Source: Eledone cirrhosa
Taxonomy: Eukaryota
Direction of reading: 5' to 3'
Length of the DNA: 64,000 nt
Assembly: GCA_964016885.1 (NCBI GenBank)
Contig: OZ024740.1
Coordinates: 387,686,001 to 387,750,000, forward strand
The notes below the pieces were generated by a model. The model was not told the DNA's origin and made no database searches. It saw only the letters and a program-made list of their open reading frames with translations. The position numbers and the translations under genes were made by a program. The stretch's first letter is position 1; each line of letters begins with the position of its first letter. Positions 1 through 64,000 of the stretch are shown piece by piece.

Positions 1-930
1 TTTGTTTCTGATATTTTTTATTGATATATTGATATCTGTTCTCTATTTATGCTTGAACGATAATCATGTAGAGTAAAGACATGAATAGTATTGTTAAAAT
101 TAATGTAGACTCTATATATATTTGTGTGTATGTACACATATATGTATACTTAAATTTTTATAACACAATGAGAATGTTTTCGTGTGAAATAGGAATTTGC
201 AGAGCTGATCACGTAAATTCACATGGATGTATATAGTATAAATTCTGGGATAACCTTCTATTTAACTCAACTCTAATATAAACCTAGGAATTTTAAACTA
301 GACATATGATCATTATTTTTCACACATTATTGATACGTGTCTCATTCATGAATACTGATATTTACATTATAATGCCTGTTTTATACGAATTGATATTTTT
401 TACATTGATGAAACATAGTGTTTTAATTCTGCCTCGTTTTTGTCTGGATATTTTTCTTTTCTCTCTATGTAACGGCTGTTTTCTCTCTTAACCACATATA
501 TCTCTCTCTACATTAATACTAGAGCTAAATAAATAAATAAATAAATAAATATATCATTGATACGTCATTCAACTGGTGCCCAACTACCTAATTTCTTTCT
601 CTCTATCTCTATCTATATCTATCTCTCTATATTTTCTCTCTCTCTCTCTCCTCTCTTCTCTCTCTCTCTCTCTATCTATCTCCCTCTGTGTTTTTTCCTC
701 TCTCTATATATCTCTCTCTGTTTCTTTACATGAATTTCTTCTCTATATCTATCTCTCTATATCTATCTCTCTCTATTTAGTTGCATGCATTTCTTCTTTT
801 TCTTCGTTTTTCTTTCTTTCTTTTTATAACTGTCCCTAATATTTTTTCACTACCAAATCAACTTTTCAAATAGAAGTCGAAGTTGAAAGGTATGTCGAAT
901 CTATCTATTTATAAGACTGTTTATATTGTA

Positions 931-992
931 TTTTGTCTGAAGAAGGCATAACATATTTTTAATATGATATCCCTGAAATATATATAATGAAA
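931..992 (+). ncRNA. Minimal type I hammerhead ribozyme in a PLE 3' end (pLTR) relic
   Basis: TTTTGT-CTGAAGA-AGG...CATATT/AATATG...CCT-GAAA-TATATA-TA^ATGAAA; stem I has two G-U pairs; same downstream tail as 38850-38895. Confidence 0.7.
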
Positions 993-1034
993 TAAATATG
1001 GTTTTATAAATGTAGTTTCCATTTATTTAATATC

Positions 1035-2243
<1,209 letters not shown>

Positions 2244-2406
2244 ATATATATAAAATAAAAAAATATATTCGGTGTACATGGGTGGGTACAAGAGCAAGAA
2301 TGAGGAGCTCATTCTACGGACATGGCTTTAAAAAGTGGCTGTTTCCATAATTGCAAACGAATCGAATATTATTATTAATATTAAAAAAACATATATATAT
2401 ATATAT

Positions 2407-2939
2407 GATGGCTGCCCCCTTGTTATCGAGTATGGCCATTGCACGATATACCATTATTAATAATTATTAATTAATGCTATCGTGCAATGCCTGTGCGTGA
2501 AGATATTTTTAAAGTGGGGAAAGACTGTGCACTGAGCCAATCCCACTCTCTGAGCGACAGTAGCTATAACCTGAAAAGAAGAAAAGATCAACATCATCGG
2601 TAACTACTGAGCCGCAGGTTTTATATCGGAATTATCCCAGTTTCCTGAGTGCCTTCTCCTAGAAGAATGCCCTGACAAAGGCTAGGGGTCCTTCACTCCC
2701 AGTGGTTTAACCGCGTGGTACATGTGTATATGCATATTTACACACTTTTGGATGGCCGTTGATTCTTATGAGTTTTTCCGCTTTTTGTCAGGTTTTGTTT
2801 TTTGTCCTGCAGGGTGTTCAAAATCACCCTCCTCACCAAGTAAACTTGGTGGGGTTGCCAATTTAGTTGCCGACGACCTGACCATGCGACAGGTTGTACT
2901 GGGTTACATGTTACCAGTAGCACTCAAGAGTGACCCCCC

Positions 2940-2940
<1 letters not shown>
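2407..2940 (-). mobile_element. Short interspersed non-autonomous element, probably RTE-LINE-related; same family as 6370-6907 and 58285-58810
   Basis: Reverse complement shares ggtcactc...tgctactggtaacatgtaacccagtacaacctgtc with the other copies. Confidence 0.65.
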
Positions 2941-2999
<59 letters not shown>

Positions 3000-3279
3000 G
3001 TGAAATAATTAATCAAGTTGTCTGACAAAAATATAGGTTGATCAAAGTGTTTCAGATAGTCACTATTGGAACCTAATATTCACCTCACTAATATAAATTG
3101 AAAAATAAAATTTTTAATTATTTCATTAGGAGCAGTAATATAAAATGCAAAGGTAAGATATTGTCAAGACTCATGTATCCACGGTATGCGTGTTTGTAAG
3201 AATTATACAAGTGCAATGGTATAAAGTCACATAGATACCATAATATATTAAACAGAAATATTCTTAGGTTATCTTACTC

Positions 3280-3920
3280 AGCATCAATGGATCTGGATGG
3301 TTACATAAATACATTGAATAAGAGACACTTAAGCACCTATGATACTAAACAAAATTCTAATGTTAAAATGAACCCCATTGGATGTTCTCAACCGGCGCGG
3401 ATAAATGGATCTAAGGCAGTAAAAACTAGAAATAGGAAATTAAATCTATCACACCTTATTCTAATACCTACCACATCTAATGGCAGACAACAATAATAAT
3501 AGAGAACCATCCCATAAAAAAGAGATAAGATGCAATTGCCCACGACCCGAGAACTGCCCCATACAAAATATGTATATGGTATACCAATGTGTAATCAGTA
3601 CAAATAAACAGAAAATAAAATATATTGGGGCTACTTCAAATGTCTTTAAGAAAAGAGGGTATGTTCACACACATTCTTTCAAAAATCATAAACTTAGAAA
3701 TTCTACAATTTTAGTCAACAAAATATGGGAACTGGAGGGGAAAAGAACTCGATACTAAATTTCTTGGTTTGTCCTACGATTCGCCGACCAGTACAGACAG
3801 GATACGGGTATTTGTAATATCACTATACTAGAATTGTACTTTATAATTAACGAAAACATTTAATAAAATATAGATACGCAACACGCAACATCACGTATAA
3901 TACTCGACTAAAAGCTGTAT
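3280..3920 (+). pseudogene. Degenerate Naiad-type PLE GIY-YIG endonuclease fragment
   Basis: ORF 3480-3758: CNCPRPENCP...MVYQC...YIGATSNVFKKR...HSFK...KIWEL. Confidence 0.8.
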
Positions 3921-4270
3921 AACTATTACCCCTACAAACAATATATGACCTAGACACCCTGACGCAAAACTACAACGAGAATGCTAAGTCACTACCCATA
4001 TACTTTCCAAAATATTTAAAGTACAGCATTTACTCACTTGCAATCGAAATGGTGAAAGCTTATAGCGAGGAGGAGTGAGTGGATGAAATAAGGACTTGCT
4101 GCCCCATGTTTAAGCTTTCACCATTTATATATATATATTTGTAGTAAGGTTGCTAGGATGCGTCCATAGGCGGTATGCCGGTTGAGCACTCTATGCTCCT
4201 TCGGAGCAGAGTATGATAATATGGAAAACGAAGAATCAGTGATGCGTTCCGATGCATCACTGATTCTTCG

Positions 4271-4394
<124 letters not shown>

Positions 4395-4961
4395 GCACAT
4401 ATACATGTGTGTGTGTGTGTATGGCTGGGTGTATGTGTAAAGAAACATATCACATATATTTCGCTACTTAGTATACTTCGATTATATTTCAATGACTATC
4501 TTTCCTCTTTAGAGCCAACACATTCTTCGGAACCTGATTCGATCTTGCCCCTCGTCAGCATGAAAAAATTAAACAGAACTATGAAAATTGTTTTTCTGCT
4601 ACACACAAATACATCCTCCCCCAATTCCAACACAAGAACCTTCTGCTGACTAACACATATTCGTTCTCGAATACACTGCTATATACCTGTCTTTTTTTTT
4701 TTTACATCCGACACAACGCCCTCTGCTCCGTTGAACTAATGGTCTTCCCCACTGCTTCCACTCAACAAAACCACTCCTCATGTAATGCCTCACGTACAAT
4801 TTTTAAAACCATTATATAAATTTGAGAACACATCAGTATTTGTATATTGATCAATATAAATGATCTATCACGATTTATCGATTTTACATTTTTGTTCTCT
4901 GTAATGTATTACATGATACAAAGAAATAGACAAAAATAGTATCAATAATAGTTTCTTATAT

Positions 4962-5155
4962 AATCACAATGCCAGCAATTTTTGGGGAGGGGAAACTCGA
5001 TTAAATCGACCCCAGTGCGGGACTGGTACTTTATTTTATCGACCCCGTAAGGATGAAAGGCAAAGTTAACCTCGGCGGGATTTGAACTCAGATCATAAAG
5101 GGCCGCAACTCTATGCTGCAAAGCATGGCGTCCGACCCTCTACCGATACTGCCAT
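4962..5155 (-). mobile_element. tRNA-derived SINE with Meta-type core
   Basis: Reverse complement has box B-like gagttcaaatccc and gcctttcatccttacggggtcgataaaataaagtaccag. Confidence 0.85.
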
Positions 5156-5529
5156 TATATAAATTTGAAAACACATCAGTATTTGTATATTGATCAATAT
5201 AAATGATCTATCACGATAGACAAAAATTGGGTTTATTAATAATATGGTTATCATTGACAATTTCAGGATAAAGTATTTTTAAATGTGTAAAAATATGAAA
5301 CAAGGATTAATATCTTGGAAAAGACATTAATTTACGACCACAGCTTCGTTCATATGATGGTTAATGCACTTGTCCGAGAGATACGGTACATCTGTTTAAT
5401 TGTTGCCATTGCTCTGTGTACTTTACCTAATTTTCTTAACTATTATATATAGTGTTCGACTACTGTTATTGGCTTTTACGTTGGGATGACTACTGCTCAA
5501 ATTTCAAATCTTCCCAATATCTTTTAAGT

Positions 5530-5575
<46 letters not shown>

Positions 5576-6004
5576 GTATATGCAAGCATATATATACGTG
5601 CACGTACACGCTATCTTACAGGTAGCGTATTTGTCTTACATAGGTGCATTTGTTTTAGGGTAAGAGAGACAGTGAAAGATAAATAGGTCGCTATACGTAG
5701 CTAGGTAGTTATATAGATATTGATATTCACAGACAAATGGGTAGACGGAGACACAGACAATAGATTAATTGATTCTTTTCTCAGAACAATCTTCATAATG
5801 TATATAGATAAAGATTAGATTTATAAACTTAGATACTAAAGTTTTATTTTATTTTCATATTATAAAGGTTTACCAAAATAAATTTAATTACAGTATACAT
5901 TTGGTATATATAAACACAATTCATATAGTATTGATTTACGAAAAAGTTAACTTAATACGATATACAGATTGACACGTTTACACACACACACACACACACG
6001 CACG

Positions 6005-6158
<154 letters not shown>

Positions 6159-6369
6159 AGATATATAAAATGGAGTAAATATATGGCATCTATTGAATCA
6201 GTTTAACGTATTCATATTAATTATTAATGGAGTGAGTGAATAAACTTGCTCGAGTTTTATGTTCACTTTCTATGTTGGTGTGTTTTTACATGTATGTATG
6301 TATGTATGTATGTATGTATGTATGTATGTATGTATGTATGTATGTATGTATGTATGTATGTATGTATGA

Positions 6370-6907
6370 ATGTCAGGTCACTCTTGTGTGCTACTGGTAA
6401 CATGTAACCCAGTACAACCTGTCATATGGTCGGGTCGTCGACGACTAAACCGGCAACCCCACTAAGTTTGCTTGGTGAAGAGGGTGATATTTGGATACTC
6501 TGCAGGATGAAATACAAGACCCGGTAAAGGGCGGAGGAACTCAGCAGAGTCAACGGCCATCCAAATAGTACTTTTTTTTTTTTTTACCTGGGAGTGAGAG
6601 GCCCCCAGTTGTTGTCACAACACCTTTCTAAGAGAGGGAAACTGAAAAAAAAAAAAAAAAAAATTGCGGCTTCGGAAGCATCCGATGATGTTGACCAGTT
6701 CTCCTTTTAGGGTAGTGTTTTCGATACTTAGATAGTGGGATTGGTCAAGTTCAAGGCCTTTCCCCACTTAAATAACCTTTAAAGCACAGGCATTACCTGT
6801 TCAGGATCTGTTACAGGTTCGTGTGGCTGGCCGTAGCCTAAAGGTACATAATTTTCTGTAATCTGACAAGCGATTACAATAATCTTAGCAGAGTTTGCAG
6901 CCATTAT
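6370..6907 (+). mobile_element. Short interspersed non-autonomous element (RTE-related family)
   Basis: Colinear with 58285-58810 over ~530 bp; flanked by (TATG)n/(TA)n. Confidence 0.7.
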
Positions 6908-7129
6908 ATATATATACATACATACGTTCGAAAGTTTAACTCATAGGTAATTAGGTTTGTGATCCAGTCATTCCGATTTGCAGACCTTGATGTAATAAGC
7001 AAAAGCTCTCGACGTTATGCGTATCTTCGAACACACACACACGGGCGTGTATATATACATGGGAGTGTGTGTGTGCGCGCGCGCGCTCGTATGTGTGTTT
7101 GTATGTGTCTGTGCATTTCGTGTATATGC

Positions 7130-7560
7130 GTGTTGCTGGTTTTGTAATTTCGGTCGCCGTTGAGACCTCAGGTGTACTTGGACCCCGTATTGCAGAGCTC
7201 CTCCGCAAGATCGGAGCATTGGCGGCCCGTCTGAGGAGGATGTCCCACGAGGTTGGGTGACTGTTGCAGCAGATGTCACTGGCCATCGTCCGGGGGAATA
7301 CTTTTGCCGTCTTGTCAGAATTCCTTCCCCCTTGCCCTCAGCCCAAAGCCCAATCACCCTCTCCCTCACCCCACTCTCTTCTGCGACACCAGAGCTCTCG
7401 CCATCCCCTCCCTTTCTCGTTCTTTTTATTTCTTTCTCTTTTTTCCCCTATATTTCCCTATTCTTTCTTTTCTTTTTTTCCCCCCTTTTTTATTTTTTCT
7501 TACTAAATAAGGTTTGTTTTTGCTTTTGAATAAATTCATATGGGATTTAAATAAAAATAT
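7130..7560 (+). mobile_element. 3' fragment of a CRE-like non-LTR element (restriction-like endonuclease C-terminus)
   Basis: VAVETSGVLGP...LLQQMSLAIVRGN; homologous to 30620-31200. Confidence 0.7.
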
Positions 7561-8299
7561 AATCAGTTTAACGTATTCATACCAATTATTAATGGAGGGA
7601 ATAAACTTGCTCGAGTTTTACGTTCACTTCCTTTGCTGATGTGTTTTTTTAAAAATAATAAACCCTTCTATTCCCCAATGCCTCAACTAACATATATCTG
7701 GTGGCTATATCCTCTTAATAGACATTTATTCAAATTCTAACTACGTTAATGTCTAGATAATGGTAGCGTTGAGCTACAGAATACTTCTCATATACTTAAA
7801 CTTTAACATTGCCAAAAAAAAAAAATAGAAAAACAAAATAGAAGAGTGCCTATTTCCTCTAAAACCTATAATCTATATTATATAACACCATTGTGTAAAA
7901 TTCTATTGGTATTCCTAATTTAGAAGGCAGAAACATGAGAGATAAGAAGATTAATTCAACATGGAATGAAAGATCTAGCGGATATATATATTTCAAAGTA
8001 AAGAAAATAGTAATTCAGTAACTAAATTATTCAACTGATTGCACCACATCAGATATTCTATTTCTTTATGTGCCTAAAAATACATACTCTATATTCCGAC
8101 ATTCAACTTTCAATGCCTGAAGTAGCTTTTGATAGTTGTTCCTTTACTGTTTTTAAAAAAATCTTTTTTACTATTTTCAAACATCTTAGACAAACGCCCG
8201 ATAAATATGGTGTATTTAGAGAATATACATATCTCATGTGTTTGGTGGTTATAATATTTTAATAGTCAAGGAATGTAAAGTTATTATTGTTTTTTGGTC

Positions 8300-8486
8300 G
8301 ATGGATTGGCAGTATCGGTAGAGGTTCGGACGCCATGCTTTGACGCATAGAGTTACGGCCCTTGCCATTCTGAGTTCAAATCCCGCCGAGGTTAACTTTG
8401 CCTTTCATCCTTACGGGGTCGATAAAATAAAGTACCAGTAATGTACTGGGTAATTTTCTGGCCTTGTGCCAATAGTAGAAACAATT
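8300..8486 (+). mobile_element. Meta-core SINE with flanking duplication attattgttttttggtcgatgg
   Basis: Box A/B-like head and Meta core; ~22 bp direct repeat at about 8283 and 8484. Confidence 0.88.
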
Positions 8487-8803
8487 ATTGTTTTTTGGTC
8501 GATGGTATAGAATTCAACTAGAGTCTAAATTTTTAATGTTTAATGATGCAGTTGCACAGGTGCAAGAGGTGGTGGAATTTTCTGTGTATCGTATTATTTC
8601 TAAAATTGTAATTTACATATATACGTAAATGTTATGTAACATCGTGTTTGTTATGTAACATCGTGTTTGACATTCTGCCACGATTTCTCTCACTGCTTTA
8701 TGTCTCTCTTATCACATACACTAACACTCACACTCACACACACTCGCCCAGATACTCTCTCATACATACATATATGTGCACACACACACACGCGCGCGCG
8801 CGT

Positions 8804-8837
<34 letters not shown>

Positions 8838-8880
8838 GTATATATGTAGGAGGTGAGTTTTATTGTAGTACAATAAAGCA

Positions 8881-10458
8881 ATGCAGATATCGGATAAGAA
8901 GCACTCTACAGTTTGTAGGACTGGAGTATACATAATATATAAGAACAAAAGATGGTTAAAGGAGTTCCATGTATTTTATTATGCGCATTTCAAAAACAAA
9001 CATCATCATGCAATAATATTTGTGTTTTCATCAGATAAGACAGGAGGACATGATATGAAGGCTATCTTTGGTATCTTTATTTTGAACTCTTTGAGTCGGA
9101 AAATTCCTCAACTTCGCGGTGAAATTTATCGTGACGATGGACTCTTTACTATCTTAAATTGCAATATAGTTAACCTTAATATTATTAAGAACAATATACG
9201 TAATCTCTTTAACCAACATAACCTAAAAATTGAATTTGATAACAGTATCAAACTAGCTAATTTCTTGGATGTATCTCTTAATCTTGACACTGGCCTATAT
9301 TACCCTTACCATAAAAACAATGAGAACCTAAATTATGTTAACTTTAAATCTAACCATCCTACTAATATCAAAAATGCTATAGTTAGTAATATTGGAAAAA
9401 GAATATCTAACCTATCTTCTAATAAAAACATCTTTGATGCTAACGCCAATTACTATAATAACGCACTTTCTAAAGCCGGCTATCCTGATAAAATCAAATA
9501 TAGTAAAGAAACAAATTCTAGAAGAACTTACAGTAGAATAATTAATCATGATCATTCCAATAACTTTAATAAAAGACCTAGATACAAAAACATAATCTGG
9601 TATAATGCTCCTTTCTCCATCTCTATTAATAACAATATTCCTAAATTATTCTTTAGTGCCTTAAATAAATGCTTCCCTCCCTCACATATCTATAGTAAAA
9701 TATTTAACAAACACACCATAAAATTTTCTTATTCTACATCCTCCAATATTTCCAACATTATCTCTAAACACAACAATAAAATACTAAATACTAAATCTCT
9801 TCCTTCCAACACTGAATTTCATAATAATAGTAATAGTACTCCCGACGTCATTATAAACCCTAGGCTAATTTCTGCAAACCCAAATACAACGTCAAACACA
9901 ACTTCGCTAAATGTTCATAATCCAACTCTAAATCAAGAAACTATTATTCCTATCGCAAACAACTTCTCCAATCCAATTCCTTCTATAGATAACACTAGGT
10001 CACTCATTAATAATCTCTCTAATTGCAATTGCAATTGCCCTATTAAAAATAAATGTCCTCTCAACAACCATTGTCTTGATAAAAACTTAATTTATGAATG
10101 TAAAGTTATAACTAGCACCAATTCCTTCACCTATTTTGGCTCCACTTCCACCTCTTTTAAAGCTCGTCTCTATAATCATCATTCATCTTTTAAATACAAA
10201 CTTAAAAGAACCAACACGGCTCTCTCAGAACTCATATGGTCCTTGAAAGACAAAAACATTAAATATACCATCTTTTGGAAGAAGGTTTCTTCTGCGTCTT
10301 CATACTTGAACAGCTCTCTATCTAAAATCTGCAATATCTGCCTAAATGAAAAATTTACCATTATCTCTAATCTAGATTCTATAATAAATAGACGAACTGA
10401 CTTGTTTTCTATCTGCTTGCATAAATTCCATAAAACATTTCACAAAGTATACAGCTAA
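8881..10458 (+). CDS. Chimeric ORF: antisense pLTR-derived N-terminus fused to PLE RT C-half (YRDDG, FLDV), thumb, CNC..CPL..C linker and GIY-YIG endonuclease
   Basis: 525 aa ORF in track; motifs LIYECKV, YFGST, FKARLYNH, CNIC, CLH. Confidence 0.8.
   Translation: MQISDKKHSTVCRTGVYIIYKNKRWLKEFHVFYYAHFKNKHHHAIIFVFSSDKTGGHDMKAIFGIFILNSLSRKIPQLRGEIYRDDGLFTILNCNIVNLNIIKNNIRNLFNQHNLKIEFDNSIKLANFLDVSLNLDTGLYYPYHKNNENLNYVNFKSNHPTNIKNAIVSNIGKRISNLSSNKNIFDANANYYNNALSKAGYPDKIKYSKETNSRRTYSRIINHDHSNNFNKRPRYKNIIWYNAPFSISINNNIPKLFFSALNKCFPPSHIYSKIFNKHTIKFSYSTSSNISNIISKHNNKILNTKSLPSNTEFHNNSNSTPDVIINPRLISANPNTTSNTTSLNVHNPTLNQETIIPIANNFSNPIPSIDNTRSLINNLSNCNCNCPIKNKCPLNNHCLDKNLIYECKVITSTNSFTYFGSTSTSFKARLYNHHSSFKYKLKRTNTALSELIWSLKDKNIKYTIFWKKVSSASSYLNSSLSKICNICLNEKFTIISNLDSIINRRTDLFSICLHKFHKTFHKVYS
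8974..9040 (-). ncRNA. Type I hammerhead ribozyme, inverted copy of 11337-11403
   Basis: Core intact; one stem I substitution (TCTTAT vs TTTTAT). Confidence 0.8.
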
Positions 10459-11336
10459 TATTCAATTCTTTATCAATTTAGAATCTTTTTCTCAAAGGCA
10501 CATATACATACACCTCTTTTAAAATATACCCATCTTCCTACCTTATTTCAAAGGGTATTATACACTCTATAATACTTGTTTACTCATTACCCTTACTCTA
10601 TTTTCACCTTGTAAAATCCTTCGTAAACATATACATTTGTTTTGACGCCAGATTATTCATCCTTAATTCATTATTTTTTCTCCCTATCATCTAACTCATT
10701 CTCAATACATATTTTTTTCTCCCTATCATCTAACTCATTCTCAATACATATTAACTTTTTCTTCGCACATATTATCAATTCCCTCAATATACAAACCTCA
10801 ACTTCACATTATTTTTCTCAAATCCTTCAATATACAAACCTTAACTTTACATATTTTCTCTTCGTTAATTTTCAAATTTCCATAATACTTGTAAACATAC
10901 ACACTTTTTTTGACGTTAGAATATTCATCCGCAATTCATTATTCTCTTCTCTCTATCATCAAACTTTTTATTCTCAATACATATTAACTCCCTCTCCTTC
11001 TTCGTACATATTTTTCCCTTCGTTAATTTTCAAATTCTTTTAATTTATACATTATCTTCCAACGGTTTTCAACCTCTCTATGTAAAACAATATATCTTTC
11101 TCAGTTATAAAAACTATCTCTCTCTCTTTATCACCCATCTCTCCTCCTATCTCATCCTTCCTCATTATATTCCTCCCACTCCACCTTCACTCTCATCTCC
11201 TCCTCTTTTTTTCACCCCCCCTCTAAATAAAATATTTTTCCCAATATCACACATCAATCTAAAACTACTTCTCATATGTTGATTTAAAACTGCACTATCC
11301 ACAAGTGTTTTTTAGCCTTCATATCATGTCCTCCTG

Positions 11337-11403
11337 TTTTATCTGATGAAAACACAAATATTATTGCATGATGATGTTTGTTTTTGAAATGCGCATAATA
11401 AAA
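11337..11403 (+). ncRNA. Type I hammerhead ribozyme in the PLE pLTR
   Basis: TTTTAT-CTGATGA-long stem II (AAACACAAATATTAT/ATGATGTTTGTTTTT)-GAAA-TGCGCA(palindromic)-TA^ATAAAA. Confidence 0.85.
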
Positions 11404-11611
11404 TACATGGAACTCCTTTAACCATCTTTTGTTCTTATATATTATGTATACTCCAGTCCTACAAACTGTAGAGTGCTTCTTATCCGATATCTGCATTGCT
11501 TTATTGTACTACAATAAAACTCACCTCCTACATTAACTTGCTCCTTAACGGTTGAGCGCTTACTCTCATATTGGATACCTTTTGATGGTATTTTACTTCT
11601 TCTTCTACAAC

Positions 11612-13709
11612 ATGGATTATTACAACATAACCAATTCAACTAAAGACATTCCTATACCTGGTAAATCTGAATTCACCAAACTTCTAATTGAAAAGACTGA
11701 CTCCTTCGTAAGAAGACTTAGATGGACAGCCTATTTCTATGACCAGCGCCTAAAAGGGAACTTCTATACCAAAGAACATAACTTCCTCGATCATCTATTT
11801 AATTCTAGAAGAAATCCTCCTTCCAACAAAAATCTAGTGCAATTCGAGGAAGAGTTAACTAAAATAATAAAAAAATCTTAAATTCAAGAGATACCCTTAC
11901 AAAGGACAAGAGCACCTTGTAAATCTCAAGAACACAATTTCTAACCTAAATTCCTCAAAAAATGTTTTAGTCCACTCTGACAAAACCAATAACTTATATG
12001 GTATTTCCAAGGATAATTATAACAACCTGATCCTAAAGGAACTTAGGAAAAAATATCGTAAAACCAACCATGAAAATTTAGAATACATAAACCTTGAAGC
12101 CTCTGAGATTATGTCAAAACTTGGCATTGAAAAAAAGACCGAACCATTCCTCCCAAGAACTCCGAGGATAAATCTCAAGGATCACAAAAACAATTTTCGC
12201 ACTGAACTACCTGTTAGATTAATCGCCCCCTCTAAATCTGATCTGGGGGTTGTTAGTAAAGCTATCTTGGATAGAATTATCCCACAGGTTCGTTCTAATT
12301 GCTCTTCTTTGAACCTAAATTTATGGTTTGGTACTTCTGAAGTGATTGGCTGGTTCAACAAATTGGATAATAAAAACAAACTAAAATTTATTCAATTTGA
12401 TATTGCCAGCTACTATTCCTCCATTTCGCCTTCACTTCTCAATAATGCTCTATCTTTCGCACTTAAATATTCTGACATCACCACAGATGAACTTCACATC
12501 ATTCTCACCGCACGTAAAACCATCCTAGAGTTCAACAACGAATATTGGACCAGAGCCGATACCTCTAACAACTTCGACATCACAATGGGAGCATCCGATT
12601 CATCTCAATTGACTGATTTAATTGGTATCTTTATTTTGAACTCTTTGAGTCGGAAAATTCCTCAACTTCGCGGTGGAATTTATCGTGACGATGGACTCTT
12701 TACTATCTTAAATTGCAATATAGTTAACCTTAATATTATTAAGAACAATATACGTAATCTCTTTAACCAACATAACCTAAAAGTTGAATTTGATAACAGT
12801 ATCAAACTAGCTAATTTCTTGGATGTATCTCTTAATCTTGACACTGGCCTATATTACCCTTACCATAAAAACAATGAGAACCTAAATTATGTTAACTTTA
12901 AATCTAACCATCCTACTAATATCAAAAATGCTATAGTTAGTAATATTGGAAAAAGAATATCTAACCTATCTTCTAATAAAACATCTTTGATGCTAACGCC
13001 AATTACTATAATAACGCACTTTCTAAAGCCGGCTATCCTGATAAAATCAAATATAGTAAAGAAACAAATTCTAGAAGAACTTACAGTAGAATAATTAATC
13101 ATGATCATTCCAATAACTTTAATAAAAGACCTAGATACAAAAACATAATCTGGTATAATGCTCCTTTCTCCATCTCTATTAATAACAATATTCCTAAATT
13201 ATTCTTTAGTGCCTTAAATAAATGCTTCCCTCCCTCACATATCTATAGTAAAATATTTAACAAACACACCATAAAATTTTCTTATTCTACATCCTCCAAT
13301 ATTTCCAACATTATCTCTAAACACAACAATAAAATACTAAATACTAAATCTCTTCCTTCCAACACTGAATTTCATAATAATAGTAATAGTACTCCCGACG
13401 TCATTATAAACCCTAGGCTAATTTCTGCAAACCCAAATACAACGTCAAACACAACTTCGCTAAATGTTCATAATCCAACTCTAAATCAAGAAACTATTAT
13501 TCCTATCGCAAACAACTTCTCCAATCCAATTCCTTCTATAGATAACACTAGGTCACTCATTAATAATCTCTCTAATTGCAATTGCAATTGCCCTATTAAA
13601 AATAAATGTCCTCTCAACAACCATTGTCTTGATAAATTTATGAATGTAAAGTTATAACTAGCACCAATTCCTTCACCTATTTTGGCTCCACTTCCACCTC
13701 TTTTAAAGA
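11612..13709 (+). pseudogene. Frameshifted Naiad-type PLE polyprotein (N-terminal domain, RT, start of GIY-YIG)
   Basis: MDYYNITNSTKDIPIP...FVRRLRW; QFDIASYYSSI, ITMGASDS, YRDDG; frameshifts near 11875, 12980 and 13635. Confidence 0.88.
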
Positions 13710-13788
13710 TCTAAAACTACTTTTCATATGTTGATTTAAAACTGCACTATCCACAAGTGTTTTTTAGCCTTCATATCATGTCCTCCTG

Positions 13789-13855
13789 TTTTATCTCATG
13801 AAAACACAAATATTATTGCATGATGATGTTTGTTTTTGAAATGCGCATAATAAAA
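13789..13855 (+). ncRNA. Inactivated hammerhead copy (core CTCATGA, G5>C at 13797)
   Basis: Otherwise identical to 11337-11403. Confidence 0.78.
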
Positions 13856-13896
13856 TACATGGAACTCCTTTAACCATCTTTTGTTCTTATATATTA

Positions 13897-13937
<41 letters not shown>

Positions 13938-13969
13938 AAAATTTCGCTCTACATGGCTGAATACAATAG

Positions 13970-14182
13970 ATGTAATCTGAGTTTTTCGAATATTAATAAT
14001 AACATTCGATTCGTTTGCAATTATGCAAACAAGCCTCAATTTTATAGCCATGTCAGTAGAATGAACGCTTCATTCTTGCTCTTGTGTTGGCATTCTACTG
14101 ACATGGCTATAAAATTGAGGCTTGTTTGCATAATTGCAAACGAATCGAATGTTATTATTAATATTAAAAAAACTCAGATTAC

Positions 14183-14184
<2 letters not shown>
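13970..14184. repeat. Fold-back with ~94 bp arms (13970-14063 and 14091-14184) and a 27 bp spacer; related single arm at ~2285-2390
   Basis: Arms are near-perfect reverse complements. Confidence 0.9.
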
Positions 14185-14218
<34 letters not shown>

Positions 14219-15049
14219 GTAATCTGAGTATATATATATATATATGCATGTAAGTATATATGTATGTATATATGGTGAATTTAATTTGTTGATGCTTCTG
14301 TGAAGGTGCTTTAGCACCTATTACGACATTAAAACAACAACAACGTAGTTTCTACATGACGCTGATAACGATATAATGAATGCGTAATTACACGCTATTG
14401 CCTGCGTTTTCCGCTATCTGGATCTGCACCGATGAAGTCCCATAGAGAGAAATACAGGAAGTGAAATATTATTCTCTATCGTCAGTCACTGTTGTCATTC
14501 TTTTTCTATTTCTCTCACCCTCCCTCTATCTCTCTACCCCTTTCTCTTCCCCTCCTATCTCCTTTTTCTAAATGTAGCCAAACATTTATCACAATGTGTA
14601 CTCACATTTAAAATGTAAGTTATTTATAAGGATTTGATAAAATATATCTTAAAACCATAACTGTATTTTAATTGAATTTTATAATGTAACATTTCCAATT
14701 AAATTTATTTTTGAAAGCTATCAGCACTTTTTCTACCAAACTGTCTGAGACTGGTGTTCTACAATAAACACTGTTTTAAAGTGTTAAAATTTATCTAAAA
14801 TTTTCCGTTATAATTTTATGAAAAATCATTTATTATATCACGTTCTAAACACCAGCTTATCAATGAGAAAGTCAGTTTTTTCACATTTAAATTATGTATG
14901 TATAGTATAACCTGTCAATTACAAATTCGTGAACTCAATGAATTTTGAGATGTAAATTTGGTCATTTGTTGTATAATTTAATTTTTGTCTACGAGGTAGG
15001 TGTGTGTGTGTGTGTAGGGGGGGGGGGGGATACACAAAAATATACGTTC

Positions 15050-15545
15050 TGGGAATTGAGTGGCGTGATATTTAGGGCAGGAGAGTCACTGAAACTGAAG
15101 GAAAATGTGTAGCCTGTAACTGCCATGATTTATGGGAGCAAGGCATGGGTGAAATGCGTTAATTACCCAGAATTTGGAGTAACAGAGAAGGTTGGAAAAA
15201 GAAAAAATGAGAAAGGTTAGGTGGATGAGTGGAGTGTTGCTCAGAGAGAGGATAAGAAACAATGAAGATGGTGGGAACAGAGCCAGTGATAGATGTGAAG
15301 CGAAATGAAGTGAGATGGTTGGATGATGTGTAGAGAAAGGATGAAGGTGATTGGGTGAGAGAAGTGTAGAAAGTATATGTGAGAGGGAGGTAGGAAAAGA
15401 CGAATACCAAAACGTACATGATCGGTGATGCTGCTGAAGTAATTGAAAACTAGAAAACTAGAGTATTGATGAGGGAGAATGTAGTTAATGTGACAAAGTT
15501 CAGAACATTGTCAGAGGGCCAGCAATGTCAACCATTAGCAGGGAA
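15050..15545 (+). mobile_element. Decayed RTE-type LINE 3' fragment
   Basis: Degenerate LxGKxY...V..AM.YG...W and L.W.xxV.R...xWV-like coding remnants. Confidence 0.5.
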
Positions 15546-15890
15546 AATAATCTTAAATTGATTGTAGTTGTTATATTAGACTATTTTCTTTAGTAAGAAA
15601 AACGGTGAAACTTCTAATTCTATTTTTAGAAATTCCAACCACCAACGTATTCTCAATTACCCATGCTTACATGTATATTACTATCTACTTTCTAATTTCT
15701 AAATGTACCGTAGAAATACGGGTGAGCATGTTAGTGTAATCCGTCTAGCATATTTATCTACATAATATGTGGTGTGGCAACGATTCTCACGCATGTTAAT
15801 ACCAACTTTGTTTCCGTTATAGGGGTTTATATACCCTGTTAGACTACCTTTTGTAGTCAAAAGACGGTGAAAACTTCTAATTCTATTTTC

Positions 15891-15939
<49 letters not shown>

Positions 15940-16149
15940 ACACACACACATACACCCCCACACACACACGCACACACGCACACACATGCATACACTAATA
16001 TATATATACACACATCTATGATTACATATTTATTGTGGGTTTACATTTATGCATGTGACTGTTAGAAAGCATGAACGTAAGTACTGAAAACTATATCCAT
16101 GCCCATGTGAAGTAAATAAAATAATGCATCCAATTCGAATTAACTGTAC

Positions 16150-16285
16150 CTGTGATGATTGAAGGACTGCATTTGCGATGTGGTAGACAGTTTTCCACGT
16201 ACTTTCAATGCCTGGCTCAGCAAAAAATAACAGGTTTGTAATTCCGAGTAGAGGAAATAGTACTATAGTTGCTCGAATAGCTTTC
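16150..16285 (-). CDS. Class B1 GPCR exon (TM6-ECL3-TM7a): (R)KAIRATIVLFPLLGITNLLFFAEPGIESTWKTVYHIANAVLQSSQ
   Basis: KAxxATxxLxPLLG signature; tttttaaaCAG acceptor and GTACAG donor; 136 bp, phase 2 in, phase 0 out. Confidence 0.93.
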
Positions 16286-16499
16286 CTGTTTAAAAAGACA
16301 GAAAATGATGAGAAAGATAATTATAAACTAGAGTTATTGCAGTAAAAATAACAACAACGTTGTTTCTAATAGAAGCATATCGTCTATGGTAAATACTTGA
16401 CTGGAAAATAATTTATTGATACCGAACATTTGAAAGAGACTACTCGCAACGTAAACGAATACAGCGAATTATTGTTTTCCAACTCCTTTCCATCTAAAA

Positions 16500-16770
16500 G
16501 TCTAAAGTCGTCTTGTGCCCGGAGACTCATCAGGCCAATGTTTAACCTGGTTTCCGTGGCGTGAAGCGACTGAGAGTACAAGACTTAACCCTGGACAAGA
16601 CGCCAGTCCATCGCAGGGTTAAACCGCCAGCTATTGCCGGTACACATTTTCAGCTGAGTATACTGGAGCAATGTGAAATGAAGAATTTTTCTCAAGAATA
16701 CAACACACAACCCAGTCCAGTAATCGAACGTAGGACATTATGATCGTAAGTCCAACACACTTACGACTAT
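16500..16770 (-). mobile_element. V-domain SINE
   Basis: Reverse complement has ctgcgatggactggcgtcttgtccaggg and a cgcttcacgccacggaaacc tail, typical of V-SINEs. Confidence 0.7.
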
Positions 16771-17461
16771 GATGATGCCCTAATGATAAAGTAAAATAGT
16801 AGTGTATATACTTATATATTTAATATTCAATAATTTTGTAATTCAGTTAAATAGATATGGTTCTTCTCTGTAGAAGAAATGTTATTTCTGCCAACCATTT
16901 ACCTGATCGTTTATTATCAACTAAATTAAGGGAAAATGTTCATGAATATAAACAAAATCAAATTCAATATATACGAATTGTGTATGGAGATATAATTTCC
17001 ATATTGAGTTTATACTGAATTAGCGTTGCTGATCACATACTATTTTTAGTTTGGATTTTGGCATAGAATTCACAGCAATATATGGATACACATAATAAAC
17101 TTGCCAAACATAACATAATGTAACCTTATTAGTGCAATTTTCATGTCAGCTGTAGTATAAAACGTCCACACGGTTAAGAATTACCATTTAGCCATTGAGT
17201 GTGTTAAAAAGAATCTCGTATGTCTTCCGCAACATTCAAGGCCATGCAAGGTGTACATTGTGTACATTGGCGTTGCTCTATCACTTCTGACTAAACGATT
17301 AAAAACTCAATTATGACTTCACCTAATGTATATAAACAACAAAACACAGTTATTATCTATAACTTGTTAGGCGTTCATTTTAACGATTATACTACAATCA
17401 GTTTACTTTGGATAATATATTACTGGCATGTAGCATGTTAATTTGAGCATGTCAAACGAAC

Positions 17462-17547
17462 CTTATTTGCGCACTTTCCATGGTGTTATGAGCCCGTAGT
17501 TTTGTTACCAAAACAAATATTATGTTGATCAGGAAAATGAGGTTAGT
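17462..17547 (-). CDS. Class B1 GPCR exon (TM5b-ICL3): TNLIFLINIIFVLVTKLRAHNTMESAQI(R)
   Basis: NxxFLxNIxxVLxTKLRA signature; ttcaCAG acceptor and GTTCGT donor; 86 bp, phase 0 in, phase 2 out. Confidence 0.92.
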
Positions 17548-18098
17548 CTGTGAACAAAGCAACAAAAATTAAAATATTTATATTTCTTATTTTTTATTAT
17601 GATTGTTACAATTATAACATAGATTCAATAAATATGAAAGTCAATCATTAATAGAAATTCCAAGAAAGGATTCTAAATATTTGTGGAAAACATATAAAGA
17701 TTTCAATTCCAAGCATTATTGGAGCTTCACTTAACACACAGATGCTGGCAAACAGACACGCATATGTATATATGTGTGTATATACAAAGACACACACACA
17801 TGCATATATATAAACAAAGTTATCTCGAAGATCGAGTTGGAGCGCGAGTATATTAGTATTTGTAAAATAATGAGAAGAACTCAATGCAAGCTGTTAAAAC
17901 AATAAAAGGCCGTCAATGACAGCGTCGGATATAATTTACTTCAAAGGACAGAAATCAGCGGCTAGAAGTGTGTTGGCCCGCAGAAGTGATTGAAAGAAAG
18001 GAGGAAAGGAAGAATATGGACGAGACAAGATCACACACACATTTGTATACATCATCAGCTCTTAGACTGTGGTTTCACACAGAGAGAGACAGAGAGAA

Positions 18099-18158
<60 letters not shown>

Positions 18159-20099
18159 CGTAAGCATCGGTGAGAGCGCATTTCATCATTTAATACCAGG
18201 GAAAATCAGACAGAATGGCAAAGATTCTCCACATCGTCTTATAACTGCGTCGACTATTAGCTAATGATTTCTTGGAAGATCAGGTGGTGCGATAGCGTTG
18301 TACACTAGTGAAGGTTCACATATTGGACAAGTTAACAATCATACCACGACAGACGTATTTATCAGGTGCTCAATCACCGATAAATTCAGTGGAAATTTCC
18401 ACCCACAACAAATTCAGGTGGAACTCAACATACACGCATCGCCTAAACGTGTAAAGTGACACTCACGTTGCACTTCTTTAAAAGAACTAGAAAATGCATA
18501 TTAAAACCTTTGACCCTTTAGAAACCTCTTTGGTAGAACCTCATAAATTTCATATACCATGAAAGATATTCGTTTCATACACATCACATTACACAAACAA
18601 TTGCAATACACTCTTGCAGTATCAAAATACCAACGGTATACATGTCAAATGTTTTGAGACGAGCCATCACAAATCCACACTTTATACATACGCACTCTGT
18701 TACATATACCTAATGCCCACAATACTTTTTATATGCAAACCTGTCAACTCTCCCCGTTGGACGAGGATATCTCCCACCCACTTTGGGGTGGGTGAGAGAT
18801 GTCTTCTCTTGTGAAAATGGGTATAGCTTTCATTATGTAAAATTTCCCCATTTTGCCTCATACCTCCCCGTTTTGGGGCACTTTTTCTTGGTACTTTCCG
18901 TTTGGGTTTTTAGAGGTTGGTCGGTCTGTATATGGGATATTTCGTACAACACATTTAGCTTTTATTTTACAGCATATATTTGTCATGTGTATTGAGTATA
19001 GTTGTATCGCATAACATCCGCTTATATTTACGTTATACACGGTGTTTTAAATTGATTTATTGATTTAAATACACCAAATTATCACGTAGTTGGATTTGAA
19101 CTTGCAATTTTCAATTTGAGATTTATTTGTCTTATTATTTCGATTGCTTTTATCTATTCCACTCTCCACGACCATTTATTTACACAATTCTGTACACATT
19201 ATGAACGCCGGGTAAAATTTGACTGGTTAAAGTTTATTGAAATAAGACATACAAATGAGAGAACAAAATCAATTTCACTACCACCAAATAGAAAATATGC
19301 AGGTGCAACAAATCAAAGAATGGAGAATGTGTTTAGTTTATTTCAGAAAATCAATGGTTGTCTACATCCTAGGTCATATAAATCTACCACCATTTACCAT
19401 GTTTATCCGTGATGTGACTGTAATTGTGATAACTTGGAAATCTATCTCAAACACCTTAATACAGACTTTAAAATGTATGATATGGTGGACATTCATATGT
19501 AGAAATCGTATTTACGTTCGTGGACTGGTTACGGAAAGGATAGCATTAATAAACCAAATATTCGGCACTGGAGAACAAACCAATGTTACATATGATATAA
19601 TGACTGAAAATTATGTGAATATTAAAAGAAAACTTGCATGTTCTAATGAATTCAATGAATTCAACATCTAATGAATTCAATGAATGCTTAATGAAGGCTT
19701 GATAATCATGATTATATGGTAATCGAAATGTGATCTATCGCTGGCATGCGATTGTGAATTCGAAGAGAATTCTTTGAATTGTTCCGATAGACTGATGTGC
19801 AACCTATGAAAATTCATCACTCGATGATATGTTAAAAGTAGAAAAAACTATTATTCGCAATGAACAAAAGGAAATACTCCCAAACAGTACAATATCATCG
19901 ACTAAGGCATAAATAATATTTCTACAATTTCTTATTTCATTGTTATAATTCAAACAAAAATAATATAAACCTTATGAAGGTTGTCTTGTCACAAAATGCA
20001 AAACCATCTTCATAAGAATACAAAAATGTAATTCATTGGGAAGACAAGTTCTTTGACTGTATGCTGGTATTTTGTCAAATTTCCTATCGAAATATACTG

Positions 20100-20690
20100 A
20101 GAAGGATAACGTGGATAATGATTCTTTATTTATTGGCCACTGGGGCCGAAAAACAAGGGGTAATACGAGTAGACAAGGACAAAAAAAAAACAGGTAATTA
20201 AATAAAATGAATTAAAACAGCAGAATTCTCCTATAAGGGAAGCATCACCGAATGGTAATTTATGATTTCTACTGTCCCGAAACCACCATAAACACACACA
20301 CACAAAAAAAAATCAAGCTAGAAAGTTGTCCCTTACCTCACTGAACGCTCCAGCCTAAAGGTGCTTGCTAAGAATAGGTTCATTCACTCGGGCCATCCTC
20401 GCTACACCTTTTATCAAACCTGATGCTCAGTCAAAGAAACGAGCTCCAGAAAAAACGTGCCTCACAAACAGTGACCACACCTGTTCAGCGTGCCGTAACC
20501 CCAGGGCATATATGCACATAATCAGCCATGGCATGCCCAACTCTCCCGGCAAAAGTTCTTCGAAGCAGATAGACCCCCTGACCTGTGGCGCCTGTCCATT
20601 TCAAGAAATGAAAGAGCAGGTGCAAAAGATTATATCGACCAAAATACTACCTGCTCTACAATCGAGTTGCCAAAACTAATTTTCGTAGGT
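20100..20690 (-). mobile_element. Possible L1/Tx1-type LINE 3' fragment
   Basis: GC-richer decayed coding remnant followed by a tail with AATAAA; family assignment weak. Confidence 0.4.
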
Positions 20691-20779
20691 ATTTCACACA
20701 TTTTGTGCAATGTTTTCTCTTTTTAGGCATAAAAACAATAACAACAACAACAATAACAATAATTGTAAGATTTCTCTAG

Positions 20780-21280
20780 CAATCGGATGCTAGGTGAAGC
20801 ATCAGATCTCAGTATATCAGCCCCAGATCTCAGTATATCGTGTAGAATTCTAGCAGTGCTAGTGATGGTAGAAATTTGGGCGCTGCCTATAAAGTGGGTG
20901 ATTCCAAGGCTTTTGATGTAAGACGTTAGGCGTTTATGAGCCATGCCTAGCGCCCCAATGACGATTGGCATGACATCTGTCTCTACATGTTTCTCCGTTC
21001 TAATAGCGCCTGCAAGGTCTTCATAATTATTGATCTTTTCCATTTCCTTTCCAGCTACATTCTGGCATTAGAGTTCATTTTGGGAGGTTGTTTGTTTTTG
21101 CAACAATATGAGGGCGGTGGTGTTCGACTTTGTGGTCTTGATCATATGGTCCCAAAATAACTCTACTCGCTCACTTGATAGGCAGGATTCAAGAGGAGTA
21201 CGTTCGTATCACTGACTTTGCGTTTCGATGTTATTTGTATTTTTGTACAACTCCCAATGGAACTGACCATATACTCGTAC
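20780..21280 (-). mobile_element. R4/NeSL-type non-LTR fragment (restriction-like endonuclease)
   Basis: EKINNYEDL...VMPIVIGALG...I..SAQ...TARIL. Confidence 0.75.
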
Positions 21281-22629
21281 TAAATAAAATTCTGTCGATA
21301 TAAGCACCTCACAAGTGTAAACATCTAAATGTTTTATTTTTTTTAACATGGTGGAATTTAGTGTCTCTTGAGGTCACTGGTTGTGACTTGGTGATATAAA
21401 GCAAAATAAAAATGATGCATATAAAGCAAAATAAAAATGATGAAAATATTAATAATAACAACAATGCAAACCAATTATAAAGAGTAGTCTTTGTGATAGT
21501 AGCAATATCGGTAACAAATATAAATCAAAGACAATGAAATCAAAGTTAATTCTGTGTCTATTAAAATTTTGCAGGAAGTAATCGGAAATAAATGTTATAT
21601 TTCAGCATAAAATCAATAATTAATTGATTAAATTGGAATTTGATACCAGCGCCATTAGAAGTTTGATTAATTTAAATGCATACAAAATTATCGTGTCGGC
21701 AACATTTGAGGCGGAATAGATAAAATTAAATGGTTAGGCTAATAGAAATCGTAAAATTAAAAAAGTGTCTATTAAATATTAAACTCAGAAATAAACTACA
21801 AAAACATACGTAGCTGTCAAAATATATTCGACATTTAACATATCCTTATTTTTACTTAATAATATTTCTGATAGTCGATCAGTACAAATAACAGTTGTGA
21901 AAACGGGTAAAATATGGCCGGAGACGGACAAACATGAAAAGAAAAGTCTGGGAGGAATCAAACCTTGCATCCCTATAACTGATATTTGACTATAACAACA
22001 ATCAATCACTATCATTTTACTCTTTTTATTATAAATATTGGTCGATAAAATGCCATACATTTCACCTGGACATGGAAAAGGAAAGAACATGGTTGGGTGA
22101 TGGGTGAGTACGTAAAGGAGCCTTCACGATCAATTGTATGTTAGAAAATTTAAGCCTAGTGCTAGGCTTAAATTGTCTGACCCGGATAATACGGGTTTCG
22201 ATTTTCGCATGTGTCTGTGTCCAATTTCTGCAATCTCTGTTGGTAATTTATCTGATTTTCAACTATTATTTATAGTGATCAATTATTGCGATTATCTCTT
22301 ACATTGGGACGATTGCATTTCAAATTTCAAATTTTTCTAATATCTCTTATGTGAAGTCGATATTCATCCTCATAAGAACAGGCTTAAACTCTTCTGAAAC
22401 GACAATTAATGTTCAGGGTGCCCTCAGGGTAAGAATTACCGCTTTCACCGAATAATGCTAAGTTTTATTTCTCGCAGGTGCCTCTGTTAGCTTTTTCTCA
22501 AATATTATGACTATTACTCAAATATTATGACTATTACTATAGTCATTTACATTGGAATAACTACATTGCAAATTTCAATTTTTTCCCAATAATTCTGACG
22601 TCAACGCTTTTAGTGCTATTGCTAATGGT

Positions 22630-22815
22630 TTCTGATTTAGGCACAATATAACACTTTTAGGGGAGAGGAAAATCGATTAAATCGACCCCATTGCATCACT
22701 GGTGCTTTATTTTATCGACTCTCTGAGGATGAAAGGCAAAGCTAACCTCGGCGAGATATGAACTCAGAATGTAAAGAGGCATAACTCCATGCCTCACAGT
22801 ATATCGTCCGTTGAT
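22630..22815 (-). mobile_element. Diverged Meta-core SINE
   Basis: ctttattttatcgac...ggatgaaaggcaaag. Confidence 0.75.
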
Positions 22816-24169
22816 AATACCACTAATTTGAACTTTAAAAATAATATCTACATTCTACATGCTAGATTGTCAGAAATATTTTCACCCACATTACGACGTT
22901 GTACAAATATGCAAGCCACGATTCAACTACCTCCGGGTATGAAATCAGTTTATTAGACATCCTGACATAATCGTTTTCAAAATACATGTATGCAAAAGAC
23001 AAATTAGTCTTTGCTTTATGCAACAATACATTGGATCCGACATTTTACAGTGACTTGACTACAACAATAATTAATCTTTAGAAATTAGATGGCATCAGTA
23101 TCGATTTTCCAGTCACCGTAAAGACCCACCCAATATGAGTTTAAACGACAATTAGTCTACATTAAATATGGACTTAATCATGCATTAGTTCACGCCTCAA
23201 GAGTATTGAATGCATATCAATGCCGATATTAGAAAATATATATAGAGTGTTTATCTATGATATTAGATCTTCATAAATCCAATTAATCCTTATATTGTCG
23301 ACAGTTACAATTCATATACCAGATGAAAATATGCAGAAACTCATGTGTTAAAGACTGCAGCGTTTGGTGATGATATCGGTTTCATAAAAAACAATGGGCT
23401 CTGTAAATCTTCGAAACAACACAAAAATGCTGATGACTTATAAAAACTGTCGATTGGGCTTAGTTAAAATTTTAAAACATTTCTTAAATCAGATTCCATT
23501 TGGATTCGAAATGCATGAAATCTTGGCACGACGTCTGTTATTTGACGTCTGTTATTTGACGTCTGTTATTTGATAAGGCTTTGCCACGAAAACTAAATAT
23601 TGAAAATGAATATCTACAATAATAATAGAAAACGTGATACAATAAATTATATTGTCACTGGTTATTAGAATAATTATTTCTAAAATAAAATTTTTAATTT
23701 TTTAAGCTTATTTATTCCCAAATCAACTTGTGATTCAGCTGTATGGCTCCAAAGAGCAAATAACGCATCGGCACTGCTACTGACTGATAATGCAATCTAA
23801 TGCATTGATAAGATCGAAAGGTTCTGTCCAGCATGCCAATCAACTTCTAGTGCACCCGATAAAGTAGTGGCTGCACAGTTATATCAAATGAACAATTATA
23901 CACATTATCCTCAACTATGTGGCAGAGGTTTGTTGCGCTGTACACATCCACGAATTATTGCTGAACCGACGAATATTACCACTACATTTTATATTAAATG
24001 ATAAGCATTTGTCAGATATAACCAAAGCAAAATATAATGCATTTGTGCTAATTGATTTTGGAACAGGTAAGAGTCAATGTTAATATCTTCAGTATCATAT
24101 TTGGTTATGGAATTGAGCGGCACTTCAGACTCATGGAAGGAATTCAATGAATCGTTGTGCGAAATAATT

Positions 24170-24356
24170 GTTTCTACTTTTGCCACAAGGCCAACAATTA
24201 CTCCAGTGCATTATTAGTACTTTATTTTATCGACTCCATAAGGATGAAAGGCAAAGTTGACCTCGGCGGGATTTGAATTCAGAACGTAAACAGCCATAAC
24301 TCTATGCTGCAAAGCATGCTGTATGACGCTCTACTAATACTGCCAATCCACCGCCT
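24170..24356 (-). mobile_element. Meta-core SINE
   Basis: Full head (ggcggtggattggcagta) and core present. Confidence 0.82.
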
Positions 24357-24892
24357 AGACTCTCAAATAATGTCGGCACCATGACCCTATCCTAATCAAT
24401 ATCCATGCCACAACATGCGCTGTGTCATACAGGAAACGAAGGATTTATTATGCCACATGTTTTATAATTACTTTTGTAATCCAATATCATCAATAGAAAC
24501 TGTTGACGGAATAAATTTAAAAAATCTATATTTGTTATTTTGGCAGAACCGTCTCTTCTGTTTATACATATATAAATACTGTATAGCAGAAACTCTAATA
24601 TCGGAACAGGCACTCCGGCGATTATCAACCTATGTAGCAATCAAAGTGCGAACGACGCATTGCATGGTGCATAGCGTAGAAGATAATATCTCTGCCAAAT
24701 TATATTACAAATCTTTTACGGCTATAAACTAACATATCTACCAAATTAGATATCCAGTTATTTCACCTGGATCATATAGTTAAATGTGTCACAGTATGTA
24801 TGTTATTCTATAACTATGCCTCACATAGGTTTTCATACTTCAAATAGATGTTTATAACGAGAAATATCCTGTCGATTCTGAATTATTATAAA

Positions 24893-25310
24893 CTAGCAAT
24901 TGCACCCGGCGTTGCCCAGGAATGACATTGTTCTTTATATATTAGAAGAAAAAAGCAAAATATGTTGTATAGAAATTTGATATTCTAAATTAAATTTATT
25001 CTTCAACTGAGATACATGATGAAATCAATTCTTAATTAATTCATAATACAAAAAAAAAAAATGAAAATATAAAATTTACCACTTTTATGAAGGGAGATAA
25101 ATTCTATCACATATGTTGAAGGAAATTACGTAAGAACTGGGTAAACACCATTCTTTGTTTTCTGGTTTGGAGCATAGACAAATGAGTCTTGTAAACTACC
25201 CACCCTGGGGCAACCAACATAAAGTTTACCACGAGAAAAGCAAGGCTTAATTAAGTGCAAGCCAGTAGATTTCAAAGTCTGACCTTGAGCTTTGTTAATA
25301 GATATATTAA
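24893..25310 (-). mobile_element. Helitron 3' end fragment (PIF1 helicase C-terminus, hairpin, CTAG)
   Basis: INKAQGQT...CFSRGKLYVGCPRV...TKNGVY; minus strand ends cctgggcaacgccgggtgcaattgCTAG|T. Confidence 0.88.
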
Positions 25311-25314
25311 CAAA

Positions 25315-26340
25315 GCCTACTTTCACTGTATGGCAATTGAATATCTGTCGGTATTTATGGCCTACAGGGAAGCAAATATCTAGGAGGACTAGGAATTTTC
25401 TACCTACATTGGTTATCACATTACGTTCGAATGGTGGCGTGAACCACATGACGTCTTTATGTCTAAGATTTTTTCTTTCTAGATGTCGGGTATTGATCTG
25501 GAGAGTAAGTGATTCTTTCAGAGAAGCCACTGTTGTTTAATACTGAGTTGTCGTAGGGGGATGCCCTACCAAAGATACCCTCTTACTGATTTTCTTTAAA
25601 AAAAAAACTATATGGGGTGGCTAGAGTCCTTATGAATATACCTAAGTTTCTCATTGGGTTTGTGGAATTGTCTGAATGTGCGTGTACGTGGGTCTAAATT
25701 AACGTCTAGGAACTTAATATTAGTGAGGTTGGTAGATATTGTAATTCCTAAGCTGCTGAAGGTAGTAATCAGGTTTTTTCTAAATGTGTCGAGGTTATGG
25801 CCACTTTTATGGCTCAATAGTGCCAGATCATCATCACGATGTAGATCCATATAGAAATCAGGGAATTTCTTACGTAGTGTGTCTAAGATAAAAAGGCCTA
25901 CCAAATCGCATGTATCAGCACTGTCAAATAATCCCATCGGTACATCGAATGAGTCGTTATTAGTGGATTTATTTATCCAGGGGCCGTCATTATTAAAGAG
26001 GAGAGTTTTTCTGAGTGGGATATTACTAATCGGTCTAACTCGTCTATATTCGTGAAATTTCTAGCGAAATCAAGGGCCTTGTCAAGTAAGGTCCTGGATA
26101 TCGAGGGGTAAAAATCAACGATATCAAATTGAGTGAACCTAGCTTTTTTAGTGTGTTTGAGGACGTTAACCCAATCAAATATTACTTGACTATTATCCTA
26201 CTGATTAAGATTGGGCTGTTGTCTAATGACTATATTAATTTTTCTAAGAATGTCTTTACTTACAAGTCCTAATTCCGTTTTGGGTCTTTTAAGTCATCCT
26301 TATGATCCTTAAGTGTAATATAGGCCTCTCACCTTGCCAA
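25315..26340 (-). pseudogene. Decayed Naiad-type PLE RT/thumb fragment (different family from 8844-13897)
   Basis: FDIVDFYPSI, FDVPMG, HRDDD, FLDVNLD, WFTPPF motifs. Confidence 0.85.
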
Positions 26341-26440
26341 GCATTCTAACGAAGTAGCTACTTTTGTTTTATATGGGTTGGGGGGGGGGGTGTATAACCC
26401 AACGAAACTTAAGTACATGTATATGTCACTATTGTAACTA

Positions 26441-26556
<116 letters not shown>

Positions 26557-26639
26557 TATATACATATATATACATATATATATATATATCAAAATAAAAG
26601 ATTGTTGAAGTTTGCTTGAAACATTGTGGAATAATAAAA

Positions 26640-28142
26640 TTGGTCGTTTTGGAAGCCTCAACAATGCAGATGGGTAAATCTCCGGGTAACAGAATCAGGT
26701 GGTAATGAGAGAGATGTAAGAGGAAATGTAGAATGAGACGTATAGGGTGTAGAGGAACGTAAGAAAGAGTGTAAAAATAATAACACGAGATAGAGTTACC
26801 TTGGAAGTGATTTAATTGTCCCTATATTTCGGATTTCGCATCCATCAACTGGGGTTTTCCGAGGGGGAAAGTTTTTTGTCTACCGTGCGTGTACAACTGA
26901 ACTACTCTGTAGGGCGCGCGTGCGCGCGGAATAGCTGCGGTCAGACAAAGGTCGAGGCAGTTATTCTATACTAGAGTAGTGGGATAGTGATGTGTAAGTG
27001 CGTACGCATCTTCGCTGTCAATTTCTTATATTCAGTTTTTGATACTGGCAGGTGTGGTGTTGTATTGGTAGTCTGCCTGATTGTTGTTTGTTGGTCGGTG
27101 GATGGTGGACACGCTATACACACAATAACAATCGTTCGATTGCCACTGTGAGTGTGTTGTTTCGTTTTTTTAAACCAGCCATCTCATCTCACTTCTCTCG
27201 GATCGGTTATTTATTTGTGGTCCGAGGCATTTGATTCAAAGTACTTCCTTGATTCTTAAAGTGCCGACGTTGCGTTCTGTCGCTAACACTGTGACAATGA
27301 GCCTTCCGTCTTTGTTTCCGCATTTGGTCATATGTTTCCGGAAAGACAAGGCCTTCGTGTTGAAGTGCTCCTTGACCCGGACATGTAGTGGCCGGATTGT
27401 ACTACCGATGTAGTAGTCGTTGTACTTGTCACATTCTACCTTGTATACAACGTACTTGCGTAAGCAACAGTTCGTTTGTCAACCGATTTCTCGGGATTCC
27501 TGGAGAGGCATCTCTGTTGGGAGGGGCCCGAGTGGGCCAAGTAGATGTCGAGGCCCTCCTTCCGTATGGCCCTGCGGATAGCGTTGGTGGTTTTCTCGCC
27601 CAGGTGCGAGATTTTGAGGAAGCACTTGCCTTGGGTGTTTCTCTGCCTCTTGCGTTTGGTGTCTCTTACTCTGCTTGTAAAGGATGCTGTGTATCCGTTC
27701 GTCTCCAGCACCCCGAGGAACCGCTTGGTATGTGTGACACCACTCACGGGATCGCTGCATTTGTTTTTAATCTGCGTGATCACGTTCGTGATGCACCTTC
27801 TTTTAGCACTGTTAGGGAAGGCAGATTTGTAGTGGACGAACAAGTCCCTGCAGGATGCCTTGCGGTAGAAGCTGGTGTGAATCCCTCCCTGCTCCGTGAT
27901 ATTGATTCGGAAGTCGAGGAGGGCAAGGGACCCGTCGTCGTTGGTGTGTTCAACACTGAAGTCAATATACTCGTCTGTGTTGCTGAACGTCTCGTAAATC
28001 CCGTTCGCCATATCCTGGGAAGATGTGAGGATGAGGATGTCGTCCACGTATCTTGAGAAGAAGGCGACGGCGTTGGGATGGCAGGCTTTGAGTGCCTTGC
28101 GTTCGAGGCTGTCCATGTACGAGATCGCTAGCACACCCGACA
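26640..28142 (-). mobile_element. 5'-truncated Penelope/Poseidon-like PLE (RT C-half, GIY-YIG, pLTR with decayed hammerhead at ~26820-26855)
   Basis: SGVLAISYMDSLE, RYVDDI, LLDF, FYRK; frameshifted VYKVEC..YYIGSTIRPLHVRVKEH. Confidence 0.87.
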
Positions 28143-29699
28143 AATAAAGTTTTATACAAGCCTCTTTGTTCAGATATGATATATATTTAGTGAACACAAA
28201 CTAGGGATAATAGTTTAGACTATGTAGACATGATACACCAATTCAAGTAAGGCAGTCTACTTATCTGCATAGACATTTTACATTTATATTCAATATATCA
28301 GCATATAATTCCGCATCTATCAATTTTAGACGATTACTTATTATAATCCCAAACTGTAAATTAGCTACTTATATTCCTCTTGGGTAGTATACGAGTCGAT
28401 TAATTAGTTTACTCTCCATAAAACAGATGTTTCTGTCAACTCATTGATATTGATATCCCGAAACCATAATGATGATTGCAAACGTTAACTACGGCAAAAT
28501 CTAAATTCAGAATGTAAATGGCCGTAATTTAATACTATAAGGCAATTTGTACGACACTAACGATTCAACCAATTCATAACCTGAAGGGGCTAATTAATAT
28601 GAAACTAGTCGAAGTTTACAAGAAAAACATTTTGATTTCAATTAATCTGACATTTCTTCAATTTGAGTCTATATTTCTTTACTTATTAATCTTCGCATTG
28701 GTAATTTTTCTGTCTTCTATTATCTTAACACTTCAAAGAAATAATTAATGAGTATTCATGCATTAAATGTATGTTGGTAGTAATCTTGCTTTTCTTCTCT
28801 ATTCTTTTGACACAAGCTGATTTAGAAATTTGAAAATGACCATCAAGGTGACATTTGCCTCTAAATACCTCAGCCATGCATCTGTAATGATTGTGTATGG
28901 GCGTGTGTGCTTGTGTGTAGAACAGTGAGAGGGATGTATAGAGGGATGTTTGGTGATATATACTTACGTAGTGCATATGTCTTTTATATTCCCGTGTTAT
29001 GTTTTAGTTTGTATCTATGTGTATATATATGCAAGTATGAATGCAACTATATACGTTTAATATGCACATAGATTTATATTTTTAAGGCTGGAAAAAAATT
29101 AAGAATATTCAGCGTATTCAGAAAATAAATTGGTTGAAAAGATGTGAAAGTTTCTGATAAACATAAATATTTGGCGCAAATGAAACTGTATGCACTCGTT
29201 CAATGCCCATTTATTGCTAACCTGTGGAGTTTATCACGATGATCGTTCCGGCACGTTGTTTAACGGGGAAGGGTGAACAATTTATCTATATCTGTTTGTC
29301 ATAGTGAATGAGGGTGTGTGGTGCAGAAGACAGAAAGGGCTGCAGACAAACAATTTACTTTTTGGTAAAGCTCCCACCGACCTTTTCAAGTTTCACTTCG
29401 AAAGCTATGTGGGAGTGGAGCAGGAGGTGTGTGACAGTAGCAAAAACAGGAAGAGTTAATGAGTCTGCTCTCGGTTTGTGTCTTCAGGTCAAACAACGAC
29501 TATTGGTAGAGGGCACTTGCCTTTGGTGATCAGGCTCATTGTTGATCTTTGGGGTTACTCAAGTACCCTTACTAGCAGAAAAACCACCCTTCGGCTGGTT
29601 TTCTGCTAGCATATGTAGTGTGCATATTGGTATTATAGGTAAATATATATATGTAAATTGAAAAGTAAATTGAAAAGTAAATTGACAATATCTTCTTCT

Positions 29700-30345
29700 T
29701 CGCCCACTTATTTCTGAGAGGGTCGTGGGGGCAGAGTCCTTCTCAAACACTCCTTCCAGCGAGTCTGTCAGAAGCAAACATCTCTAACTGATGCAGCTGG
29801 ATCCCAAAGCGTGACCAGCCAAGCTCATGGATGTTATCCAACTATCTTGCTCAGGGTCTACCTCTGGGTCTCTTGCCGGTTGGTTTTGCCTGTAAAATGT
29901 GTCCAGCGATTCTTTACTGAGACTTTCTAACCACATGCTCATAATATCGGAGTTATGATCTCTCAATTCAGAGAAGTAGCGGTTCTACCAGGAATGACTC
30001 TCTGGTCTCTGAGTTATGCACTTTGTCGAGTAACGTTACTCCAAAGACCCTTCGGAGGAACACGATTTTTACCGCTTTTATTTGCAATTGTATTCTTTTG
30101 GTCATTACTCAAGATTCACGATCCTCGGTAAGAGTTGGCAGGAATACCAGGAAGACAGCGAGTTTGGCTTTTACACGCCCCCTACCCCCTTCATTTGATT
30201 GCTGAGGCTGGCGCATTACTGCATCAGCTTTTGAAATTCTTGCACTTAATTCAGCCTCCTGCATTCCATCACTCATGAACACGGTTCCAAGATACTTGAA
30301 CTTCTCTAACTGCTTCAGTAGAACTCCATTCACATGTATATAAAT
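29700..30345 (-). mobile_element. RTE-type LINE 3' fragment
   Basis: LKQLEKFKYLGTVFMSDG..EAELSARISKA. Confidence 0.75.
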
Positions 30346-30467
30346 TTGAGGGACTTCTGTCCCCCCCCCGCCCATCACGCAATGTGTATGTATGTTTGTG
30401 TGAATGTATGTGTGTTTAAAATGAAGGAAAGGGATACACACATGTATGTCTCTAACTTAAAAACAGT

Positions 30468-30541
<74 letters not shown>

Positions 30542-30599
30542 TCTCTAATTTAAGAACGCCGACAAACTCACGCGTGCACAGACGCACACTGTCCTATTA

Positions 30600-31250
30600 C
30601 CACTCAAGAACTTTGGCCCCGGCAAATATCCCCTCAATTTTGGAATCGTCTGGGTTGCCTGAATTGATGGGAAAAGACTTGACGGTCTTACTCTGTGCTC
30701 CTGGTCAAGAGGCAGGTACCTTACCTGGGACGTCACAGTTAGTGACTCTTTTGCTTCTTCCCACATTCTGGATGCAGAGGTAAGGGCGAGAGCTACAGCA
30801 TCTGCAGCTGAACGGAACAAAATCCTAAAATACTGTGTTCTGTCACCTAACTACATTATCCAGCCCGTGGCGTTCGAGACGTTTGAGGGAGTCGGGCTAC
30901 TGACAGCGAGGTTCTTATCTTCACTGGCGGCTCGCCAAACAGAGGTAGCTGGTGATGTTCGTGAGGGCACTTGGTTGTTACAGCACCTCAGCCTCGCCAT
31001 CACCCCAGGTAACGTTGCGAGCGTGCTGGCTTGCCTCAAAAATTATTAGAGAGGTTTCCCAGTGCTCCTCGCTATATTGCTATCTTTTGTTCTGGTAGCG
31101 TCTCATTTGTCCACCTCTTTCGTTCGCCTGCCTTTTGTTGATGTGGTCTAAGATGCGTGTATTACCTGCTTGTGTATTTTTCCTCTTTCTTTTTTTCCTT
31201 TCCCTTTCCTTTGTATATATTATATTTGTTAGTGTTTTCGTTCTGTAACC
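30600..31250 (+). mobile_element. CRE-like non-LTR 3' fragment (RLE endonuclease)
   Basis: DGKRLDGLT..W..GRYLTWDVTV...AERNK..KY...PVAFET. Confidence 0.8.
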
Positions 31251-31261
31251 ATTATATTAAA

Positions 31262-34200
31262 CTAGCTGACGTACCCAGCTTCGCCCGGGTAAACAGATGA
31301 TAAGAGAAGACAGGTAAAATAGAAAATGACTTGTATTGGATGTTTGTCTGGTTACAGTATGAGGTGAGTCTGTGGTGTCTGTGTGATACCAAAACAGTAA
31401 AAAAAATCTTCCAGATATACCAGATTCTTCGTTGTACCGTTTGTGCATAGTATATGAACGATTCTAGGTGCCCCCACCTAGAATAGTGACCTCTAGGAGA
31501 TGGTTCATCTTCTGCCTGACTGTAAAACGTGTACCATTGCATAGACGTGGTTGTTCCACCTTTCTAAAAAGGATGATGGAAGTTCCAATCTTTTATATTA
31601 TATGTAGATATAGATAATTAATATAAAAGATGTCCGTCAATGTAAAAAAGGTCCCTATTTACTTGAAATGGTTTATACAAATGCCAAATTAATATAGATA
31701 TTGATAACATGCTTATCTATAAGTGGTCAGCTATAATAATAAAACAACAAATTATATGACACAAAAATGTATTCAGTAATTTCCAGGATCTTAGCCACTG
31801 AGTAATAGACAGTCAATGTTGCCCAGAGTTCAACTCGGGGAGGTGGCCTGGTTTGAACTCCAAATGGCGAATCCTTCAACTTCGAAAATAGAATCGTTTT
31901 GCAATATTAATCTAGCCCTGGCCGGCCATAGGGTCCAACATTTTGACAGACTCAGCATATGATGAGGTTATTACCACCGCAATCAGAAGCGATAAATTTG
32001 AAGGCAATTTCTACCAATACTTGTTGGTATTTATTGCGCAACATAGCAGTGAAAGCAATTTTTACCAATACTTGTTTGTTTTTATTGCTCATAACGACAT
32101 TAAATGACATTGAACAGAAATGATAACTCTGTCAAAGCTCACAATACTGATCAAAGGACACCAATGTCCGAATCATTTACGTCGCTTATTGATAGCATTA
32201 AAGATATGCATGCATCAGCTCAAAGCTTCATTATAGACAATATTCAGGGTTGTTCCACTGTTAGTGGTATCAATTGCAAATTTTATACCATCAGGATCGC
32301 ACACTCGAGATGCAGTTGCCGATGGCTGAATGCTGGATCATTCAAGTAGACACTGACTCGCTTGAAAGTCTGTCCCTGTGCCTTGTTGACAGTCATGGAG
32401 AAGGCCAAATTGACGGGAAACTGTCTCCTTTACCAAATGAATGGCAGTAGATCTTCACTTGGTCTCATCATGATCCTCGGAATGAGAACCGATTCCTCTC
32501 TGCCTGGAAGTTTAGCTTCTAAAACTCTTCCGATAATCAATCTCTCAACAATCAATCTGGTACCATTGCAAAGACCCATTTTATGATTGATATTTCTAAG
32601 CAATATAATCGGCATACCCTTTTTCAACCTCAAAATGTGTGGGGGAAATCCGGGTATTTGAAGTGAATTCAGATACTCAGTCGGAACATCCATATTGTTC
32701 TGCTGATTAGGCTCCATTGCATCCGCACTGACGGTCAACCATTCCTCTCCAGGAAACATTCCGGCTACTTGTGAATTTATTTCATCGACCGTTGCATTTG
32801 TATGAGTTAGAATAACGCGTTCCGATATCCAGGAGATATTCTGCCAAAAAGCATTCAAATTAGGGAACACCCAGTCAAATGGTCTGGGATTCTTACAGTC
32901 TGATTATCACCAACGTGTGGCAATTCATCGTTTCCCAACTGCATCAACCATCGACCGTAAGTCTCAGCCTCTTCATTTTGCCCGAACATACGAAGTCGCA
33001 TATTATCGTGTAATCGAAAAACTCTGAAATGGTGCCACAACGGGGACTTTTTCAGACATGCATCGACAATTTGCACTCTTTGAGCATTCCTAACAATTGG
33101 TAGCACCTGTCTGAAATCGCCCCACCAAGAACGATAGTCTTACCACCGAATAGCAGGTCACTACTGCAGATATCTCTCAAAGTTCTGTCCAATGCCTCCA
33201 GCAAATATCTGTGTGCCAAAGGAGCCTCGTTCCAAATAATCAGAGATGTATTGCGTATAAGGCCGTGAGTTCACTCAACTCATCCGGAGCCAATGGAGCC
33301 TTGAAGCATGAGTGGGAGGTCCTTCCACCACTCAGCAAAGTGGCAGCGATCCTACTGGTGGCCACAGGGAGAGCAATCTTCCTCTGAGCTCTGACTGCCG
33401 ATAACATAGTGTTGAACAGAATGTCTTTCCGGTGCCTCCTGGAGCATATATGAAAGCACAAAGTTGCTCATTAGTGGAAATCGCGTGGAGAACGCCATCG
33501 ACCAATTCTCTCTGAGATTGGGTCAACATTGGCATACGTTTATCCACAATACGTTGCTGTTCCAGTGGATCAAACTGGAATAGTTCCCTCCAATCGCGTG
33601 GCAACCGTCTAAGCTGCAATCTCATATTCAATGCTAAGACACGTTGCCGCATTTCTTTATCAGGAATTGGCAAATTGAAATATCTTAAACATTTGAAATG
33701 AACTTCAAGCAGTTGTCCAATATTGAGAAAAACAATAGCTTTCATCAAATTTTCATCATCGACCTGAAGATGATGCCTTAAAATCATCAGTCATAATTCC
33801 CCAATGGCGTTCAAATAACTCTCTTGGATCGGCAGGATTGCAGAACCCTAGAATCGTGACAAACAACTGCCTTATTTGAGCTGGCATCTGTGTTGTTCCT
33901 GCAGCTTCCATGGCGTTATTCAATTCAGCGTCATCCTGAAGGAGTCTCAGATGCTGACACACAGCCTGGCATATTTCATATTCCTCGCCAATTTTCAAAT
34001 CAGTGAAGCTCTGTTTACCTTTCGAAAAATCCTTATGCAACAGAATTCGGAGATAAAACACATCACCAGATGCTGGATGGACATTACAAACCCGTCCAAT
34101 AGTCATGCATCTCAACTTTTGTTTTCTATCATTCCATTTCTTTCCCTTCTTATACCACGTATAGTGCGAAGGGAAATCGCAGTAGAGCTTCCTTTGATCC

Positions 34201-37200
34201 GGGTCCAAAGCATGTTCCCTATTATGCTTGAACCACTCAGTCAATTCCGTCTTAGGAGGTGGTGCGTTAGCAATTCTTTCGACACCTCTTCTAGTGTCCT
34301 GAAAACAGACCATTTGCCTATTCTCTAAGTGAACCGTCAGTTTCTGAATGCTAGGTTTGCGTTCATTGAGATCAAAATCGAACAATCTCCAGCAAGCTTC
34401 GCTAGATCCAGTCGAGTGAACATCCTGGAACCTGCCAACTTCATCTCCTTGGTTCGCTTCCTCATTCCTGACATTGATCATTGCCCGATCATGACCTTTG
34501 TAAACATATTTGAATAGATATTTGCAAGCTTTCACTGAACTACAAATTTCCACATTAATATGACAACGATATTTCATAATCAAATATGGATTGTATGGCA
34601 CAACCTGTCGACCGTTTACATTTTCGACCAAACCGCCATCTGCAGACGACCGTCTTCTGTAGAGAAATGAGCATCCCCATCGTTCCAGGAAGTGTTCGTG
34701 ACAAAAGATTTCGGAAAGTGCTTACCGCATTGGCCATTTTTCATGAAAGGCGATTTCCGATTTGCCACTCCGCATTGGTTGTGCACCATTGACTTTGCCA
34801 TCAAGTTGCGTAGTGCCTCATTCTCCGGCAGTTCAGCACACACAATGCTGTCGACATCCTCAGCACATCTCAATTTGCAATCTCTATATAAAATGATCAG
34901 TAAATGTGCATGTGGCAATCCACTTTTTTGGAATTCAATTACGTATGTGAAAGCAACTATACCTCTAAAGATTCCCTCTTTTTCCACATCATCCATTATC
35001 TTTTTCAGATATCCTTTGAATACTCTTGCCACAATATCAGGACGGTCCTTTGGCTGTTGTCCTGGCAAAAGTGCATCATTAATATCAGTATATTCAGAAT
35101 TGCATGTAACCGTTATAAACAAATCTGGCTTTCCAAACTTTCTGACAATAGCCATTGGATCCTGATAGCGAATGTTAATATATCTCGGGCCGCCGATGAA
35201 CGACGATGGCAAAATGATGCGTCGACCAATTTGCTTGTAATTGGCATCATCGGCTGTTATCGCATCCTGTATATTATTATAGAATTCAGCTCTGATATGT
35301 TGCTGATGTGTAGCTATATAATTTAGCCTTTGATTTTCGATCTTTGCGAATGCCATACAACAGTATACCTGGAACAATCTGCTGGCTTGAAATAGCGCAT
35401 TTCTCTGTTGATTCCTCTTGTTCAAATGGAACGCGTAAAAGTCGCGAATCGAATTATTGTGTCTATTTCCACCTCCCTGTTGATGCTGATTCGATCATCT
35501 AAATGAACAGACATGTTCCATCGATTTTCACCTTTTGGGAATAAAAGAACATAATGCAATGGGTCGTATGCCCTATTTGACTCATTGATAGTCTTGAGAC
35601 CACCAACTCTGCGATTGAGGACGATATCTCTCGATCCAGGCTTATCGTCCATCAACACAGCAACTTCACGAAATCCTTCCGAGGCATTATATCTCCGTTC
35701 GTGTTGATTCCTTGGCACTGCGTCAGCCTTAATCACCAATATTTGCTGCTGAACATTTTGCATTTCAGCCACCAACATGAAATCCATAACATAAGGATTA
35801 CACTGTCTAAGCCATGATTGCAAATCACGAATCAAATCACTTAACCTTTGCGGTTCAAGTTCAGTTATATTTCCCGGCAACTTCATCCAACCGATCCTGA
35901 TATCCTCCTCCGATTCACTATAATCTGGATCGTTAACGTAAATTTGAGCGAATCGAGGCCTCTCTCCTGGGGTAACTTCTAAATTACCGATACAATGATA
36001 CAAACGGCCTTGAATGACTACATTCGGTTGCCATGCTCCACTCTCAAACATCTCAATAACTCTCTGCGATGCTAAAGCTAATGAATTGTTAATTTGCCGC
36101 GAATATTTACGCAGTAATCTACCTCGGTCTCCTTGATCACCCCACATACTTAGTATTTTAAACTCCGGTGATTCCTCATGATCCAGCATTCGCAAGGGTT
36201 CTATTTGAACTGCTCCTTTATGACAGCACATTGTGATCCACGTCTTTTTGTGCCTCCAAAGCAATGCCCCACAATGTGGACACTCTGCTCGTCCACCAAT
36301 CTGAAAATGACACGGTTGCCATGATCCATTTTTAATATCATTCGTTCGCCTTCTAGCCTCTTTACTGGAATGAGGAGCACTTTGGCGACACATTCTCTGA
36401 ACTTCTGTATTGCGCTGGCGCTGTTCAGCCAGCTCCTCTTCATCCATCGCAGCACGCCATTTGCTGAATTCTGACCATCTGCTGATGATGCTCAGTCAGT
36501 TCGTCTTCAACCATCGCAGCACGCCGTCACTGCTTGGCTCCAGTGTTTCGTTGGCGTTGATCAGTCAGCTCCTCTTCATTCATGGCGGCACCTCTTCGCC
36601 TCTGAAGTTCGGTGTCCCGATGGCGTTGTTCGGCCCGTTTTTCTTCATTCCTGGCTGCACACCGTCGCCGCTGTAGTTCACTGTTTGATAAAGTCGAATT
36701 GCTTTTATTATCAGTATTCATTTCGAGCAATTGTCAAAAAATGACACAATAATAAATATAAAAGATGTCCGTCAATGTAAAAAAAGGTTCCTATTTACTC
36801 CCTTCACAACTCTGTGTATGTTAGACTGACAGGCAGGCACACAGACAGGCACAAACTACGTGGCGATTGTGGAACGTCGCACGTACACACACATACAGGC
36901 ATGGAAACGCGCACACGCACGCAAACTTACACACGCACCCGTGCACTTACACACACGCACACATTCACAAATGTTGATAGTTTTTACTTTCTGTGGAACG
37001 CTGCACGCACGCACACACACATAAACATACACGCACGTACGTACACACGCACACATGTTAATAGTTATTGCTTTCCTTCCCTTCTTATTTCCACACACAT
37101 CACACACACACGTCTCTACACTGACACATATACATAGTGTATCCAACACAGCGTTCACTTTTCCTCTCTGTTTCTTACTCTCCCCTCTCACTCCCTCATT

Positions 37201-37327
37201 GGCATTATGCATATTAATTTAAGTTTGGCATCATTGAGGTGGGCGGAGTCGTTTGAAACCTATCAACCAATGATAATCGAGAATTATGACACACGGAATA
37301 CTGACATTGTTGAAATTAATATATAGA
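31262..37327 (-). mobile_element. Helitron with both termini (6066 bp) in an A|T target
   Basis: 5' end A|TCTATATATTAA at 37327; 3' hairpin ACCCGG-GCGAAG-CTGGGT followed by CTAG|T at 31265-31262. Confidence 0.9.
32230..36730 (-). pseudogene. Helitron Rep/PIF1 helicase, multiply frameshifted
   Basis: Zn-finger CPHC..CC; HUH Rep motifs PDLFITVTCN, VIEFQKSGLPHAH and YLFKYVYKG; helicase motifs APGGTGKTF, CNGTRL and TVNKAQGQT, spread over ORFs 35422, 34616, 33756, 33332, 32855 and 32430. Confidence 0.93.
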
Positions 37328-37439
37328 TGAGTTTAAAAAAAAAGAGTTAATAAATAAATAAATAAAGAGTTAATAAATAAATAAAACGTTATACTTGTTT
37401 TACCCTCCCATTTCCACTTCACCGAACGCTATTATGACT

Positions 37440-37715
37440 GTATGTGTGTGTTTGTGTAAATGTATATGTGTGAATGTATGTATATTTGTGTGAATATATG
37501 TGTGAATGTATGTATGTTTGTGTGAAAGTGTGTGTGAATGTATGTATATTTGTGTGAAAGTATGTATGAATGTATGTATGTTTGTGTAAATGTATATGTG
37601 TGAATGTATGTATATTTGTGTGAATGTATGTATATTTGTGTGAAAGTATGTATATTTGTGTGAATGTATGTGTATTTGTGTGAATCTATGTGTATTTGTG
37701 TGAACGTATGTCCGT
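37440..37715. repeat. Minisatellite with ~20 bp unit TGTGTGAATGTATGTATATT
   Basis: Direct inspection. Confidence 0.85.
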
Positions 37716-38017
37716 GTATTTTTATAAGTTTGTGTTTGCGCGATTATAGTTATATACTCATCATAGTTATATACTCATACATATAGATGTATGTATGTGC
37801 ACACTCATACGCGTCAGCGTGTAGAAAATCATAATCTCTCTATCTCTCTTATCACACACTCTCTCCTTCTATATATATGTTAGTTGAAGTGGTAGTGGTG
37901 GCGACGATATACCGGAAGTGCAACTTTGAAAAGAAGTCAATTTTAAATTATTTATTTTTACAAAATTATTTGTTTACGAAATTTAGCACATAAACTATGT
38001 AATATTCATTCATTATT

Positions 38018-38147
38018 TTTGCAACATAGAGTTACAGTCCTTTACGGTCTGAGTTCAAATCCCGCCGAGGTTAACTTTGCCTTTCATCCTTACGGGGTCG
38101 ATAAAATAAAGTACCAGTAATACACTGGAATAATTGCTGGCCTTGTG
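38018..38147 (+). mobile_element. 5'-truncated Meta-core SINE
   Basis: Core matches the other copies. Confidence 0.8.
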
Positions 38148-38795
38148 ATATTTATATATTATTATAATAAGATAAATAATTCTCCATATAAATATAGATA
38201 AATGTCTGAATATATTTTCCCTAAATTAACGTTCAAGTGGTCTTCCTTTTCTTTTTTCTTTCTTCTTTAACAATTTTAGTTTCATAATTTATATAGCTTC
38301 GTTAAATTAACAATATTCTGAAAACATTCTCAATGTTGAAAATTTTTCTAATCTCACAACTTGAAAATAAAATTTTCAACATCCTTCGTAACTCATTTGT
38401 TTATATAAACAATCAATGCATTCGCAAATTATTAATATGCATAGAGATATTTATATACATATAACCTATCCTAATGTAATAAGATAAAAATACTTGCAAC
38501 CATAATTCTTCATATAATTATATAACTCATAATATAGGTAACAAAAATCTATTCCCCCAAATTAACGTTATTCTTTTCTCTTTCTCTTCTTTCCTTATCA
38601 TAAATATTTAAATTTCCCATAGCGTCTAAAATAATGTTTTTTTCAGCCCTTTAATATACATATCATTTGCATAATCATATTAATAATTTTAAATATCTGA
38701 CTTTTCTCCTCTCTTCCCTTCACTTTCCAGGGATAACTTGAACCGTTAAGGTATATCATACTTGGTCATGTCAAATATTTATAAAACATTTTGTA

Positions 38796-38853
38796 TTTTA
38801 TCTGATGATTGCGTACCAACATTTTTGGTACCCTTGAAATATATATAATAGAA
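38796..38853 (+). ncRNA. Hammerhead-like motif in a PLE 3' relic (base of stem II mismatched)
   Basis: TTTTAT-CTGATGA-ttgcGTACCAA/TTGGTACcctt-GAAA-TATATA-TA^ATAGAA. Confidence 0.55.
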
Positions 38854-40344
38854 TAAATATGGTTTTATAAATATAGTTTCCATTTATTTAATATCAATTG
38901 AATACTTACTCCAAAACTGTCGACTGCTTTGAATCAGTTGTAAATATCTATATTTGTTGGATTTCCAACAAATTCAATATTTCTTATATATATATATATA
39001 TATTTTTTTTTTTGAGGAATGACATCCATAAAACTGAAGCGCAAATTTCAATATGCAATGCAATGTTGATCTTTTGAGAAATACCAAATATTGTTATGAC
39101 AATGTTCTGGATTTTATTAATTATATTCTGTGTTCATGAAGATTAGGACAGAGTTAGAGAGTTTATTGCTCTGTTTAGTTAACTATATAATCCACAAATA
39201 ATTATCTGTATTACTTTGACAACATTTAGTACCGTTTACCTTGTGCGCGTATCGCATTGTATTTGTTTTTATTACAGCATATCCTGAAATTGCATTTAAT
39301 GTAATGCTATATTGCAAATAAATTGCATTCAGCATCCAATAACCAATAGGTGCATATATAACGGAAAGGGTTATATTTAATTTAAAAGTTGACTTGTGCA
39401 TTATCTATACACACGATACTTCTTCTCGAGAAGGAAATGGATTAAAGACACTTTTTGAAGCACGTTTTTGTGCTTCCAGGAGCATTTCTTTATTAAATAA
39501 CCATGTTTACTCTTTTACTTTTTCTCATGGAAGAGTAAATATGTTCAATAAATAAATATAGGAATTTTGCTCTTTATTAAATTACTTCTCAATAAATTAA
39601 TAAATAGATATATAACGTATAAATAGATATGCACATAAAAACTAATAAACGCATTTAAAATCTAATTTAACTTTTAGCTAACATCAAATTTATCTACATG
39701 TTTAGAAGGAGGTGTAACATCCCGTAAAACATTTAAGAATTAAACTATAATATTACTTTTGCTCTAAGGAAAAAATATCTATCAAACAGTTGAGTATGGA
39801 AAACAAAAGAAACTTTAAATAAAAATATAATAATAATGTTAATTCTTAATTATTATTACGCGAAAATATAAAATAGTAATTACATTTCATCTTAATTCTC
39901 TAGGTTATAAAATACTTGAAGCTGAGTAAACTCAGTTTAAAATTAATAAAATAACTATTGGAAATTTGTGTAAAGCAGAAATATTAGAGTAGCGGACTAA
40001 ATGCCTTCTAGTCTACACTTTCTTAAAATTATATTCTAATTTCAAATTCCAAGAACTGGAATAATCAATTTATTCCTAAATTAATAAAAAATAATAAGAA
40101 TATGATATAATTTATGTTTTCGGCGGATTCAAGTTCTAAAGTACCTCTTTAGAAAGTAATAAATAAATGCCTATTAAATAACTAAATCACTATGCAACCT
40201 GAGTGGGAGAAAAATATTTCGCTGTAATTTTATTGGAAAACTTGCGTACTAAATGAGAAATTTGCTTAAAAGTAAATAAAAAAAAAACCAAGCGTCCACT
40301 TGACATTCTTGACACACACACGCATCCACACAAACACGCACACG

Positions 40345-40401
<57 letters not shown>

Positions 40402-40553
40402 CCCTGCCCCCATATATGTATATATGATAGTACTATGTTCAGAGCACATGCAGATGAATATGTTATATGAGTGAACGTAAGTCTGTGATTGCGAGTATAT
40501 CTGCAAGTATGTATATAATCCATAGTATGTACAGTATGTTGTAATACATATAC

Positions 40554-40630
<77 letters not shown>

Positions 40631-40687
40631 AAGTAAAATAAAGTAAAATAAATAAGTCAAATGTTTAAAATTTAGCTTCGTTTATTA

Positions 40688-40740
40688 CTGCTATATATAT
40701 TTCGGTGACAGCCATCTTTGGCTGTGACCTCTTCAGGCAG
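40688..40740 (-). ncRNA. Type I hammerhead ribozyme, mirror copy of 43999-44051
   Basis: Exact reverse complement. Confidence 0.9.
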
Positions 40741-43700
40741 GTCCGAATTAGTGTGGTATAGACAAGTACATATGTTGTTGAGGTGTATAATTTTGTCAAT
40801 ACTCTGGTTGGGTTGTTATTTCACTGAGGAACTGGAATCATATGAATTCAAACAAACGAATTTCAGTGTCAAAGGGCCTCTTCTCCTCTCATTGGTCAAT
40901 TGTTAGAACATTCCTCATTCAAGACTCTATAGAAATTCGTTCTGAGGCAAGCCAATCTGTAGTTGTTGTTCTTGTTATTGTTAGGTACATCTGACCTCAA
41001 TTCTTGTGTTGGTAGTGTTGTTACTGTTGGAGTTAGCTTAAAAAATTGATAAAGTGGTAGAAGGAACAAAGTGGTAAAGGAACAAAATAAGAAAAAAATG
41101 TCAAACTTCCCATTGGTCAGTTTTGAAAGCATTCCTCAGTCTGAAGTCTATAGAAATTCTTTCTGGGGTGAGGCTCCCTGTAGTGTTTGTGTTTTCTATT
41201 GTTAAGTACATTTGACCTCTACCCTTATTTCGGTAGTGTTGGTGTTGTGGTCAGCTTATGTCTTGCTGCTGCTGACAATTTAGAAGTATCTGTGTGTGTT
41301 TTTTCATCCCTCCTGCCACCATCTCCCGTGTTGGTGGTGGGGGGAGGGGGTTCTTCCATGTATATGAAGAAATATAAGGCAATAAATGAAGAAAACAGAA
41401 AATAAATAATAAATAGAGAATAAAGAATAAATGAAAAATTGGTGAAAAAGTAATGAAAATGAATATGGAGAAGTGAAAAATAAAATGAAGATTCAAATAA
41501 AGTAGGATAAAGTGTGTGTGTGCTATAACCAACCTCAAGGTCAGAAATATGTTGGATAGATTGGTATGAGGTACAAGATGGTAAAATAATAAAAGAATAA
41601 GATAATCAAACAAAATGTGTTTGTGTTATAATCAATCTCAACTTAAAAATAAATATAAGGTGATACAGTGAAGAGAACAGAAAACATAACAAATTAATAA
41701 AGAGAAATCAAGATTTAAAATTGAAAATTGGAAATCAGAAATCAAGTATATTAAAATGTGTTTGTGTTATATAGATGTTGGCCAAATTATAATGGCTGTG
41801 TCCGATTCAATCTCTAGGCTATCATGGTGTCTGCTCAGCCTGGGTTGTTCCCTATGGCTTGAGGGGAGTTCTCAACCTAGGGTGTTGTTACTGCCCATAT
41901 AGCTTGAGGGAGGTCTGGCCGAGAGGTGTCTACATGTTCTGGAGAAGTCCCTATAGCTTGAGGGGAGTTCGCATCTTCTTGTGTTGCTACTGTCCATATA
42001 TCTTGAGGAAGGTCCCGGCTCTAAGGTGTCTGCATGTCCCGAAGAAGTCGGTTCTGAGGTTTATCAGGCCGCTTCCACCTCTTAGTATCTCGAGGGTCTC
42101 GTTCAGACATAGTTTGCATATGCAAGATCCCTCTTTATCGGGTGGTACTTGCCTGATTATGTACCAGGCCATAGAGTACGGGGTCCTGTCCAGCTTAAGT
42201 TTCCAGATCAGGTCGGAGAGAGCCGTGCTTTTCCTTTTGGCCTCCTTATTGAATGAATGGCGATGGTTCTACCAGCAGTCTTTAAAGCTCGTTGATGTGG
42301 CTCCTATGTAGCGGTGTTCGGAGTTGGGGGTTTTAACCCTACAACCGTATACTAGGTTGTAGGATTAAAACCTAGTATACGGTTGTAGGGTTAAAACCCC
42401 CAACTCCGAACACCTCTACATAGCAGCCACATCAACGAGCTTTAAAGACCGCTGGTACAACCATCGCCATTCATTCAATAAGGAGGCCAAAGGAAAAGCA
42501 CGGTTCTCTCCGACCTGATCTGGAAACTTAAGCTGGACAGGACCCCGTACTCTATGGCCTGGTACATAATCAGGCAAGTACCACCCGATAAAGAGGGATC
42601 TTGCATATGCAAACTATGTCTGAACGAGACCCTCGAGATACTAAGAGGTGGAAGCGGCCTGATAAACCTCAGAACCGACTTCTTCGGGACATGCAGACAC
42701 CTTAGAGCCGGGACCTTCCTCAAGATATATGGACAGTAGCAACACAAGAAGATGCGAACTCCCCTCAAGCTATAGGGACTTCTCCAGAACATGTAGACAC
42801 CTCTCGGCCAGACCTCCCTCAAGCTATATGGGCAGTAACAACACCCTAGGTTGAGAACTCCCCTCAAGCCATAGGGAACAACCCAGGCTGAGCAGACACC
42901 ATGATAGCCTAGAGATTGAATCGGACACAGCCATTATAATTTGGCCAACATCTATATAACACAAACACATTTTAATATACTTGATTTCTGATTTTCAATT
43001 TTAAATCTTGATTTCTCTTTATTAATTTGTTATTTGTTTTCTGTTCTCTTCACTGAATCACGTTATATTTATTTTTAAGTTGAGATTGATTATAACACAA
43101 ACACATTTTGTTTGATTATCTTATTCTTTTATTATTTTACCATCTTCTTCCTCAAAGCAATCTATCAACATATTTCTGACCTTGAGATTGATTATAGCAC
43201 ACACACACTTTATCCTACTTTATTTGAATCTTCATTTTATTTTTCACTTCTCCATATTCATTTTCATTACTTTTTCACCAATTTTTCATTTATTCTTTAT
43301 TCTCTATTTATTATTTATTTTCTGTTTTCTTCATTTATTGCCTTATATTTCTTCATATACATGGAAGAACCCCCTCCCCCCACCACCAACACGGGAGATG
43401 GTGGCAGGAGGGATGAAAAAACACACACAGATACTTCTAAATTGTCAGCAGCAGCAAGACATAAGCTGACCACAACACCAACAACACTACCGAAATAAGG
43501 GTAGAGGTCAAATGTACTTAACAATAGAAAACACAAACACTACAGGGAGCCTCACCCCAGAAAGAATTTCTATAGACTTCTGACTGAGGAATGCTCTCAA
43601 AACTGACCAATGGGAAGTTTGACATTTTTTTCTTATTTTGTTCCTTTACCACCTTGGTCCTTCTACCACTTTATCAATTTTTTAAGCTAACTCCAACAGT

Positions 43701-43998
43701 AACAACACTACCAACACAAGAATTGAGGTCAGATGTACCTAACAATAACAAGAACAACAACTACAGATTGGCTTGCCTCAGAACGAATTTCTATAGAGTT
43801 TTGAATGAGGAATGTTCTAACAATTGACCAATGAGAGGAGAAGAGGCCCTTTGACACTGAAATTCGTTTGTTTGAATTCATATGATTCCAGTTCCTCAGT
43901 GAAATAACAACCCAACCAGGAACTGGGCATACCAGAGTATTGACAAAATTATACACCTCAACAACATATGTACTTGTCTATACCACACTAATTCGGAC

Positions 43999-44051
43999 CT
44001 GCCTGAAGAGGTCACAGCCAAAGATGGCTGTCACCGAAATATATATAGCAG
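43999..44051 (+). ncRNA. Type I hammerhead ribozyme
   Basis: CTGC-CTGAAGA-GGTcACAGCCA(AAGA)TGGCTGTcACC-GAAA-TATATA-TA^GCAG; AATAAA follows at 44053. Confidence 0.9.
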
Positions 44052-44203
44052 TAATAAACGAAGCTAAATTTTAAACATTTGACTTATTTATTTTACTTTA
44101 TTTTACATTACTCCGGAGTAACCAAACCAACCTGCGCACTTCGTCGAGTGCTCCAGCCTGCATACTGAGGTGTTGGTATACAACCAACATATACTCAAAA
44201 TCT

Positions 44204-44319
<116 letters not shown>

Positions 44320-44760
44320 TTCAAGAGTAACCAATCTTAAAGAGAGAGATGGAGATAGTATAGGAGATATTGGTGAGTTAGTTAGAAGCCAAAGCGTAAA
44401 GGCATGTGCTCAATGTGCAATACGCAGTAGAAAGCAGCTAGGTGGCTGGGTTCATGCAGAAGTTAGGTGCGCAGAGCTGGAAATATTCATTAGTTAAGTA
44501 AAACAAGGCCACAAACTTCACAAGGAAGACATTATTAAAAGATTGTCAACATATTTTAGTTTGATGTAAGGAATGTAGAGAATAATAATAATAATATTAA
44601 TAATAATAATGTCCGTTTACAATTGTTTCGCTACTCCATATAATATTTCTGGATCAGATGATTATATATCATAATTGATCTGGTTCAGTTGAAAATAAAT
44701 AACATATTTAAAAAACAGAGTGGCTCATCGGAACTTCAAAGGAATATAAATTAAAATAAT

Positions 44761-44940
44761 TGTTTCTACTTTAGGCACAAGGCCAGCAATTACCCAGTGC
44801 ATTACTGGTACTTTATTTTATCTACCCCGTAAGGATGAAAGGCAAAGTCAACCTCGGCGGGATTTGAACTCAGATCGTAAAGGGACGTAACTATGCTGGA
44901 AAGCATGACGTCCGACCCTCTACCGATACTGCCAATCCAC
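44761..44940 (-). mobile_element. Meta-core SINE with 9 bp TSD TAAAATAAT
   Basis: TSD at 44752-44760 and 44941-44949; empty site visible in the opposite arm (~45365). Confidence 0.92.
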
Positions 44941-45524
44941 TAAAATAATGGGATAATGTTACATAATATAATGTTCCATATATTGGTTTTTACTATGGTG
45001 TCTTGGTTGCATCAGTTGTCAGCCATAATCAAGCAGTATTCATCTGTAGCCCCATTATTACTTATACCTAATAAGTTAAATTGCTATGAACAACTCGATA
45101 ATTATAAGTTACCTCCCCTACATTGTCTCTCAATTAAAAAATTTAAAAATTAGCACTTACCTATAAACACTCACAATTTCTAATCTCTCGAGAAGTTACT
45201 TCCCCTGAAACCAACCTCTAAATAGTAAGGTAAATATGCCCTTTGGCAGCCATCTTGTTACCCATAGGCAGATCTCACACAATGCAGCCTCGACAGATGA
45301 ATACTGCTTTATTATGGCTGACAACTGACAATATATGGAACATTATATTATGTAACATTATCCCATTATTTTAATTTATATTCCTTTGAAGTTCCGATGA
45401 GCCACTCTGTTTTTTAAATATGTTAATTATTTTCAACTGAACCAGATCAATTATGATATATAATCATCTGATCCAGAAATATTATATGGAGTAGCGAAAC
45501 AATTGTAAACGGACATTATTATTA

Positions 45525-45699
45525 TTGGCAGTATCAGTAGAGGGTTGGACGCCATGTTTTCTAGCATAGTTACGTCCCTTTACAGTCTGAGTTCAAATCC
45601 CACCGAGGTTAACTTTGCCTTTCATCCTTACGGGGTCGATAAAATAAAGTACCAGTAATGTACTGGGTAATTGCTGGCCTTGTGCCTAAAGTAGAAACA
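45525..45699 (+). mobile_element. Meta-core SINE inserted in an (ATT)n tract
   Basis: Empty site visible in the left arm (~44600). Confidence 0.88.
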
Positions 45700-45842
45700 A
45701 TTATTATTAATATTATTAGTATTATTCTCTACATTCCTTACATCAAACTAAAATATGTTGACAATCTTTTAATAATATCTTCCTTATGAAGTTTGTGGCC
45801 TTGTTTTGCTTAACTAATGAATATATATATATATATTATATA

Positions 45843-48385
45843 TCTTTCGCATTTAAATATTCTGACATCTCCACAGACAAACTTCACATCATTCTCACCG
45901 CAAGAAAAACCTTATTAGAATTCAACAATGAATACTGGACTAGAGCCGATACTTCCAAAAACTTTGATATCACAATGGGTGCTTCCGGTTCATCGCACTG
46001 ATTTGATAGGTATTTTTATTTTGAATTCTTTAAATCCGAAAATTCCTCAACTTCGCGGTGGAATTTATCGTGACGATGGACGTTTTACTATCTTAAATTG
46101 CAACTTAGTTAACCTTAATATTATTAAGAATATACGTGATCTCTTTAAGCAACATAACCTTAAATTTGAATTTGATAACAACGTCAAACTAGCTAACTTC
46201 TTGGATATATCCCTTAATATTGACACTGGCCTTACCATAAAAACAATGAGAATCTAAATTATGTTAATTTTAAATCTAACCACGCCACTAACATTAAAAA
46301 TGCTATAGTCAGTAATATTGGAAAAAGAATATCAAACCTATCATCTAATAAAAATATCTTCGATGCTAACGCCAATTACTATAATAATGCGCTTTCTAAA
46401 GCCGGCTATCCTGATAAAATTAAATACAGTAAAGAAACCAATCCTAGAAGGTTTTACAGTAAAATAATTAATTATTATAATTCCAATAACTTAAATAAAA
46501 GACCTAGATACAAAATATAATCTGGTATAATGCTCCTTTCTCTATTTCTATTAATAATAATATTCATAAACTATTCTTTAGGGCCTTGGATAAATGCTTC
46601 CCTCCCTCACATATCTATAGTAAAATCTTTAACAAACATACAATAACATTTTCTTATTCCACCTTATAACTGAGAAAAATATATTGTTTTACATAGAGAA
46701 GTTGAAAAACCGTTGGAAGATAATATATAAATTAAAAGAATTTGAAAATTAATGAAGAGAAAAATTTTAGAATAATGTTAAATTAAGGTTTGTATATTTA
46801 AGGGTTTAATAATATGTGCGATGAAAAGAAATTGTTAATATGTATTGAGAATAATATTTAATGGTTTAATAATATGTGCGATGGTTCAACAAATTGAATA
46901 AGAAAAATAAACAAAAATTTATTCAATTTGATATTGCCAGCTACTATTCTTCTATTTCACCCTCACTTCTCAACAATGCTCTATCTTTCGCTTACAAATA
47001 TTCAGACATCACCACAGATGAACTTCACACGTAAAACCATCCTAGAGTTCAACAATGAATATTGGACCAGAGCTGATACCTCTAAAAACTTTGACATCAC
47101 AATGGGAGCATCCGATTCATCCCAATTGACAGATTTAATTGGTATCTTTATTTTGAACTCTTTGAATCGGAAAATTCCTCTACTTCGCGGTGGAATTTAT
47201 CGTGACGATGGACTCTTTACTATCTTAAATTGCAACATAGTTAACCTTAATATTATTAAGAACAATATACGTAATCTCTTTAACCAACATAACTTAAAAA
47301 TTGAATTTGATAACAGCATCAAACTAGCTAATTTCTTGGATGTATCTCTTAATCTTGACACTGGCCTATATTACCCTTACCATAAAAACAACGAGAACCT
47401 AAATTATGTTAACTTTAAATCTAACCACCCCACTAATATTAAGAATGCTATAGTTAGTAATATTGGAAAAAGAATATCTAACCTATCTTCTAATAAAAAC
47501 ATCTTTGATGCTAACGCCAATTACTATAATAACGCGCTTTCTAAAGCCGGTTATCCTGATAAAATCAAATATAGTAAAGAAACAAATTCTAGAAGATCTT
47601 ACAGTAGAATAATTAATCATGATCATTCCAATAACTTTAATAAAAGACCTAGATACAAAAACATAATCTGGTTTAATGCTCCTTTCTCCATCTCTATTAA
47701 TAACAATATTCCTAAATTATTCTTTAGTGCCTTAAATAAATGCTTCCCTCCCTCACATATCTATAGTAAAATATTTAACAAACACACTATAAAATTCTCC
47801 TATTCGACCTCCTCCAACATCTCCAACATTATCTCTAAACACAACAATAAAATACTAAATACTAAATCTCTTCCTTCCAACACTGAATATCATAATAATA
47901 GTAATAGTACTCCCGACGTCATTGTTAACTCTAGGCTAATATCTGCAAACCCAAATACAACGTCAAACGCAACTTCGCTAAATGTTCTTAATCCCATTCT
48001 AAATCAAGAAACTATTATTCCTATCGTAAATAACTTCTCCAATCCAATCTCTTCTATAGATAACACTAGGTCACTTGTTAATAACTCTGTTAATCTCTCT
48101 AATCGCAATTGCAATTGCCCTGTTAAAAATAAATGTCCTCTCAACAACCATTGTCTTGAAAAAAACTTAATCTACGAATGTAAAGTTATAACTGACACCA
48201 ATTCCTTTACTTATTCTGGCTCCACTTCCACCTCCTTTAAAGCTCGTCTTCATAATCATCATTCGTCTTTTAAATACCAACTTAAAAGAACCAACACGGC
48301 ACTCTCAGAACTCATATGGTCCTTGAAAGACAAAAATATTAACTATAACATCTCTTGGAAAAAAGTTTGTTTTGCTTCTTCATGA
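45843..48385 (+). mobile_element. Cluster of the same Naiad family as 8844-13897: RT fragment (45843-46665), inverted 3' UTR piece (~46665-46885), 5'- and 3'-truncated RT-EN copy (~46882-48385)
   Basis: ORF 46928-48385 is nearly identical to ORF 8881-10458 in the RT-EN part; 46665-46885 is antisense to ~10740-11110. Confidence 0.9.
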
Positions 48386-48386
48386 A

Positions 48387-48989
48387 GCTTAAACAATTAA
48401 GTTAAAAATGTAAAGTGACCAGTGAAAAACTCGGTACATCTACATCATATGTACACGTGTGTGTATTCATATGCATACTAGTATTTCAGTATACATATGT
48501 GGATGTACATTTTTAACTTAATTGTTTAAGCGTCAGTCATACAAAAGTGAGTTACAAACGAAACGAAATTTAATTTCGTTTCGTTATTTGTTTTTATCGT
48601 CTCCGTTGAACCGGTACGTACTCACGCTCTATGCAAATTGGTCTGCCCACTACTAATTTTCATAGAAAAAGCATATAACGATATGTGCTTTCACGATTCT
48701 CTAGAAAGGCCGGAAGATAGGTAAATATTGCTGATGAGATGTAACAACATCGAAACTAGTCCAATATTCCTCGTCTGGCTTTCTGGAGAATAGAGGAAAG
48801 GTGTTTCCTCAAAAACCAGTATGACTCTAAAAACCGGTTTGTCTGTGTGTTTACATACAGAATAGCTGGACACTCACAGTAAAGTGACCAGTGAAAAACT
48901 CGGTACATCTACATATGTACACGTGTGTGTATTCATATGCATACTAGTATTTCAGTATACATATGTGGATGTACATTTTTAACTTAATT

Positions 48990-48994
<5 letters not shown>
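48387..48994 (+). mobile_element. Non-coding hammerhead-bearing element (retrozyme-like or non-autonomous PLE)
   Basis: Direct repeats 48410-48528 and 48879-48994; 26 bp inverted 5' piece 48387-48412; internal hammerhead. Confidence 0.72.
48724..48768 (+). ncRNA. Canonical minimal type I hammerhead ribozyme, GUC cleavage after 48761
   Basis: AATATTG-CTGATGA-GATGT(AACA)ACATC-GAAA-CTAG-TC^CAATATT; perfect 7 bp stem I, 5 bp stem II, palindromic stem III (ACTAGT). Confidence 0.93.
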
Positions 48995-49032
<38 letters not shown>

Positions 49033-49148
49033 CCTAAAGTACAACCCCTGTTATTTTAATAAATATTTGCTCTAAAGATTTTATAGATGTTATGTATATT
49101 ATCCTTATCGAGTCCTCTTCGCATTTTCGTCTTCACATTTATTATTAT

Positions 49149-49185
<37 letters not shown>

Positions 49186-49389
49186 CGTGTGCGTGTGCGT
49201 GTGTGCGTGCGTGCGCGCGCGTGTGAGTGTATGTATGTGTGCGTGTGTGAGTGGGGTAGGGATTAGCGGCTAGTGTCATCGTGTGAGGTAATACCCGGGG
49301 AGTATATAACTGCAATCTCATCTTTCTGCACCTATTGGATGTTCTTTCATGTGCTTTTGTTAACAGCTCTTCAATTTTAGGTCGTCGAG

Positions 49390-49625
49390 AGATGAGCACA
49401 GAGCAACGAACAAGCCTGAAGTTTCTGGTCCCCCTGGGGAAAACTCGTCAGTAGCAGTTGGAAAACGGTAGCAAGTATACGATGTCGCGTTCACGGGTTT
49501 TTAAGTGGCACAAACGGTGTACGCTGACAGCCAGAAGTGAATGGCGTTCAACGAGCAGGACTGAAGCCAGCCGATGTTGAGCACTGGAGATACGTCGTGC
49601 CTGGCGATAGTGCCGAATGTTTGAC
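49390..49625 (+). pseudogene. Mariner transposase N-terminal relic
   Basis: Degenerate EQR..LKF...LGK...MSRSRVFKWHKR helix-turn-helix region. Confidence 0.65.
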
Positions 49626-49639
49626 TGATCGGGTAATAT

Positions 49640-52480
49640 CTATCCTACGAGGTTACCCTTTAATAAAAGAGTTTGCATACCACAACAAATAGATGACGAG
49701 ACAGAGGCACAGTTCACCATAGCTAGAAATAAGATTAGACAAATAGTAGACAGGTATACTAAGAGACAGAGCAGACCAGAGGCCCAACAACTTGGGAGGA
49801 AACCTGTAGAAGGCTTGGTTAGCCTCAAGCAGCGCACAAGGGTTGGTGAGGTAGTATGTCTACCCACGGATAAGTCAGGTAGGATGTCAATAGATAGCAT
49901 GCCGAACTACATCGAGGCTATGCAACCCCACATCACCAACACGAGCGAAATTGCACAACAAACACACGATGGGAGAGAGAAAATCCTCAACGCTCACATG
50001 ATGATGTGGACTGATATCCTAAAGCCAAGCAGACGCACTGCCAACAACTTCCAGGCGTCTAACAATGGCATACCACCCTTGTATGGGCTCCGCAAAGACC
50101 ACAAGACAGTCGACGACCCGACAACAGGACCACCAACAAGACCCGTATGCGGAGCTAATATAGCTAGCAACTACAGGATCTCCTACTTCCTCTCAGTGGT
50201 TATACGCCCCATAATGAAGATGTCCCCAGATGTATGTGACAGTACAGAGGACCTTCTCAGCAGAATCAGTGAGTGCAACAAAAACAGGAGCCTATCCAAC
50301 TGCATAATAGGCAGCATGGATGTGGTGTCACTGTACCCATCCATTAACATTGATTTTGCTGTGAAAAGATGTGTGGAGATGATCATTGAGAGTGAGGTGG
50401 AGTTCTGCGACGTCGACACAGACGAACTGGGCCTCCTACTTAGACTTACCTACGACACTGACTACCTAGACAGCCATGACCTTAGATGTTTCTGCCCTAG
50501 TAGACCTATAAGAGGTAGACCCCCCACCATAACCTCAATGGCAAAAAAGACTCCCATGGGAAGGTGGATTGGGTGGACCAAAGCTATACGGACCCCCCAA
50601 AACAATGATCAGGTAAGAAAAATGGTCGCACATGCAATAGGGGCTAGTATCAAAACTACCCTAAAGGGCCACATATTTAAGTTCAACGAGAAGATCTACA
50701 CCCAAAATGAGGGAGCAACCATCGGCGTCAGCATAGCTGGTGATGTTGCCAACCTTTTCATGGTATGGTGGGAAAGGAGACTTAAAGATCTCCTTAATGA
50801 GAGCTCCATAGACCTCATCATGTACTCTCGTTATGTAGACGATATCAATATAGTTATAAGAACACCCCCACTAGAGAGCACTAACAAGTTTGATTTAGAA
50901 CGTAGCACGATGGAAAGCATCCAGCAGATAGCTAATTCCATACACCAAAGTATAACTGTAACTATCGACTTCCCTTCCAAACACCCTAACAATAGACTAC
51001 CTGTATTAGACACAGAACTCTGGATTAACACTATAGACGAGAGGGCCCAAATTCTCCACTCACACTATGCTAAACCCATGGCCTCCAATACCTGATACTC
51101 AAAAACTCAGCAATGTCCAGTAGTGCTAAGTTTAATATTCTGATCGCAGATTTGGTACGAGTGATGAAGAATGTGTCCCGCATGTGCGACCCAACAGAAA
51201 TGGAAAGACACATCCAACACTTCATCAACCGCATGCAGTTCTCTGGCTACAACCAAAGAGACAGAGTCAGAGTATACGAAGGAGCCATGGAAAAGTATAA
51301 GACCCTCATAGAACTGGACATGAAAGGAATTTGCCCATTATACAGGAGCAAATCATGGAATAGCTTAGATAGGGCTAGACATAAGATAGACATAAGATAG
51401 GGAAAGCCACCTCATGGTACGACAACCAGAGATACCAGAGTGTGATGTTTGTGGACGCCACCCCTAGAGGGAAATTAGCTAACCAGTGTAGAAAGGCCCC
51501 GAGAAAGACCCACTTAAAAATAAAGGTGGTAGAAAAGCCAGGAACCACCATAAAATCCCTGATCAGCAAAACCTACCCTTTTAAGAAAACCCACTGTACC
51601 AATAGGAAATGTATCATATGTAAGGTGAACCCCCGGATAAACTGTAAAACTAGAAACGTAGTCTATAGCATAAGATGTACAGAGGGTACTTGCAGAAACA
51701 TGACAACAACATACATAGGTGAGACAGCTCGTAGCATAGGTGAAAGGATAGACCAACACTGGGGGGAACTAAAAGGACGAAAAAACGGGTCAGTACTATA
51801 CGAACATGCTAGACAACAACATGACGGTAACATAGACAACATAGAAATTAGAATAATATCTAAACATAGAAATGACCCAGCAGATAGGCAAATCAGAGAG
51901 GCCAGTGAAATAGAAATGAGAAAACCAAGGCTAAACAGAAAGAATGAATGGAATAACAACAACACCCAAACAAACAACACTGACCTAAGAGAAGTATAAA
52001 TAAGTAAATAAAATAAAATAAATAAATAAATAAATACATACACAAGCACAATAACAACAAGCACATAAACATACACTAGTCACCCATCACACAGCAAACA
52101 AAACACTATACACACACGCAAACGCATGCGCAAAGAAGACAAAATAAAATAAACAAACAAGCAAATAAATAAATAAATATATAGACAGACTGAATAAAAA
52201 TGGCGTAGACATACAATACAACAGGAGGAAAATATAACGCCACTGACGATGTTGCAGATGTGCAACGAAAGATTTATGATAAACTATATATATGTGTTTG
52301 TGTCTATATTGTATCTGTATTATTTTTGACCGTCGGTCAGTCAATGGCAACATTGAGGACCGAGTAAGTTAGATTACCGATATAAAAGACACAGAAGCGA
52401 GAAGCGAAAACCAACCAAACAGTGAGTGTGTTCTGTTATTAATTCTGGCAATATTACACAAATATGACCCTCCCCAAGTA
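49640..52480 (+). mobile_element. Neptune-like PLE: RT (49815-51095), thumb (51113-51400), Cys-rich linker + GIY-YIG (51442-51999), 3' UTR/pLTR
   Basis: PTDKSG, PLYGLRKDHK, SMDVVSLYPSI, RYVDDI, VLD; C..KCIIC..NC, VVYSIRC, YIGETARSIGERIDQH; two frameshifts. Confidence 0.9.
52238..52280 (+). ncRNA. Hammerhead-like motif in the pLTR of the Neptune-like element
   Basis: CTGACGA-t-GTTGCA(GATG)TGCAAC-GAAA-GATTTA; stem I partner weak. Confidence 0.5.
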
Positions 52481-52481
52481 T

Positions 52482-52564
<83 letters not shown>

Positions 52565-52644
52565 AAAGGTAAACAGAAATATCAACGCAATCGGTACAGT
52601 ATATGGAAGGGATATATTAGGTTAACGCTTGATATATAGAGGGA

Positions 52645-52678
52645 CTTAACGTTTCAAACGCTAGTCCTTCATCAGAAG
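52645..52678 (-). ncRNA. Very minimal hammerhead-like motif in a PLE relic
   Basis: CTT-CTGATGA-AGGAC(TAGC)GTTT-GAAA-CGTT-AAG; foldable only as a dimer, with wobble pairs. Confidence 0.4.
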
Positions 52679-52859
52679 AAAGAATGAGAAATAAGATAGA
52701 TTGAGGGGTCGGGCGGGTTGGAATTGGAAAAAATGTCTAGATAAAAATAGAGCGAGTTTGAAATTAGAAATAGAAGCTTTTGCCGTAAACTCGAATCCAG
52801 TCGTTCTGGATGTTGAAGCAGTTGTAAAGGAACTGGAGCAAGAACAAACCTATGTATAA

Positions 52860-53460
52860 ACGAAGGCTCCGGTATTCAGTATAGAAACATTGAAGACAAT
52901 TTGACAAAGGAATTTTATAGGAGAGGTACAAGAAATTCTGTATTCTGAGCTAAATGCATATAACAAGGTGTTAGCCATAAATTCCTTAGTAGTTCCAGTT
53001 CTTAGTTATAGCTTCAATGTGTTGACCTAGGATATCAGTGAATTATCAGAGTGTGATACAGTGGCATACGTATCCCCGTAAGGCTATAACGGTTCTTTGG
53101 GACTTTCCTGTACATACAGACAGAACCATCAAAGCTAACAGGCCGGATATTATTGTAAAATATCAAAATAACAAAGTATGTTTAATGATCGATACGTGCA
53201 TCCCGCATGATCACACTTTTTCAGCAAAAGAATTTGGCAAGCTCAGAAAATATAAAGAGTTGCAGATTGAAATTGAAAACAATTGTGGCATCTCAAAGTA
53301 GTTACAATACCAGTGATTGTAGGAACACCAGGAATGATAAAAATGTAACAGGAATATATTTTAGAATGATCCCTGGCTTACAATCACTGCCAGAAATGAA
53401 AAATATTGTTTTAACTGGCACGATACATGAATTTCAAAGAGCACTGTCGCTGTGATAAAA
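52860..53460 (+). mobile_element. R4/Dong-type non-LTR fragment (RLE endonuclease); second fragment at ~54005-54310
   Basis: ELNAYNKVLAINSLVVPV; VLWDFPVHTDRTIKANRPDIIV...IDTCIP...KYKEL. Confidence 0.82.
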
Positions 53461-54972
53461 ATAATCATCTATGTATTTTTGAAAACTTATTTCCTAATAT
53501 TCCATTCTTAGAATAACTTGTAAATATTTGAGCACTCTTAAATAGATGAATATCATTCTGTTGTAAATACGATTAAAAAAACATGTGCACATGTATAAAA
53601 CAAATGATATACTTATAACTGTGTAAAGTGCGTGACGTGAACAATCTGGTGTGTTTATTTTGTGGCTTATCAATGTATGCAATGAGTTTCTCTGCCCTAG
53701 ATGTTGGAAAGACACTTGGCAAGAAATAGAAACAAAACCGAAGGAAGAGGAAAACATAAATAATAATAGTAATAATTATTATTTCTATATTGGCCAATAA
53801 AACCGAAACGTAAAGGGCAATACACAGGCACAGTGGAGATTATATCAAATTTACTAGGGAAGTACTTCACTCTCTACCCTCACCTTCCTTCCAAGTAGAA
53901 CTTGAAAAGGTCGATGAGGGTTTGACCAAACAGGAAATATAACGAAGGAAGTGTGGTAAGGGCTGTAACTCTATGCGTCAAAGCATGGAGTCCGACCCTC
54001 TACCTGGCGAGACAATCAACGCGAATAGACCAGATACCATAATAAAAGATAAAAAAAACAAGACGTGCTTCATTGCTGATTGCAATTTACCTTTTAAAAT
54101 ATTTGAAAAAAATCGAAGTACAAGGATCTTGAAATAAAAATAAAAAAAAATGTTAGGTATGAAACACATCACTATTTCAGATATAGTTGTAGCGCTGCGC
54201 CTGATAAACAAGGGAACTGACAAATTCTTGGATTTTATACTAGGTAAACCTTGTATAAAAGGAATTCAGAAAGTACCGAGGAAAGAGAAAACATTCCTGA
54301 AGATAGCATTTTTCAGGTGTATTCATATACACTCATGTCATGCATGTTATATAGGTCAATTGGAAAAACTATAATCAACCGAGATTGATCTTGGATTCGT
54401 AATACGAGAACTCCTTTTAGAGGCCTTCAAATATCGAAAAATCACACATGGTGATGTATTCCTACACAATGATTTGATCTAAAATTTTGGGAACGAGTTT
54501 AGTCGAAACAGTAAGAAGTGAACCTTATCATAAGGTTTCGAACTTGCTCGATCTCCTACACATACTAACATCCTGCCAAAAAGCATAATTCTTTTCAACA
54601 GTTGACATCACTGCATTGTCAGAATTCTCCTTAAATACTCCGTCCAAATAGTGCTAAATGAGTATTCCAAGTAGTCGCACAGGTCAACCAGACGTCTCTA
54701 CTCTCGGGTCGTCATGAGTAAGTAGGTAGTAGACTTTGCTATTTTATTTATAATTTACTGGTTCTAATCCTTGGACTCCGGTTGTTATTCCTGTTTTGCT
54801 TTGTCTCAAATGGACACATCACGACAACAATATACACAGGCAAACACATTCAGACACAGACTATCAATATATAAATTTACAATGCATTTCCCTAAACACC
54901 CACCATTCACACGGTATTTGCTAACACGTGCTCTAATTTTGGCATATTTTGAATGAAATTTCAATATCTTAC

Positions 54973-55103
54973 CAGCAAAACAACAATGATCGGAATGTAT
55001 ATGATAAATATAAAAGGAAGTGTAGTGTATTTTTCCCAGCATTTTTCCTTATAATAATAATGCATTATTATTGACCATGAAACTGTTATCACCACAGGAA
55101 TGC
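54973..55103 (-). CDS. Class B1 GPCR exon (TM4b-ECL2-TM5a): (G)IPVVITVSWSIIMHYYYKEKCWEKYTTLPFIFIIYIPIIVVLL
   Basis: GxP continuation and ECL2 CW motif; poly-T acceptor ending TATAG; GTAAG donor; 131 bp, phase 1 in, phase 0 out; translated by hand (not in ORF track frame). Confidence 0.9.
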
Positions 55104-55904
55104 CTATAAAAAAAAACAAGCATAAAAAATAAAAGAATGATTATTTGACACAACACAATAAATTCTATGATATTTTCAGAGCTTCGTAGACAGAATGCAT
55201 AATAAACACATATGTGCTTTATAATTTTGCAGAAGTTTGCCTGTCCATTGAGTTAAATAATTAGTTCTGTTACCATTTGCTTCATAGAGAATTACAAATA
55301 TGTTATTTCAATGCTGCTCAAGCATTAGCGCATTGGAATTTGGGTTATTTCTTTAAATAAAATAATATTTTATATGATCATATTTACCTTTTCTTACATT
55401 TAATGAAATAATGTCTTAAACAGTCATTCATCTTCTTAACGCTCACCATAATCAAAGCTACATTTAAATAACTATTTTTGCGGGTTGTTTTTAATTAATT
55501 ATGACAAGCACCGCTGAAACTGAAATTATTAAAATATTTTGGACAAATTTAAACAAAATACAAAATTATTTTTGTGTAATACAATACCATATTCCTAGGA
55601 GACGGAGTTTTGCTATAAATTATGTGGTGAGAATGGATGCTATTTTGCATTGGAAATTGCAGTTGGAGATATTATTGACAGTTGTCGTGGATGTAAAAGA
55701 AATGTAATTCTCAGCACGCTGCATGATTTTTATATCTTTCATATAAATATACTTTTTTACTCTCTCCCTGGGTTCACTCAAAGGGCTGCAGTTATGTTGG
55801 TGAACGCTCTTTCTAGGTTTAATCGAAAACTGCAATATGAAAGATATTTCTTTATACTGTGGAATAATTTACTTTAAAGAGAAAAACATTTGGTAAATAC
55901 GTAC

Positions 55905-56061
55905 CCCAGCCAATAAAATAGAATAATTTAAATGGAGCCTTTGTATTAAAAACTGAAACTACAATTCGATTATGAAGAAAGAGACCTTCGACGAACATCC
56001 AAAATATATTAGCTAGGGCGCTGTACTGTAGAATTATCGTCATTGATTTGCACAACCAGTC
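55905..56061 (-). CDS. Class B1 GPCR exon (TM3-ICL2-TM4a): DWLCKSMTIILQYSALANIFWMFVEGLFLHNRIVVSVFNTKAPFKLFYFIGW(G)
   Basis: FWMFVEGxxLH and IGWG class B signatures; tttctgtAG acceptor and GTACGT donor; 157 bp, phase 0 in, phase 1 out. Confidence 0.93.
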
Positions 56062-56289
56062 CTACAGAAATAACAAGAGAAAATGAGAAAATGTAAACAC
56101 GTATATTTGTAAATACAGACAGACAGACAGATACAGACAGACAGACACAAACACACACACACAGGGTGTCCCCCCAAATGCATACACACTTTGATTACCT
56201 GTACAGGCAGTATTTATTAGAATGCTGTTGAATCGTGCAATGGCCATACTCGATAACGAGAGGGCAGCCATCATATATATGATATGATA

Positions 56290-56368
<79 letters not shown>

Positions 56369-57509
56369 TATATATATATATAGTGTGTGTGAAACTCTTT
56401 ACGAAAATCTCATTACTGAATTTTACCTCGTGGTGAATAGGCTTTCTGATGAATTGTAATAAATAATTAAGTATTGCATATGATTGAACAATATATATTG
56501 TAGTCAGCATATGTAGACAATTTAAAATAGAATAAATTCATAATCTCTTCACGCCGACGTTTTATTTTTCTTGGTGCAATACTTGTTTATATATAAATAT
56601 ATATGAAAACATATAAATATATATAATACGTTTATATACAATAAACATATGGGCATCCTCACTGCTGAAAAATAATATTCTTTCGTAACGTAACGAAAAA
56701 CACCTTTTTCTCTATTTTAGGACAATAGAGTTTTGATCAAAATTAAGTAGTTAAGAGTAGATATTGGATTTCATCACGTTTAAAATAGAATTCATATGAA
56801 CACTTCGAATTATAGTTCATTGTGTTGGAAGAGCCATAATTATATTTCTAATAACCTGCATGTCAGTTTTTATTTCAAGGATTTTTTTAGAAATATTCAT
56901 ATTAATCTCTGACATTAACCATATTTTAAAACAAACGTTTTTTATAATATGAGCATGTTAAAGATGCCGCAATATGTCCTGGTACACAATTATACTGCCT
57001 GATTAAGTACAGGAAGTCAGAAAAAGTAGAAGAAAGATATTTTCAAGTAATAATGTCTATATTTTTAGCTCTCTAGTTCTAACAGACTAATTGACTCAAA
57101 CTGAAGAAAATATCTTGAGTATTAAATAAGGACTTTACCACTTATATGCACTTAAAACATTTACGAGCATCCAGAATATTTGATATAACACTACAACAGT
57201 AATCCGAAGCCCAAGTGTTCTAATTCCATTTGCTATAAAACATAAAATCTAATCCAGTCACACTCCGAACACACGGTAAAAGCAGATATGATTCCATGCC
57301 TACAAACATTTAAGAAATACGTATTAGAACATTCAGATTATTAGTTATATGAATATAGAACTTCCAAGTCTACCCACTTTAATTCCACATGCTTACTTAC
57401 TATATGAGAACACTAACAATTTCAGAATCGTTACTTTTTCCCTTTTAAATGTAGCTAAATTCAATATATTCAGTCATATGACTTTACAATAGTAATTGCT
57501 TTCACTTTA

Positions 57510-57579
<70 letters not shown>

Positions 57580-57799
57580 ATACAAAGCTATTTTCCGAGG
57601 GCCTAAAGATGCATTGCATTCAAAGAAATTCACATAGTGGGATGCAATAATCATCGGAAGTAAATATATATTATTAAAAATGGCGACATCCTAAATTTCA
57701 TGAAGCTGATAATCCGGGCATGACTAACTCCGATTTGCTGTTTAAATTTAAGCAGCTTTCCAATTGCCTTCTATTGTATTGTGTTACATACATAAACAT

Positions 57800-57860
<61 letters not shown>

Positions 57861-58284
57861 CATATAGATTATGAATGGATCTAATATGTATGTATGTATG
57901 TACGTACGTACGTATGTACGTATGTATGCATGTATTTTTTTTGTGTGGAGCGAGAGACTCCTAGTCTTCATTCAAACATTCCTCTAGGAGAAGATCAGTC
58001 TGATATAAAACCTGCGACTTCGTTTGCATTCCAATGATGTAGACCAGTTCTTCTATTTGGGCAAATGCATTCGATGTTCAGAGAGTCGAACGCCTTTCCT
58101 CACTTAAAAAAGTTTCAAGCACAGGCATCGCTTGATATCTGACATTTTGTTTGCGATGCATAGTGTGACTGGCCATAGGCAATTCCCTAGCAGGACTAAA
58201 AAGCCACGTCCGTGGTACTCATGTTTAAGTATCAAGCGATGGCATTACTCGAAATCGTGTTGCAGCCATCATGTATGTATGTAT

Positions 58285-58810
58285 GTCAGGTCACTCTCAA
58301 GTGCTATTGGTAACATGTAAACCAGTATAAGCTGTCTCATGGTCGGGTCGTCCGCGACTAAACAGGCAACTCCACCAAGCTTGCTTGGTGAGGAGGATGA
58401 TATTTGGACACCCTGCGGGATGAAATACAAGACCCGGTGAAGGGCGGAGGAACTCAGCAGAGTCAACGGCCATCCAAATAGTACTTTTTTTTGTCACCTG
58501 GGAGTGAAAAGACCCCAGTTGTTGTCACAACACTTTTTTAAGAGAAGGAAACTCTGAAAAAAACCCTGCGGCTTCAGAAGCATTCGATGATGTTGATCAG
58601 TTTTTCTTTTCGGGTAGTGTTTTTGATGCTCAGAGAGTGGGATTGGTCGAGTGCAAGGCCTTTACCCACTTAAAAAAACCTTCAAAGCACAGGCATTGCT
58701 TGCTCAAGATATGTTACAGGTTCGTGTGGCTGGCCGTAGTCTAAAAGTGCACCATTTTCTGTAATTTGACAAGCGATTGCAATACTCCTAGCAGAGTTTG
58801 CAGCCATTAT
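58285..58810 (+). mobile_element. Short interspersed non-autonomous element (RTE-related family)
   Basis: Colinear with 6370-6907. Confidence 0.7.
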
Positions 58811-58829
58811 GTATGTATGTATGTATTTT

Positions 58830-59017
58830 TGGCGGTGGATTGGCAGTATCGGTAGAGGGCCGGACGCCATGCTTTCCAGCATAGTTACGTCCCTTTACGA
58901 TCTGAGTTCAAATCCCGCCGAGGTTGACTTTGCCTTTCGTCCTTACGGGGCCGATAAAATAAAGTACCAGTAATGCACTGGGTAATTGCTGGCTTTGTGC
59001 CTAAAGTAGAAACAATT
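58830..59017 (+). mobile_element. Full-length Meta-core tRNA SINE
   Basis: ggcggtggattggcagtatcggtag head, gagttcaaatccc box B, core, and gtagaaacaattat tail. Confidence 0.9.
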
Positions 59018-60581
59018 ATATATGTATGTATGTTCTTCTGGTTTTATAATTTTATAAATTTTACCAATAGAGAGAGAGAGTCGGTTTCTAACATAGATAC
59101 ACGACTCTCTCATTGGCATTTACACAACATCAACTAGGTGAATATGTCTGCATGTCTGCATACATGCATGTGTGTGCAGGTATGGACATTATTGTATGTG
59201 TGGATGTGGATGTTTTGAGTTATATGTGTGTATGTGCACATGCATTGCATCTGTACATCTGCACATGCAGTTATTAGATGCAGAATTTTTAGAATGTTTT
59301 ACATTGTGGAACTGTGTACACATTTGTTAGTTGTGTATGGGGGTTTTCGGTGTGTTGGTAGTTGTATGTAATCTGCGGCAGCTCACCTTTGAATGTGAAC
59401 CTAGATAAAATCGTCATCGTAAGGAAGCTCGCTAACTAATGTAGCAAATGTTATAGACTTTTCTTGGAATCGCTTTAAAAGAAGAAACCTGCCAGCTGTA
59501 CGATTGTGATAGTCTTCAAGAATAACACAGTATCATATTTACAGTATCGGGGCTCATTTTCAACAGCAATTGGAGATTAGAGAGTGTAATTGAAATAAAT
59601 GGAACTACCCCAGACTGTCACAAGTTTTAGTCTAATTCAGAGTTCCTGGATCGGATAGAACATGAAAATATTGTAAAGATAAATTTTACAAGTTTGCAGC
59701 AACAAGGCTGTCTTGCAATAAATGAAGACACCGGTTCTGCTCCGAGATATATGAAATAATCGCCACAGCCCCCAATACACGTGGTACATGCATGTACGAT
59801 TGTGTTTCTGTACTCGTATGTATGGATAGATTGATGGTTAAACCTGAACGTATTATATATGTATTTTGTGTAATCGAATGTGTAATATGTGTATATATTC
59901 ATATGATTTGGCGCAATTGCGCATAACCGGCGGCTAATTTAACAACTCCACCAAAGCTTGGTGAGGGGGGGATAAATATTTTGGATATGTAGGATACCCT
60001 ACTATTAATACAACTGCATCGACAATTGCAGCATTTGAATCTAAACTATAATAAAGGAAGCAGTGCAGGACTGCGTCCAGAATATATTTTTTTTATCCCG
60101 TTTGTAAAATAAGTTGGATTACTTTGAATAAATAATGAATGAATATTACATAATTTATCTACTAAATTTCGTTATTCTTGATTAAATATAAATAATTTTG
60201 TTGTTTATTTTAAGATTCACTTCTTTAAAATTTTCAAATGTCAACACTTCCAGTTAGCGATCGCTTAAATAAACATTCATATATTTCTGTCACTAATCTT
60301 CTAATGCAGTTTATATATAATATCGTCTTTTTTAATGTATCATGGATTACGTTACTGATTACATAAGACAGTGTAACGCAGTCTTCGTTCAATTTCTATG
60401 TATATTGTCAATTACGATTTTATTTGATGTATCATATCTACATGCATATATACTTGCGTATAATATCAATATGCACACTACACATGCTAGCAGAAAACCA
60501 CCCGAAAGGTGCTTTTCTGCTAGTAAACATAATGAAGAATGGTATTTTGAATATAATATTCAATCCACACATTTTACTTAC

Positions 60582-60708
60582 CACATTTCTGTAGGATACA
60601 TTTTGCTTCATAATATAAGGTTCTGATATGATTACAAAAATGATAAATCGAAGAATAAAGGAGCTGACAAGATTCTTATGGATGGATATACGACTGCAAT
60701 GAAGAGAC
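60582..60708 (-). CDS. Class B1 GPCR exon (ICL1-TM2-ECL1): (R)SLHCSRISIHKNLVSSFILRFIIFVIISEPYIMKQNVSYRNV
   Basis: Has the secretin-family SLxCxRxxIHxNL motif; acceptor ttttAG at 60710-60709; donor GTAAGT at 60581; 127 bp, phase 2 in, phase 0 out. Confidence 0.9.
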
Positions 60709-60818
60709 CTAAAATATATGTAAAATGAAAAATGCATACATAATTGTTTCAAATAGAAGATATCTGTTAAATTTAACTGATATATATATATATATATACA
60801 CACACCATAAATAAATAA

Positions 60819-60885
<67 letters not shown>

Positions 60886-61654
60886 AAGAGAGCTAGCTAG
60901 CTAGATAGATAGATAGGGAGAGAGAGAGAGGTGTAAACATTTAATAGATACTAGAATGGAACGTATTTTCAATTGTAAAACTAACTAGCATAGAATCCGA
61001 TCCCACAACCAAACCTTTAGTCATATAAAAAACTAGGAATGACTTCGATGTTATGTGTTTATTACTATATGTGTATATTCACAGTGCTAGAAGAATGGAG
61101 GATGGAGCTGAATCTTATCTATGGAAACATTAAAATGTCAAAATGACCACTATCTGCTTGAAATACTCGATAAATAATTCTTTAGATCTCTGTGTGAATG
61201 GCCTGACTACTCTATATATGGTCATCTAACTCCTCTATATTCAACAAATCAACTGCCACTCCTGGTGAACTCAAACAGACCCGCCTTACAAAAAAAAAAA
61301 AAAATATGATAATACTGTTACTATCAATGTTAATGTTAGTGTTATTATTGTTATTTGATTAAGAACTCATTTATAAATCTCTTTCCATATCTTTGTTTCC
61401 ATATATTTCTTTATATTTTTATACATTTTATAACTTTATACAATCTAAGTGCTTTCTTGACGGCATACCTTCTCTCTCTATATATATTTTTCCTTGTATG
61501 AACATTGTTCTGCTTTGATATTTGAAGTCGTTTTATCCCGATATCTACATCGGATTATCGATTCTAGATGTAATCGTTTACATATTAATGAAACACTTGT
61601 AAGTTATGTAGTAAATATTGTTCCTTCAATTATGGAATTTGGTGTATTTATGTA

Positions 61655-61718
<64 letters not shown>

Positions 61719-61827
61719 CTCTCTCTTCATCTTCCCCTCTCTCTCTATATATATACATATATATATATCTCCGTCTCTCTCTCCGCCTCTCTCTCTCTTT
61801 CTATCTCTCTCTCTCTTTCTATATCTC

Positions 61828-61940
<113 letters not shown>

Positions 61941-62149
61941 ATGTATGTGTATAATAAATGATTGATAAGTTTCAAAAAGCCAGTACAATGCGGTAGAAAT
62001 ATATAAAGGGCAAATAAAACAAAGGAAAGTAATATTTTATCCAATATATTCAAAATGATATTTCAGGGTTATAGACCTCTTTTCAAATGTGACAGGGAAA
62101 CGGTTCAAAACAAAACCGAATGATCGATATATTCTCCCTTAACTGCGTC

Positions 62150-62800
62150 TGAAATAAGCATGAATGTAGTCATTATAATATCCAATCTGCTTTGTGCATT
62201 CCCAATCTATTATCGTGCAGGTATCTATCTTGTAAAATTTAGTGTACATAGATCCCTCATCTGTGAGTAGGGATCCAGTAGTGCCTAGTTGCTCAACATT
62301 AAAATTCACTCGCGCGTCTACGATTTCGAAGTCGTTGTAAGTCTTGAAAGTTTCTTCCTGTGATGAAGTGAGGATAAGGGTATTTTTTACGTACCCGGAG
62401 AAGAAGGAGCAAGTGCTGTGCACTCCATCTGATACAGAGAAGGTGCACACTCTCCATGCGGAGAGTGTGCACCTTCTCTGGTGTCTGCACGTCATGATTA
62501 TTTCTGATTTCATGTTGACCGCATCATCCTTCAGTCTGACTATCTCCATGGCCTCGGATAGGCATAGCCTGCACTTTATATTTCCAGCCGAATATGCACT
62601 CGCATGCCGAACGATACTCCAGTTAAGGGCATACGGGGTGCCTTTGTCTTTCAAGTCCCACACCAGGTCCGCCAGCCTGGTAGAGTGCCTCTTGCTCCGG
62701 TTCTTGAAAGCGTTCGTGTGGTTATACATCCGCGATTTAAAGGTCGTGGATGTTGCGCCGATGTAGGTGCGCTTTATACTGTCTAGCTCTACACCTCACC
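62150..62800 (-). pseudogene. Chimeric PLE relic: Naiad GIY-YIG (62460-62790) joined through a fold-back to a Penelope-type RT fragment (62150-62410)
   Basis: YIGATSTTFKSRMYNH..CRLCLSE..CRH; downstream FFSGYVKNTLILTSSQE resembles FFSRYVDDILILTSSQD of ORF 27436-28197. Confidence 0.8.
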
Positions 62801-62868
62801 AATGACGTGAGCCTAAACATCGAGTGCTCACCTTGGTGAATCTACAGTAACTTCACTTTACACTCCCT

Positions 62869-62943
<75 letters not shown>

Positions 62944-63132
62944 TCATAGAACATATCATAGAGACACGTCGAAGCAGGTAAAACAAGACACAGAGGGACA
63001 GAAAGAAAATGGTAGAAACGAAACGAAAACGGAAATATAACGTAGAGAATGGGAAAAAATACTTTCTGAGAAATATGAAAATTTTAGTTGTTTGAAATAA
63101 CAGGTTATATTTTATAACTTAAATGTACGTCA

Positions 63133-63811
63133 TCTATATATCTAAAACAGAGAATGTCTGTCTGTCTGTCTGTCTGTCTCCCTAAAACTCGAGAACCACC
63201 CAACCGATTGTTTTCAAACTTTACACATGTAATACTTATGGTCCAGTGAGTGTTTTGAGCAAAAGATATTTCAAATGTTCAATGCCCTAGGTACCGCTTT
63301 AGGCGATTTAGCGATCTCTCTCTATAATTCTTAGTCTTTCTTTTTAGATAGATACATAGATATAACATTGCGCCCTTATAATATCTGTCTGTATGTCTGG
63401 CTGTCTTGCTGTCTGCATTACGACATTATGACGCTATATATGTGTGTGTGTGTGTGTGTATATATATATGTATACGCTATATATGTGTGTGTGTATATAT
63501 GTATATATAGTGTGTGTATATATATATAGAGTGTAACGTTTTTCGAAATATTTACTTCTGCGTTCACAGATTGATTTTTTTAGTTTCAGAAGATCCCGTT
63601 AAGGGTGAAAGCAGCGATTCTTTGCTTAAACTTTAATCTGTTATTTTAATATATATATATAATTATATATTCGTGTACAGATATTTTTGCATACACAATA
63701 ACAAAATATGAACAAACGTATTTATTTCACGAGGCTCGATAAGGATAAATATATATCAAATATATAAGAACCATAGAGCAAATCCTGAGCAACGCCGGGC
63801 CATTTTGCTAG
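63133..63811 (+). mobile_element. Non-autonomous Helitron (679 bp)
   Basis: A|TCTATATATCTAAAAC 5' end, (TGTC)n, 3' hairpin cctgagcaacgccggg, then CTAG|T. Confidence 0.88.
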
Positions 63812-64000
63812 TTACTTCTAATATTCTGTTAATAACTGCTGTAGGATTAGCAGAAGCTGTAAAGCGTCGGTCAAAATATCGTAGGGTATCTTGTAACGCC
63901 GTTTTATGTCATGTGTAACAGTTATTAATTATTACATTCTTCTTTTAAATGTTTAAAACAATTCTTTCATCGTATGATGTTAAACTAATGTTGGTATTAT

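Follow-up and report, generated by a model that had tools for sequence, protein, structure and literature searches.

A truncated two-armed retrozyme insertion beside a broken PLE in Eledone cirrhosa, probably copied into (TA)n by a PLE enzyme

Introduction

The window, a 64,000-nt stretch of the Eledone cirrhosa genome, contains a small repeated element with a hammerhead motif that begins exactly where the coding region of a PLE breaks off. The locus raises the question of what this element is, how it was copied into its (TA)n target, and whether its contact with the PLE is a trace of the insertion event. An initial annotation of the sequence had read it as a 1.25-mer copy of a retrozyme RNA and had explained the contact by template switching of an RT from a Naiad-type PLE onto the small RNA. 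PLE mobilisation of animal retrozymes has hitherto rested on co-occurrence, a common ribozyme type and pLTR homology, and a preprint states that the mechanism of retrozyme mobilisation remains to be elucidated (10.64898/2026.07.22.740005).

Results

Layout of the element in the window

We use the name Rz1 for the family of 465-470 nt retrozymes to which the window element belongs. Circle positions are counted from the first base after the predicted cleavage site (position 1 is 48762). A and B denote the two sites at which the arms of Rz1 insertions end (see below). The features of the locus are as follows.

46882..48383, + strand: neighbouring Hydra-clade PLE, outside the Rz1 element; RT and partial C-terminal GIY-YIG, with about 1.25 kb of the 3' end missing
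48383..48412, - strand: stub of the inverted Rz1 arm; circle positions 210-239, 3-nt overlap (GTA) with the forward arm
48410..48994, + strand: Rz1 forward arm of 1.26 units; starts at circle position 118, crosses one cleavage site and stops at outer end A
48434..48508, + strand: long TA/CA-rich hairpin directly upstream of site A; second copy at about 48900-48975
48523..48528, + strand: internal copy of site A (AATT or AATTGTTTA), at which other insertions have the end of one of their arms
48529..48597, + strand: "tail" of about 70 nt between sites A and B, with a 13-bp hairpin (48557-48585); site B is 48596-48597
48631..48638, + strand: octamer ATGCAAAT, common to the sister families Rz2 and Rz3
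48724..48768, + strand: motif of a type I hammerhead whose helix III is the palindrome ACUAGU; cleavage predicted after C48761, as a dimer
48989..48994, + strand: outer end A used by the window insertion, from end mapping
48993..49030, no strand: (TA)19 microsatellite, the right-hand target site, read in the sequence

The direct repeats 48410-48528 (119 nt) and 48879-48994 (116 nt) are identical except for a 3-nt insertion in the first, and the repeat spacing is 469 and then 466, in agreement with the terminal repeats of about 117 bp, some 467 bp apart, that had been reported initially. This apparent terminal repeat is a partial extra unit without LTR organisation. The inverted 5' piece is also present and PLE-style, but it is 30 nt long (29 of 30 positions matching) and not 26. 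The hammerhead, the hairpin at 48557-48585 and the octamer were each found where they had been annotated. The element had been described as devoid of a credible ORF, and over three natural tandem units no stop-free frame was longer than 64 codons and no sense ATG frame longer than 20. A hairpin resembling 48434-48508 also occurs in Rz2. The octamer is altered at two positions in inherited variants of two loci (L077 and L196); ATGCAAAT is reportedly connected with promoter work on newt satellite 2.

The hammerhead has a stem I of 7 bp, CUGAUGA, a stem II of 5 bp, GAAA and one extra pair that closes the palindrome ACUAGU. It had been called a minimal type I hammerhead. The type was correct, but the motif has the canonical metazoan form, with a 1-bp helix III and a palindromic loop as in HHR_Amex1 of the axolotl, and is not the helix-III-less "min-HHR" of PMC4209133. 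Passages of PMC4209133 and PMC7229834 describe a dimer requirement. A circular monomer would escape cutting by a hammerhead that depends on a dimer (PMC4209133). Because the window locus has one ribozyme only, it could not release a monomer, as had been pointed out. Comparison of the window with Rfam gave nothing at gathering score; Hammerhead_HH9 matched 48713-48784 with 35.3 bits (E 4.4e-7), under its cut-off of 52. The fold of the whole unit had a z of -8.4, with none of 100 shuffles as low. The hammerhead alone (45-78 nt) folded no better than its shuffles (z -0.07).

A large dispersed family with two sister families

A search of the 3.0-Gb assembly with one unit returned 221 matches from the 40 regions scored among 333 candidates, mostly 97-100% identical and many of them in tandem. 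The 31-nt hammerhead core has 1,633 exact matches genome-wide (0 in the reversed control), and site B is joined to (TA)n in 2,343 places. Forty such junctions, taken in order on contig C1 with the previously mapped ones excluded, were all Rz1 members (86-100% identity); they lacked the exact hammerhead and belonged to older Rz1 subfamilies. The window element is one of about two thousand insertions of this 465-base repeat. The unit (465-470 nt) has a GC content of 37%, and the longest arm contains 16.3 units.

Rz1 has a sister family, Rz2 (about 421 nt, 2,160 candidates), with a local alignment score of 185 compared with 33 +/- 6 for shuffles. A second one, Rz3 (about 434 nt), is close to Rz2. 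It accounts for most of the 1,680 matches to a degenerate hammerhead pattern, which we abandoned as a route to a PLE partner since it led to this third retrozyme family and to no PLE. Rz2 and Rz3 share the motif order, the ACUAGU palindrome, the octamer and ends homologous to A and B (L003:2110-2900, L100-L119, L136-L165). Four two-armed Rz2 insertions end at the homologous sites; L105 is ambiguous.

Dispersed copies and tandem arrays, the prediction of the initial annotation, were thus found on many contigs, with arrays of up to 16 units. It had also foreseen different permutation points: the inner 5' ends do vary, but the outer 3' ends are fixed at two sites. Nor is the family single-copy or confined to the 3' side of RT-coding PLEs; a PLE ORF abutted an arm in only 1 of 64 loci screened, the window locus itself, and in none of 40 further loci. 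The short non-coding tandem unit, the hammerhead motif in its units, target duplications longer than 4 nt and dispersed insertions bear out the retrozyme reading. Rz1 is a non-LTR retrozyme, a previously undescribed family of a known metazoan class. It has been dispersed by retrotransposition, as is evident from its presence on many contigs, the fixed 3' ends, the variable 5' ends and the target duplications.

Two arms with two different fixed ends

We mapped 65 insertions (set 1), 29 from consecutive hammerhead matches on C1 and the rest by similarity, and 32 more picked by marker variants (set 2). Most consisted of two head-to-head arms, with the outer 3' ends pointing away from each other. 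These ends lay at two sites, A at circle positions 227-232 and B at about 300. All 66 two-armed insertions with both outer ends classifiable (41 in set 1 and 25 in set 2) had one A and one B; there was no AA and no BB, of which independent drawing of ends would give one half. The remainder of set 1 comprised 7 two- or three-armed insertions with an unclassifiable end, the window locus included, and 17 single-armed ones (10 B, 5 A and 2 other). The same pairing was seen in 19 of 19 insertions of a consecutive unselected run on C1 and in one more, L201, once it had been extended. Selection on B ends gave 27 arm pairs, 24 of them A+B (two of these representing a duplicated pair) and three cut by the edge of the stretch or truncated. 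The longer arm of the A+B insertions was A in 22 cases and B in 19.

(TA)n followed directly after 95 of 103 A or B ends. Flanks that were not pure TA were available for 26 insertions. Eight of these (L012, L014, L049, L058, L061, L065, L083 and L219) had target duplications of 12-13 nt in unique sequence, such as AACAAAGGAACTA in L061 and TTTAGAAATAAA in L058. The others mostly had uninformative TA runs, and L218 had no duplication. The contigs of run X1, possibly the source sample and so not independent, had loose ends with (TA)n at 48523, 48528 and 48597, corresponding to sites A and B.

The inner ends were distributed uniformly round the unit (KS p 0.30), and at the join the arms mostly overlapped by 0-6 nt. 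The two inner ends of one insertion were unrelated to each other (KS p 0.74), which argues against fold-back self-priming, as put forward in a passage of PMC3846280, for Rz1. The cleavage site was crossed by 98 of 103 arms, and a pile-up of inner ends at this site was not significant (9 of 94 against 5.1 expected, p 0.07). L017, the sole case among 47, has two arms that both break off at circle position 2, right at the cleavage site, which is what a template with a cut 5' end would give.

Both arms share one haplotype

We compared haplotypes in 96 loci, with 544 unit pieces kept, 6 dropped as misaligned and two old-subfamily loci left out. Ninety-two distinct substitutions were present in every covering unit of both arms, and 375 changes were found in single units. 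Among the 46 loci with at least four covering units, 26 were fixed for a marker found in at most 9 of the 96 loci. Unit-specific letters occurred at the same unit number in both arms in 5 of 59 testable loci (L072, L079, L200, L201 and partly L196), and 236 same-number unit differences were not mirrored between the arms. L199 and L217 were set aside as in-register loci, as their fixed variants had been overwritten in one unit. Since fixed haplotypes are shared and unit-specific letters are mirrored, we conclude that the two arms copy one molecule in register.

The five in-register loci require a multi-unit template, which a monomer circle could not provide; nor does a clean dimer circle account for L201, whose outermost unit departs from the period-2 pattern. 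Twenty-five variants were common to several units of one arm only. This indicates local duplication after insertion, and array length is therefore not all due to reverse transcription. Three markers that had been regarded as locus-private were found on several contigs in uniform arrays and are marks of sublineages; uniform donor arrays thus exist. Fixation through a whole array calls for a one-unit bottleneck followed by amplification, and rolling-circle copying, the model given for retrozymes in passages of PMC7229834 and PMC7761336, supplies both in one step. We lean towards a circle as the main template of Rz1 insertions, whose transcription and circularisation we infer. On 48410-48878, runs X4 and X5, which carry other organism codes, each gave one closed contig of 495-496 nt without flanks, as both a circle and a uniform array would. 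The X5 contig carries the compensatory stem II haplotype described below. A point against the circle is that in a preprint 8 of 9 Xenopus dimers did not cleave (10.64898/2026.07.22.740005).

In L196 (G000:C5:63.09 Mb) and L201/L226 (G000:C2:378.45 Mb), unit types alternate in both arms and differ mostly by A>G changes clustered in hairpins, at positions 249-277, 340-341 and 431 in L196 and at 98, 272, 277 and 382 in L201. By their sequence these arrays look like A-to-I edited multi-unit RNA copied into DNA. Editing throughout the family was rejected: inherited A>G and T>C changes numbered 24 and 22 (p 0.77), and A>G clusters were confined to these two loci.

Signs of selection on RNA pairing

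Across families, 8 of 12 hammerhead pairs change on both sides, and 84% of cells are paired compared with 27-42% in slid controls; since the rows are 15 hammerhead variants belonging to three or four families that are related, and kinship among rows makes the shuffle test too favourable, we take these values as support and not as a probability. A large subfamily is distinguished by a compensatory A-U to U-A change in stem II and by GUU at the site of cleavage. Within Rz1, 24 of 41 inherited substitutions kept the predicted pair, as against 51 of 213 single-unit changes (p 2e-5). Inherited changes tend to preserve base pairs, which indicates selection on RNA pairing; the effect is weaker for transitions alone (22 of 33 inherited against 51 of 105 single-unit, p 0.08). 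Depletion of inherited changes in the hammerhead was not significant (5 of 41 against 21 of 245, p 0.55), nor was the complete lack of such changes at the 11 positions of its core (2.2 expected).

The PLE signature and the search for a partner

PLE insertions with inverted, 5'-truncated arms and an optional tail of 30-40 bp at one end are described in passages of PMC8557442, PMC3846280 and PMC2377424. The tail, called a feature unique to PLEs in PMC11167929, was explained there in vitro: the protein of one PLE, once purified, nicked and extended each of the two target strands and began copying at two sites inside the RNA, and the stretch between these sites is the tail. Two results of that study count against the course proposed below: RNA that had not been cut served as the main substrate, and the start sites did not differ between the strands. 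The PLEs of Eledone cirrhosa show the same anatomy. The Hydra family beside the window element has two ends in (TA)n and a tail of about 87 nt. A Neptune-type family has two ends in (TA)n and a tail of about 57 nt; three of its four two-armed copies are A+B, and the fourth has an arm that ends inside the tail. The fixed A and B ends on opposite arms of Rz1 are the PLE signature, so the copying enzyme is likely to be that of a PLE.

The 3' regions of three PLE families had no clear homology with Rz1 and Rz2; the Hydra 3' region and the Rz1 unit gave a weak score (41 against 27 +/- 4, reached by 1 of 200 shuffles). A search for partner proteins returned only one very large, Neptune-type family, and Pfam gave a weak RVT_1 match in one of four proteins. 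In spacing, Rz1 is nearer to the Neptune-type family (for the two, about 210-230 nt from hammerhead to A and a tail of about 57-70 nt) than to the Hydra families (about 50 nt and 85-90 nt). By this spacing, the Neptune-type family is the best partner candidate, a weak lead.

The sole match among 227 inner-end flanks, an apparent chimera of Neptune and retrozyme in L264, was discarded. It is an inverted duplicate of adjacent DNA, namely a neighbouring mini-insertion, and hence no evidence for a Neptune partner. At L264:560-1140 the inner end of a retrozyme B-arm joins an inverted copy of a complete Neptune-type mini-insertion with A and B ends, which suggests fold-back copying of the target flank.

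The neighbouring PLE

The ORF ending at 48385 encodes RT (motif YRDD) before a C-terminal GIY-YIG, with CxCX5C, CxxC and CxH motifs. In passages of PMC8557442, the Hydra clade is characterised by a C-terminal endonuclease, a CxCX5C linker, CxxC and CxH, a hammerhead and a (TA)n target, and Naiads by an N-terminal endonuclease. The identification of this ORF as a Naiad copy was therefore wrong, since RT precedes the endonuclease and the motifs are those of the Hydra clade. The ends, hammerhead core and (TA)n target also fit this assignment, which was made by motifs. The copy is 94-98% identical to its relatives, five of which run 1,243-1,270 nt further to a 3' end different from Rz1. The inverted piece of the PLE (46664-46896) lacks its outer end too.

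At 48383 the inverted Rz1 arm has its outer (3') end in contact with the PLE, at a position that target DNA occupies in the other insertions. As A is the end of the forward arm, a B-arm is expected on the other side. The inverted stub runs 7 nt beyond site A (6 of 7 matching), as would a B-arm minus its outer 62 nt, and by the A+B rule it is likely the remnant of such an arm.

Discussion

The window element is probably a truncated two-armed retrozyme insertion, copied into (TA)n by a PLE enzyme from one RNA, on which the two target strands would be primed at two internal sites 70 nt apart; this RNA would most often have been circular. We envisage that Rz1 tandem arrays are transcribed, and that paired hammerheads excise monomers which a host ligase closes, by analogy with other retrozymes (passages of PMC7229834). 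A PLE endonuclease would then nick the two (TA)n strands about 12 nt apart, leaving the observed duplications of 12-13 nt. Of the two nicks, one would prime at site A and its counterpart at site B, both on a single RNA molecule, a course suggested by the fixed ends and the shared haplotypes; another PLE has been shown in vitro to initiate at two internal sites on both strands (PMC11167929). Each cDNA passes the cleavage site and extends for up to 16 units, which a circle would permit, and the cDNAs join head-to-head at variable points. At the window locus, a deletion would have taken away the outer 62 nt of the B-arm with its (TA)n, as well as 1.25 kb from the 3' side of the Hydra PLE, or else a break in the PLE would have served as primer.

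In LINE-1 twin priming, a single RNA is primed from each of the two target strands, and microhomology brings the resulting cDNAs together head-to-head. The proposed course for Rz1 is alike in both respects. The second LINE-1 primer uses variable internal sites and the first the poly(A) end, whereas the Rz1 starts are both fixed, internal and 70 nt apart. We suggest tentatively, with slightly less than even confidence, that PLE integration is an obligately asymmetric form of twin priming, in which one enzyme dimer on one RNA would assign A to one strand and B to the other. The head-to-head arrays would then be a record of bidirectional rolling-circle reverse transcription, a few of them from A-to-I edited multimers. 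Because both starts are internal, a closed ribozyme circle would be a full substrate.

Two-site PLE priming could also have used a linear, uncut multi-unit transcript, with variants spread by local unequal crossing-over and with the hammerhead mattering only occasionally. The in-register loci, the one-arm duplications, the homogeneous donor-sized arrays of three markers and the preference for uncut RNA in PMC11167929 all speak for such a template. Yet mirrored variants were found at five loci only, against the 236 unmirrored differences, and the 92 substitutions fixed through both arms would need repeated one-unit bottlenecks with subsequent amplification. Short insertions of 2-4 units are fixed too, and the hammerhead stems covary. 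We consider a linear template for the family as a whole rather unlikely, and retain the circle as the preferred main template.

Two further explanations were weighed. Had the RT switched between the PLE RNA and the small RNA in one insertion, as initially proposed, a chimera at 48383 would result; the PLE does end exactly at the stub, with a 1-nt overlap and no (TA)n between, and PLE and retrozyme are both young. However, a switch would join the PLE to the inner 5' end of the arm, whereas it joins the outer 3' end; the stub extends beyond site A, the other end of the PLE is also broken, the junction is peculiar to one of the 64 loci, and the Hydra 3' region shares nothing with the unit past the weak score given above. 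We therefore regard template switching as improbable. A deletion, or a break in the PLE used as primer, fits the junction better, because what borders the PLE is the outer end of the inverted arm, at which target DNA would be expected. Far less probable still is an origin of Rz1 as an ordinary solo pLTR, as a 3' fragment left by an autonomous PLE, or as a satellite that needed nothing but DNA recombination to spread. A descent of retrozymes from pLTRs has been reported (10.64898/2026.07.22.740005), and some local duplication does occur in Rz1. Against this, in the 64 and 40 loci no arm is continued by a PLE ORF and upstream of each unit lies another unit; recombination of DNA would predict neither fixed A and B ends nor target duplications nor selection on RNA pairing.

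Rz1 resembles the metazoan non-LTR retrozymes of 10.64898/2026.07.22.740005 and of passages in PMC7229834 in its non-coding tandem repeats, GC content, one type I hammerhead per unit, stable fold, target duplications above 4 nt and the presence of PLEs in the same genome. Its unit is longer than the 170-400 nt given in the latter passages and within the 51-972 bp of the former. Unlike 24 of 57 Xenopus families (10.64898/2026.07.22.740005), Rz1 has no pLTR homology to the three PLE families compared. The retrozyme passages do not mention head-to-head arms, a pair of fixed ends or insertion into (TA)n, and the words "inverted" and "microsatellite" occur 0 times in the part of PMC7229834 available to us. 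A literature search, mostly outside subscription journals and supplements, found no description of the two-armed A+B anatomy for retrozymes.

With EN+ PLEs (Poseidon of Anolis, PMC11167929; the Hydra, Neptune and Naiad clades, PMC8557442; Adineta Penelopes, PMC3846280), Rz1 shares, according to passages of these papers, the inverted 5'-truncated arm, the tail at one end, AT-rich or (TA)n targets, target duplications (8-10 nt in the published cases) and a hammerhead near the 3' end. It differs from them in having no ORF and up to 16 whole units per arm. Its tail of about 70 nt exceeds the published 30-40 nt but falls within the 57-87 nt of the PLEs of Eledone cirrhosa. The pairing of one A with one B is strict in Rz1, whereas the passages on PLEs call the tail optional.

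The Rz1 insertions carry the PLE tail signature in a family without ORFs and are direct structural evidence of PLE-type integration. The strict A+B pairing and the haplotype shared by the arms also constrain the origin of PLE inverted repeats and tails, which is left open in the PLE passages. With its two mapped starts, known target and 12-nt stagger, the 465-nt RNA suits the published in-vitro PLE assay, in linear or circular form.

Other elements in the window

Several further elements surround the insertion. A second Hydra-type PLE lies head-to-head at 40626-44198, with hammerheads at 40686-40736 (- strand) and 44003-44053 (+ strand) and an extra tail of about 85 nt on its right arm. An older copy of the Hydra family (45841-46664), about 87% identical to the young one, stops where the inverted piece of the young copy starts. 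Between them, at 44483-45824, is a rearranged inverted-repeat element with arms of 125-194 nt and 92-97% complementarity. The loose hammerhead core pattern matched at 49408-49451 and 52639-52675 (both - strand), which may be due to chance. A Neptune-type PLE at 49629-52489 has RT, a CX4CxxC linker, GIY-YIG and a hammerhead core at 52243; its family is very young and abundant, with 32,700 protein candidates and open frames of up to 1,213 aa elsewhere in the genome.
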